The notes under the pieces: model-generated
Database searches by the model: none
What the model was told of the DNA's origin: nothing
The model's input: only the letters and a program-made list of their open reading frames with translations
Program-made: the position numbers and the translations under genes
Shown here: positions 1-64,000 of the stretch, one piece after another
Position numbering within the stretch: the first letter of the stretch is position 1
Layout of the letters: each line of letters begins with the position of its first letter
Assembly: GCA_030390025.1 (NCBI GenBank)
Contig: JASTWF010000324.1
Span: 62,001-126,000 of the forward strand
Source of the DNA: Squalus acanthias
Taxonomy: Eukaryota
Direction of reading: 5' to 3'
DNA length: 64,000 bases

Positions 1-424
1 GCCTATACTCATTGGAATTTAGGAGAATGAGAGGTGATCTTATTGAAACATATAAGATGCTGAGGGGGCTCGACAAGGTAAATGCAGAGAGAATGTTTCC
101 CCTCGTGGGGAAATCTAGAACTCAGGGGCACAGTTTCAGAATAAAGGGTCGCCCTTTTAGAATTGAGATGAGGAGGAATTTCTTCTCTCAGAGGGTCGTA
201 AATCTGTGGAATTCTCTGCCCCAGAGACCCGTGGAGGCTGGGTCATTAAATACATTTAAGGTGGAGAGAGACCGATTTTTGCAAGATAAGGGAGTGAAGG
301 GTTATGGGGAGCGGGCGGGGAGGTGGCTTTGAGCCCAAGATCAGCCATGATCTTATTGAATGGCGGAGCAGGCTCGAGGGGCCAAGTGGCCTATTCCTGC
401 TCCTATTTCTTATGTTCTTATGTT
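1..424 (+). mobile_element. CR1 LINE 3' end (ORF2 C-terminus and 3' UTR)
   Basis: [12 protein letters not shown]...NFFSQRVVNLWNSLP motif; ttcttatg-type terminal repeats. Confidence 0.9.
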
Positions 425-512
425 CCTGATCACTATCCAGTGATTCCTGTTGGAAAGTGAGTGAGTGTTGTAGATTAGTTGAATAATCTTACCATTGAAA
501 TCCCTTATAGAT

Positions 513-1463
513 GGGGATCCTCGACACCGGGTGCAGGGGAGCCTCGAGACCGGGTACGGGGGGAAGCCTCGACACCGGGTACAGGGGGAGCCGCGACACC
601 GGGTACGGGGGAGCCTCGACACCGGGGGAGCCTCGAGACCAGGTACGGGGGAGCCTCAAGACCGGGTACGAGCCTCGACACCGGGTACGGGGGGGGGAGC
701 CTCGACACCGGGTACGGGGGGGAGCCTCGACACCGGGTACGGGGGGGAGCCTCGACACCGGGTACGGGGGGGAGCCTCGACACCGGGTACGGGGGGGAGC
801 CTCGACACCGGGTACGGGGGGGAGCCTCGACACCGGGGACGGGGGGAGCCTCGACACCGGGTACGGGGGGAGCCTCGACACCGGGTACGGGGGGAGCCTC
901 GACACCGGGTACGGGGGGAGCCTCGACACCGGGTACGGGGGGAGCCTCGACACCGGGTACGGGGGGAGCCTCGACACCGGGTACGGGGGGAGCCTCGACA
1001 CCGGGTACGGGGGGGAGCCTCGACACCGGGTACGGGGGGGGATCCTCGACACCGGGGGAGCCTCGAGACCGGGTACGGGGGGGGATCCTCGACACCGGGG
1101 GAGCCTCGAGACCGGGTACGGGGGGAGCCTCGACACCGGGTACGGGGGGAGCCTCGACACCGGGTACGGGGGAGCCTCGACACCGGGGGAGCCTCGAGAC
1201 CAGGTACGGGGGAGCCTCAAGACCGGGTACGAGCCTCGACACCGGGTACGGGGAGAGCCTCGACACCGGGTACCGGGGGAGTCTCGACACTGGGTACCGG
1301 GGGAGTCTCGACACCGGGTACCGGGGGAGCCTCGACACCGGGTACGGGGGGAGTCTCGACACCGGGTACGGGGGGAGCCTCGACACCGGGTACGGGGGGA
1401 GCCTCGACACCGGGTACAGGGGGAGTCTCGACACCGGGTACAGGGGGAGCCTCGACACCAGGG
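513..1463. repeat. CpG-rich minisatellite, 24-25 bp unit gagcctcgacaccgggtacggggg(g)
   Basis: Roughly 40 tandem units, with shorter variants. Confidence 0.95.
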
Positions 1464-2039
1464 CCCCTTTTAAAAATAATTGTATAAGATATCACAATGA
1501 TGGTAAAAGCAAATTGGACATTAGTGTCTATCTCCCCCAGAAGCCCATTATATTCACAGCGCAGGATGGGTTTAACACGCTACACTAATTAGATTTCGCA
1601 CACATTGGATAGTTAAAGAAAAACTTATTAAAAAAAAACTATATCCCGCAGATTGTTTAAGCGGCTGTCTGCCTGTTGAACCCTCCTGTTCCCGGCTAGT
1701 CGTGACGTACTCTAGTTGTGTGACTCTCGTACTAGTCCTGGTGAGAGCACCATGCCTCACAAGAATATAGTTAATCGATTGTGGTCTGAGTTGTCAGCTT
1801 AAATGTAGAACACAGTAAAAGCGATTGATTGCAATCATTTCCCTATTTACTGATGTTATAAATCCGCACTGACAATGCAAACCCTGTGCCACGTTAGCCC
1901 GAGTATCACTCTGGAGGGAAGCAAACACGATTCAGGATCATTTTCACCACAGCTCACCAGGCTTGTGGGCCTCGTGTCGATTGCGCTTCCCAGCTCCCAG
2001 CCGCCTCCTAGAATAGAACTGACCTTTGTGATGTGCTAC

Positions 2040-2420
2040 TGAAACATAAGATTCTGAGGGAGGGATTGACAGGGTAGATGCTGAGAGGTTGTTTCCCCTG
2101 GCTGGAGAGTCTAGAACCAGGGGTCACAGTCTCTGGATAAAGGGTCAGCCATTTAGGACTGAGATGAGATGAGAAATTTCTTCACTCAGAGGGTTGTTAA
2201 TCTTTGGAATTCTCTACCCCAGAGGGCTGTGGACGCTCAGTCTTTGAGTATATTCAAGACAGAGATCGATAGATTTTTGGACTCCAGAGGAATCAAGAGA
2301 TATGGGGATCGGGCAGGAAAGTGGAGTTGAGGTTGAAGATCAGCCATGATCTTATTGAATGGCGGAGCAGGCTCGAGGGGCCGAATGGCCGACTCCTGCT
2401 CCTAATTCTTGTGTTCTTAT
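2040..2420 (+). mobile_element. CR1 LINE 3' end
   Basis: Homologous to 1-424, same 3' UTR hairpin and tail. Confidence 0.85.
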
Positions 2421-2904
2421 TAATATAAACCCGATATTACCTAGTGGTGGGAGTTGCAAGAAACGGGGAACTGGGCTAAAACACAGGCGCAGCAGGTAAA
2501 CACCATTTAGCCACAAAGCTGCCTTCTTCGCATATCCTGAACCCCACCAACCCACCTTCTCACCATATCCCACAACCCAAATAACTCTGTACTACCATTA
2601 GGCTATACGGGTTCCCTCCAGTACCTAGCCCAAGTGACAATGCTCCGTGTGCATTGGCAGGAGATTTGACTAAGGGGGCATCACATGTGAGACTGAGGGA
2701 AAAAATATCCAGGTGAGAGGATGCTGACACAGCCCATGGCAGACGAATCCCAAGCACCAATTAAAGAGCCGCTCACCTGCTGCAGCCAGGATACGGTGAC
2801 TGTAACAGGATAAGACGAGACAAAGCAAAGAAGAGGAAAAAAATCTTACAATATGCAAGCTGTTGTGGTTAAATGCATCCAATGTGGTACCAAGCAATAG
2901 AAGG

Positions 2905-3290
2905 AAAAGACTTGTGTTTCTACAGCGCCTTTCACCACCTCAGGACGTCCCAAAGCGCTTTACAGCCAATGAAGTACTTTTGAAGTATAGTCACTGTTGT
3001 AATGTAGGAAACACAGCAAGCTCCCATAAACAACAATGTGATAATAACAGGATAATCTGTTTTAGTGATGTTTATTGAGGAATAAATATTAGCCCATGAA
3101 ATAGTGCTATGGGATCTTTTACGTCCACCTGAGAGAGCAGACGGGGGCCTCGGTTTAACGTCTCATCCGAAAGACGGCACCTCTGACAGTGCAGCACTCC
3201 CTCGGCACTGCACTGGGAGTGTCAGCCTGGATTTTTGTGCTCAAGTCCCTGGAGTGGGACTTGAACCCACGACCTTCTGACTCAGAGGCT
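2905..3290 (-). mobile_element. Deu-domain SINE copy
   Basis: Reverse complement of the 7527-8273 family, with internal deletions. Confidence 0.85.
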
Positions 3291-3620
3291 GATTTAACTC
3301 CATCTACCTGCCTTGGTTCCATAACCGTTAATACCCTTGCCCAACAAAAATCTGTCAATCTCAGTTTTGAAATTTTCAATTGACCCCCAGCCTCAACAGC
3401 TTTTTGGGGGGGAGGGAGTTCCAGATTTCACTACCCTTTGTGTGAAGTGCTTCCTGACATCACCCCTGCACGGCCTGGCTCTAATTTTAAGATTCCGCCC
3501 CCTTGTTCTGGACTCCCCCCACCAGAGGAAATAGTTTCTCTCGATCCATCCTGTCAAATGCTTTTATCGTTTTAACCACCTCAGTTCGATCGCCCCTTAA
3601 TCTTCTACACTCATGGGAAA
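3288..3620 (-). mobile_element. CR1 LINE 3' fragment
   Basis: Reverse-complement similarity to the CR1 ORF2 end (gagaaactatttcc, ttcacacaaagggtagtg). Confidence 0.75.
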
Positions 3621-4826
3621 GCTGTAAAAAAAAAGTTTATAGGATCCCAAGTTTTACAAATTGGAGTACAGAGTTGTGTGTAAGGTTGCTGTGTGTTTGG
3701 GGAAGGGAAGGAGAGGGGGGGATTAATCGGGACAATCCATTGATGATTTGGCTGACCTTATTATAAGGTTGTGCCCCCCTTCAGAGGGTGCTGGTTACCC
3801 CTGGAAGCCGGACCCCCGCCCGGGCTGCTGCCTTGAAGAGAGGAAGAATGAAAAGCAAAGGAAGAGTTACAAAAAAAAATTCTCAATGAATGCCGAGGAT
3901 TCTCAATGGATTACAACCTCCATTAATCAATATGGAAAGTTTATTTTTCCGTCGCTCTCTCTCTCTGCTTCTGTCAGAGTAATCTGTCTTAGTTTGCTCA
4001 TTGCTGACACATCTCCAAACGGACGCAAGATGGTTAGAATATGGCAGCTGTTTCCTCACAGGATGGGTCCGATCCTCACTGCCCAGCGGTGACAGCTTAA
4101 ACAACTTCGGCTCAGTCACTTAACTTGCTGTGGGCACCCCCTGGGGGCTGTGTGAGGGGGGATGGGGGGAGGGAAGGATTCTTGACTCCTCGCTCCTGTA
4201 ATGTTCCCCCTCACCGCAGATGGCCTCTCCCATCAATGTTGTGGGGTTCACGTCTGAAGCAGATATTTGAGGTGTTGTGCGCGGAATTAAAAGGGGAGAG
4301 AGTTTAATGGGGTGGGTGGGTGTGTCGGGGGGGGGGGGGGGGGTGGGGGAATATTCTGAACTTCCTTGCTTCTCCCGGGCCTCTCTCATGTCTTCGGACC
4401 GCAGGGTTCCAGCCACACAACAGGCTCAATGGGATGGCGTCCAGCATTAAAGCGGAGCTGGCCTCACACTGTCTAAAGCACTTCAGAGGCAGTGTGCTCT
4501 CCTACTTGATTCATCACTGTCCATTTCTGTGGGCTGACAAGTGTGCTGCAACAAAGAGACTGCAGTGGACACACTCTGACCCCTGGTCAATTGCTCCGGA
4601 CACAAAGTCCCCCCTCTCAATAATACCTCCATTAGCACTACATCCAGCCCGTGTGCCATTGTCCTGCTCAAACAGTGGGATACGGACATCAAACTGAAGG
4701 GGAATGGCCATTCAGGACATCTTTTCACCAGCGCTGTGAAAGTGAAAGGGATTTATTTACTTTAGCAGCTGCTTGTTTTGGGTGTGTGTGTGTGTGTGTG
4801 CGCTGAACCTGTTTATATACACAAAC

Positions 4827-5268
4827 TACAGGCTGGAATCTAATCGAGGGGTTCGGGGGGGTTTATATATAGAATAACAGATACCCGGGAGTGTGTTACA
4901 GGCTGGAATCTAATCGAGGGGTTCGGGGGGTTTATATATAGAATAACAGATACCCGGGAGTGAGTTACAGGCTGGAATCTAATCGAGGGGTTCGGGGGGT
5001 TTATATATAGAATAACAGATACCCGGGAGTGAGTTACAGGCTGGAATCTAATCGAGGGGTTCGGGGGGTTTATATATAGAATAACAGATACCCGGGAGTG
5101 AGTTACAGGCTGGAATCTAATCGAGGGGTTCGGGGGGTTTATATATAGAATAACGGATACCCGGGAGTGAGTTACAGGCTGGAATCTAATCGAGGGGTTC
5201 GGGGGGTTTATATATAGAATAACAGATACCCGGGAGTGAGTTACAGGCTGGAATCTAATCGAGGGGTT
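4827..5268. repeat. Minisatellite, ~69 bp unit, ~6.4 copies
   Basis: Unit tacaggctggaatctaatcgaggggttcggggggtttatatatagaataacagatacccgggagtgagt. Confidence 0.95.
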
Positions 5269-6244
5269 TGAATGGTGACTGCGCTGGATGTGTCTGTATT
5301 GTGCACAGGTACTTTGATTGTGTAATTTCTATTATTCTAATAACGACTGGCGCCCACAGTGCTCGGTGAATCCACACACACAAGAGGAGCGAGTGTCACA
5401 CCATCACAGTTGCTTGTTTTGTCGATTTACGCTCCTCTCCTCCTGAACTCGCTGGCCTACACTTTCTCCCACCCTTTCCCCATCCCTCGCTCACGTGACT
5501 GCTCCTCCTGTCTGAGTCGCGACCTTGGCTGTCACCGTGCTATTTGACCTTGGGGTTCACCACAACCGAACCAGACCTTTTTCTTGACCGGACATTCACG
5601 CACTTTGACTTCTCAGCTCGGATCACAGGGAATTGGTCAGGTCCCCAGGCCGACATTTCCCCCTCCCAATCCTAGGGGACGTTGAGGCTAATTGTGGTCT
5701 CCTTGCTGCCCCCCAGGATCATCCACCCCAGATCAATCCCGGCATCTTGCTGTTCTGTAAGGATTGCCTCCAGACTGCGCCAGCCAGCTGAGCCACTGGG
5801 AGAGCGATTGGCAACTTTCTGCCCGGCTTTGCTTTGTTTTCTAATTAATTCCCAACAGTGACCACACATCAAAAGTACTTCATTGGCTGTAAAGCGCTTT
5901 GGGACGTCCTGAGGTCGGGAAAGGTGTTGTATTGGTATACCTTTAAACAAAAACAAGGTCCTTAAAACCTACCTCTTTGACCAAGCTTTTGGTCACCTGT
6001 CCTAATTTCTCCTTATGTGACTCGGTGTCAATTTTTGTTTGATAATCGCTCCGGTGAAGCACCTTGGGATGTTTCACTACGTTAAAGACGCTATAGAAAT
6101 ACAAGTTGTTGTTGTAGCTTTAAAGGGCCAGTGTTGTGGTTTTAATGGGCTCCAGTTCAGCGCTCTCTCTGTAGGTGAGATCTGTCACCGAGGAGACCCG
6201 GATACAATAGCTTCTCCATTACATGGAGAAAACTGACAGGTGTT

Positions 6245-6480
6245 TGTACCCAGAGAGTGGAGAGAATGTGGAACTCGCTACCACAGGGAGTGGGTGAGGC
6301 GAATAGCACAGATACATTTCAGGGGCAGCTAGATAAACACACGAGGGAGAAAGGAATAGAAGGATATGCCGATAGGGTGAGATGAAGAGGGGTGGGAGGA
6401 GGCTCGTGTGGAGCAGAAACACCGGCACGGACCAGTTGGGCCGAATGGCCTGTTTCTGTGCTGTAAATTCGATGTAATGT
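6245..6480 (+). mobile_element. CR1 LINE 3' end (second subfamily)
   Basis: gagaatgtggaactcgctaccacaggg...gggccgaatggcctgtttctgtgctgta; related copies at 14770-14945(-), 34157(-), 50290-50560(+) and 57625-58245(+). Confidence 0.8.
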
Positions 6481-7526
6481 TTTTCAATCAGTTTGTATTG
6501 TTATTGCTCAATATTAAATGGGGCGGGAATAATTGGAACAGAAAGTGCTCTGTCTGTGGACTCCCCCTTCTCCTTTAAACGACCCTGGGTGGTGCAGAGA
6601 CTCATTCCGCGCGGTGTAAATCAGCTCAAATGCTTTGCCGTTCAGGTTACAGGGGTGAGTTGCAAGGACACAGCACAGCAAGACAGCCTTTGAGGATTCC
6701 CCTTTTCTCTCTCTTTTCACAAGGCACTTTTCACCCACTAGTAACCTCTGACATGACTTTTACCCCCAACGAGTTGAGCAACATCATAAAAAGTAGCAGG
6801 GACAACAATTCCAGCCAGTTCTGAGCCCTCCTCCCTCCCACCCCCCTCCTCACTCTGCCCTGAATGGGGGGAGGGGCAGCTTAAAGAGTCCATAGTGCCC
6901 GACCTTTTCAAGGCGACGCTACAATCAAGTTCAGGACACTCCCATACACCTGCACCCCGGCGCCCCACCAAACTGGCCTGTCAAGGGCTCCGCACATCCA
7001 TCTCAGATCCTGCAGATGTCAGGTCTCTCACCTCATGCATCTCTCAAAGGCGAATGGGGGGAGAGAGTGTGATCACCACTGGACACCCTGCCCAACAATG
7101 AGACGCTCCATCTTTACAACATTTGGTTTCTGCCAAAACAAACAGATGGAACCTCATTGCATATCAATCAGCCCCCACGCGCTGCCTTCCTTCAATGCCT
7201 GAGCAGGAACTCAGCCTGGAGCTCAGCGTCGTTTAAAGGCTCCTGCGATATGCGGGTTTTGTTAAACAGGACGGACCAACGTTACGATGGGTTGAGATGA
7301 GAGCCGGGTTGTCGCTGGCAGTGCGGAGAATGGTACTGGCTAATTTCTAGCGAGCATCGCAGGGATGGGTCACATGGCAACACAGGCAGTGCGAGCAACC
7401 TTTCTATAAGGTATTAGGAAGGAAATCATAGCTGGAGTATTAGAGAGAGCCTTGTCAGACAATGATAGAAACAGCGACACAAAGGCAGGCTATTCGGCCC
7501 ATCGGGACTGTGCTTGTGATGTGATG

Positions 7527-8273
7527 AGCTGGGCAGCACTCTCGCCTCTGAGTCACAAGGTTGTGGGTTCGAGTTCCACTCCAGCAACTTGAGCACAAAA
7601 TCTAGACCGACACGCCAGTGCAGTACTGAGGGAGCGCCGCACTGTCGGAGGGGCAGTACTGAGGGAGCGCCGCACTGTCGGAGGGTCAGTACTGAGGGAG
7701 CGCCGCACTGTCGGAGGGGCAGTACTGAGGGAGTGCAGCACTGTCGGGGGTGCAGTACTGAGGGAGTGCTGCACTGTCGGGGGTGCAGTACTGAGGGAGC
7801 GCCGCACTGTCGGAGGGGCAGTACTGAGGGAGTGCAGCACTGTCGGAGGGGCAGTACTGAGGGAGCGCCGCACTGTCGGAGGGGCAGTACTGAGGGAACG
7901 CTGCACTGTCGGAGGGTCAGTACTGGGGGAGAGCTGCACTGTCGGAGGTGCCGTCTTTCGGATGAGACGTTAAACCGAGGCCCTGTCTGCTTTCTCAGGT
8001 GGACGTAAAAGATCCCATGGCACTATTTCGAAGAAGAGCAGGGGAGTTATTCCCAGTGTCCTGGCCAATATTTATCCCTCAACCAACATCACTAAAACAG
8101 ATTATCTGGTCAATATCACATTGCTGTTTGTGGGAGCTTGCTGTGCGCAAAATTAGCTGCCACGTTTCTTACATTACAACAGTGACTACACTTCAAAAAG
8201 TACTTCATTGGCTGTGAAGCGCTTTGGGACGTCCTGAGGTGGTGAAAGGCGCTGGAGAAATGCGAGTCTTTCT
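7527..8273 (+). mobile_element. tRNA-derived Deu-domain SINE (SacSINE1/AmnSINE1-like) with an internal 33-bp expansion
   Basis: tRNA-like head with B box ggttcgagttc, central gatgagacgttaaaccgagg...aaagatcccatggcact, and tail aagcgctttgggacgtcc...aaaggcgct shared with the L2-like LINE. Confidence 0.85.
7617..7950 (+). repeat. 33-bp SINE-internal minisatellite, ~10 copies
   Basis: Unit cagtactgagggagcgccgcactgtcggagggg. Confidence 0.95.
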
Positions 8274-8445
8274 TGGCCTAACTCCACCTTGGCTCTATTG
8301 TCTATATGCAAGGACAGTAAGTGGAACAGGGAAGGTTAATCTGAGGTTGGCTTCAAGTTAAGCCATGGCTACAGGACAAGGAGACACTGGTATAAACTAG
8401 GAAAAGACAAGTTCAAGGGCTGAGGCCAGGGCACACTGTTTCCAC

Positions 8446-8472
8446 AGAGAGAGAGAGAGAGAGAGAGAGAGA
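8446..8472. repeat. (GA)n microsatellite
   Basis: Seen directly; a (GT)n tract also lies at 4782-4800. Confidence 0.9.
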
Positions 8473-8914
8473 CTGACACCGGGAATGGGCGCCGGGCGGA
8501 GCAGTGGAGTCGTTCAGGAAGTCGCGAAATGTTGTGATGGGGAATGTGGGGAAAGCCTAGGTTCCAATGACAGGGTTGGGCCAAAGGATTTAATTCATCT
8601 GCACTTTGCAATTTCTCTGCCCTTTCCTCTCTCGCATTCTGCTTCGAGTGTTTAATCAGATTCCATCCGATGTTGTGACTGGTGTTTACCTCTCATTGAA
8701 CATTGTGAGACCTTGTCAGTCCACCCAGCTCGGTTGTTTTTCTGGGACCAGCGGAAAGGAAGAAAATAGCGCCACTATCTGCCAATGGTTTTGTTTGAAG
8801 GTGTGTTAAATGATCATGATGTTGGCAGTGTCCCTCAGAGCAATGTTGTCACTCCTGAGAGGTGAATCTGTGCAGTGGTGAGAATACCACCAACATCACT
8901 GCACAAGAAACACA

Positions 8915-10335
8915 GAATAATAGAATAGAATCAGAGAATGGTTACAGCACAGAAGGAGGCCATTTGGCCCGTCGAGCCCGTGCCGGCTCTCTGCAAGAGC
9001 ACTTCAGCTAGTCCCACTCATCCGCCCTTTCCCCGTAGCCCTGCAAATCTTTATCCTTCAGGTACTTATCCAATTTCCTTTTGAAAGCCATGATTGAGTC
9101 TGCCTCCACCACCCTTTCAGACAGTGCATTCCAGATCCTAACCACTCACTAAATAAAAAGGTTTTTCCTCATGTCGCCTTTGGTTCTTCTGCCAATCACC
9201 TTAAATCTGTCTCCTCTGGTTCTCGACCCTTCCGCCAATGGGAACAGTTTCTCTCTATCTACTCTGTCTAGACCCCTCATGATTTTGAACACCTCTATTA
9301 AATCTCCTCTCAACCTTCTCTGCTCCAAGGAGAACAACCCCAGCTTCTCTAGTCTATCCACGTAAAGACAGGTGCAAAGTACTCATTTAGTACCCCAGCC
9401 ATGCCCTCTGACTCCATGCATAGGTCTCCCTTTTGGTCCCTAATCGGCCCCACCCCTCCTCTTACTACTGTTTATTTTTTTATATGCCTATAGAAGACTT
9501 TTAAATTCCCTTTTATGTTGGCTACCAATCTATTCTCATACTCTCTCTTTGCCCCTCTTATTTTCTTTTTCACTTCACCTCTCAACTTTCTATATTCAGC
9601 CTGATTCTCACTTGCATTCTTAACTTGACTTCTGTCATACGCCCCCTTTTTCTGCTTCATCTTACTCGCTATCTCTTTCGTCATCCAGGGAGCTCTGACT
9701 TTAGTTGCTCTACGTTTCCCCCTCGTGGGAAAGTATCTCGACTGTACCCGCACCATCTCCTCTTTAAAGGCAGCCCATTGTTCGATTACAGTTTTGCCTG
9801 CCAATCTTTGATTCCAATTTACCCGGGCCAGATCCATTCTCAACCCACTGAAATTTGCCTTCCTCCAATTAAGTATTTTTATTCTAGATTGCTCCCTGTC
9901 CTTTTCCATAGGTAATCTAAACCTTATGATACTATGATCACTGTTCCCTAAATGTTCCCCGACTGACACTTGCTCCACTTGACCCACCTCATTCCCCAGA
10001 ACCAGATCCAGCAATGCCTCCTCCCTCGTTGGGCCGGAAACATACTGATCAAGAAAGTTCTCCTGAACACACTTCAGAAATTCTTCCCCCTCTCTGCCCT
10101 TTACACTATTACTATCCCAGTCTATATTAGGATAGTGGAAGTCCCCCATTATCACTACTCTATAGTTCTTGCACCTCTCTGTAATCTCCCTGCAAATTTG
10201 CTCCTCCATATCCTGCCCACTATTTGGTGGCCTATAGAATATACCTAGTAGTGTAATGGCAACACTATTATTTCTTAACTCTAACCAAACAGATTCTGTC
10301 CTTGACCCCTCCAGGACATCCTCTCTCTCCAGCAC
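8915..10335 (-). mobile_element. CR1 LINE: endonuclease/linker region joined to the 3' end, RT domain deleted
   Basis: ORF 9472-10362 has AP endonuclease motifs (YRPP, GDF, LDLVL, SDH); 9149-9361 is the ORF2 C-terminus; junction near 9363. Confidence 0.88.
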
Positions 10336-10574
10336 ATCTATCGATAAGAAGCACAACTCCATTGCCTAAAGCTCCAGTATTGGAGTCTGAACCTTTCTTC
10401 ACTCCACCCCTGCCCTGTCCAAATCTCCACCTTGTTATCTCTCTTCCCTCCATCAGAAACCCCTAAAAAACTCTCCCCCTTGCCCGTGCTTTTGCCCATC
10501 CTCCAATCGCCTCTTCCCCAAGTCCCATCTCCCGCTCATTGTCCTTTCTGCTCACTGTCAGTTGCTTTAAAGAA

Positions 10575-11042
10575 AAGAAAGGAAGATTTGCATTTCTATA
10601 GAGTCTTTCACAACCTCAGGACGTCCCAAAGCGCTTTACAGCCAATGAAGTACTTTTGATGTGTAGTCATTGTTGTAATGTAGGAAATGTGGCAGCCAAT
10701 TTGCACACAGCAAGATCCCACAAACAGCAATGTGATAATGACCAGAGAGTCTGTTTTAGTGATGTTGATTGAGGGATAAATATTGGCCCCAGGACACCGG
10801 GGAGAACTTCCCTGCTCTTCTTCTAAATAGTGGCCATGGGATCTTTTATGTCCACCTGAGAGGCAGACTTGGTCTCGGTTTAACGTCTATCTATATATAG
10901 CACCTCTGACAGTGCGGCACTCCCTCAGTACTGCACTGGGAGTGTCAGCCTGGATTGTGGACTCAAGTGTCTGGAGTGGGACTTGAACCCACAACCCTCT
11001 GACCCAGAGGCGAGAGTGCTGCCCACTGAGCCATGGCTGACA
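10575..11042 (-). mobile_element. Deu-domain SINE, full length, unexpanded
   Basis: Head tcagccatggctcagtgggcagcac through to the tail; a single copy of the 33-bp segment. Confidence 0.88.
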
Positions 11043-11608
11043 CTGAGACTGTGAGGAGCCTCGTGTAAAGGCAGTCGGTTGCTGCCTGAATATTGGACCA
11101 CATCCAGTTTAAAGTATTAGTCAGTCTCAGGTGGCATTATACACCTGGGAGTCAAGGTGAAGCGGGGTCAGTGGGCGGGGTTACTCGGACCAGAACAGAC
11201 GTAATTTCTTATTTTTGTAGTTCCATTATTAATTCCCATGCCCATATATTTACAATGGTAACTTTCTATGTAAACCTGTCATGCTGTAGTTACACCCTCC
11301 CACCAGTGGGGGTACTTGTAAGATAAGGAATGATCTTGGCTTGGAATTTCCGTGGAGCCGCTCCCACTCTGCACCGTAACTTTGCTGGAAATCCTGTTTA
11401 CACGCCACACATCCAGCGATGTTACGGCAGCAGAGCAGGACCAGCTCCGGCCCTGGTGGGGTGACGGCCCAGAGAAGAGGGACGGGATCCATGGCTGATT
11501 TTTTCCCCCTCAGCTCAGGTGTGGTGAGGCTCATTGAAGTTCTCCTGACTGAGAACAGTTAACAAAACTGAACCTGGACCTTCCGAACTGCCAGCTGTGG
11601 CTCAGTCG

Positions 11609-12167
11609 CCTCTGTAACCTCCTCCAGCCCAACAACCCTCCGAGATCTCTGTAACCTCCTCCAGCCCTACAACACTCCGAGATCTCTGTAACCTCCTCCA
11701 GCCCCACAACCCTCCGAGATCTCTGTAACCTCCTCCAGCCCAACAACCCTCCGAGATCTCTGTAACCTCCTCCAGCCCCACAACCCTCCGCGATCTCTGT
11801 AACCTCCTCCAGCCCAACAACCCTCCGCGATCTCTGTAACCTCCTCCAGCCCTACAACCCTCCGAGATCCCTGTAACCTCCTCCAGCCCCACAACCCTCC
11901 GCAATCTCTGTAACCTCCTCCAGCCCTGCAACCCTCTGCGATCTCTGTAACCTCCTCCAACCCCACAACCCTCCGAGATCTCTGTAACCTCCTCCAGCCC
12001 CACAACCCTCCGCGATCTCTGTAACCTCCTCCAGCCCCACAACCCTCCGCGATCTCTGTAACCTCCTCCAACCCCACAACCCTCCGCGATCTCTGTAACC
12101 TCCTCCAACCCCACAACCCTCCCTCTCTCTGTAACCTCCTCCAGCCCAACAACCCTCCGAGATCTCT
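11609..12167 (+). repeat. 37-bp minisatellite derived from an L2-like LINE, ~15 copies
   Basis: Unit ctctgtaacctcctccagccccacaaccctccgagat; runs directly into L2-like sequence to ~12290. Confidence 0.93.
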
Positions 12168-12348
12168 GCGCTCCTCCAATTCTGGCCTCTTGTGCATCTC
12201 TGATTTTAATCACTCCACCATTGGCGGCCGTGCCTTCAGCTGCCTGGGCTCTGGAATTCCCTCCCTAAACCTCTCCGCCTCTCTACCTCCAACAGTAACG
12301 TGCTACAAACTGGGCCCAGTGCTCGTGTCCGACACCCCTGCCTTGTAC

Positions 12349-12426
12349 CTGTCGCAGTTCATTCTTCTCGGGGCTGGTCTTCCTGGGAGGCTGCTCGTTG
12401 TTGCAGTCGTCCCTCCCGGAGGCATT
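12349..12426 (-). CDS. BTRC: BTRC coding exon, equivalent to human exon 3
   Basis: 78 nt, phase 0-0, acceptor ctccccttttccttgcag and donor CAG|GTACAA. Translates NASGRDDCNNEQPPRKTSPEKNELRQ versus recalled human NSSEREDCNNGEPPRKIIPEKNSLRQ. In frame with, and in the correct order after, the 59920-60027 exon. Confidence 0.93.
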
Positions 12427-12494
12427 CTGCAAGGAAAAGGGGAGAATGATGAGACAAGCTCTGGGTCGCCGGTGAGAAGGTGATTGGCAAAATT

Positions 12495-12710
12495 ACGCAG
12501 CGAGTTGTTGTGATCTGGAATGCGCTGCCTGAAAGGGCAGTGGAAGCAGATTCAATAGTAACTTTCAAAAGGGAATTGGATAAATACTAGAAAAGGGTGA
12601 ATTTGCAGGGCTGTGGGGAAAGAGCAGGGGGGAGTGGGACTAATTGGAGAGCTCGTTCAAAGAGCCGGCACAGGCACGATGGGCCGAATGGCCTCCTTCT
12701 GTGCTGTATC
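12495..12710 (+). mobile_element. CR1 LINE 3' end
   Basis: tggaatgcgctgcctgaaagggc...gggccgaatggcctccttctgtgctgta; a second tail copy at 13020-13095. Confidence 0.8.
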
Positions 12711-13159
12711 ACACAAGATCTCACAGTCAATGATGCTGCTCCTTCAAACAAATGTAGCACTGTACACACCCAGGCCCCTGGCAACATATCGAGATCTGAA
12801 TATTACAAAAATGGTACATATAGGACACATTTCATATCCGTCACGCAAGTGTCGCAGTCAACTTTCTTCGTCAAACTTCAAAGAAAAGCATAAAGAAACA
12901 AAGGAACTTGCTAGGAATACAAAAATACCAGAGCCAAAATGTCTGAGGTCTCTTACCTGACCTTTGTATGAACTCTCCTAGTGTTTACTTAACAGCAATT
13001 AAGCTTTATCACCTTAAAAGGCTCTTTCAAAGAGCCGGCACAGGCACGATGGGCCGACTGGCCTTCTTCTGTGCTGTGTGATTCTGTGATTCTATGAAAA
13101 TGTTAAACTCGTATGGAAGTTGCCCAGCATCCTGAAGGAAGGGAATATTTGTTGCAATT

Positions 13160-13480
13160 GGAACATAGGAAGGACGCAGGAACAGGAGGAGGCCATTCAG
13201 ACCCTCGAGCCTGTTCCGACACTCAATCAGATGATGGCTGATCTGTATCTTAACTCCATCTACCTGCCTTGGTTCTGTAACCCTCAACACCCTTATCCAA
13301 CAAAAATCTTAGCAATCTCAATTAAAAGCCTCAACAGCTTTTTGGGGGAGAGAGATTGTCTCCCCATCCACCACCTAAACATTCACTCCCTCCACCACTG
13401 CCCTTTGTGTGAAGAAGTGCTTCCTGACATCAGCCCGGCTCTAATTTTAAGGTTGTGCCCCCTTGCTCTGGACTCCCTGC
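13160..13480 (-). mobile_element. CR1 LINE 3' end containing a short foreign patch
   Basis: Reverse-complement CR1 tail; 13354-13398 is replaced by sequence from another LINE family. Confidence 0.75.
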
Positions 13481-13669
13481 CCCCGCACCCCTAGCCATCT
13501 CAGTAATTTTTTAGCCAGTTCAGTGTTCCAGTGAGCTCACGTTGTGATGACAGAGAAACCCAAGGTGAAAAGCGGGACATCGCCAAGTGGCGGGGAATTC
13601 AAGGCCAATCAGGAGCCGGTGCTTTAACTGACGCCAAGCTTGGTTTTAGCAGCCAGTCGATTGTTTTGA

Positions 13670-14205
13670 TTTATTCATTTCTCGGGATGTGGGCGTCGCT
13701 GGTTAGGCCGGCACTGATTGCCCGTCCCGAGCTCCCCTTAACTAGATGGCTCGCTGGGGCACTTCAGAGGACAGTTAAGAGTCAACCACGTTGGTGTAGG
13801 ACTGGAGTCACATACAGTCCCAGACCAGGTGAGGACGGCAGGTTTCCTTCCCTAAAAGGACATCAGTGAACCAGTTGGGTTTTTACGACAATCCGACAGC
13901 TTCAGGGTCACTTTTACTGGGACCAGCTTTTTATTTCCAGTTTTTTAGAACTGAATTCAATTGGCGAGTTGCTGCAGTGCATCTTGTCGATGGTACACAC
14001 TGCAGACACGGTGCGCCGGTGGTGGAGGGAGTGAATGTTTAAGGTGGTGGATGGGGTGCCAATCAAGCGGGCAGCTTTGTCCTGGTTGGTGTCGAGCTTC
14101 TCGAGTGTTGCTGGAGCTGCACTCATGATGGATTCATCGTCAGTGGTGGGATTTGAACTCACATTCTCGGGATTCTTAGTCCAGTAACAGAACCACTGCA
14201 CGACC
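13670..14205 (-). mobile_element. Second-family SINE containing a LINE ORF2 fragment (about 13960-14128)
   Basis: Homologous to 48663-49045. The insert translates SAAPATLEKLDTNQDKAARLIGTPSTTLNIHSLHHRR (LINE ORF2 C-terminal type). Confidence 0.7.
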
Positions 14206-15476
14206 GTAGGAGGAAGGAATGCGTGGAGGGAGAGACAGAGTTCCACAGAGCCCCATGCGATAGGAATAAGTCAGACAGCGGTCAGTGAGAAAGGGAGCAA
14301 AGTGGCAGCTGGTGATCTCGGTGCGGAGTGGGGTGCGCAGTAAGGAATGGAAAAGTGACTGCAATGGGGCACGGGATATCCTGTAAACCACTGAGCCTAA
14401 ACCCCCTCTGCAAACCCTCACACGTGCGCGCTGAGATATAACAACAGCCTGAGCAGAAGAGAGAAAACTAATTAGAGGATTGCAGAGCCTAATAGCTGCT
14501 AAATGTAGCAGCTCGCACGGCATAAATCCCAGCGATATCACTGCGATCCTTCAACACGACGCCGCACTCTCGCTTACTGATCACTGCTTCTGCTGAAGGA
14601 TGTGACATGTGGGCCAATGCTGGGTCTGTGGAAGCCCTGCTGTCACACAACGCGAGATGAACCCACCAGGGTAAAGACTGAATTCAATAAACGGAGAGGA
14701 CAGCATTTATATTCTGCAATATTTCGTTAACAGGGAAAACCAGCCGGGGAGAAAACAATGACGATTAATTACATCGATTTTACAGCCCAGAAACAGGCCA
14801 TTCGGCCCAACAGGTCCGTGCCGGTGTTTATTCTCCACACCAGCCTCCTCCCACCCCTCTTCATCTCACCCTATCAGCATATCCTTCTATTCCTTTCGCC
14901 CTCATGTGTTTATCCAGCTTCCCCTTAAATGTGTCTATACTATTGCGCCGGGGTAAATGCTGAAAATTAGAATTGCTTCCTTTTATTATATTAAAAATCT
15001 ATCAAAATTAGCCGGCGAGCCCGCCACGCGAATAATTCTGCGCACGTATTATTTCTTTTTTGGGGAGATGGACAGACTCATTACGAACAGCAGGATCAGG
15101 GTTCACCCGAGCGACTGGTTCTCCTCTCGGAGAGTATCCGACACTCTCGCAGCTGAGCATCTCCGACAAAGCCTTGAGCACCAGGCTCTTTACATCACTG
15201 CACCCATTCATCATCCTGAAGTTAATTGGTGTAGGCTTTAAGCAAATTTCATACACATCTCAAAGAACCTAGCGACAGCCACTCCTGACCCCTGTGCCAT
15301 ACGGCGCTATTGATTAACCCGACTTTAACACAGAGCTGGGTCTTGGGGGAGGAGGGAGACACGATGATGAAGGGTGGGCGAGCTTGGAGTTGAGGGGAAT
15401 AAAAATGCACTAAATAATTATCTTCATTAACCTGGCAGGGGATGGGAGGGCTGCGTTGAAACTGGGATTGACTGGG

Positions 15477-15731
15477 ACAGTGGCTGCTCTTTGCCTGGTT
15501 TGGGGGGACAGTGGCTGCTCTTTGCCTGGTTTGGGGGGACAGTGGCTGCTCTTTGCCTGGTTTGGGGGGACAGTGGCTGCTCTTTGCCTGGTTTGGGGGG
15601 ACAGTGGCTGCTCTTTGCCTGGTTTGGGGGACAGTGGCTGCTCTTTGCCTGGTTTGGGGGGACAGTGGCTGCTCTTTGCCTGGTTTGGGGGGACAGTGGC
15701 TGCTCTTTGCCTGGTTTGGGGGGACAGTGGC
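15477..15731. repeat. 30-31 bp minisatellite, ~8 copies
   Basis: Unit gacagtggctgctctttgcctggtttggggg. Confidence 0.95.
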
Positions 15732-15789
15732 AGAGGTGGGCCTCGGCATCCCAACTGCTTCACAACGACAACATTCAATTTCCATCCAA

Positions 15790-16280
15790 TAATTTGTATT
15801 TATACAGCGCCTTTAACGTGGTAAAACGTCCCAAGGCGCTTCACAGGAGCGATTATCAAACAAAATTTGACACCGAGCCACATAAGGATTATCTGCCACA
15901 TTAGGACAGGTGACCAAAAGCTTTGTGAAAGAGGTAGATTTTAAGGAACGTCTTAAAGGAGGAGAGAGAGGTAGAGAGGCAGAGAGGTTTAGGGAGGGAA
16001 TTCCAGAGCTCAGGGCCCCAGGCAGCTGAAGGCACGGCCGTCAATGGTGGAGCGATGGAAATCGGGGATGTTCAAGAGGCCAGAATTGGAGGAGTGCAGA
16101 GATCTCGGCGGGGGCTGTCGGGCTGGAGGAGGTTACAAAGATAGGGAGGGGCGAGGCCATGGAGGGATTTGGAAACGAGGTGGGGAATTTTAAAACGAGG
16201 CGTTGCTTAACTGGGAGCCAATGTCGGTCAGCGAGCACAGGGGAGATGGGTGAACGGGACTCGGTGTGAGTTAGGACACT
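15790..16280 (-). mobile_element. L2-like LINE 3' end
   Basis: HWLPVKQRL motif; same tail as 25235-25870. Confidence 0.82.
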
Positions 16281-16782
16281 GAATACCAGTTTGTTTGTAG
16301 CTGTGGTGAAAGGCATAGCACGGCGATACCTTGGAACATGCCTCTGTGTAATTAGCAAAGTAGCAGGGCACGGAGAGCACCCCCTCCCTCCCGCTCGCCC
16401 ACAGCGGTGGGTGCACGATCGCAGCCATGACGGGGGAGAGGGAAGGGTCAGGCGGAGGTCAGGAGAGTGGCAGAAGTGGAAGGGGAGTTGCCTGCTCAGC
16501 CCCAGTGGTGGGTTACAGAGCAGTGGCGATCGAATGACCCTTCTGTCGCCAGCTCCAACCGTCACAGAGAAACTAACTTACAACAAAGGACTCGGAGGGT
16601 CAGGGCTTCCCCCGTCTATTCCCAAAATTTCTGCGGAAACACATCTCGAAAGCTGGTGATGTATCCGCTTCAGCACAGACCTCTGCGATGCCATTTAACT
16701 ATTGTTATCACATTGCGGATTACATCATTGCAACGCCCTGCTCCTCTGAAGCTGAAGAATGTGTCCTTGGACTGGCAAAATT

Positions 16783-17195
16783 GTCAGCTGTGGCTCAGTG
16801 GGCAGCACCCTCGCCTCTGGGTCAGAAGGTTGTGGGTTCGAGTCCCACTCCAGGGACTTGAGCATAAAATCTAGGCTGACACTCCAGTGCAGTGCTGAGG
16901 GAGTGCTGCACTGTCGGAGGTGCCGTCTTTTTCGGATGAGATGTTGAACCGAGGCCCCGTCTGGCCTCTCAGGCGGATGTAAAAGATCCCATGGCTCCAT
17001 ATCCAGGGCCAGCAAGGGTGATCTCCTGGATAACATTTATCCTTCAGCCACCACCAAAAAGAGATGAACTGGTCATTTATCTCAATTGCTGTTTGCAGGA
17101 TGTCTGCCTACATAACGACAGTGACTGCACTTCAAAAGTCATTCCCCGGGATGTCCTGAGGATGTGAAAGGTGCTGTATAAATGTAGGTTCTTTC
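16783..17195 (+). mobile_element. Deu-domain SINE, diverged copy
   Basis: A box tggctcagtgg, B box ggttcgagtcc, Deu core and tail. Confidence 0.82.
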
Positions 17196-17605
17196 TATCC
17201 TTCTCGATCGGTCGTGTGGTTTTCCAGGGTCAGACTTGGTGTAAAATGCTGGAAACTCTTGAACAGAAAGTGCTCGCGCGAGACTTGCCTTCTTCTATAA
17301 TCAGGCAATTTAGTTGTCAAGGTGACTAAGACACACAATGATAGAAGCGACCCACCGACTGTGTCTCAATCCCACCAGCAGGACGCCTCCTGCTCTGGCT
17401 GTGTGTGTGAGGCAGAATGCCTTTATCCGGCGTGCTGCTAACTTACTCCCTACAATACTGTTTCCCCATGGAAATCTGACCCCATACGATGTCATTGACC
17501 ACAAGATGTAAGAGTTTCAGTTGAATAATTCCAGCCCGTGATTTGTTTGAGGATCAAATCAATGCAACTGAACGGCGAGTTTTCAAAGGAAGTTAATCTT
17601 TCTCC

Positions 17606-17776
17606 AATAAAACAGAAAATGCTGGAAATACTCAGCAGGTCGGGCAGCATCGGCTGGAGAGAGAAACAGAGTCAACGTTTCTGGTCTTCTGACCAAAGCT
17701 GAAACGTTAACTCCGTTTCTCTCTCCACAGATGCTGCCTGACCTGCTGAGTATTTCCAGCATTTTCTGTTTTTATT
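17606..17776. mobile_element. Penelope-like family B miniature fold-back element
   Basis: ~75-bp inverted arms (17606-17681 and 17701-17776) homologous to the 3' end of 20435-20894. The spacer keeps hammerhead stem II (tggtc/gacca) but not CTGANGA. Confidence 0.8.
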
Positions 17777-17969
17777 ATAGTTAATTTTTCTAGTTTGCAG
17801 AATGAGTCTTCAAACAAAAAAAACAGCAAAGGGATAAAACATTCGGAAGACCGAAGCCATGAACTCGTCCCAACACCATCCCCCTTTACGGTCACTGCCT
17901 CAGGCTCAACAATACTTTTCGCAACCTCAGCATCGCATTCAACTCAGAGCGGAGTTTCTGGCCCGAGAG

Positions 17970-18270
17970 AAGAAACTTGCGTTTCCACAGCGCCTTTCAC
18001 CACCTCAGGATGTCCCAAAGCGCTTTACAACCAATGAAGTACTTTTAAAGTGGAGTCACTGTTGTAATGTAGGAAACGCAGCAGCCAATCTGCGCACAGC
18101 AAGCTCCCACAAACAGCAATGTGATACTGAAATAATCTGTTTTAGTGATGTTAGTTGAGGGATAAATATTGGCCCAGGACACCGGGAGAACTCCCCTGCT
18201 CTTCTTCGAATAGTGCCGTGGGATCTTTTACATCCACCTGAGAGGAAAGACAGGACCCTAGATTTAACGG
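17970..18270 (-). mobile_element. Deu-domain SINE, 3' two-thirds
   Basis: Same family. Shorter fragments also at 20055-20230(+), 23325-23440(-), 24785-24950(-) and 29970-30200(-). Confidence 0.8.
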
Positions 18271-19239
18271 TAAAGTGGCAACTGAATGGTTTGCTGTGGA
18301 TGGGGGAAAAAGGATCAGGGAACAAGGATTCAATCAGTCTTGTTTATTACTTCCCCATCCACGAACATAAAAATAAAATGTATTCCACCTTCCTGCCCAA
18401 CCTGCTCCGATGCAATATTAGGTTTCTCCTCTCGGTCACAAATCGCAATTCAGGCGCCACAGAAGCTCCAATATCAAACGTTACTCAGCCCAAACCCTGG
18501 TCTTTTTTATTTTTAAGACGTAAATCACATTTTGAAACATAAAACGATTCAGGGCTGTTTCATAAGAACACAAGAAATAGGAGCAGGCGTAGGCCATATG
18601 GTCCCTCGAGCCTGCTCCATTCAATAAGATCATGGCTGATCTTGTACCTCATCCCCACCTTCCCGCCCCACGTCAGTTCCCTTGATGCTCTTAGTGTCCA
18701 AGAATTACTTTTATTTACTTCTCAAATCAAGTCTAAATCCAGAAGCTTAAGCACAAATCCATGGCCTCCCCCCGCCCACTCTCTGTGACCTCCTCCAGCC
18801 CGATACCCTCGCAGATCTCGGCACTCCTCCAACTTGGGCCTCTTTGGCACCCCCGATTTCCATCGCTCCACCATTGGCAGCTGTGCCCTCTGCTTTGGAA
18901 TTCCCTCCCTAAACCACTCCACCTCTCCAACTCTCTTCCTTTAAGACGCTTCTTAAAACCTGCCTCTTTGACCAAGCTTTTGGTCACCTGCCCTAATATC
19001 TCCTTATGTGGCTCAGTGTCAAATTTTGTTTGATAATCACTCCTGTGAAGTGCCTTGGGACATTCTTTCTACATTAAAGGCGCTGTATATTTGCAAGCTG
19101 GTGTACAGAACAAATGTCACGGCACTTCAAAGTTCTTTGAGAGGTTTCTGAGATTTTACAAGGTGCAATTTAAAATCTCTAAGTGAAGTTGTTATGGAGA
19201 GTATTCCTCCTCAGGTTAAAGGTCAGCTCCCTCCTAACA

Positions 19240-19730
19240 TCGGAACAGCTGGAGGCCATTCAGCCCCTTGAATCTGTTCCACTATTCAACTGGATCACAA
19301 CTGATCTGTATGTCAGCCCCACTTACGCGCCTTTGCTCCATATCCCTTGATACTCTTTGCCAAGAAAACTCTATCAATCTCAGTCTTAAATATTTCAACT
19401 GACCCCCAGCATTCAGCCTTTTGGGGGGGGGGGGGGGGGGAAGAGTTCCAGATTTCCAGTATCCTTTGTGTGATTTCACTCCTGACCGGCCTGGCTCTAA
19501 TTTTGAAATTATGGCCCCTTGTTCTCGGCTCCCCCACCAGAGGAAATAGTTTCTATCTTCCCGATCGAATGCTTTGATCATTTTAAACTCCTTGATCAGA
19601 TCGCCCCTCAATTGTCTAAACTCGAGGGAACACAAGACAGGTTTATGCAACCTGTCCTCATATTTTAACCCTTTAAGCCCCAGTATCTTTCTGGTGAATC
19701 TGTGCTTCACCCCGTTCATGGTATCAATGT
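19240..19730 (-). mobile_element. CR1 LINE 3' fragment
   Basis: ORF 19282-19782 contains YEDRL...SLEFRQLRGDLI; decayed. Confidence 0.8.
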
Positions 19731-20434
19731 TCCCTCTAATTTTTTTTCCATGCGCTGTCCCTTGCGGCCACGCAGGTGCCATATTTTTACCAGCGGCAAC
19801 AGCTGGTTAGCGGCCTGCGCATGACCTCTGGATCGGCGCGTAGTCGCACACCTTAGAGGGAATGTTGCATGGTATCGTCTCAAAGTTTCCCAAAATACAA
19901 ATCTGCGAGCGTTGGAATGGCACAGTGAGCCACCAGCACAGAGTCATGTTGGGTGTGTCCTGAGAGAATGATGGGACACTGAAGCAGCAACACAATCAGA
20001 GATTAAGAACAACATGCAGCAAAAACAATTAGTGCTCCTCGGGAACAGATGATTCAATCGCTCTCTCGCCTCTGGGTCAAACGGTTCTGGGTTCAAGTCC
20101 CGCACCAGGATTTGAGTGCGTTATCCAGGCTGACACTCCCGGTGCAGTACTGAGGGAGTGCTGCACTGTCGGAGGTGCAGTCCTTTCAATGAGACGACCG
20201 AGGCACTGTCTGCTTGTTCGGTAGGATGTTAAATGGTAAGATTGATATCCTGGAGAAGACATTAAAGGCTTTTTGCTTCTAAACATGTTTAATATTTTGG
20301 ATACCTGTCTTGTGCAAACTTATAGCTAAGTCCTAAAAACACAGTTAAAAGAAAAAGGACTTGCATTTCTCCAGCGCCTTTCACCACCTCAGGACGTCCC
20401 AAAGTGCTTCACAACCAATGAAGTACTTTTTGAA

Positions 20435-20894
20435 ATAACAACAGAAAACGCTGGAAAAACTCAGCAGGCCAGGCAGCATCCGTGGAGAGAGAAAGAGAGT
20501 TAACGTTTCAGGTCGATGACCTTTCATCAGAACTGGGAAGAGCCGGAAATCAAATAGATTTAAGGCCAGAGTAAAGCTGGGAAAAGGGGGAGGGGATAAA
20601 GGAACAAAGGGGGAGATGAAGAGACAATAAGAGACATTAAGAGATATGCAAGGCTGGAGGTGGTGTTAATGTGACAGATTAAGGCTGAATGAAGTGTGAA
20701 ATCCACTGGCAGAATGAAGGACAGCTGCCAGCTTCTAGGAGGAAAAAAAGGTGGGGGGGGACAAATAAAAGGGTGGATAAAATAAAATATAAATGTGATT
20801 GGAGCTGAGGTTATGATCTAAAATTGTTGAACTCGATATTGAGTCCAGAGGGCTGTAGCGTGCCTAAACGAAAGATGAGGTGCTGTTCCTCGAG
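20435..20894 (-). mobile_element. Penelope-like retroelement family B, 3' fragment inserted in a SINE
   Basis: 9-bp TSD ctttttgaa at 20426-20434 and 20895-20903. Minus frame reads LEEQHLIFRLGTLQPSGLNIEFNNFRS* (stop at 20811-20813; GIY-YIG C-terminal GLN motif). The 3' non-coding part carries a hammerhead motif. Confidence 0.88.
20498..20534 (-). ncRNA. Minimal type I hammerhead ribozyme motif, canonical core
   Basis: Minus strand AGTT-CTGATGA-A-AGGTC-ATC-GACCT-GAAA-CG-TT-AACT: stem I AGTT/AACT, stem II AGGTC/GACCT, palindromic AACGTT at stem III, predicted GUU triplet. Confidence 0.82.
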
Positions 20895-21156
20895 CTTTTT
20901 GAAGTGTGGTCACTGTTGTAATGTAGGAAACGTGACAGCCAATTTGCGCACAGCAAGCTTCCACAAACAGCAATGTGATAATGACCAGATAATGTAATTA
21001 GTTTTTCAGTGATGTTGCTTGAGGGATAAATATTGGCCCCAGGACACCGGGGATAACTCCCCTGCTCTTCTTCAAAATAGTGTCATGAGATCTTTTACGT
21101 CCACCTGAGAGAGCAGATGCGGCCTCGGTTTAACGTCTCATCTGAAAGGCAGCATC

Positions 21157-21880
21157 TCCGACAGTGCAGCACTCCCTCAGTACTGCCCCTCCGACAGTGC
21201 GGCACTCCCTCAGTACTGCCCCTCCGACAGTGCGGCGCTCCCTCAGTACTGCCCCTCCGACAGTGCAGCACTCCCTTAGTACTGCTCCTCCGACAGTGCA
21301 GCACTCCCTTAGTACTGCCCCTCCGACAGTGCAGCGCTCCCTCAGTACTGCCCCTCCGACAGTACAGCACTCCCTCAGTACTGCCCCTCCAACAGTGCGG
21401 CGCTCCCTCAGTACTGCCCCTCCGACAGTGCAGCGCTCCCTCAGTACTGCCCCTCCGACAGTACAGCACTCCCTCAGTACTGCCCCTCCGACAGTGCAGC
21501 GCTCCCTCAGTACTGCCCCTCCGACAGTACAGCACTCCCTCAGTACTGCCCCTCCGACAGTGCGGCGCTCCCTCAGTACTGCCCCTCCGACAGTGCGGCG
21601 CTTCCTCAGTACTGCCCCTCCGACAGTGCGGCGCTCCCTCAGTACTGCCCCTCTGACAGTGCAGCACTCCCTTAGTACTGCCCCTCCGACAGTGCGGCGC
21701 TCCCTCAGTACTGCCCCTCCGACAGTGCGGCGCTCCCTCAGTACTGCCCCTCCGACAGTGCGGAGCTCCCTCAGTACTGCCCCTCCGACAGTGCGGCGCT
21801 CCCTCAGTACTGCCCCTCCGACAGTGCGGCGCTCCCTCAGTACTGCCCCTCCGACAGTGCGGCGCTCCCTCAGTACTGCA
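21157..21880 (-). repeat. 33-bp SINE-internal minisatellite, ~22 copies
   Basis: Reverse complement of the 7617-7950 unit. Confidence 0.95.
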
Positions 21881-23010
21881 CTGGTGTGTCGGCCTGGATT
21901 TTGTGCTCTGGTCTCTGGAGTGGGACTTGAACCCACTGAGCCATGGCTGACACCAACACAGACCAGATGGGCCGAATGGCCTGCTTGTGCGCTGTGGACT
22001 CTGTAACGGTTCACCAGAGACCCTGGGGTAAGATTTCCAGGGGGCGGGGGGGGGGCTGTGTGGTCAGTTTCTCAAGGGTTTCTGCGGAATGTTTATCCGC
22101 TTGAACACTACTGATGAGAGAATCGAGCACCACCACCTTATCAAGCTGGGGCCAATTGGCGTAGCCCGGCTGCCCAGCCCGGCTGACCTTGGCCAACGGC
22201 TGCAGATTCCGGCCCGATCTCTAACCCAGGCTGTGCCAAGCGGGCCAGCTGCAGGGGGCAGCTCCTGGTTTGCTTTCCTTTACCCAAGGTTACTAGCTTT
22301 AATAATGAATTCCGCTTGCTCAAGCACAGTGACCCGTCAAATAGAGAGAGAGAGGGGAGAGGGGGAAGGAGGCAGTCTTCCATCACAATGAAACATCATC
22401 AGTGCTTGTTCCAATTACCTGGAGACAGGATTCAATCGGATGCTTGGGCAAGTGACAAAAAAGTGTTTCCCCGAGGTCCATTATGGGGTTAATTAAACAG
22501 TTGACTCCGAACCCTCCCTTTCATTAGGCGAGTAAAAACAGATCACTCAAGCATGGCGGGCTGTGTGACAGGCTGTACAAAGCACGCGTGGCCCAGTTAA
22601 GGTAAGAGATGGGTGGCTATAAAGCATTAGCAGCATCTGATCAGAGGCAACAATTACCCGATCGATTACAATGATCGTATTCAGAAAGTGAATGGGTGGG
22701 GGGGAGGGAGAGAGGGTGACAGAGGCAGATGATTCAGAGCGAAGGAAAGAAGCAACAAAGAGCCAGAAGATGAAGATGGACAGACACGGAGTGGGCTGAT
22801 TGTAGACTGTCCCAAACACAAAACAGCAACCTTCGCAGTGTCGGGATCCCTTCCACACATCAGACCAGGAAACACTTATCATGATCCTGTCCGAGGAATT
22901 GCAAACAGTTAATTGTACCACACGGCTACCCATTGATTCAGTCACTAAGGGTAATGATATCATCAGGGAAATAGAGGGGTTCCAGAGCCCAACACTGAGA
23001 GGGAGCATCA

Positions 23011-23325
23011 ACTGGATTAACATCAGTAGAGATACAGTCAGTAACACAGGGCGCTGGGGGAGAGGTTACTGAGTGACAGTGTGAGGGAGCTGGATTAACA
23101 TCAGTAGAGATACAGTCAGTAACACAGGGCGCTGGGGGAGAGGGGTTACTGAGTGACAGTGTGAGGGAGCTGGATTAACACCAGTAGAGATACAGTCAGT
23201 AACACAGGGCGCTGGGGGAGAGGGGTTACTGAGTGAAAGTGTGAGGGAGCTGGATTAACATCAGTAGAGATACAGTCAGTAACACAGGGCGCTGGGGGAG
23301 AGGGGTTACTGAGTGACAGTATGAG
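23011..23325. repeat. ~80-bp tandem repeat, ~4 copies
   Basis: ctggattaacatcagtagagatacagtcagtaacacagggcgctggggg recurs at 23012, 23090, 23170 and 23250. Confidence 0.92.
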
Positions 23326-23441
23326 AAATAAGAATTTTCATTTCTATGGCGCCTTTCACGAGCTCAGGACATCATCAAGCACTTTACAGCCAATTAAGTA
23401 CTCTTCTTGAAGTGCAGTCACTGTTATAGTGTAGGAAACAA

Positions 23442-24350
23442 GACAGTGTTACTCTGTATCTAACCCGTGCTGTACCTGCCCTGGGAGTGTTTGATGGGAC
23501 AGTGTAGAGGGAGCTTTACTCTGTATCTAACCCGTGCTGTACCTGCCCTGGGGGTGTTCGATGGGGACAGTGTAGAGGGAGCTTTACTCTGTATCTAACC
23601 CGTGCTGCACCTGCCCTGGGAGTGTTTGATGGGACAGTGTAGAGGGAGCTTTACTCTGTATCTAACCCGTGCTGTACCTGCCCTGGGAGTGTTTGATGGG
23701 AAAGTGTAGAGGGAGCTTTACTCTGTATCTAACCCGTGCTGTACCTGCCCTGGGAGTGTTTGATGGGACAGTGTAGAGGGAGCTTTACTCTGTATCTAAC
23801 CCGTGCTGTACCTGCCCTGGGAGTGTTTGATGGGACAGTGTAGAGGGAGCTTTACTCTGTATCTAACCCGTGCTGTACCTGCCCTGGGAGTGTTTGATGG
23901 GAAAGTGTAGAGGGAGCTTTACTCTGTATCTAACCCATGCTGTCCCTGCCCTGGGAGTGTTTGATGGGACAGTGTAGAGGGAGCTTTACTCTGTATCTAA
24001 CCCGCGCTGTACCTGCCCTGGGAGTGTTTGATGGGACAGTGTAGAGGGAGCTTTACTCTGTATCTAACCCGCGCTGTCCCTGCCCTGGGAGTGTTTGATG
24101 GGACAGTGTAGAGGGAGCTTTACTCTGTATCTAACCCGTGCTGTACCTGCCCTGGGAGTGTTTGATGGGACAGTGTAGAGGGAGCTTTACTCTGTATCTA
24201 ACCCGCGCTGTCCCTGCCCTGGGAGTGTTTGATGGGACAGTGTAGAGGGAGCTTTACTCTGTATCTAACCCGCGCTGTCCCTGCCCTGGGAGTGTTTGAT
24301 GGGACAGTGTAGAGGGAGCTTTACTCTGTATCTAACCCGTGCTGTACCTG
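23442..24350. repeat. 67-bp minisatellite, ~13 copies
   Basis: Unit actctgtatctaacccgtgctgtacctgccctgggagtgtttgatgggacagtgtagagggagcttt; degenerate copies also at 38603-38855. Confidence 0.95.
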
Positions 24351-25234
24351 ATGCAGAGTACAATACACGTTCGATTGCCTGCCATTGTACATCCCTCACA
24401 TTGAAAAGTGCAGAAATGTTAGAAAAAGCAAAACAGCAGACACAGCACTGGATCCAAAAAAAATGCTGAAAAATAAAAGATATATATTTATATATCATGG
24501 CAAACTCAGTCAATAAGAGGCATGAAGTCCAGCTGTCAGTGTTTATTATAATGGGAGCATTCTCTGCAGCTGTTTTGCAGATGGATGTGGATTTTATTTG
24601 TAATCAGCACTTTATAATACACTACACGCTCCCCTTAGGCTGCCCGTCAATGTTTAATTTTCAGACACTTCGACTGAGGCACAGTTTAAGTCTCAGCACT
24701 GCAGCATTAAGTGAGCGCACCTGACAGAGGAGAGTCGGAGGGCAGGCGTTACCACACCCGCGCGCTACCATGACTCAATCTAAGGACCTGTATTTCTATA
24801 GCGCCTTACACAGCCTCAGGACGGCCCAAAACGCTTTACAGCCAATGAAGTACTTGTGAAGTGTAGTCGCTGCTGTAATGTAGGAAACGCGGCAGCCAAT
24901 TTGCGCACAGCAAGCTCCCACAAACAGCAAGGTGACAATGACCAGATCATCTGGGCTGTTTAAAAGCAAAACTCCATCCGAGGAAGAGAAGCAACTGCGA
25001 TCAGCTGGATTTACTCTCTGCGCTGTTCCTCTCTCTTCCCCTGATCTCCGCGAGGGTCCGACTGCCCTGCCCACCAGATCCGGTGATCATCAGAAGAACG
25101 CAAAGGGAAACTCAGTCAAACAGGCTTCACACGAGTGCACATGAGCAAGCACATGACATTTTAAACCACTGGAGCATTTAAGACTCAAGCCTAAATGTCA
25201 AAGTATAACACTCTCTCAAATGGGTGAGACTAGA

Positions 25235-25870
25235 CAACAACAACAACTTGCATGTATCCAGCGCCTTTAATGCAGTAAAACATCCCAAGGCGCTTCACAG
25301 GAGTGATTATCAAACAAAATGTGACACGGAGCCACGTAAGGCGATATTAGGACAGGGGACCAAAGAGGGAGGTTTTAAGAGTCTTAAAGGAGAGAGAGAG
25401 GCGGGCAGGTTTAGGGAGGGAATTCCAGAGCTCAGGGCCCAGGCAGCTGAAGGCACGGCCGTCAATGGTGGAGCGATGGAAATCAGGGAAGTGCAAGGAT
25501 TGGAGGAGCACAGAGATCTGGACGGGTTGTGGGGCTGGAGGAGGTTACAGAGATAGGGAGGGACGAGGCCATGGAGGGATTTGAAAACGATGAGGAGAAT
25601 TTTGAAATCGAGTTGTTGCTGGACCGGGAGCCAGTGTAGGTCAGCGAGCACAGGGGGTGATGGGTGAAGGGTGAAGGGGACTCGGTGCGAGTTAGGACAC
25701 GGGGCAGCAGAGTTTTGGATGAGCTGAAGATTACCGAGGGTGGAACGCGAGAGGCCGACCAGGAGAGCGTTGGAATAGTCGAGTCTGACGGTAACAAAGG
25801 GCAGGGATGAGGGTTTTAGCAGCGGATGAGCTGAGGCAGGGGCGGAGACGGGCGATGTAACGGAGGGTGG
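25235..25870 (-). mobile_element. L2-like LINE 3' end
   Basis: LADLHWLPVQQQLDFKIL...LHGLVPPYL ORF2 C-terminus and a (gtt)n tail. Related copies at 5960-6113(+), 15790-16280(-), 18758-19100(+), 42825-43023(-), 46215-46460(+) and 51400-51725(+). Confidence 0.85.
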
Positions 25871-26518
25871 ACGGAGGCGGTCTGGGTGATGGAGCGGGTG
25901 GGGTGGACAGTGAGTGCCTGTGGGCTATTCGACCATCATGGGACATCCTGGCCTTTCTCCCGGAACTCCACGTAGTAATCTTCGAGGTGGGAACCCTGGC
26001 CTTAGCCCCTGGCACTGAGGATTAACGTACTGCCGCTAAGCGTAGGCCAGAGATCAACCGCTGACCCTTGGGCTCAATACCAGACAGCGCATTGATCAGC
26101 CAATAGCGAGTGGAGGAATCTCCCACCGAGGCTTCTACAGAAAGCTCAGACATTCCAGCACCACAGGGAGATATTGTCAGGCTCCACGGGAGCCCCGGAC
26201 ATTCCAGGTCAGGCGTCTGCAACACGTGGACACCGAGCCCACCAGCTCTCTGCCAGAGCAGCATCACAGAGGGTCAACAGTCACTCAGTGAAGAGCCCGC
26301 ACTTCGTGGCCTGCTCTACATCAGTGCAAGTCCTTATTCCTTGCTCTGAACTCCTTCATTGTTGGGACAGGCGCGAGGAGCCCTGGGATGTTGACCCTCC
26401 ACCACTGGAGGATGTTACCCCGGGTAGCACAACGGACCAGGGCCCCTCGATGGGTCACAGCACAAACAAGCTCTGCAGCTCAGGAACCATCAATGGCACC
26501 AACTGGCTCCTAGACGTT

Positions 26519-27988
26519 AGGTGGGGTTGGGGATATGGGTAGAAGGTGGGTAGGTGGGGTTGGGGGGATATGGGGAGAAGGTGGGTAGGTGGGGTTGGGG
26601 GGATATGGGGAGAAGGTGGGTAGGTGGAGTTGGGGGGATATGGGGAGAAGGTGGGTAGGTGGAGTTGGGGGGATATGGGGAGAAGGTGGGTAGGTGGAGT
26701 TGGGGGGATATGGGGAGAAGGTGGGTAGGTGGAGTTGGGGGATATGGGGAGAAGGTGGGTAAGTGGGGTTTAGGGATATGGGGAGAAGGTGGGTAGATGG
26801 GGTTTAGGGATATGGGGAGAAGGTGGGTAGATGGGGTTGAGGGATATGGGGAGAAGGTGGGTAAGTGGGGTTTGGGGGATATGGGGAGAAGGTGGGTAGG
26901 TGGGGATGGGGATATGGGGAGAAGGTGGGTAGGTGGGGATGGGGATATGGGGAGAAGGTGGGTAGATGGGGTTTAGGGATATGGGGAGAAGGTGGGTAGG
27001 TGGGGTTTGGGGGATATGGGGAGAAGGTGGGTAGATGGAGTTGGGGGATATGGGGAGAAGGTGGGCAGATGGGGTTGAGGGATATGGGGAGAAGGTGGGT
27101 AGGTGGAGTTGGGGGATATGGGGAGAAGGTGGGCAGATGGGGTTGAGGGATATGGGGAGAAGGTGGGTAAGTGGGGTTTGGGGGATATGGGGAGAAGGTG
27201 GGTAAGTGGGGTTTGGGGGATATGGGGAGAAGGTGGGTAGGTGGAGTTGGGGGGATGTGGGGAGAAGGTGGGTAGGTGGAGTTGGGGGGATATGGGGAGA
27301 AGGTGGGTAGGTGGGGTTGGGGGGATATGGGGAGAAGGTGGGTAGGTGGAGTTGGGGGGATATGGGGAGAAGGTGGGTAGGTGGAGTTGGGGGGATATGG
27401 GGAGAAGGTGGGTAGGTGGAGTTGGGGGATATGGGAAGAAGGTGGGTCGGTGGAGTTGGGGGATGTGGGGAGAAGGTGGGGATGGGGATATGAGGAGAAG
27501 GTGGGTAGATGGGGTTTAGGGATATGGGGAGAAGGTGGGTAGATGGGGTTTAGGGATATGGGGAGAAGGTGGGTAGATGGGGTTTAGGGATATGGGGAGA
27601 AGGTGGGTAGGTGGAGTTGGGGGATATGGGGAGAAGGTGGGTAGATGGGGTTTAGGGATATGGGGAGAAGGTGGGTAGGTGGAGTTGGGGGATATGGGGA
27701 GAAGGTGGGTAGATGGGGTTTAGGGATATGGGGAGAAGGTGGGTAGATGGGGTTTAGGGATATGGGGAGAAGGTGGGTAGATGGGGTTTGGGGATATGGG
27801 GAGAAGGTGGGTAGATGGGGTTTAGGGATATGGGGAGAAGGTGGGTAGATGGGGTTTAGGGATATGGGGAGAAGGTGGGTAGATGGGGTTTAGGGATATG
27901 GGGAGAAGGTGGGTAGATGGGGTTTAGGGATATGGGGAGAAGGTGGGTAGATGGGGTTTAGGGATATGGGGAGAAGGTGGGTAGGGGG
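26519..27988 (+). repeat. G-rich ~35 bp minisatellite, ~40 copies
   Basis: Unit gggatatggggagaaggtgggtagatggggtttag with variants; almost no C on the plus strand. Confidence 0.95.
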
Positions 27989-28004
27989 GGGATTGAGTGA
28001 ATAG

Positions 28005-28848
28005 CAGAACTTGCATTTCTACAGTGCCTTTCATGCCTGCATGACGTCCCAAAGCGCTTTACAACCAATGAAGTACTTTTTGAAGTGTAGTCACTGTTGT
28101 AATGTAGGAAACGCAGCAGCTAATTTGCACACAGCAAGATCCCGCAACCAGCAATGAGATAATGATCAGATAATCTGTTTTAGTGATGTTGGTTGAGCAA
28201 TAAATGTTGGCCAGGACACCAGGGAGAAACCCCTGCTCTTCTCTGAAATAGTACAATAGGATCGTTTACATCTACCTGAGAGGGCAGATGGTGCCTCGGT
28301 TTAACGTCTCATCCAAAAGGTGGCACCTCTGACAGTGCAGCGCTCTCTCAGTACTGCCCCTCCGACAGTGCGGCGTTCCCTCTGTACTGCCCCTCCGACA
28401 GTGCGGCGCTCCCTCAGTACTGCCCCTCCGACAGTGCAGCGCTCCCTCAGTACTGCCCCTCCGACAGTGCAGCGCTCCCTCAGTACTGCCCCTCCGACAG
28501 TGCAGCGCTCCCTCAGTACTGCCCCTCCGACAGTGCAGCGCTCCCTCAGTACTGCCCCTCCGACAGTGCAGCGCTCCCTCAGTACTGCCCCTCCGACAGT
28601 GCAGCGCTCCCTCAGTACTGCCCCTCCGACAGTGCAGCGCTCCCTCAGTACTGCCCCTCCGACAGTGCAGCGCTCCCTCAGTACTGCCCCTCCGACAGTG
28701 CAGCGCTCCCTCAGTACTGCCCCTCCGACAGTGCAGCGCTCCCTCAGTACTGCACTGGGAGTGTCAGCCTGGATTCCGTGCTCAAGTCTCTGGAGTGGGG
28801 CTCGAAGCGACGACCATCTGACTCGGAGGTGAGAGAGCCACCCACTGA
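28005..28848 (-). mobile_element. Deu-domain SINE with a 33-bp expansion
   Basis: Tail, body, array 28327-28757 and head are all colinear. Confidence 0.85.
28327..28757 (-). repeat. 33-bp SINE-internal minisatellite, ~13 copies
   Basis: Highly homogeneous cagtactgcccctccgacagtgcagcgctccct units. Confidence 0.95.
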
Positions 28849-28954
28849 CGATACACGTCACTGCATCATGGGACGAGTACAGTTACATCAGCTTCAACAG
28901 ATTGTGGCAGTGTGAGGGAAGGGGGAAATGTCAGTGGTTGTCTTCGGAAGGAAG

Positions 28955-29430
28955 ACGGGCCTTGGAGGGAGTGCAGCATAGATTTACCAGAATGATACCC
29001 GGAATCCAATGGTTAAATTATGAGGAGCGATTACACTGGAATTTAGAAGGTTAAGGGGTGATTTGATCGAAGTTTTCAAGATATTAAGGAGAACTGATAG
29101 GGGAGATAGAGAGAAACTATTTCCGCTAGTTGGGGATTCTAGGACTAGGAGGCATAGTCTAAAAATTAGAGCCAGACCTTTCAGGAGTGAAGTTAGGAAA
29201 CACTTCTACACACAAAGGGTGGTCGAAGTTTGGAACTCTCTTCCACAAACGGCAATTGATGCTGGGTCAATTGTTAATTTTAAGTCTGAAATTGATAGTA
29301 TTTTGTTAACCAAAGGTATGAAGGGATATGGGCCAAAGGCGGGTATATGGAGTTAGGTCGCAGATCAGTCATGATCTCATTGAATGGCGGAACAGGCTCG
29401 AGGGGCTCAATGGCCTCCTCCTGTTCCGAT
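28955..29430 (+). mobile_element. CR1 LINE 3' end
   Basis: IEVFKIL...HFYTQRVVEVWNSLP followed by the 3' UTR. Confidence 0.88.
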
Positions 29431-29500
29431 GTTGTCGAGTTTGTTGAATCCTTCTCTCGTTCTGTCTATTTATAAATGCTGTTCATGTGTAATATCTTCC

Positions 29501-29588
29501 GGTTCTGAAGAAGGGACCATTCCCGAAACATCGACTGTCGTTTCTCTCTCCACAGCTGCTGCCTGACCTGCTCAGCGTTTCCTGTTTC
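29501..29588 (+). mobile_element. Penelope-like family B 3' relic with a decayed hammerhead motif
   Basis: GGTT-CTGAAGA-A-GGGA-CCAT-TCCC-GAAA-CATC-GACT followed by tttctctctccacagctgctgcctgacctgct, as in family B. Confidence 0.7.
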
Positions 29589-30216
29589 GCGAGCGGACTC
29601 GACTCAACCCTGAGAATGGACTCGGGGAGGTAGCCGCAGTTCCGCAGGAGGCCATCGGATGGCGGTGCCGCACACACATCCGTCTCCGTGTCCGCTCGGG
29701 AGGGCATGTCTGCTCAAAGAGAAACAAATCCTGGAAAACCAGCTGATCTGAGTCGTACCAGGCAGCCAGCAATCTCCGTCCTTCCCCTTGCCGAGCGTTG
29801 GCGCGACAGCTGGTATCTCTTGTCTGTCCCACACTCCCCTGTACACCTAGTGAACTATTCTGCCCCAATCGACCATCAACAATCGATGCAGGAATTCAGA
29901 AGCAGAATGCTTCGGAATTTAATCGCTTTCTCCTTCCTTGTCTCTCCTCTCCGATGCGTCACAGGCAAAGGAAAAAAGTTTTGCATTTCTACAGCGCCTT
30001 TCACGATCTCGGGACGTCCCAAAGCACTTTACAGCCGATTGGGCAGCTTTTTTGAAGTGTCGTCACTGTTGTAATGCAGGAAACATGCCAGCCAATTCGC
30101 ACACAGCAAGCTCCCACAAACAGTAGTTCTGTGATAAATGACCCGATAATCTGATGCAGTGATGTGGCTGAGGCATAAATGCTTTTCCCAGGACACCGGA
30201 AGAACGCATCTGCTCA

Positions 30217-33200
30217 CTGTAAATTCACACACTCCCGGGGACCCCCTATAAATTCACACACTCCCGGGGACCCCCTGTAAATACTGACACTCCCGGGAAA
30301 AACCCTGTAAATTCACACACTCCCGGGGACGCCCTGTAAATTCACACATTCCTGGGGACCCCCTGTAAATTCACACTCTCCCGGGGACTCCCTGTAAATT
30401 CACACACTCCCGGGGACACCCTGTAAATACTGACACACTCCCGGGGACACCCTGTAAATTCACACACTCCCGGGGACTCCCTGTAAATTCACACACTCCT
30501 GGGGACCCCCTGTAAATTCACACACTCCCGGGGACTCCCTGTAAATTCACACACTCCTGGGGACCCCCTGTAAATTCACACACTCCTGGGGACCCCCTGT
30601 AAATTCACACACTCCCGGGGACTCCCTGTAAATACTGACACACTCCCGGGGACCCCCTGTAAATTCACACACTCCCGGGGACTCCCTGTAAATTCACACA
30701 CTCCCGGGGACTCCCTGTAAATACTGACACACTCCCGGGGACTCCCTGTAAATACTGACACACTCCCGGGGACCCCCTGTAAATTCACACACTCCCGGGG
30801 ACTCCCTGTAAATTCACACACTCCCGGAGACTCCCTGTAAATTCACACACTCCCGGGGACCCCCGGTAAATTCACACACTCCCGGGGACCCCCTGTAAAT
30901 TCACACACTCCCGGGGACTCCCTGTAAATACTGACACACACCCGGGGACCCCCTGTAAATTCACACACTCCCGGGGACCCCCTGTAAATACTGACACACT
31001 CCCGGGGACCCCCTGTAAATACTGACACACTCCCGGGGACCCCTGTAAATACTGACACACTCCCGGGGAAACCCCTGTAAATTCACACACTCCCGGGGAC
31101 CCCCTGTAAATACTGACACACTCCCGGGGACCCCCTGTAAATACTGACACACTCCCGGGGACCCCCTGTAAATACTGACACACTCCCGGGGACCCCCTGT
31201 AAATACTGACACACTCCCGGGGACCCCTGTAAATTCACACACTCCCGGGGACCTCCTGTAAATTCACACACTCCCGGGGACCCCCTGTAAATACTGACAC
31301 ACTCCCGGGGACCCCTGTAAATTCACACACTCCCGGGGACCCCCTGTAAATTCACACTCTCCCGGGGACCCCCTGTAAATTCACACACTCCCGGGGACCC
31401 CCTGTAAATACTGACACACTCCCGGGGACCCCCTGTAAATACCGACACACTCCCGGGGAAACCCCTGTAAATTCACACACTCCTGGGGACCCCCTGTAAA
31501 TTCACACACTCCTGGGGACCCCCTGTAAATTCACACACTCCCGGGGACTCCCTGTAAATACTGACACACTCCCGGGGACCCCCTGTAAATTCACACACTC
31601 CCGGGGACTCCCTGTAAATTCACACACTCCCGGGGACTCCCTGTAAATACTGACACACTCCCGGGGACTCCCTGTAAATACTGACACACTCCCGGGGACT
31701 CCCTGTAAATACTGACACACTCCCGGGGACCCCCTGTAAATTCACACACTCCCGGGGACTCCCTGTAAATTCACACACTCCCGGAGACTCCCTGTAAATT
31801 CACACACTCCCGGGGACCCCCGGTAAATTCACACACTCCCGGGGACCCCCTGTAAATTCACACACTCCCGGGGACCCCCTGTAAATACTGACACACTCCC
31901 GGGGACCCCCTGTAAATACTGACACACTCCCGGGGACCCCTGTAAATACTGACACACTCCCGGGGAAACCCCTGTAAATTCACACACTCCCGGGGACCCC
32001 CTGTAAATACTGACACACTCCCGGGGACCCCCTGTAAATACTGACACACTCCCGGGGACCCCCTGTAAATACTGACACACTCCCGGGGACCCCCTGTAAA
32101 TACTGACACACTCCCGGGGACCCCTGTAAATTCACACACTCCCGGGGACCTCCTGTAAATTCACACACTCCCGGGGACCCCCTGTAAATACTGACACACT
32201 CCCGGGGACCCCTGTAAATTCACACACTCCCGGGGACCCCCTGTAAATTCACACTCTCCCGGGGACCCCCTGTAAATTCACACACTCCCGGGGACCCCCT
32301 GTAAATACTGACACACTCCCGGGGACCCCTGTAAATACTGACACACTCCCGGGGAAACCCCTGTAAATTCACACACTCCCGGGGACCCCCTGTAAATACT
32401 GACACACTCCCGGGGACCCCCTGTAAATACTGACACACTCCCGGGGACCCCCTGTAAATACTGACACACTCCCGGGGACCCCCTGTAAATACTGACACAC
32501 TCCCGGGGACCCCTGTAAATTCACACACTCCCGGGGACCTCCTGTAAATTCACACACTCCCGGGGACCCCCTGTAAATACTGACACACTCCCGGGGACCC
32601 CCTGTAAATACTGACACACTCCCGGGGACCCCCTGTAAATTCACACACTCCCGGGGACCCCCTGTAAATACTGACACACTCCCGGGGACCCCTGTAAATT
32701 CACACACTCCCGGGGACTCCCTGTAAATTCACACACTCCCGGGGACCCCCTGTAAATTCACACTCTCCCGGGGACCCCCTGTAAATTCACACACTCCCGG
32801 GGACCCCCTGTAAATACTGACACACTCCCGGGGACCCCCTGTAAATACCGACACACTCCCGGGGAAACCCCTGTAAATTCACACACTCCCGGGGACCCCC
32901 TGTAAATACTGACACACTCCCGGGGACCCCCTGTAAATACTGACACACTCCCGGGGACCCCTGTAAATACTGACACACTCCCGGGGACCCCCTGTAAATA
33001 CTGACACACTCCCGGGGACCCCTGTAAATACTGACACACTCCCGGGGACCCCCTGTAAATACTGACACACTCCCGGGGACCCCTGTAAATACTGACACAC
33101 TCCCGGGGACCCCTGTAAATACTGACACACTCCCGGGGACCCCCTGTAAATACTGACACACTCCCGGGGACCCCCTGTAAATACTGACACACTCCCGGGG

Positions 33201-33999
33201 ACCCCCTGTAAATACGGACACACTCCCGGGGACCCCCTGTAAATACGGACACACTCCCGGGGACCCCTGTAAATACTGACACACTCCCGGGAACCCCTGT
33301 AAATTCACACACTCCCGGGGACCCCCTGTAAATACGGACACACTCCCGGGGACCCCCTGTAAATACGGACACACTCCCGGGGACCCCCTGTAAATACGGA
33401 CACACTCCCGGGGACCCCCTGTAAATACGGACACACTCCCGGGGACCCCCTGTAAATTCACACACTCCCGGGGACCCCCTGTAAATTCACACACTCCTGG
33501 GGACCCCCTGTAAATACGGACACACTCCCGGGGACCCCCTGTAAATACGGACACACTCCCGGGGACCCCCTGTAAATACGGACACACTCCCGGGGACCCC
33601 CTGTAAATACGGACACACTCCCGGGGACCCCCTGTAAATACTGACACACACCCGGGGACCCCTGTAAATTCACACACTCCCGGGTACCCCCGGTAAATTC
33701 ACACACTCCCGGGGACCCCTGTAAATACTGACACACTCCCGGGTACCCCCGGTAAATTCACACACTCCCGGGGACCCCTGTAAATACTGACACACTCCCG
33801 GGGACCCCCTGTAAATACGGACACACTCCCGGGGACCCCCTGTAAATACGGACACACTCCCGGGGACCCCCTGTAAATACTGACACACTCCCGGGGACCC
33901 CCTGTAAATACTGACACACTCCCGGGGACCCCCTGTAAATACTGACACACTCCCGGGGACTCCCTGTAATTACTGACACACTCCCGGGGAACCCCTGTA
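30217..33999. repeat. 29/31-bp minisatellite, 3.8 kb, with higher-order structure
   Basis: Interspersed units ctgtaaattcacacactcccggggacccc and ctgtaaatactgacacactcccggggacccc. Confidence 0.96.
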
Positions 34000-34156
34000 T
34001 AAATGATATATCACACTGCATGTTACAGGGTATAACGCTGCTGTACAATGTTCCCTGTAAGCTGCGCAGCCAGATTTCCGGCTTTTGAATGCTAAAACTG
34101 TGCAAACGCGGTATTTTGAATGGGCCGTGCGGCGCCAAAAAGCATTTAAGGGAACA

Positions 34157-36262
34157 TTACACAGGATATACGGCACAGAAACAGGCCATTCGGCCCAACC
34201 GGTCCATGCCGGCGTTTATGCTCCACTCGAGCCTCCTCCCATCTTTCCTCATCTAAATCTATCAGCATAACCCTCTATTCCCTTCTCCCTCATATACTTG
34301 TCCAGCCTCCCCTTAAATGCATCTATACTATTCGCTTCAACCACTCCCTGTGGTAGCGAGTTCCACATTCTCACCACTCTCTGGGTAAAGAAGTTTCTTC
34401 TGAATTCCCTATTTGATTTCTTGGTGACTATCTTATATTGATGGCCTCTAGTTATGCTCTTCCCCACAAGTGGAAACATTCTCTCTGTATCCACTCTATC
34501 AAAATGTTTCATAATTTTAAAGACCTCTATCAGGTCACTCCTCAACCTTCTTTTTTCAAAGAGAAAAAAGAGACCCAGCCTGTTCATCCTTTCCTGATAT
34601 GTATACCCTCGCATTTCTGGTATCATCCTTGTAAATCTTCTCTGCACCCTCTCCAGTGCCTCTATATCCTTTTTATAATATGGCGACCAGAACTGTACAC
34701 AGTGCTCCAAGTGTGGTCCAACCAAGGTTCGATACAGGTTTAGCATAACTTCCCTACTTTTCAATTCTATCCCTCTAGAAATAAATCAGAGTGCTTGGTT
34801 TGCTTTTTTTAAGGCCTTGCTAACCTGCGGCGCAAGTTTTAGTGATCTGTGTATTTGTACTCCGAGATCCCCAATTGTAAGATAGAATGTACCTGTAGGA
34901 TTTAGTAAACATTATTAAGATTTTAAACCATTATTAAATAACTATGATGTCTGACAAGGTGTGTTAAAAGCCGAAAGCCTGTATAAAATGGTAAACGGCT
35001 GAGAAGCAAAGCATGATGGTAAATTATGCCAACTTGATGTAATTCTGTAAAATGGTCTGTTCAGTAAACAAGGAGATAGTGAGGAACAAGAAATTCAGCA
35101 ACTTTGCAAAAGAAGATAGGGGGCTGGAGACAGTCACCACTCCGCCTTCTCAAAAATGCAGAACCGGCTAAACAATGAGCTGATTAAAAAGCAAAAAGAC
35201 ATCTGTGAGAACTTAGTGTGATATTACTGCCACGTAGGCAAAAGGGAGAAAAAGGGTATAAAAATACAGATATTGAACACCGAAAGCAGCGCGAAACCAG
35301 AGGAACAAGAAACTTCAGTCAACAGAACACAGCAAGAGAACAAAGAGACCGCGCCACAGTCACTCGGATGGAATGCCGGGGTTCGATGAACAGACTGCGA
35401 CTATCTCCTTGTTAAGTATTACTTCTTTGTACAGGATGTTTAATGCTTAATGAACCTGTTTTACTGATACACAATATACCTGTACCCAGAGTGGTTTGTG
35501 TAGTCACGGACAAATTATTCTAAAAAGCTTTCAAAAGCTACATTTGTTCCTCTACCCCACCCAGACTCGCACCCTCCAAGTAATAAGTGACCTTCCTATT
35601 TTTCCTACCAAAATGTAATACCTCACACTTATCTGTGTTGAATTTCATTTGCCAATTATATGCCCATTCTGCAAGTTTATTATGTCCTCCTGTAATTTGT
35701 TGCAGTCCTCCTCAGCATTGACTATTCCCCCCAATTTGGTGTCATTCGCAAATTTAGAAATTGTGTTTTTGATTCCAAAGTCTAAATCGTTAATATAAAT
35801 TGTGAACAAGCGGTCCCAGCACTGATCCTTGTGGAACACCACTACCCACCTTCTGCCACTGTGAATAGCTACCTTTTACCCCATCTCTGCTTTCTGTCTT
35901 GAAGCCAGCTAGCTATCCATTCTGCTACTTGTCTCCTGACTCCGCATTCTCTGACCTTATTCATCACTGTATTATGTGGTACCTTATCGAAGGCCTTTTG
36001 AAAATCTAGATACATGACATCTACTGCATTACCCTTGTCTATTCTCTCTGTTACCTCTTCAAAAATTCAATGAGGTTGGTCAAGCAAGACTTTCCCTTTT
36101 GAAATCCATGCTGACTATTCATTATTATATTTTTGGTTTCTGGATGTTCTTCTATTTTCACCTTTAGTAGGGATTCCATTATTTTTCCCGTCACCAATGT
36201 TAAGCTGACTGGTCTATAATTCCCTGGACATGTTCTACCTCCCTTCTTAAATATAGGTATTA
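34157..36262 (-). mobile_element. CR1 LINE, RT domain to 3' end, frameshifted and interrupted by a solo LTR
   Basis: PIFKKG...NYRPVSLT, QHGF, FTIYINDL, KFANDTK and HLEHCVQFWSP motifs across broken ORFs. Confidence 0.9.
34876..35542 (+). mobile_element. Probable solo LTR inserted in a CR1 LINE
   Basis: 667-bp insert with TGTA...TACA ends and a TATA-like gggtataaaata near 35255. CR1 sequence resumes on both sides (gagatccc...tttgttcctct). No clean TSD. Confidence 0.55.
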
Positions 36263-36264
36263 CA

Positions 36265-37262
36265 TTACTGGGTATAACACTCCTGTATATATTGTATAAC
36301 ACAGCGTGCGTTACTGGGTATAACGCTCCTGTATATATTATATAATAACACACCGTGCGTTACTGGGTATAACGCTCCTGTATATATTATATAACAACAC
36401 ACCGTGTTACAGGGTATAACGCTCCTGTGTATATTATATAATAACACACCGTGCGTTACTGGGTATAACGCTCCTGTATATATTATATAACAACACACCG
36501 TGTTACAGGGTATAACGCTCCTGTGTATATTATATAATAACACACCGTGCGTTACTGGGTATAACGCTCCTGTGTATATTATATAATAACACACCGTGCG
36601 TTACTGGGTATAACGCTCCTGTGTATATTATATAATAACACACCGTGCGTTACTGGGTATAACGCTCCTGTGTATATTATATAACAACACACCGTGCGTT
36701 ACCGGGTATAACGCTCCTGTGTATATTATATAACAACACACCGTGCGTTACCGGGTATAACGCTCCTGTGTATATTATATAACAACACACCGTGCGTTAC
36801 CGGGTATAACGCTCCTGTGTATATTATATAATAACACACCGTGCGTTACCGGGTATAACGCTCCTGTATATATTATATAATAACACACCGTGCGTTACCG
36901 GGGATAACGCTCCTGTATATATTATATAATAACACACCGTGCGTTACCGGGTATAACGCTCCTGTATATATTATATAATAACACACCGTGTTACTGGGTA
37001 TAACGCTCCTGTATATATTATATAATAACACACCGTGCGTTACTGGGTATAACGCTCCTGTATATATTATATAATAACACACCGTGTTACTGGGTATAAC
37101 GCTCCTGTATATATTATATAATAACACACCGTGCGTTACTGGGTATAACGCTCCTGTATATATTATATAATAACACACCGTGTGTTACTGGGTAGAACGC
37201 TCCTGTATATATTATATATTAACACGCCGTGCGTTACCGGGTATAACGCTCCTGTGTATATA
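36265..37262. repeat. 47/49-bp minisatellite, ~20 copies
   Basis: Unit gttactgggtataacgctcctgtatatattatataataacacaccgtgc. Confidence 0.95.
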
Positions 37263-39292
37263 ATGGGCCAGATTTTGCTGTGAAGAGAATGGTGAGGCAA
37301 ACAGCGCTCACCGTTATTTACGTGCAAATCAGGACAGCTCCTCCATAAAGTGCGTGAAAACGGTGTCTCGCCATCGGGCTTCCCATTCTAATATATTGAA
37401 CAGCGTGAAGTTCCTGTACTGACATCATAGATACGGACTAAACTCGGCACAAAAACTAAGTTAGGTCATTCCAGTCTAAGTACCCTTCGAATGGTGCGGT
37501 AAGTCTTCATTAGTGCCAAACAACCTCTCTGGCAGTGAAAATTAACATTAACAAGTGTGAAGTCTCATTCTCTCTCTCTTCACCCAATCTTTCTTTCCTT
37601 TTCTGTACCTGATTTGAGCTGGAATTAAATATTCCAACTGACATTTCCTGCTTCAGACTCTGTGTTGCTGATAAACTATTCTTCAATCTGATTGGTTAAG
37701 GAGATGCACACAGGTTCCAGATGCCCTGTAGAGGGCACCGTGTCGGTTGGATGTCCTGCTGACAGCAACATGCCGTGCAAAACCCCATGGAAAGTCTAGC
37801 AGCAAGTGCAAGTCGAAAGGTTTGCCACTCAGAGCAAAGTACGGCTCAACATAATAACACAATCCCTTGGAAATGGAATGGGGCTTGAACACGCTACATC
37901 CTGATTCAGAGTCAAGAGTTCTACCAGTTGATCCAAGTTGAATATTAAATTGCTAACAGGTTTATTAAACAGTAAATAGTTAAGCAATCAGAAGCGAAAG
38001 CACACCATAGGTTTACAGCAGCTACTGGCTTAATGATCCCTCCTCAGAAGCTAGAGAGCAACAAACGTTTACAACTGCTAATGTTAAGTCTGAATGCAAA
38101 CTGGAATGAGCCCACGGTTCCTGAATATGAACCTTTACGTGGTGGCTCGCTGTGAACTCCCATGATTCTCTGTCCATCGATCTCGCTCTGCCAATTTCAG
38201 ATGGACAAGCCTAATTTGAACAAGTTAAAATCTTTTTAATAAATTGACCAGTGCAAAAGAAATGTTAATATGTCTCTCTTGATCTGAGCTGTCAATCAAA
38301 CATATATACAAACAAAACCCAGAAGGTGCTGGTATTTGAATTGAATGGCAGAAGGTGCTGGTATTTGAATTGAATGGCATTGCCCATCCCGCAGATACCT
38401 GACACAGGAGTTAACATCCTGGGGCTTTGTGTATCAAAACAAGATGGGCCATTTTCAGCTTTTAATCCCATATGTACTATGAGGGAAAGAAAGAAGCCAA
38501 AAACATTATAAGTCATAAACAAAAATGCCACTCTGACATAAATTTACCCGGACTTAATCACCGATTGATTACCATTAAATAATACCAATGAGCTCGCCCA
38601 ATAGTGTAGAGGGAGCTTTATTCTGTATCTAACCCGTGCTGTACCTGCCCTGGGAGTGTTTGATGGGACAGTGTAGAGGGAGCTTTAACCTGTATCTAAC
38701 CCGTGCTGTACCTGTCCCGGGATTGTTTGATGGGACAGTGTAGAGGGAGTTTTTCAGTGTTTAACTGGACTGAAAATAGTGTAGTTTTATTCTGCACCTA
38801 GCCATTGAGAGATTGTACCTGCCCTGGGAGTGTTTGATGGGACAGTGTAGAGTGTAAAAAAAGCACTCAATTCTCCAGCACTATCGTTATTAGTGGTATG
38901 GTAGCATAGTGGTTATGTTACTTAACTAGTAATCCAGAGGCCAGGACTAATAATCTGGAGACGCGAGTTCAAATCCCAACCACGGCAGTTTGGAATTTAA
39001 TTTCAGTTAATTAAATAAATCTGGAATTAAAAGCTTGTAACAGTAACACAGTAACGGTTACCATGAAACCACAATGAATTGTTGCGAAAACTCTCAGTAT
39101 CACTTTCAAGTCCCTTGCCCCACTCTATCTTTGTGATGTCCTACAGCCTCGTGTCCCACCCGCTCTAACACTGGTGGCCACTCTCTCAGCCACTATGATC
39201 CTGTCCTCTGGAGTTCCCTCTGCCGTGATAATTCCCAACCTGCTTCTAAAAACATCCTCAAAGCTCAACTCTTCAACCTTGCTTTTGGTGTT

Positions 39293-42200
39293 TGCCTCTG
39301 AGTCAGAAGGTCGTGGGTTCAAGTCCCTCTCCAGAGATCTGAGCACATAATCCAAGCTGACACTCCCAGTGCAGTACTGAGGGACAACTGCACTGTCAGA
39401 GATGCCCTCTTTTGGATGTGGCATAAGAATTAGGAGCAGGAGTCGACCATTCAGCCCCTCGAGCCTGCTCCACCATTCAATAAGATCATGGCTGATCTTC
39501 GACCTCAACTCCACCTTCCCGCACTATCCCCATATCCCTTGATTCCCCGAGAGTCCAAAAATCTGTCTATTTCAGTCTTGAATATACTCAAAAGACTGAG
39601 CGTCCACGGCCCTCTGGGGCAGAGAATTCCAAAGATTCCCAACCCTCTGAGTGAAGAAATTTCTCCTCATCTCAGTCTTAAATGGTCGACCCCTTATCCC
39701 GAGACTATGCCCCCTAGTTCTAGACTCTCCAGCCAGGGGAAACAACCTCTCAGCATCTACCCTGTCAATCCCCCTCAGAATCTTTTATGTTTCAATGAGA
39801 TCACCTCTCATTCTTCTAAACTCCAGAGAGTATAGGTCCAATCTACTCAATCTCTCCTCATAGGACAGCCCTCTCATCCCAGGAATCAATCTAGTGAACC
39901 TTCGTTGCACCGCCTCTAAGGTAAGTATATCCTTCCTTAAATAAGGAGACAGAAACTGTGCACAGTACTCCAGGTGTGGTCTCACCAGAGCCCTGTACAA
40001 TTGTTGCTTGCTGTACCTGCATGTTAACTCTGTGTTTCTTGTACTAGGACACTCAAATCTCTTTGATCACCAACATTTAATAGTTTCTCACCATTTAAAA
40101 AATATTGTTTTTCTTTTCTTCCTACCAAAGTGAATAACCTCACATTTCCCCACATTATAGTCCATCTGCCACCTTATTGCCCACTCAATTAACCTGTCTA
40201 TATCCCTTTACAGGCTCCTTGCATCCTCCTCACATCTTACTTTCCCACTCAGCTTTGTATCATCAGCAAACTTGGATATATTGCATTCAGTCCCTTCATC
40301 CAAGTCATTAATATAGATTGTAAATTGATGAGGCCCCAGCACCGATCCTTGCAGAGCCCCACTAGTTACAGCCTGCCAACTGAAAAATGACCAGTTTATT
40401 CCTACTCTCTGTTTTCTGTCTGTTAACCAATCCTCGATCCATGCTAATACCTTACCCCCAAACCCCATGAGCCCTTATCTTGCTTAACAACCTTTTATGT
40501 GGCACCTTATCAAATGCCTTTTGGAAATCCAAATATACTACATCCACTGGTTCCCCTTTATCTACCCTGCTAGTTATATTCTCAAAAAACTCTAATAAAT
40601 TTGTTAAACATGATTTCCCTTTCATAAAACCATGTTGACTCTGCCTAATCATAGTTTGATTTTCTAAGTACCCTGTTACCACTTCCTTAATAATGGATTC
40701 CAGCATTTTCCCAACGACTGATGTCAGGCTAACTGGCCTATAGTTCCTGGTTTTCTCTCTCCCTCCTTTTTTGAATAGTGGGGTACATTTGCTACCTTCC
40801 AATCCTCTGGGACTGTTCCTGAATCTAGGGAATTTTGTAAGATCACAACCCATGCATCCACTATCTCTGCAGTCACCTCTTTTAGAACCCTAGGATGTAG
40901 GCCGTCAGGTCCAGGGGATTTGTCGGCTTTTAATCCGATTAGTTTCTCAAGTACTTTTTCTCTACTGATTTTAATTACTTTAAGTTCCACGCTCTCATTA
41001 GTCCCTTGGCTCCCCACTATTTTTGGTATGCTTTTTGTGTCTTCTACTGTGAAGACAGATACAAAATATTTGTTTAAAGCCTCTGCCATTTCCTTGTTCC
41101 CCAATATAATTTCTCCTGTCTCAGCCTCTGAGGGACCAACGCTTACTTTTGCTACTCTCTTCCTTTTTACATTCTTGCAGAAGCTCTTACAATCTTTTTA
41201 TATTTCTTGCTAATTTACTCTCATATTCTATTTTCTCCCTTTTTTTAAATCAATATTTTGGTCATCCTTTGCTGGTTTCTAAAGCTCTCCCAATCCTCAG
41301 GCTTACTACTATTCTTCACAACATTATAAGCCTCTTCTTTTAAACTAATGCTATCCTTAACTTCTTTAGTTAGCCACGGATGGATCACTTTGCCCGTGGA
41401 GTTTTTATTTCTCAATGGAATGTATATTCGTTGAGAATTTTGGAATATTTCTTTCAATGATTGCCACTGCTTATCTACTGTCATACCTTTTAATCTAATT
41501 TCCCAATCTACCTTAGCCAACTCACCCCTCATAACTACGTAATTGGCTTTGTTTAAGATTCCAGTGCCAGACTTAAGAATGTCACTTTCAAACTCAATGT
41601 GAAATTCTATCATATTATGATCACTCTTTCCTAGAGGAGCCTTTACCATAAGTTTACTAATTAACCCTGTCTCATTACACAAAACAAGATCTAAAATAGC
41701 CTGTTCCCTGGTTGGTTCCATGACTTATTGTTCTAGGAAACTGTCTCGAATACATTCCATGAACTCGTCCTCCAGACTATCCTAGCCAATTTGATTTGCC
41801 CAATCTATATGCAGATTAAAGTCCCCCCACGATTATTGTATTACCTGTGTTACAACCTCCTATTATTTCTTGATTAATATTCTGTTCAACGGTATAGCTA
41901 CTGTTTGGGGACCTATAAACTACTCCCACCACTGTTTTCTGCCCCTTGTTATTTCTTATCTCCACCCATACTGATTCTACTTCCTGATCCTCTGAGCCAA
42001 GATCCTTTCTCACTACTGTCCTTATGTCATCCTTATTTATCAGGGTTTCCCCTCCTCCTGTTCCAGTCTGCCTGTCTTTTCGATAAGTCAAGTACCCTGG
42101 AATATTTAGCTCCCAACCTTGGTTACCTTGCAACCATGTCTCTGTAATGGCTATTAGATCGAACCCATTTATCATTATTTGTGCCACTAATTTGTCTATC

Positions 42201-42632
42201 TTGTTTCGAATGCTTTGTGCATTCAGGTAAAGAGCCTTTAGTTTTAACCTTTTACCATTATTCCCTGCTTTCATCTTACTCACTGATGCACGATTACCTT
42301 TAAACTCTCTGTCCCTTCCTGTCACACGTTAAACTGAGGCCCCGTCTGCCCTCTCAGGTGGGCGTAAAAGATCCCGCAGCACTATTTCGAAGAACAGGGG
42401 AGTTCTCCTGGTGTCCTGGGCCAATATTTATCCCTCAACCAACATCATCAGAACGGACTATCTGGTCATTTATTTCATTGCTGTTTGTGGGAGCTTGCTG
42501 TGTGCAAAATTGGCTGCCGCATTTCCTACATTACAACAGTGACTACACTTCAAAAAAGTAATTAATTGGTTTTACAGCGCTTTGGGACATTCTGAGGTTG
42601 TGAAACGTGGTATAGAAATACAAATTCTTTTT
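39293..42632 (+). mobile_element. Deu-domain SINE split by a 2.9-kb CR1 (halves 39293-39422 and 42326-42632)
   Basis: The 5' half ends ...tttggatgtggc and the 3' half resumes acgttaaactgaggcccc, contiguous in the family sequence. Confidence 0.85.
39423..42325 (-). mobile_element. CR1 LINE, near-complete decayed ORF2 (endonuclease + RT), inserted in a SINE
   Basis: LYLNAQSIRNK, ITETWL, SDH, KSPGPDG, NYRPVSLTS, YLDFQKAFDKVPH and KFADDTK motifs; several frameshifts and deletions. Confidence 0.93.
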
Positions 42633-43790
42633 GCTTTTAGTTCCCCCCCAATCCTAACCCTGTCCATTTGCCCCTTACCCGCTCCTGATCAGCATCCGTC
42701 ATTCTCTTCCTTCGCGTAAAGTGCTTTGTAACGTCTTCCTGGATGTGAGGAATGCGATGGAAATGCAAGTTGCTGTTACCCCTTCCCTCTCCCAATCCCC
42801 AGTAACAGGGAATAACACTCTACAACAACAACTTGTATTTATACAGCGCCCTTCACACAGAAACATCCCAAGGTGCTTCACAGGAGCGTTATCGAAAAAA
42901 ATGTGACACCGAGCCACATAAGGGGACATTAGGCCAAATGAGCAAAAGCTGGGTCAGAGAGGGAGGTTTTAAAGGAGGAGAGCGAGGCGGAGAGGTTTCG
43001 GGAGGGAATTCCAGAGCTCAGGGTTGATCTAGTAAACTACTATTCTCCATCATTCAAACTGCTTACAGTTCAAACACCCTCCACATTGGGGTGGAGTTTT
43101 GTGTTAAATGTTGCTATTAGACGGGCTTGCTGTATAGGTGGTTGTTTCATCTGAGAATACCTTTACAAGTTGCTGCTATTGGCACAGTACATTATTTCCC
43201 TCAATTCTCCATTTTTCTTACCCTGGTCCCCTCGGGTCTCACAGCGAAGGCAGGAAGGCATGCGACCATCTCTCAGGCCACCGCTCATAAACACCAAAGT
43301 TATGGAGGGCGAGAGCAACCCAGGAATGAGACCCTTGATTTACCTTTTGCTTTTAGATCCCACCCCCCGCCCAAGCTAACCATCTCCATTTGCCCTTTAC
43401 AGCATCCATCATTTGAGCTCATCCAACACTTAGGGACCAAAGTGGCAATCTGTGTGTCGAGCCGGAAGATGTAGGTGAGGTTTTAAATGAATATTTTGCA
43501 TCTGTGCTCACTATGGAGAAGGACGATGTAGGCAAAGAAATCAGGCAGGGGGATTGTGATATACTTGAACAAATTAGTATTGAGAGGGAGGAGTTACTCG
43601 CGGTTTTAGCGGGCTTAAAAGTGGATAAATCCCCAGGCCCAGACGAGATGTATCTCAGGCTGCTGTGTGAGGCAAGGGAGGAGATTGCAGGGGCTCTGAC
43701 ACAAATTTTCAGAACCTCTCTGGCCACAGGGGAGGTCAAAATTGAGAGGTCGCACAACACCAGGTTATAGTCCAACAGTTTTATTTTAAA

Positions 43791-43828
43791 TCACAAGCTT
43801 TCGGAGTTACAACTTCTTCGTCGGGTGA
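43791..43828 (-). ncRNA. Inverted copy of the hammerhead motif in the left arm
   Basis: Reverse complement of 44634-44671 with one extra stem II mismatch (GAAGT instead of GGAGT). Confidence 0.6.
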
Positions 43829-44633
43829 AGTGAGGAGATACAGAATCGTCAAAGCATATATAGATACAGAACAATGCATGTGTAACTTACAATTGCAGAC
43901 AACTAAATTCAATCATCCTGACTGTTTATCTGCCGAGGTGTGATAAAGTTAATCAGGTCAGCCAGGAAGGTACCACATCAAAGACATAGCAAGATACAAC
44001 TGAGACAATGAAGTGGAGTCGCAGGGGTCTAACGTGTCAAAAGCTGCCGTCTGTATGTAAAACGATTAACTTTAAAATTTTTACTTTTTTACTGGGGATC
44101 ACATCTGTGAACAAGCCAACGACGACTCGAGTCCGGATCACGTCATGTATCGTGACATAAACCCAAGATCCCGATTGAGACCGTCTTCATGAGTGCGGAA
44201 CTTGGCTATCAGTTTCTGCTCGATGCAACGCAAAATCATCGAGCAGAAACTGATAGCCAAGTTCCGCACTCATGAAGACGGTCTCAATCGGGATCTTGGG
44301 TTTATGTCACGATACATGACGTGATCCGGACTCGAGTCGTCGTTGGCTTGTTCACAGATGTGATTCCCAGTAAAAAAGTAAAAATTTTAAAGTTAATCGT
44401 TTTACATACAGACGGCAGCTTTTGACACGTTAGACCCCTGCGACTACACCTCATTGTCTCAGTTGCATCTTGCTATGTCTTTGATGTGGTACCTTCCTGG
44501 CTGACCTGATTAACTTTATCACACCTCGGCAGATAAACAGTCAGGATGATTGAATTTAGTTGTCTGCAATTGTAAGTTACACATGCATTGTTCTGTATCT
44601 ATATATGCTTTGACGATTCTGTATCTCCTCACT

Positions 44634-44671
44634 TCACCCGACGAAGGAGTTGTAACTCCGAAAGCTTGTGA
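44634..44671 (+). ncRNA. Minimal type I hammerhead ribozyme motif with a U4-to-C core change
   Basis: TCAC-CCGACGA-A-GGAGT-TGTA-ACTCC-GAAA-GC-TT-GTGA: stem I TCAC/GTGA, stem II GGAGT/ACTCC, palindromic AAGCTT at stem III. Confidence 0.7.
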
Positions 44672-46454
44672 TTTAAAATAAAACTGTTGGACTATAACCT
44701 GGTGTTGTGCGACCTCTCAATTTTGTCCACCCCAGTCCAACACCGGCATCTCCGCATCATGACCACAGGGGAGGTGCCAGAGGACTGGAGGACAGCCAAC
44801 GTAGTACCATTATTCAAGAAGGGTAGTAGGGATAAACCAGGGAATTACAGGCCAGTGAGCCTAACATCAGTGATAGGGAAATTATTGGAAAAAATTCTGA
44901 GGGACAGAATTAGTCTCCACTTGGAGAGGCAAGGATTAATCAAGGATAGTCAGCATGGCTTTGTCAGGGGGAGATCATGTCTAACCAATTTGATTGAATT
45001 TTTTGAGGGGGTGACTAGGTGTGTGGATGAGGGTAGTGCAGTTGATGTAGGCTACATGGACTTCAGTAAGGCTTTTGACAAAGTCCCGCATGGGAGACTG
45101 GTCAAGAAGGTAAGAGCCCATGGGATCCAGGGCAATTTGGCACATTGGATCCAAAATTGGCTTAGTGGCAGGAGGCAGAGGGTGATGGTCGAAGGTTGTT
45201 TTTGTGACTGGAAGCCCGTGTCCAGTGGTGTACCGCAGGGATCGGTGCTGGGTCCTTTGCTGTTTGTAGTGTACATTAATGATTTAGATATGAATGTAGG
45301 AGGTATGATCAGTAAGTTCGCAGATGACACGAAATTTGGTGGGGTGGTAAATAGCGAGGAGGGAAGCCTCAGGCTACAGGACGATATAGACGGGTTGGTC
45401 AGAACAGTGGCAAATGGAATTTAACCCTGAAAAGTGTGAGGTGATGCATTTTGGGAGGACTAACAAGGCAAGGGAATACACAATGAATGGTAGGACCCTC
45501 GGAAGGACAGAGGATCAGAGGGACCTTGGTGTGCATGTACATAGATCCCTGAAGACAGGACAGGTAGATAAGGTGGTTAAAAAGGCATATGGGATACTTG
45601 CCTTCATTAGCCGAGGCATAGAATATAAGAGCAGGGACGTTTTGATGGAGCTGTACAAAACGCTAGTTAGGCCACAGTTGGAATACTGTGTGCAGTTCTG
45701 GTCGCCACACTATAGGAAGGATGCGATTGCATTGGAGAGGGTGCAGAGGAGATTCACCAGGATGTTACCTGGGTTGGAGCGCTTCAGCTATGAAGAGAGA
45801 CTGGACAGGCTGGGGTTGTTTTCCTTAGAGCAGAGAAGGCTGAGGGGGGACCCGATTGAGGTGTACAAAATTATGAGGGGCATAGATAGGGTAGATAGAA
45901 AGGAACTTTTCCCCTTAGTAGAGGGGTCAATAACCAGGAGCATAGTTTCAAGGTAAGGGGCAGGAGGGGATTTGAGGAAAAACATTTTCACCCAGAGGGT
46001 GGTTGGAATCTGGAACTCACTGCCTGAAAGGGTGGTAGAGGCAGGAACCCTCACAACATTCAAGAAGCATTTAGATGAGCACTTGAAACGCCATAGCATA
46101 CAAGGCTACGGACCAAGTGCTGGAAAATGGGATTAGAATAGATAGGGCTTGATAGCCGGCGCGGACACGATGGGCCAAAGGGCCTCTTTCTGTGCTGTAT
46201 AACTCCATGACTGCGCGTGTCCTAACTCGCACCAAGTCCCATTCACCCATCACCCCTGTGCTCGCTGACCTACATTGGCTCCTCGTCCAGCAACGCCTCG
46301 ATTTTAAAATTCTCATCCTCGTGTTCAAATCTCTCCATGCCCTCAACCCTCCCCATCTCTAATCTCCTCCAGCTGCACAACCCCCCCCCCACCCCCCGAG
46401 ATCTCTGCGCTCCTCTAATTCTGAACTCTTGTGCATCCCCAATTTCCGTCGCTC

Positions 46455-46850
46455 CACCACTGGCGCTAGGCCATTCTGGAGTGAAATCAGGAAGCACTTC
46501 TTCACAGAAAGGGGAGTGGAAATCTGGGACTCTCTCCCCAAAAGGCTGTTGAGGCTGGGGGTCAACTGGAGCTTTCAAGACTGAGATCGATAAATTTTTG
46601 TTGGTTAAGGGAACCAAGGGATATGGGGATAGGGCGGGAAAGTGGAGTTGATGTAAAAGTTTAGCCACAAATTTAGTGAATGGTGTAGCAGACTTGAGGG
46701 GCCGTATGGCCTACTCCTGCTCCTATTTCTTATGTTCTTAAGACATATGGAGCAAAGGTGGGTAAATGGCAATGAGATACAGATCAGCCATGATCTAATT
46801 GAATGGCAGAACAGGCTAGAGGGGCTGAATGGTCTCCTCCTGTTCCTATG
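46455..46850 (+). mobile_element. Two adjacent CR1 3' ends
   Basis: Two consecutive 3' UTR/tail segments ending near 46740 and 46850. Confidence 0.75.
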
Positions 46851-46854
46851 TAAA

Positions 46855-47320
46855 CGAAAGAAAGACTCACATTTCTACAGCGCCTTTCACAACCACTGGA
46901 CATCCCAAAGCGCTTTACAGCCAATGATGTACTTTTTTTTGAAGCGGAGTCACTGTTGTAATGTAGGAAACGCAACAGCTAATTTGCCCACAGCAAGCTC
47001 CCACAAACAGCAATGTGATAATGACCAGATCATTATTTTTTTTTTAAAAGTGATGTTGAGGGATAAATATTGGCCAGGACACCGGGGATAACTCCCCTGC
47101 TCTTCTTCAAAATAGTGCCATAGGATCTTTTACGTTCACCTGAGAGAGCAGACGGGGCCTCGGTTTAACGTCTCATCTGAAAGACGGCACCTCCGACAGT
47201 GCAGCACTCCCTCAGCACTGCACTGGAGTGTCAGCCTAGCTTTATGTGCTCAAGTCCCTCGAGTCGGATTTGAACCCATGACCTTCTGACTCAGATGCGA
47301 GGGTGCTACCCACTGAGTCA
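46855..47320 (-). mobile_element. Deu-domain SINE, full length
   Basis: Same family, unexpanded. Confidence 0.88.
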
Positions 47321-48662
47321 TGTAACAAGATGGAGGGGTTGAACAGCCTCCTCCTGTCCCTAACCACGATTGTTGGCGGGAGAATCACCAGACGTTTGCC
47401 AGGTAGAATGTCAGCTTGGTGTCACCCCTGCCACGCAGCGCAAACCACGAGAGCTCTCCCCCCGCTTCCTGACCCTCATTTCCCCGAGCACTTGCTATGA
47501 CCCAACAATGCTCCTACAGCCTGTGCGATGCCACAAAGGATGGGGCAAAGCTTGCCAGAACAAATCTCCGTCTCTGTCAATCACCGGCAAAAAAATACTT
47601 TTGCGAAGAGAGCGTGTTCCGAGACATCAGCGAGTGACATGGGAGCACTTTCTCATGTCCTATTACCGATCCGTCAACGCTGAAATTCTCCTCTTATTGT
47701 GACAGACTGAGCTGCTCGGCGAGGAAATGCCATCAGGGAATATCAAACGCTGCAGAGATATTCTCTCTGATAGAGGTCAAGACTCTGGTTGGGGAGGGGG
47801 AGGGTGGAATCACCGATGCAGGAACGCGACCTTGTATATTTTTTTTTCTTTTTTCTTCCGATGGAATCATTTACGGGCCACTTTGCACATGTTCCCTCGG
47901 TTCCGAGCTGAGAGATACAATTACAGCCTAGATTGAGCTCTTGGGCAGGGATCCAATTTATGTTTCCATCTCGAAGACAAAAAAAAAGTCTTTCAAAGCC
48001 TGGGGCTGCTACTCGAGCCGAGAGAGCCTGACATTTTTACCACCATGATCCACCATGCCTGTCAGGTGGAATGAGTCTTTTGTCTTGGCTTGCCACTCAA
48101 AAGCATTGCATTTACAGCCTCTTAAGCAACACGGGGCTCATCAACCCGGGATATGGATGTCTCTAACCAGCTCCCGTCGAGGGCTGCTTCTGAAACATTG
48201 CCCTTTTGCAGGACTTGGTCCCATTCCGCCAGCCAGCGCGGAGAATTAAGGAGCACCAAGTACTCCTCATCTCAAAACCACCAGCCTTTCCCCTCATAAC
48301 CTTGCATCGCTTTGCTTTCTTTCCACACTTAAAGCAAGGGTAGGGACCAGGGGGAAAAGAGAGCTTTTGTTAAAAAAAATGTATGTTTTTAACCCAGAGT
48401 TTCTACTTATGATGTACATACACCTCTCGTCTCTTCCAACACTGATTCCTCCCCTCCCGCAACATACACATGCCCACCTGTGCCATGCTGACTGGCAGGT
48501 GCAATGGAGAAGAGTCAGGTGATGAGTCTGTGGATGTAAATCCGTATCCCACCATTCTGTGCACTCAGTGCCCCAATACACCAACACTTCAACAAGTCTT
48601 TCAGTAAGATGTGAGAGTTACTCCTTAACTACTGATACGCATCATATGAACCCCCCGCAAAG

Positions 48663-49045
48663 GGGTATGGTAGCATAGTGGTTATGTTACTGGACTAGAG
48701 GCCTGGACTGATCCAGAGACAAGAGTTCAAATCCCACCATGGCAGCTGGGGAATTTAAATTCAGCTAATCAAATAAAAATCTGGAATATAAAAAAAGATA
48801 GTATCAGTAATGGTGACGACGAAACTACCAGATTGTCATAAAAACCCATCTGGTTCACTAATGACTTTTAGTGGAAGGAAATCTGCCGTCCTTACCTGGT
48901 CTGGCCAGGCCCACAGCAATGTGGTTGACTCTTAACCGCCCTCTGAAGGTGGCTCACCACCACCACCTTCTCAAGGGGAAATTAGAGATGGGCAATAAAT
49001 GCTGGCCTTGCCGGTGACACCCACATCATGTGAATGAATTTTTTT
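48663..49045 (+). mobile_element. Second tRNA-derived SINE family
   Basis: A box tagcatagtgg, B box agttcaaatcc, tail gggcaataaatgctggccttgcc. Related copies at 38893-39090(+) and 13670-14205(-); related tail at 52055-52165(+). Confidence 0.75.
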
Positions 49046-49146
49046 TAAATGCTTATAAGCGCCAGTTTTTACGAAGAGGATGGGAAAATTTGACCTGGGC
49101 AGATGGAAGCCTCAAGTACCAGAGGATATAAGTTTAGAGTGAGAAG

Positions 49147-49410
49147 GGGGATTGGGTGGTGCAGTGGGTTAGACACTAACCTTTCGCCTCTGGGTTCAAA
49201 TCCTTGCTAGGATAAGTCTTGTATGCCTCTGGCTGCCAGGGTTCCATGTGAAATGAGTTTGGTCAGTCTCAGCACAGCAGGCGTCCGTGCCACTCAAATA
49301 GGCCCAAGGACGGTTGGTGTTGGAACAAATGCCAGACTGGTGCAGGAAGGAGTGGGCTCGTGAGGCAGGAGCTGAGGCACTGCAGAAGGAGCTTTACTCT
49401 GTATCGGTGC
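49147..49410 (+). mobile_element. Old tRNA-derived SINE resembling LF-SINE
   Basis: Head ggggattgggtggtgcagtgggttag, B box ggttcaaatcc, gtgaaatgagtttggtcagtctcag. 3' gaaggagctttactctgtatc matches the 67-bp minisatellite. Family assignment is from memory of the consensus. Confidence 0.5.
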
Positions 49411-52400
49411 TATTGTCCAAGATAGAAAGTGTTTCATTTCCAACATTTTGCTGAGCACGAAAGGTTAGGAGTAAGAAAGGAAATCAAATGGAACTTCTTC
49501 CACTTATGGCTATGGAGTAAATGCCCAGAGAAAGCCATTAAAGAAAGCTAGTATAATTAGGTCAAAGAAACAATGAAAGAAGAGCAGGAAGGATATTGGG
49601 AGAAGAAAGGTTGGCAGGGTTGGCACTAATGGTTGCCTTCTCTTCCTAAATATTCTCAAGCTGACGATTGGACAGTTTTCTACATCGCAGACAGCGTACG
49701 AAATCTCGAACATTCTATAGGTATTGTGCCCGAACACATCACTAATGCATAATTGGGATCAATCTGGACCTAACCTGCCCGTTGTGAAACTGATGAGATC
49801 GGGGCCAATGCTGGTTTTACACCCTGCCTGATTTTACTCTCCACTGAAGTCAACAGTGATCTTGGGCGAGGTGTAAAACCGGCGTTCCACCTGCTCCCGT
49901 GGGTTTCCTGCCCCGGCGACTGAGGTTAAAATGACCCCCCGAGCCCGAGGTGACTGGGGTCTGCAAGCCCAGTAGCACATTAGGCCCGTGCTCTCATACG
50001 CTGCAGTACAAGTATGTAAGGAGGTCCACACCTGCCACAGCCACACACTAGAAGTCCCAGCATTCAATGGCTTGACACCTTGGCTCCTCCATTGGCCAAG
50101 TGAATAAAGGCAACATCTAGTATGAACCAAAGCCAGACAGACTTGGAGGGTCCCAGGTTTGATTGTTGGTCAGGAGGTTCAACTGGTCTCAGCAACCCAG
50201 GGAGGCCAGGGTTCCTGCTTCCGGTAAGCCTGAACATTGGGAAAGGACAGAATTAGGCTTGGCTGGGACATCCTTTTGTGCTTTCTTCCCCCACCCCCCC
50301 CACTTGTGAGGGATCCAAAACTAGGGGCCAGAAACATAAGATAGTCATTAATAAATCCAATAGAGAGTGGCGAGAATGTGGAACGCGCTACCACGTAGGT
50401 GCATTTAAGGGGAAGCTAGATAAGTACATGAGGGAGAAAAGAATAGAAGGGTATGTTGACAGGGTGAGACGAAGAGGGGTGGGAAGAGGCTCAGGTGGAG
50501 CACAAACACCGGCACGGACCAGTTGGGCCGAATGGTCTGTTTCTGTGCTGTAAAATTCTACAAAATCCTCCAAGGTCCAATAGTGTGCCGTCACTCACTG
50601 CCGAGTTGGCATCCATGGAATCATACCCAGCAGGGCTCAGCACCTTTAGGAAAGGTAGGCAGCTGGTGGGAGTTCATCTGATGACAGTAATTGCAGACCT
50701 GTGCCAGTAGACACAGGACATCGCAGGATACTGGGTTATGCTGGAGAGCGAGAAACAATTCCATCATTCATCATCCCCTACATATGACAAGCGGCATTAT
50801 TACAGCTGTATCTTGATAAGTGTGTGGCTAGTGTACCACGAAATTTAAAGCTAAGATCAGGGCCTGTGCATTACGGAAGCGAGTTGGAAATGTAATTGTG
50901 GAGTGGAATGACGCGCATTAATTTGATGGGAGCAGTACATTCCACACAGACCCTCGAACCTGCACACAGACACACTGCTTCCTCACACCGGGCAAAGGGC
51001 TGTGCAACTGTAGCAATTCTTCGCTGAAGCATTCCTGATCTCTGCACTGGGGAGTCATTTGCTTTTAGAAAAGCATTAAAGAGATGATTCCGCACAGCTC
51101 TCTCTTGAACGTGCCACCACAAGGATGGAGGCGTAAACAGAATTCAATTGATCTTTACACCTCGCTCCAAATGTCAAATATTTACAATCCAGCTAACATT
51201 TTACTCAAGGCTATTTTTAACCAACTAAATCCAATGGAGGGGGCAGGATATTGAATAAAAGTCCTCATAGAAAGCTCCCCCCAACCACAATTTTACTACA
51301 CAGAACCGGCGATAATACAATGGGATGTGGGGTAAATTAAAATAAAAACAGTTTATATGGGCTCTTTTGAAATGATAGAACTAGGAATAACTTGCATTAA
51401 CCTCCTGCAGCCCTACAACCCTCCCAGATCTCTGCATTCCTCCAATTCTCGCCTCTTGCGCATCCCTGATTCCCTTCGCTCCATTGACGGCTGTGCCTTT
51501 AGCTGCCCCGGCCCTAAGCTCTGGATTCCCTCCCTAAACTTCTTCGCTCTGCTACCGCTCTCCTCCTTGAAGATGCTGCTCAAAATCGATCTTTGACCAA
51601 GCTCTTGGCCATCTGTCCCAATATCTCATGTGGCTCGGGGTCAAATTTTGTCCGATTACGCTCCTGTGTCACGTCTTGGGACGTTTTACACCGTTAGGGG
51701 CTATATAAATGCAAGTTGTTGTTTGTTTGTTGTGTCCAATGAGGGAGGGGATGCATTTATATGTTGAGTCAGGGAGCAGTTATGACATTACAATTGGCTT
51801 CAGTGCCTCTTGAACAGACATGCTCCTGACCGCTAACCTGGAAAGTGCTCAGAAGACTTGGCTTGTTGGAGGAGCCCGCCAGTACTCACTCGCATAGCGC
51901 ACACTCGAAGAACAATCATCTGGGCAAGGACCCAGAGAGCGGCCAGCCCGGACAGCTGGCTAGGTCAGAGATTGACAAAAGTAATAGCAGCTCATGTGGC
52001 TACTATAACATTGATCTAGGAGCGCACGGACTACTCAGCGGTACTGAGAAAAGCAGTGTACCTAACAGCACCATCACCCCAAGGACTGCAGTGGTTCAAG
52101 GAGAAAGCCGACCACCACCTTCTCAGGGCAACAGGGATGGGCAATAAATGCAGGCCTTGCCACACCCGGAGAACAAAGTTATTTGCTGAGATCTTGCGCC
52201 TGGCAGGACCTGGGCTATGCTTGCTGCCATTTGCAATCTAGCTCTCTGCTGTCAATCTTTTTTAATGCTTCTTTTGGGTATTCCATCTGACTTTTGTCAA
52301 GACTACCAGCCTTACTAACCCTTTTGTTTCTGCATCTTTTAAAAATATTTGTATTTGGCCTTAATGTTTGTTTGGATGGTTCTGCTCAGCTTATTCGTGG

Positions 52401-54234
52401 CCTCATCTCCATCACGCTCAATTTCCTCTTTAGAGTCAAAGATTTATTGTATGCTCTATAAAGCACAAGTCTGTCCAAGGCTCCAAATCTGTTCCCATAT
52501 CTGGGAAACTCTTCTAATATCTCTCGCACACTTCTAGATGGGACAAACGATCAACCACCGATGGGTTTCTCTCACCTGTAAACCAGTAGCGCTCATTGCA
52601 ATCTTTCTGCTCTATTTATTGATACTACTATGGTCAGTATTCCTCTGAATTTTCCTCATTCCTTCCAGTTCCAACTACACCATCCTCCTCTTTCCTGTAC
52701 CCTTACTGTTTTGAAGGGGCAGGGGGACAAAGGAAGAGACAGAGAGACAAAGGGAGTGAAGAAAACCAAAGAGAAACGCGAATCGTTTTGGGACACAAGA
52801 AAACAGAGAGAAAGGAACTTTCATATATAGCAGTTTATCGTGTCGTTAGATGTCCCAAAGTGCCTCACAACCAATGAAGTATTGTTGAGGCACCTTTGCA
52901 GACTGAAGACTCATTGTACCACCTCTAACTCCACCCATTCTTTTCCAGGACCTGAAAACTATCTTTCCTTTTGCGTTCTGCAGGTTTAACACTCCCGCTT
53001 GAATTTACCCAACTACAACAACTCAAGTTACCTCATCTTTCAACCTCATGTGGTAATGTCTTGCACTGTGGGCCTTGATCCTTCACCCAGCTTTCTCAAT
53101 TTAGCCCCTTCATTTTGCAATTCCCAAGGCAACACCTTTTGGTCTCATGGCATTCAGGTAGGAAAAACACTAAATAGGTGACGAGGGTTAGCAGTGCCTG
53201 TGCTGCACGACACGGACTTCCTGATGGTGGTTGGTCTGCCAAGGAGAGGCGCAAGGCATCACTCATCACCCCCACAAGGCGACACAAGCTTGCCATAAAT
53301 TAACTGTGGGCGCGCTTCAAACATCTTGGGCTACAGAACGGCATTCTGGAGTGATTCACCTGCTCTTGGCCAAGGAGGAACAGTGCCTGGTACTGGGGAA
53401 AGGGGTAAAAAGAAACCTAGAGTCCCCAAATAAATTCAGGGTCAGAAAAAAGTGTCTTAAAAAGTAAATAGAGGTTTTAAAAAGTAAATGGAGGATTTTT
53501 TTTAAATAAAAATACTTTATTAAAATAAATTTTCTACGACTTCAAGTATAAACAGTGGAAAGGATTGCCATGACTCTTCAGAGTACTTGCGATGGACCAA
53601 CACAGGTACAATATGGAGTCACCTGGATTACAATAACCAAGTTACATTGTTTAGCAAGACACGCAATGAAAAGATGTCTAATACATTGAAAATTTGGTTC
53701 TGAGTGAGGGCATGAATCCATCCAATTTATATTGTTTGCTCCTCCATCTTCCCTCCTCCTCCCATCCCAAGGACTGCCAACTCTAGGGGAATCAAGGGAT
53801 ATGGGGATCGGGCAGGAAAGTGGAGTTGAGGTCGAAGATCAGCCATGATCTTATTGAATGGTGGAGCAGGCGAGCGGGGCCTTATGGCTGAATCCTGCTC
53901 CTATTTTTTTTGTTCTTATGACTTACTGCTTCACCCAAGTAGCTACTCGTCAAGTGTGAGCCTAGACAGCGAGCTCCAGTGGGGCATCTCAGTGCAAGAG
54001 GGCATCGCAGCTCAACTCAATCTTGTCCTTAGCTAACACACAAATGTTCAAGCTGGGGGCACAGCATAGCAATCGGGGGCAAGAAGCATGGCTGAGCTTT
54101 CCCCCTCTACAGCTCCGAAGCACCATGCCCAATGTAATGCCCCACGATGGAGATCAGTATAGGCCAGGAATTAAAGCTGGCGCTGTTACTCAGTACCACT
54201 CCAGACGTTGCCTTTACACACTAAGCCTCTCAGT

Positions 54235-55510
54235 CGTAGAATCACAGCACAGAACGAGGCCATTCAGCTCATCGTGCCTGTGCCGGCTCTTTGAAAGAGC
54301 TCTCCAATTAGTCCCACTCCTCCGCTCTTTCCACATAGCCCTGCAAATTTTTCCTTTTCAAGTATTTATCCAATTCCCTTTTGAAAGTTATTACTAAATC
54401 TGCCTCCACCACCCTTTCAGGCAGTGCATTCCAGATCATAACTCGTTGAGTATAAACATTTTTCCTCATCTCCTCCACCCCTGACTTTTTTGCCAATTAT
54501 TTTAAATCTGTGTCCTCTGGTTACCGTCCCTCCGCCAGTGGAAACAGTTTCTCCTTATTTACTCGATCAAAACTTTTCATATTTTTGAACACCTCTATCA
54601 AATCCCCCCTTAACTTTCTCTGCTCTAAGGAGAACAACCCCAGCTTCTCCAGTCTCTCCATATAACTGAAGTTCCTCAATCCTGGAACCATTCCAGTAAA
54701 TCTCCTCCGCACCCTCTCCAAGGTCTTGACATCCTTCCTAAAGTGTGGTGCCCAGAATTGAACACAATACTCCAGATGAAGCCTAACCAGTGATTTATAA
54801 AGGTTTAGCATAACTTCCTTGCTTTTGTACTCTGTGCCTCTATTTAAAAAGCCCAGGTTCCCGTATGCTTTTTAAAAAAAAAACACCTTCTCAACTTGTT
54901 CTGCCACTTTGAAAGCTTTGTGTGTGTGAACTCCCAGATCTCTCTGTTCCTGCACCCCCTTTAAAATTGTACCATTTAGTTTATATTGCCTCTCCTCATT
55001 CTTCCTACCAAAATGCACTTCATACTTCTGCCGTGTGTCTGCCCATTTCACCAGTCTGTCTATGTCCTCCTGAAGTCTGTTACTATCCTCCTCATTGTTT
55101 ACTACATTTCCGAGTTTCTTGTTATCCGCAGACTTTGAAATGATGTCCTGTATACCCCAAGACCAGGTCATTAATATCAAAGAGCAGTGGTCCTAATACT
55201 GACCCCTGGGGAACACCACTGCACTCTTCCCTCCAGTCTGAAAAACAACCCTTCACCACTGCTCTCTGCTTTCTGTCCCGCAGCCAATTTCGTATCCACG
55301 CTGCCACTGTCCCTTTAATCCCATGGGCATCAATTTTGATAACAAGTCTACTTTGTGGCACTTGATCAAAGCCTTTTGAAAGTCCATATACACAACATCA
55401 ACCGCACTACCCTCATCCACCCTCTCCGCTATTTCAGCAAAGAACTCAATCAACTTTGTCAGACACGATTTGCCTTTAACAAATCCGTGCTGGCTGTCAT
55501 TTATTAACAT
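54235..55510 (-). mobile_element. CR1 LINE, RT domain to 3' end, decayed
   Basis: SQHGFVKGKSCLT, GVPQGSVLGP and HLEYCVQFW motifs in broken ORFs. Confidence 0.9.
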
Positions 55511-55790
55511 AAACTGGAAACATAAAATAAAGGTTAGGGGGAGCTGCCTTGGTCGGCTCTCATATACATTCAAGCAGCCAGCTCGGGAGCAGCACTCAAC
55601 AGCACCAAGCCCTGGCAGCAGGTTGCCCCAGCTGCCCTCTCAGCCAGGGCACGGTGCATGGCACAAGGACACCTAGAGAGGAAAAGAAAATACATTAAAA
55701 AATGAAAGAACGAAAAGAAAAAACCCCTCATTTTAAGTGTGATCAGTAAACTCCAAGTCAATTACTGCGACTTGAAGTGTTGATCGGCAG

Positions 55791-55926
55791 GAAAACAGCA
55801 AATGCTGGAAATACTCAGCAGGTGCCGAGGAGAGCAGAAATGTGGACGGATGGACGGACTGATTTGTTTCTTCACAGATGCTGCCTGACCTGCTGAGTAT
55901 TTCCAGCTTGCCCAGTTTGTGTTTTC
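55791..55926. mobile_element. Degenerate family B fold-back relic
   Basis: gctggaaatactcagcagg ... cctgctgagtatttccagc inverted pair, the same sequence as in 17606-17776. Confidence 0.65.
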
Positions 55927-55959
55927 GGTAGGAACTATGTCGGGTCTGGGTCAGACTGG

Positions 55960-56560
55960 AAAAGGAAGCCTTGCATTTATGCAGCACCTTATCGTGTCTC
56001 CCCGAAACGCTTCAAATCGCTTCACATCCAAGGAATTACAGTTACTGTTGTGCAGCTAAAAGCAACAGCAGATTTGCATACAGAAAGATCACACACGCAG
56101 GAATGAGATGAATTAGCAGTTAATATTTTTTTTTGTTTTTAAGTAGTGCTAGAGCATGGGCTATAACAAAGAGAACAACTCCCTGCTCTTCATCAAATGG
56201 TGTCATGGGATCTTTAACTTCCATTTGAACCCTCAACAGGCAGGCAGGGCATCACTTTAATGTATCTTCCAAAGAATGGCAGCACCTTCAACAGCGCAGC
56301 ACTCGCTCAGCACTGGAGTTGAAGTGTCAGCCCAGATTATGCGCTCAGGTCCTGGAGTGGGGCTTGAACCCGAGAGCGATAGATTTTTGGACTCTAGGGA
56401 TGGGGCAGGAAAGTGGAGTTGAGGTCGAAGATCAGCCATGATCTTATTGAATGGCGGAGCAGGCTCGAGGGTCCGTCTGACCTACTCCTGCTCCGAATTC
56501 TTATGTTCTTAACCCACAACCTTCTGACTCAGGAGGTGAGAGTGCTCCCAACTGAGCCAA
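55960..56560 (-). mobile_element. Old Deu-domain SINE interrupted by a CR1 tail (about 56371-56510)
   Basis: The head is split at the B box, with aaccc duplicated on both sides of the CR1 tail. Confidence 0.72.
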
Positions 56561-57432
56561 GCTGGCAGCTGCAACACGAAAGTATCCAGAGTGTTTTACC
56601 ATCAAGCAGAAATAAAATGTTGAAATACAAGCAAAACTGATGTTGTGCATCAGACTGTCTCCATTGAGAGAGGTAGGTTCGAATGGGAAGGGTGGCGTGA
56701 GACGACAGCCCCCCTCCTGGTTACATCTCACACCAAATCCTTTTCCCACGAGTTGGAATCAAGATTGGGATTGCTGTACCTGACTGTTCAGGCTGTACAA
56801 AGCCCTGAGCTGTACTAACATCTACCACAGGGTTCGGTCAATGAACGTTTCCACTGACTCCCTTTCCCACCCCTGGAAGTGAATGGGAAGATGTTGCGTG
56901 TTGAGATGAACAGCTTATACAAGGAGAAACACAACCAGGGAAAGGGGGTGGGAGAAAAGAGAAAATCACCAATTACTTTACAGCTCATTCTTTTTATTTT
57001 CTTGTGCACGCGATCATTTTTTGTTCTTTTCTAGACGCTGCCTGAGTGTTTTCAGCATGTTCTATTTTTATTATGGATTTAATGTATTTTTTTCTCTTCC
57101 CATCGGTTGCTGCCAATGTTCCCTTTAAGCTGCACATTGCTCCAGGGGTCCCGTGCAGCCGGCTTTAAAGGGTCCACACGGCCCCCAAAAAATTACGGGG
57201 AACATTGGTTGCCGCCCCTCTCCGCTTGACAGCCCAACCCAAGCTGTGAACTCGCTAATGTGAGAAATCACCCTGCATGCCAGTACTGCTTGGTACAGTG
57301 CACTGGCACCCAAACTCAGTGAGCCACTAGGCCCTCTGTAATGTGAAACCCCTCTCAAGGTGCTGTCATAAAAAAAGCAAAAATGAGAAGTCGCACAACA
57401 CCAGGTTATAGTCCAACAGATTTATTTAATTG

Positions 57433-57469
57433 TACAAGCTTTCGGAGCTGTCGCTCCTTCGTCAGGTAA
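57433..57469 (-). ncRNA. Inverted hammerhead motif copy (sense to the BTRC pre-mRNA)
   Basis: Reverse complement of the right-arm motif; core intact, stem I shortened to 3 bp by one substitution. Confidence 0.75.
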
Positions 57470-57478
57470 GTTGCTAAC

Positions 57479-57516
57479 TTACCTGACGAAGGAGCGACAG
57501 CTCCGAAAGCTTGTAA
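57479..57516 (+). ncRNA. Minimal type I hammerhead ribozyme motif, canonical core
   Basis: TTAC-CTGACGA-A-GGAGC-GACA-GCTCC-GAAA-GC-TT-GTAA: CUGANGA and GAAA core, 5-bp stem II, 4-bp stem I, predicted CUU cleavage triplet. Confidence 0.82.
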
Positions 57517-57624
57517 AATTAAATAAATCTGTTGGACTATAACCTGGTGTTGTGCGACTTCTCATTTTTGTCCACCCCAGTCCAACGCCGGCATCTCCAC
57601 ATCATAAAAAAAGCAGTCAAAGCA

Positions 57625-58245
57625 CTGGGGTTCATTTCTAGAGGGGTAGAATTGAAAAGCAGATAAGTTATGCTAAACTTGTATTGAACCTTGGTTAGAT
57701 CACACTTGAAGTACTGTGAACAGTTCTAGTCTCCAAGAAAAGATATCGAGGCACTGGAGATGGTTCAAAAAAGATTTACAAGGATGATAGCAGAACTGTG
57801 AGGTTATACCCATCAGAAAAGACTGAAAGGCTGGGACTCTTCTCTAGAAGACTGAGGGGCAGCCTGATAGAGGTCTTTCAAATTATGAAGGGGTTCAATA
57901 GGGTCGACGTAGGAGAAGATATTCCCACTTGTGGGGGAGATCAAAACTAGGGGCTATAAATTTAAGATAGTCACGAATAAATTCAGTAAGGAATTCATAG
58001 AAACCGCTTTCCCCAGAGAGTGGTGAGAATGTGGAACTCGCTACCACAGGGAGTGGTTGAGGTGAATAGCACAGATGCATTTAAGGGGAAGCTAGATAAA
58101 CACATGAGGGAGAAAGGAATAGAAGGTTATGAAGACTGGGTGAGATGAAGAGGGGTGGGAGGAGGATCGTGTGGACCATTAACACCGGCATAGACCCGTT
58201 GGGCCGAATAGCCTGTTTCGGTGCTGTAAAATTCGATGTAATTCC
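57625..58245 (+). mobile_element. CR1 LINE 3' part, decayed
   Basis: Homologous to the reverse complement of 34157-34800. Confidence 0.8.
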
Positions 58246-59919
58246 AAGTCATATTTGACAGAGCTCCTTGTGGTGTTTTGTAAATGCCGTGTGTCACTCG
58301 CCCTTTTTATAGCTGTGATGGGGAGCTCTGCCCTGCACTATTGCTGGGCTCGACTATTAACAGGGAGGCTTCGAGTCCCGACATGCAGGACCCATTCCGC
58401 TCATTTACTCCCATTAGCTGCTGTGATCCGACCGCTGTCAGCTGGCTGGCTTATGCTGTGGAGTGCAGTCGACGAGGATGAACTGCGCGCCTGCAGTCAG
58501 CTGTGCTCCAGTACAGTGGGAGCATCTCTTTACACACAGCAGACAGCTCTTCACTATTAAGGGATTCCATCGCGTGACATGCAAATTGCAATTAGGCAGA
58601 AAAAAAACACAGATCAAAGCACCATCGGAATGCTGACATTGCAATCAAAGGTAACATCCTCAAAACAAATCAATGATCCGTGGTAAGAGCATCCTTCCAG
58701 AACAGCAGCTAACTGCTCCCTGGACTGGCTGAAGTGGCACTAACACTTTACGGCCAAAACTCAGGTAATCCCTTCTTCTCGTCTGAGCGATTCCACCAAA
58801 CGATGTCATGGGTTAACCGAAGAACATGAGCCCACAGCCAAGATTCTACGCGTGACATCATCAACGGGACCATCCACTGGGGCTGGGGGGGGGGGGGGGG
58901 GGCGCTGTATAGGTTGCATTTTAACAAAAAAAAAATCAGGATTAACTTTTATACCATTTTAATAAGAGCCCATTACCCATCAGGATTTTAAGTGTTTGCG
59001 GCTGGCAATTTACTTTTAAAACATAAAGGCTACTGAGGTATTGCAATCCGTTTAATGCAGCAATGCCGACTGGTCATTATGACACAGCAGTGAAGTTGTT
59101 CATTGAGAAGAACTCCCAAGTGGAAGCGACTATCCAAAGTATGCTGTTCCAGAATACTCTGCCAGTGCGGGTTAATAATCAGGGGCGACACTTGCTGTTG
59201 CTTGCACCCCTGAAGGAAGATAAATGCTGCAGATTAAAATAAAATGCAGCGAGTGGCGAAGCAGGTCACAAGCACAAGCCCTGCCCAGACTGGGGATGAA
59301 TGTCTCCTCTGGCTGCAGGTTGCAAGGGTCCTGTGGGATAAGAGTTTAGACAGTCTTAAACCCGTTCCTAGTGGGATTGGGTCCACAGCGCAAAACCAGG
59401 GGATTGGATATATAGTTGAAATGGAATAATTTGCAGAGCTCTTTCAAAGAGCTGGCACAGGCACCATGGGCCGAATGGTCTTCTGTGCTGTGTGATTGTC
59501 GGATACATCTCACTGGGCACTAACCAGATAATCATACTCTGGTTGACTGCTGCTGCAAGAATTTGAAAAAGTGCCACACTCATGCAGTTTAGAAATCAAA
59601 GAACTTGCATTTACATAGTGCATTTCACATTGCTAGCATGTCCCAAAGTTCTTTACAGCCGACAAATTAAGTGTTGTTTCGTAGGCAAATATAGCAGACC
59701 ATTTTTATAAAAAAAGCAGGAGAATAGAGAGGATTATAAATGAAAAAATGACACTGGTGTCCTTCAACCTGCTGCGATATTATCGAGACTCAACAGACGG
59801 GTCTCGGGGGAAGGAGAGGTCACAGAACACAGCTAGGGTCAGATCTTTTCCTGTAAACTCAAGACGCGACAGACAAGCAGCGGACACACCAGTTGTAAGT
59901 GAGCGAACAGAAAGAGTAC

Positions 59920-60027
59920 CTGGAATGTGGCGAAAGTGCCAGTCCCCGAGGTTTGGAGGCATTTCAGCGAGGGCATGCTGTCCGCCAGACTGGAGCAGCC
60001 TAACCACAGAGACCTGGGCACAGAACA
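59920..60027 (-). CDS. BTRC: BTRC (beta-TrCP1, F-box/WD40 protein) coding exon, equivalent to human exon 2
   Basis: 108 nt, phase 0-0, acceptor ctcctttctttcacag and donor CAG|GTACTC. Translates CSVPRSLWLGCSSLADSMPSLKCLQTSGTGTFATFQ, matching recalled human BTRC CSMPRSLWLGCSSLADSMPSLRCLYNPGTGALTAFQ. Confidence 0.95.
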
Positions 60028-60484
60028 CTGTGAAAGAAAGGAGTACAATGAGATGGGGGGGGGGAGGGGGAAAAGACAACATAAAAATCAGATGAGCACA
60101 GAATGACACCACCTGCACTCTACAACAGGTTCATGAGCCCACCCCTACAGAACGAGAAACCCAGCTCTTTCAGATCTGAACCGAGTCAGTCCGACTCCCG
60201 GCAACTGAATCCATCACATCAGAAATGTCACAAACAGAATTCATCAGTCAAAGGCGCCGGGCTGTTTTCCCCTTGTGCAGGTTAGGAGCCCACATGAAAA
60301 ACCGAAAAATCATGCTCCTCGCACCAAGAGCATTTTGACTTTTTACAACTGGGATAGGTACCAGCAGTGCATGGCTTGTCTACTGCAGAGTGTCCGTTAT
60401 ACAGTGTCTCAGCAAAAAGTTCATACATCTCAAAGAAAACGGGGAACTAAATCTTTTCACAGATAGATTCCTAGTGATAAAAAA

Positions 60485-60918
60485 AGACAGACTTGCATTT
60501 CTATAGCACCTTTCACGACCACCGGACGTCCCAAGGTGCTTTAGTCAATGAAGCACTTTTAGAGTGTAGTCACTGTTGTAATGTAGGAAACGCAGCAGCC
60601 AATTTGCGCACAGCAAGCTCCCACAAGCAGCAATGTGATAAGGACCAGATAATCTGTTTTAGTGATGTTGATTAAGGGATAAATATTGGCCAGGACACTG
60701 GGGAGAACTCCCCTGCTCTTCTTCGAAATAGTGCCATAGGATCTTTTACGTCCACCTGAGAGAGCAGAGGGGGCCTCGGGGTTGAACGTCTCATCCGAAA
60801 GACGGCACCTCAGACACTCTCAGCGCTCCCTCAGCACTGCACTGGAGTCTCTGGAGTGGGACTTGAACCAACAACTTGCTGATTCAGAGGCGAGGGTGCT
60901 ACCCACTGAGCCACGGTT
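60485..60918 (-). mobile_element. Deu-domain SINE, near full length
   Basis: Same family. Confidence 0.85.
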
Positions 60919-61587
60919 GATGCACGAAGTAAAGCTTTAAATAGTAACTGCAAGCAGCAGAAAGCTATTGCTGGCATTAGAATTTCAGTGAAGTGCAGTG
61001 CTAGTGAACCTTTTATACTGTGTCTAATTGAACGGTGAAAAGTACTACTATTGAATTACAGATGTTTGTCCTTCCAAACTTGGGTTGTGCCTGCAGAGTG
61101 CATTGAGCTGTATAATTTAGAGTGAAGTATTGGGGGCGTTACAGGGCTCTCACTCGTGCTCGGAGAAACTTGAAAAGAACTGTCATACATGAAGCACGTC
61201 AACATTCGGGTGTACGGACATTTCCTACAATGCAGTGATGTACATAATGCTGTCCGTGGCCACTCGCAGCCCCTTTCCCTTCACCTTCCCCTATGGCCTG
61301 TTGCTCGGTGCCCCTTCAGCTCTCCGTTCACAGGCTGCCTTTCCAACCGCGAGACGCTGACAGAAGTGGAAATCAGGGCCTTTCTCCTTTTCCTGCTCTC
61401 CAGCAAAAAGCAGCAAGGGAACGTTATTAGGAAAGAGGGTTATCCCCACAAAGAGAGAGGGTCCAATAATAATGGAGCTTTATTTCAAAAGCATTTACCC
61501 TCCCCACACCCCAGCTCTTGCTCTGCGGAAGTGCCTGGCTTCAACTGGCGAATTCCCACAGCAGCAGGTTTAAAATCAGATCGGTGC

Positions 61588-64000
61588 GTAGGGGAATCGC
61601 AGGTACAGACCCACGTCCCATCACGGTGGAGGGAATCGCAGGTACAGACCCACGTCCCATCGCTGTGTGGGGGAATCGCAGGTACAGACCCACGTCCCAT
61701 CACGGCGGAGGGAATCGTAGGTACAGACCCACATCCCATCACGGTGGAGGGAATCGTAGGTACAGACCCACATCCCATCGCTGTGTGGGGGAATCGCAGG
61801 TACAGACCCACGTCCCATCACGGTGGAGGGAATCGTAGGTACAGACCCACATCCCATCGCTGTGTGGGGGAATCGTAGGTACAGACCCACATCCCATCGC
61901 TGTGTGGGGGAATCGCAGGAACAGACCCACGTCCCAGCACTGTGTGGGGGAATCGCAGGTACAGACCCACGTCCCAGCACTGTGTGGGGGAATCGCAGGA
62001 ACAGACCCACGTCCCAGCACTGTGTGGGGGAATCGTAGGTACAGACCCACATCCCATCGCTGTGTGGGGGAATCGCAGGAACAGACCCACATCCCATCGC
62101 TGTGTGGGGGAATCGCAGGTACAGACCCACATCCCATCGCTGTGTGGGGGAATCGTAGGTACAGACCCACATCCCATCGCTGTGTGGGGGAATCGCAGGA
62201 ACAGACCCACGTCCCAGCACTGTGTGGGGGAATCGCAGGTACAGACCCACGTCCCAGCACTGTGTGGGGGAATCGCAGGAACAGACCCACGTCCCAGCAC
62301 TGTGTGGGGGAATCGCAGGAACAGACTCACGTCCCAGCACTGTGTGGGGGAATCGCAGGTACAGACCCACGTCCCAGCACTGTGTGGGGGAATCGCAGGA
62401 ACAGACTCACGTCCCAGCACTGTGTGGGGGAATCACAGGTACAGACCCACGTCCCATCGCTGTGGGGGAATCGCAGGTACAGACCCACGTCCCATCACTA
62501 TGTGGGGGAATCGCAGGAACAGACTCACGTCCCAGCACTGTGTGGGGGAATCGCAGGAACAGACTCACGTCCCAGCACTGTGTGGGGGAATCGCAGGTAC
62601 AGACCCACGTCCCAGCACTGTGTGGGGGAATCGCAGGAACAGACTCACGTCCCAGCACTGTGTGGGGGAATCACAGGTACAGACCCACGTCCCATCGCTG
62701 TGGGGGAATCGCAGGTACAGACCCACGTCCCATCACTATGTGGGGGAATCGCAGGAACAGACTCACGTCCCAGCACTGTGTGGGGGAATCACAGGTACAG
62801 ACCCACGTCCCATCACTATGTGGGGGAATCGCAGGTACAGACCCACGTCCCATCACTATGTGGGGGAATCGCAGGAACAGACTCACGTCCCAGCACTGTG
62901 TGGGGGAATCGCAGGTACAGACCCACGTCCCATCACTATGTGGGGGAATCGCAGGTACAGACCAACGTCCCATCACTGTGTGGGGGAATCGCAGGTACAG
63001 ACCCACGTCCCATCACTATGTGGGGGAATTGCAGGTACAGACCCACGTCCCAGCACTGTGTGGGGGAATCGCAGGTACAGACCAACCTCCCAGCACTGTG
63101 TGGGGGAATCACAGGAACAGACCCACGTCCCATCACTGTGTGGGGGAATCGCAGGAACAGACTCACGTCCCAGCACTGTGTAGGGGAATCGCAGGTACAG
63201 ACCAACCTCCCAGCACTGTGTGGGGGAATCGCAGGTACAGACCCACGTCCCATCACTATGTGGGGGAATCGCAGGAACAGACCCACGTCCCATCACTGTG
63301 TGGGGGAATCGCAGGTACAGACCCACGTCCCAGCACTGTGTAGGGGAATCGCAGGTACAGACCCACGTCCCATCACTATGTGGGGGAATCGCAGGTACAG
63401 ACCCACGTCCCATCACTATGTGGGGGAATCGCAGGAACAGACCCACGTCCCAGCACTGTGTGGGGGAATCGCAGGTACAGACCCACGTCCCAGCACTGTG
63501 TGGGGGAATCGCAGGAACAGACCCACGTCCCAGCACTGTGTGGGGGAATCGCAGGAACAGACCCACGTCCCAGCACTGTGTGGGGGAATCGCAGGTACAG
63601 ACCCACGTCCCAGCACTGTGTGGGGGAATCGCAGGTACAGACCCACGTCCCATCACTATGTGGGGGAATCGCAGGTACAGACCCACGTCCCAGCACTGTG
63701 TGGGGGAATCGCAGGAACAGACCCACGTCCCAGCACTGTGTGGGGGAATCGCAGGAACAGACCCACGTCCCAGCACTGTGTGGGGGAATCGCAGGTACAG
63801 ACCCACGTCCCATCACTATGTGGGGGAATCGCAGGTACAGACCCACGTCCCAGCACTGTGTGGGGGAATCGCAGGTACAGACCAACCTCCCAGCACTGTG
63901 TGGGGGAATCACAGGAACAGACCCACGTCCCATCACTGTGTGGGGGAATCGCAGGAACAGACTCACGTCCCAGCACTGTGTAGGGGAATCGCAGGTACAG
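61588..64000. repeat. 38/40-bp minisatellite, about 60 copies, runs off the window end
   Basis: Unit tgtgtgggggaatcgcaggtacagacccacgtcccagcac. Confidence 0.96.

What the first reader, a model, noticed from the sequence alone, without database searches (positions are those of the whole stretch)
57366..57615. 228-bp fold-back element that is little more than two back-to-back hammerhead ribozyme motifs
Seen: 95-bp inverted arms with a 3-nt loop. Each arm holds a canonical CUGACGA/GAAA hammerhead motif starting within about 10 nt of the loop, followed by a 35-nt unpaired tail, and the element has flanking direct repeats. The outer arm boundary (caaaa...ttttg) and the tail are the same as in the 1-kb element at 43737-44762; only arm length differs. 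Known: Penelope-like elements carry minimal hammerheads in their terminal repeats and often show inverted 5' structures. Inference: this family reproducibly makes fold-back insertions whose inverted arm ends at a fixed point ~35 nt short of the 3' end. The short form could be a non-coding ribozyme-hairpin mobile unit, or simply an extreme truncation product.
Basis: partly seen in the sequence, partly recalled or inferred. Interest (0 to 1): 0.8.

Follow-up and report, generated by a model that had tools for sequence, protein, structure and literature searches.

The report
Penelope retroelement leader palindrome, not mini-ribozyme
This 228-base mirror-image insert is a very short copy of an abundant Penelope-type jumping gene in a shark-like genome, laid down in a layout already described for this class, and it likely formed when both cut DNA strands copied the front end of the element's RNA up to its predicted start, so it is probably a by-product rather than a self-spreading ribozyme.

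Summary
The structure is real: 57378-57605 has 95-bp arms (94 of 95 paired), a 3-nt loop, a 35-nt one-sided tail and a 14-nt target-site duplication. It is the pLTR end of an endonuclease-bearing Penelope-like element (PLE). The related 1-kb palindrome at 43737-44762 encodes the end of an RT/GIY-YIG protein whose relatives carry the Neptune/Nematis-type linker. An inverted 5'-truncated copy, a 30-40-bp tail and opposite-strand minimal hammerheads are all published PLE features. In public read contigs, family copies end at the same two points about 35 nt apart. The two hammerheads lie on opposite strands, cover a third of the element, and are predicted not to fold in read-through RNA. The fold-back centre maps onto a TATA+initiator-predicted transcription start, 37 nt upstream of the predicted ribozyme cut. 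Best reading (inferred): both target strands prime reverse transcription at the two tail-flanking sites of the leader RNA and run off its 5' end; snap-back priming is the main rival. No abundant contig crosses this exact centre, which weakly disfavours self-propagation. The scan found this many times before on other DNA, including this genome. No genome was held, so per-copy tabulation was impossible.

The parts
57366..57379 (+). Left target-site duplication (14 nt; last 2 nt also match the start of the inverted arm)
57378..57472 (-). Inverted, tail-less copy of the PLE pLTR end (95 bp)
57432..57469 (-). Minimal type-I hammerhead motif of the left arm; outermost helix I pair broken by the single arm mismatch
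57473..57475 (.). 3-nt loop at the head-to-head junction; abundant family contigs match across it into 57467-57472, so it is probably native upstream sequence (inferred)
57476..57570 (+). Sense copy of the pLTR end; its first base maps to the predicted +1 (44631) of the long copy
57479..57516 (+). Minimal type-I hammerhead: helix I 57479-82/57513-16, core 57483-89, helix II 57491-95/57500-04, GAAA 57505-08, predicted cut after 57512
57571..57605 (+). 35-nt one-sided C/A-rich PLE tail (last 4 nt also match the TSD)
57602..57615 (+). Right target-site duplication; start of a decayed LINE fragment (CR1-type by recalled peptide likeness) that runs to about 58100
   Evidence: 80% identity to 34811-34298; table 8
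43737..44762 (.). Related 1-kb palindrome: arms 43737-44225 and 44237-44725 (489 bp, 5 mismatches), 11-nt loop, tail from 44726, TSD 43724-43736 / 44763-44775 (13 nt exact, 16 with one mismatch), inserted in a LINE RT frame
44226..44324 (+). Last 32 codons and stop of the PLE RT/GIY-YIG ORF
44600..44635 (+). TATATA box (44600-05) and initiator-like TCACTTC (44629-35); predicted +1 at 44631, 31 nt from the TATA box; untested as a promoter
44634..44671 (+). Hammerhead motif of the long copy (U4C core variant; one compensatory change each in helices I and II relative to the short copy)

Best explanation
The element is a single, protein-less insertion of the terminal-repeat end of an abundant endonuclease-bearing Penelope-like retroelement, likely made when the element's enzyme cut both target strands and each 3' end primed its own DNA copy of the RNA's short leader, both copies likely running to the RNA's predicted 5' start and then joining head to head. 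Steps. (1) Shown: identity as a PLE end, head-to-head arms, one-sided tail, TSD, two family-wide end points about 35 nt apart. (2) From the literature on another PLE: the purified protein cuts and extends both strands, starts at two internal RNA sites that flank the tail, and does not need hammerhead cleavage. (3) Inferred: a 14-nt staggered cut leaves two 3' overhangs. The bottom one pairs 4 nt with the RNA at the outer site (57605) and gives the arm plus tail; the top one pairs 2 nt at the inner site (57570) and gives the tail-less inverted arm. (4) Inferred: the RNA starts at a TATA/initiator promoter in the pLTR just before the hammerhead, so both cDNAs stop within a few bases of each other. 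(5) Inferred: the ends join through 0-3 nt of self-complementarity and host repair fills in. The hammerheads are passengers. The insert lacks the TATA box and any ORF, so it is probably dead on arrival.
For: Anatomy and TSD. The sister element's 32-residue peptide hits 8 of 8 candidate proteins at 77-97% identity, among them an RT protein (P0004, RVT_1 5e-9) and a GIY-YIG protein (P0006, 2e-5); an 881-aa RT-bearing protein ends in the same peptide. The 3 of those 8 that carry a C-x(2-5)-C-x-x-C motif are P0004, P0007 and P0008, the linker that marks Neptune/Nematis in PMC8557442. Loose ends with long, low-agreement flanks cluster at two places: at 95% likeness X1 57571 (10 contigs), 57573 (5), 57605 (13) and X5 57564 (8), 57569 (2), 57605 (8), 57607 (5), from 12 rows shown of 120; at 80% X18 57562 (270) and 57605 (275), X5 57605 (107), from 24 rows shown of 1642. 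Both ends of both TSDs resemble the RNA at the two sites: 2 nt and 4 nt exact in the short copy; 6 of 8, and 3 of 4, in the long copy. The only TATA+Inr pair in the 537-nt long sense arm has its +1 at 44631, which maps to 57476 by hammerhead-core register; 16 of 20000 shuffles had such a pair within 5 nt. At the long copy's junction, 6 of 8 relatives have R three residues after the conserved D (DTR), not the M that snap-back priming would need there. In vitro precedent: PMC11167929 (parts 1-2 of 4 read).
Against: Only two copies could be examined whole; no genome is held. Read contigs do not tell which orientation the inner boundary belongs to. The promoter test was designed after seeing the sequence and after earlier scan notes suggested it, uses a sister subfamily (87% identical), and no RNA start data exist. 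Abundant contigs match the + strand into 57467-57472, so the right arm may reach 5 or more nt upstream of the mapped +1 and a native micro-hairpin at the centre fits snap-back equally well. The long copy's arms also end within 11 nt of each other, about 400 nt upstream of the predicted start, so near-symmetric ends do not need a transcription start. The in vitro element is a Poseidon, whose RT starts lie 111-118 nt inside the ORF, and that paper saw no difference in start site between strands and does not discuss inverted products in its main text. No contig spanning this locus's own centre was laid in X1 or X5.
Confidence: 0.55

Rival explanations
1. Same PLE origin, but one cDNA only: it is primed at the tail end, stops near the 5' end of the RNA, folds back on a 2-3-bp micro-hairpin, copies itself, and the second strand is resolved at the fixed site 35 nt short of the tail by endonuclease cleavage or microhomology annealing to the target.
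For: Arms nearly identical (94 of 95; 484 of 489) and loops tiny in both copies. Abundant contigs suggest native self-complementary bases around the short loop. PMC3846280 reads junction palindromes as self-priming; PMC8557442 ascribes the tail to EN-mediated resolution (passages).
Against: At the long junction the relatives' residue implies at most about 1 nt of snap-back complementarity (protein-level, other subfamilies). In vitro both strands are extended and the tail lies between two RT starts (PMC11167929). Three of the five long-arm mismatches fall within 21 nt (P about 0.04), a weak hint of two templates.
Confidence: 0.25
2. Twin-primed or otherwise inverted insertion whose 5' truncation is random; the match of the centre to a TATA/Inr-predicted start is coincidence.
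For: PLE copies are typically 5'-truncated (PMC8557442). The long copy ends at an unrelated point inside the ORF. One short copy is one observation.
Against: The mapped distance is 0-3 nt, with 16 of 20000 shuffles as close as 5 nt (post hoc). A TATA plus TCACT initiator is also described in a rotifer PLE pLTR (PMC3846280).
Confidence: 0.1
3. One reading: the 228-bp hairpin is itself a non-autonomous mobile unit, transcribed as a fold-back RNA, processed by its hammerheads and re-inserted by PLE protein.
For: It keeps the tail and the RT start region, and the hammerhead shows two compensatory pairs between the two subfamilies (two lineages only). Non-autonomous hammerhead-bearing PLE derivatives exist (retrozymes, bioRxiv 10.64898/2026.07.22.740005). 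An unchecked scan note (e1-9073809) claims one palindrome was copied from folded-back RNA.
Against: Motifs on opposite strands; helices I and II have pairing probability 0.000 in read-through RNA on either strand versus 0.75-1.0 in the + arm with tail alone (0.11-0.53 when 95 nt of flank are added, and at most 0.11 for the left arm with loop alone). No end of the element lies at the predicted cut. No TATA box inside. Summed depth is 0 at 57461-57466 in both runs while 57467-57472 carries 58155 and 7470, so an abundant class with this exact centre was not seen; the tool warns that a hole proves nothing. Retrozymes are head-to-tail tandems. Single minimal PLE hammerheads did not cleave in vitro (PMC4209133).
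Confidence: 0.06
4. Assembly artefact, or a later DNA-level template switch that duplicated a solo PLE end in inverted form.
For: No contig across this locus's centre was laid in two runs. PMC8557442 notes that such structures trouble assemblies.
Against: A perfect 14-nt TSD encloses the whole unit, the arms differ at one base, and an independent copy of another subfamily has the same boundary and its own TSD in an otherwise continuous LINE frame.
Confidence: 0.04

Closest known systems
Inverted 5'-truncated copy plus one-sided 30-40-bp tail of endonuclease-bearing PLE insertions (PMC8557442 Fig. 2 legend and passages; Pen2a_Av of Adineta vaga, PMC3846280 passages; Drosophila virilis Penelope 34-37-bp repeat and inverted form, PMC2377424 passages)
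   Same: Head-to-head inverted pLTR, tail at one end only, short TSD around the whole unit, palindromic junction; TATA plus TCACT initiator in the pLTR (rotifer).
   Different: Here both halves are cut down to 95 bp with no ORF, and the centre sits at the predicted start; the papers explain the inversion by self-priming or leave it open.
Minimal PLE hammerheads (PMC4209133, parts 1-2 of 4 read)
   Same: Type I, no real helix III, palindromic 15.2-16.2 region, extra base between 9 and 10.1, G10.1-C11.1 pair, 4-bp helix I. The paper already reports dual minimal hammerheads about 100-700 bp apart on opposite strands in Schistosoma, tied to truncated PLEs.
   Different: The cores here are only 17 nt apart; helix II is 5 bp; sharks are not named in the parts read.
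Poseidon of Anolis carolinensis, PAc (PMC11167929, parts 1-2 of 4 read)
   Same: Tail bounded by two fixed end points in a C/A-rich stretch downstream of the hammerhead; hammerhead cleavage does not define insertion ends.
   Different: PAc is Penelope/Poseidon clade and its ORF starts inside the hammerhead; this family has the Neptune/Nematis linker and its tail appears to end at an ATG (inferred from loose-end consensus). Inverted products are not treated in the main text.
Animal non-LTR retrozymes (bioRxiv 10.64898/2026.07.22.740005, part 1 of 5 and passages read)
   Same: Short, non-coding, type-I hammerhead, PLE pLTR-derived; present in the one chondrichthyan sampled.
   Different: Retrozymes are head-to-tail tandems with hammerheads on one strand; this is head-to-head with a tail and TSD.
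L1 twin priming (recalled, not from a call)
   Same: Both target strands prime cDNA on the element RNA and the products join to give an inversion inside one TSD.
   Different: In L1 the second primer lands at a variable upstream site and the two parts do not overlap; here the two sites are fixed, 35 nt apart, so the same sequence is copied twice.

Membership tests
EN+ Penelope-like element | Parent ORF with RT and C-terminal GIY-YIG endonuclease | tested here: met
   Met through the sister copy only: its terminal peptide matches RT- and GIY-YIG-bearing proteins at 77-97%. The short copy has no ORF; it is tied to the sister by 87% identity over 130 nt. Pfam alone did not recognise the 32-aa peptide.
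EN+ Penelope-like element | Hammerhead motif in the pLTR, sense to the ORF | tested here: met
   same strand as the ORF end in the long copy
EN+ Penelope-like element | [quoted passage not shown] | tested here: met
   35 nt in both copies; two family end points in read contigs
EN+ Penelope-like element | Inverted 5'-truncated copy at the 5' end, whole unit within a variable-length TSD | tested here: met
   TSD 14 nt and 13-16 nt
EN+ Penelope-like element | Full-length tandem pLTR-ORF-pLTR source copy in the same genome | not testable with these tools
   no genome held
Neptune/Nematis-type PLE | CX2-5CxxC linker upstream of GIY-YIG, plus two cysteines inside GIY-YIG | tested here: met
   In relatives P0004, P0007, P0008 and visible in P0017; definition from PMC8557442
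Neptune/Nematis-type PLE | RT phylogeny placing it in Neptune rather than Nematis | not tested
   no reference set fetched
Penelope/Poseidon clade | Absence of the CX2-5CxxC linker | tested here: not met
Minimal type-I hammerhead | CUGANGA/GAAA core, helices I and II, extra base after 9, palindromic stub of helix III | tested here: met
Minimal type-I hammerhead | Self-cleavage as monomer, dimer or with protein | not testable with these tools
   bench assay needed
Canonical (Rfam) hammerhead | Match to an Rfam hammerhead model; stable helix III | tested here: not met
   0 hits at gathering threshold; none of 19 weak hits is a hammerhead
Non-LTR retrozyme | Two or more head-to-tail units with same-strand hammerheads | tested here: not met
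   head-to-head, opposite strands; definition
Self-propagating hairpin or MITE-like unit | Many copies with the identical centre and shared private changes | tested here: inconclusive
   No contig laid at 57461-57466 in 2 of 2 runs, but contigs drop records and only about 55% of X5 was read

The most novel reading that the evidence does not exclude
The inverted-pLTR-plus-tail layout of Penelope-like elements comes from programmed twin priming: a dimeric RT-endonuclease primes one cDNA from each target strand at the two tail-flanking RNA sites, and when it acts on the 5' leader both cDNAs run off at the capped start, so the centres of the shortest palindromes map the element's promoter and the genome fills with perfect promoter-less hairpins.
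Probability: 0.45. Interest if true: 0.55.

Novelty: new member of a known kind. Interest (0 to 1): 0.27.

Why it matters
As an object it is an ordinary, very short PLE insertion in a published layout. Its value is as a test case for an open question that PMC8557442 names: how PLEs form tandem and inverted structures. If twin priming with run-off at the start site holds, the in vitro two-start-site result extends to the inverted copy, and shark-like genomes hold a very large natural data set of junctions for testing it. Read-through of such perfect 95-bp hairpins would also be expected to give double-stranded RNA (inference, untested). The scan has already raised this reading on other DNA, so this locus adds one more example plus a promoter-register match.

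Tried and rejected
Exact-pattern scans found nothing in metagenome contigs or prokaryote genome contigs, as expected for a vertebrate repeat. The look-up of sequencing runs: no RNA holder listed; expression was not tested. Of 24 runs listed, 4 were laid (X1, X5, X11, X18). No listed piece spans either laid stretch and no contig covers 57461-57466; recorded as a hole, used only as weak evidence against an abundant identical centre. No strand-change joint was among the rows shown. Summed depth (about 2-3 million over the tail in X1, against 5-14 for several single contigs) suggests a very high copy number but is not a count. Rfam gave only generic miRNA-hairpin matches below their gathering scores: rejected as a miRNA. 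Pfam on the 32-aa peptide gave only a sub-threshold MbeB_N match: rejected. P0013 (repetitive, 52%) was taken as a chance hit. A first TSD null was inflated by minisatellites and redone with them masked. One hammerhead pattern was mis-spaced. My first label, Penelope/Poseidon, was dropped after the linker motif was found. Hammerhead cleavage as the cause of the centre was rejected: the predicted cut is 37 nt downstream and inside both arms. Literature searches for a printed twin-priming account of PLE palindromes or of shark PLE palindromes showed none among listings and the papers opened; the library lacks most subscription journals, Repbase and Dfam entries were not searchable, and supplements (e.g. 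Fig. S2 of PMC11167929; bioRxiv supplements closed) were not read and may bear on this. PMC5753468, PMC9004415, PMC8969392 and PMC6155905 were read as passages and added nothing specific.

Full report
Observation. The element runs from 57378 to 57605 (228 bp). The left arm 57378-57472 and right arm 57476-57570 pair at 94 of 95 positions around the loop GCT. A 35-nt unpaired tail follows. An exact 14-nt direct repeat lies at 57366-57379 and 57602-57615; none of 3000 random box pairs outside tandem arrays gave one that long. The repeat overlaps the arm start by 2 nt and the tail end by 4 nt, so the unambiguous duplication is 8-14 nt. The whole unit folds at -173 kcal/mol, z -29. It and the element at 43737-44762 are the only two long, tight hairpins in the window. 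The 1-kb element has 489-bp arms with 5 mismatches, an 11-nt loop, the same arm boundary and tail, and a 13-16-nt TSD. It interrupts a LINE RT frame that reads on across the insertion (RVT_1 5.5e-28 for the right flank; the label CR1 is recalled). The two elements are about 87% identical over the shared 130 nt, so they are different subfamilies.

Hammerhead. Each arm holds one motif of 38 nt, on opposite strands. On the + strand helix I is 57479-82 with 57513-16, the core CUGACGA is 57483-89, an extra A follows, helix II has 5 bp, then GAAA, a palindromic AGCU stub in place of helix III, and U at position 17, giving a predicted cut after 57512. This is the minimal PLE type of PMC4209133 (parts 1-2 of 4 read). 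That paper found single motifs inactive and same-strand dimers weakly active, and already reports dual motifs about 100-700 bp apart on opposite strands. Between the two subfamilies helices I and II each show one compensatory pair (two lineages, so weak). In read-through RNA of the whole element, on either strand, the helices have pairing probability 0.000; in the + arm with tail alone they have 0.75-1.0, falling to 0.11-0.53 with 95 nt of flank. Rfam has no hammerhead match.

Identity. The long copy's sense arm begins with 32 codons and a stop. This peptide, given with 11 upstream residues from the inverted arm, found 8 proteins among 8 candidates at 77-97% identity; the named ones are shark proteins. 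P0004 carries RVT_1 and P0006 GIY-YIG. A separate search with the 32 residues gave 17 hits, including an 881-aa RT-bearing protein ending in this peptide. Three of the first eight carry C-x4-C-x-x-C upstream of the GIY-YIG core, which PMC8557442 gives as the mark of Neptune and Nematis and absent from Penelope/Poseidon. The family is therefore an EN+ PLE of Neptune/Nematis type, and the short element is the last 130 nt of its 438-nt 3' region.

Family-wide ends. No genome is held, so I laid public contigs on one arm. Of 24 runs listed I used four. All four hold the arm and tail at very high summed depth, which falls steeply after 57607. Loose ends with long, dissimilar flanks cluster at two places. 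At 95% likeness: X1 57571 (10 contigs), 57573 (5), 57605 (13); X5 57564 (8), 57569 (2), 57605 (8), 57607 (5); 12 of 120 rows were shown. At 80%: X18 57562 (270) and 57605 (275), X5 57605 (107); 24 of 1642 rows were shown. The shift to 57562 in X18 coincides with that organism's other letters at 57563-57566. This supports two fixed end points about 35 nt apart, but does not give the orientation of the copies. After 57605 the consensus begins G-A/G-C, which suggests the tail ends at an ATG (inference). At the centre, depth is 58155 (X1) and 7470 (X5) at 57467-57472 and 0 at 57461-57466. I read this as native upstream sequence matching the loop and a few bases of the left arm, with no abundant class sharing this exact centre; the locus's own centre was not seen either, and the tool warns that a hole proves nothing.

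What is known. PMC8557442 (passages) describes an inverted 5'-truncated copy next to the 5' end and a 30-40-bp tail often at one end only. PMC3846280 (passages) shows an inverted pLTR, 31-bp tail and 9-bp TSD, calls head-to-head the commonest arrangement, proposes self-priming, and notes a TATA box and TCACT initiator in the pLTR. PMC2377424 (passages) describes the 34-37-bp repeat and inverted form in Drosophila. PMC11167929 (parts 1-2 of 4) shows that an anole PLE protein cuts and extends both target strands, starts at two internal RNA sites that bound the tail, and does not need hammerhead cleavage.

Mechanism. The geometry requires a top-strand 3' end at the right edge of the TSD and a bottom-strand 3' end at its left edge. 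Both ends of both TSDs resemble the RNA at the two end points (2 and 4 nt in the short copy; 6 of 8 and 3 of 4 in the long). The simplest reading is that each end primed a cDNA, one from the outer site (arm plus tail) and one from the inner site (tail-less arm), and that the two were joined at their 3' ends. Prompted by earlier scan notes, I asked whether the short centre is a transcription start. The long sense arm has exactly one TATA+initiator pair at 28-33 nt spacing, with +1 at 44631; by hammerhead-core register this is 57476, the first base of the short arm; 16 of 20000 shuffles had a pair within 5 nt, and 686 had one anywhere. The test is post hoc and on a sister subfamily. The predicted ribozyme cut is 37 nt downstream of the centre and cannot explain it. 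Against this reading: the long copy's arms also end together, far from the promoter; the short junction fits snap-back on a 2-3-bp micro-hairpin equally well; and only two whole copies were seen. For it: at the long junction 6 of 8 relatives have R where snap-back complementarity would need M, and 3 of 5 arm mismatches cluster in 21 nt (P about 0.04), both weak. I put twin priming with leader run-off at 0.55, snap-back at 0.25, random truncation at 0.10, a self-propagating hairpin at 0.06 and artefact at 0.04. The PLE identity itself is about 0.95.

Novelty. The layout, the tail and opposite-strand minimal hammerheads are in print. Eight searches showed no printed twin-priming account for PLE palindromes, within a library that lacks most subscription journals and repeat databases; supplements were not read. 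The scan itself holds 57 notes with these words in at least 10 genomes and several in this genome with the same reading; they are unchecked AI notes and are not counted as support. Verdict: new member of a known kind, interest 0.27.

Noticed in passing
window 43737-44762: The 1-kb palindrome interrupts a LINE RT frame that continues across the TSD; 3 of its 5 arm mismatches fall within 21 nt (44446-44466), possibly two source templates or a conversion patch; the left-arm hammerhead has a helix II break (43815).
   Followed up: partly
window 44600-44635 (+) and mirror at 43831 (-): TATATA plus TCACTTC at 31-nt spacing just upstream of the hammerhead; the 1-kb palindrome therefore carries two outward-facing predicted promoters.
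   Followed up: partly
window 57463-57471 (+) and mirror 57485-57477 (-): The antisense of helix I and the core start reads CAG|GTAAGT, a full match to the 5' splice-site consensus (consensus recalled); such palindromes offer a splice donor on both strands if intronic.
   Followed up: no
proteins P0002, P0003, P0007: Public shark gene models named FAM204A isoform X2, XRCC5 isoform X2 and a PYRIN-domain protein end in this PLE's endonuclease C-terminus: exonised PLE ends or annotation artefacts.
   Followed up: no
run X5, joint 57571 to 57618: One contig joins the tail-less arm boundary to the downstream LINE flank, as another insertion at a homologous LINE site in the opposite orientation would; single contig, 23 letters on the short side, so weak.
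   Followed up: no
window 5722-5747: Weak 26-nt match (85%, E 0.006 in the window) to the PLE tail with no arm beside it; perhaps an old remnant or chance.
   Followed up: partly
window 513-37261 and 61591-64000: Dense GC-rich minisatellites (16 rows at score 100 or more; about 13.9 kb masked). One 33-bp unit recurs at 7620, 21156 and 28326 in both orientations, and a 67-bp unit at 23449 and 38603; the region looks subtelomeric (inference).
   Followed up: no
positions 57517-57518: The short copy's letters are the majority in both runs of organism A but nearly absent in organisms C and G, suggesting a young lineage-specific subfamily.
   Followed up: no
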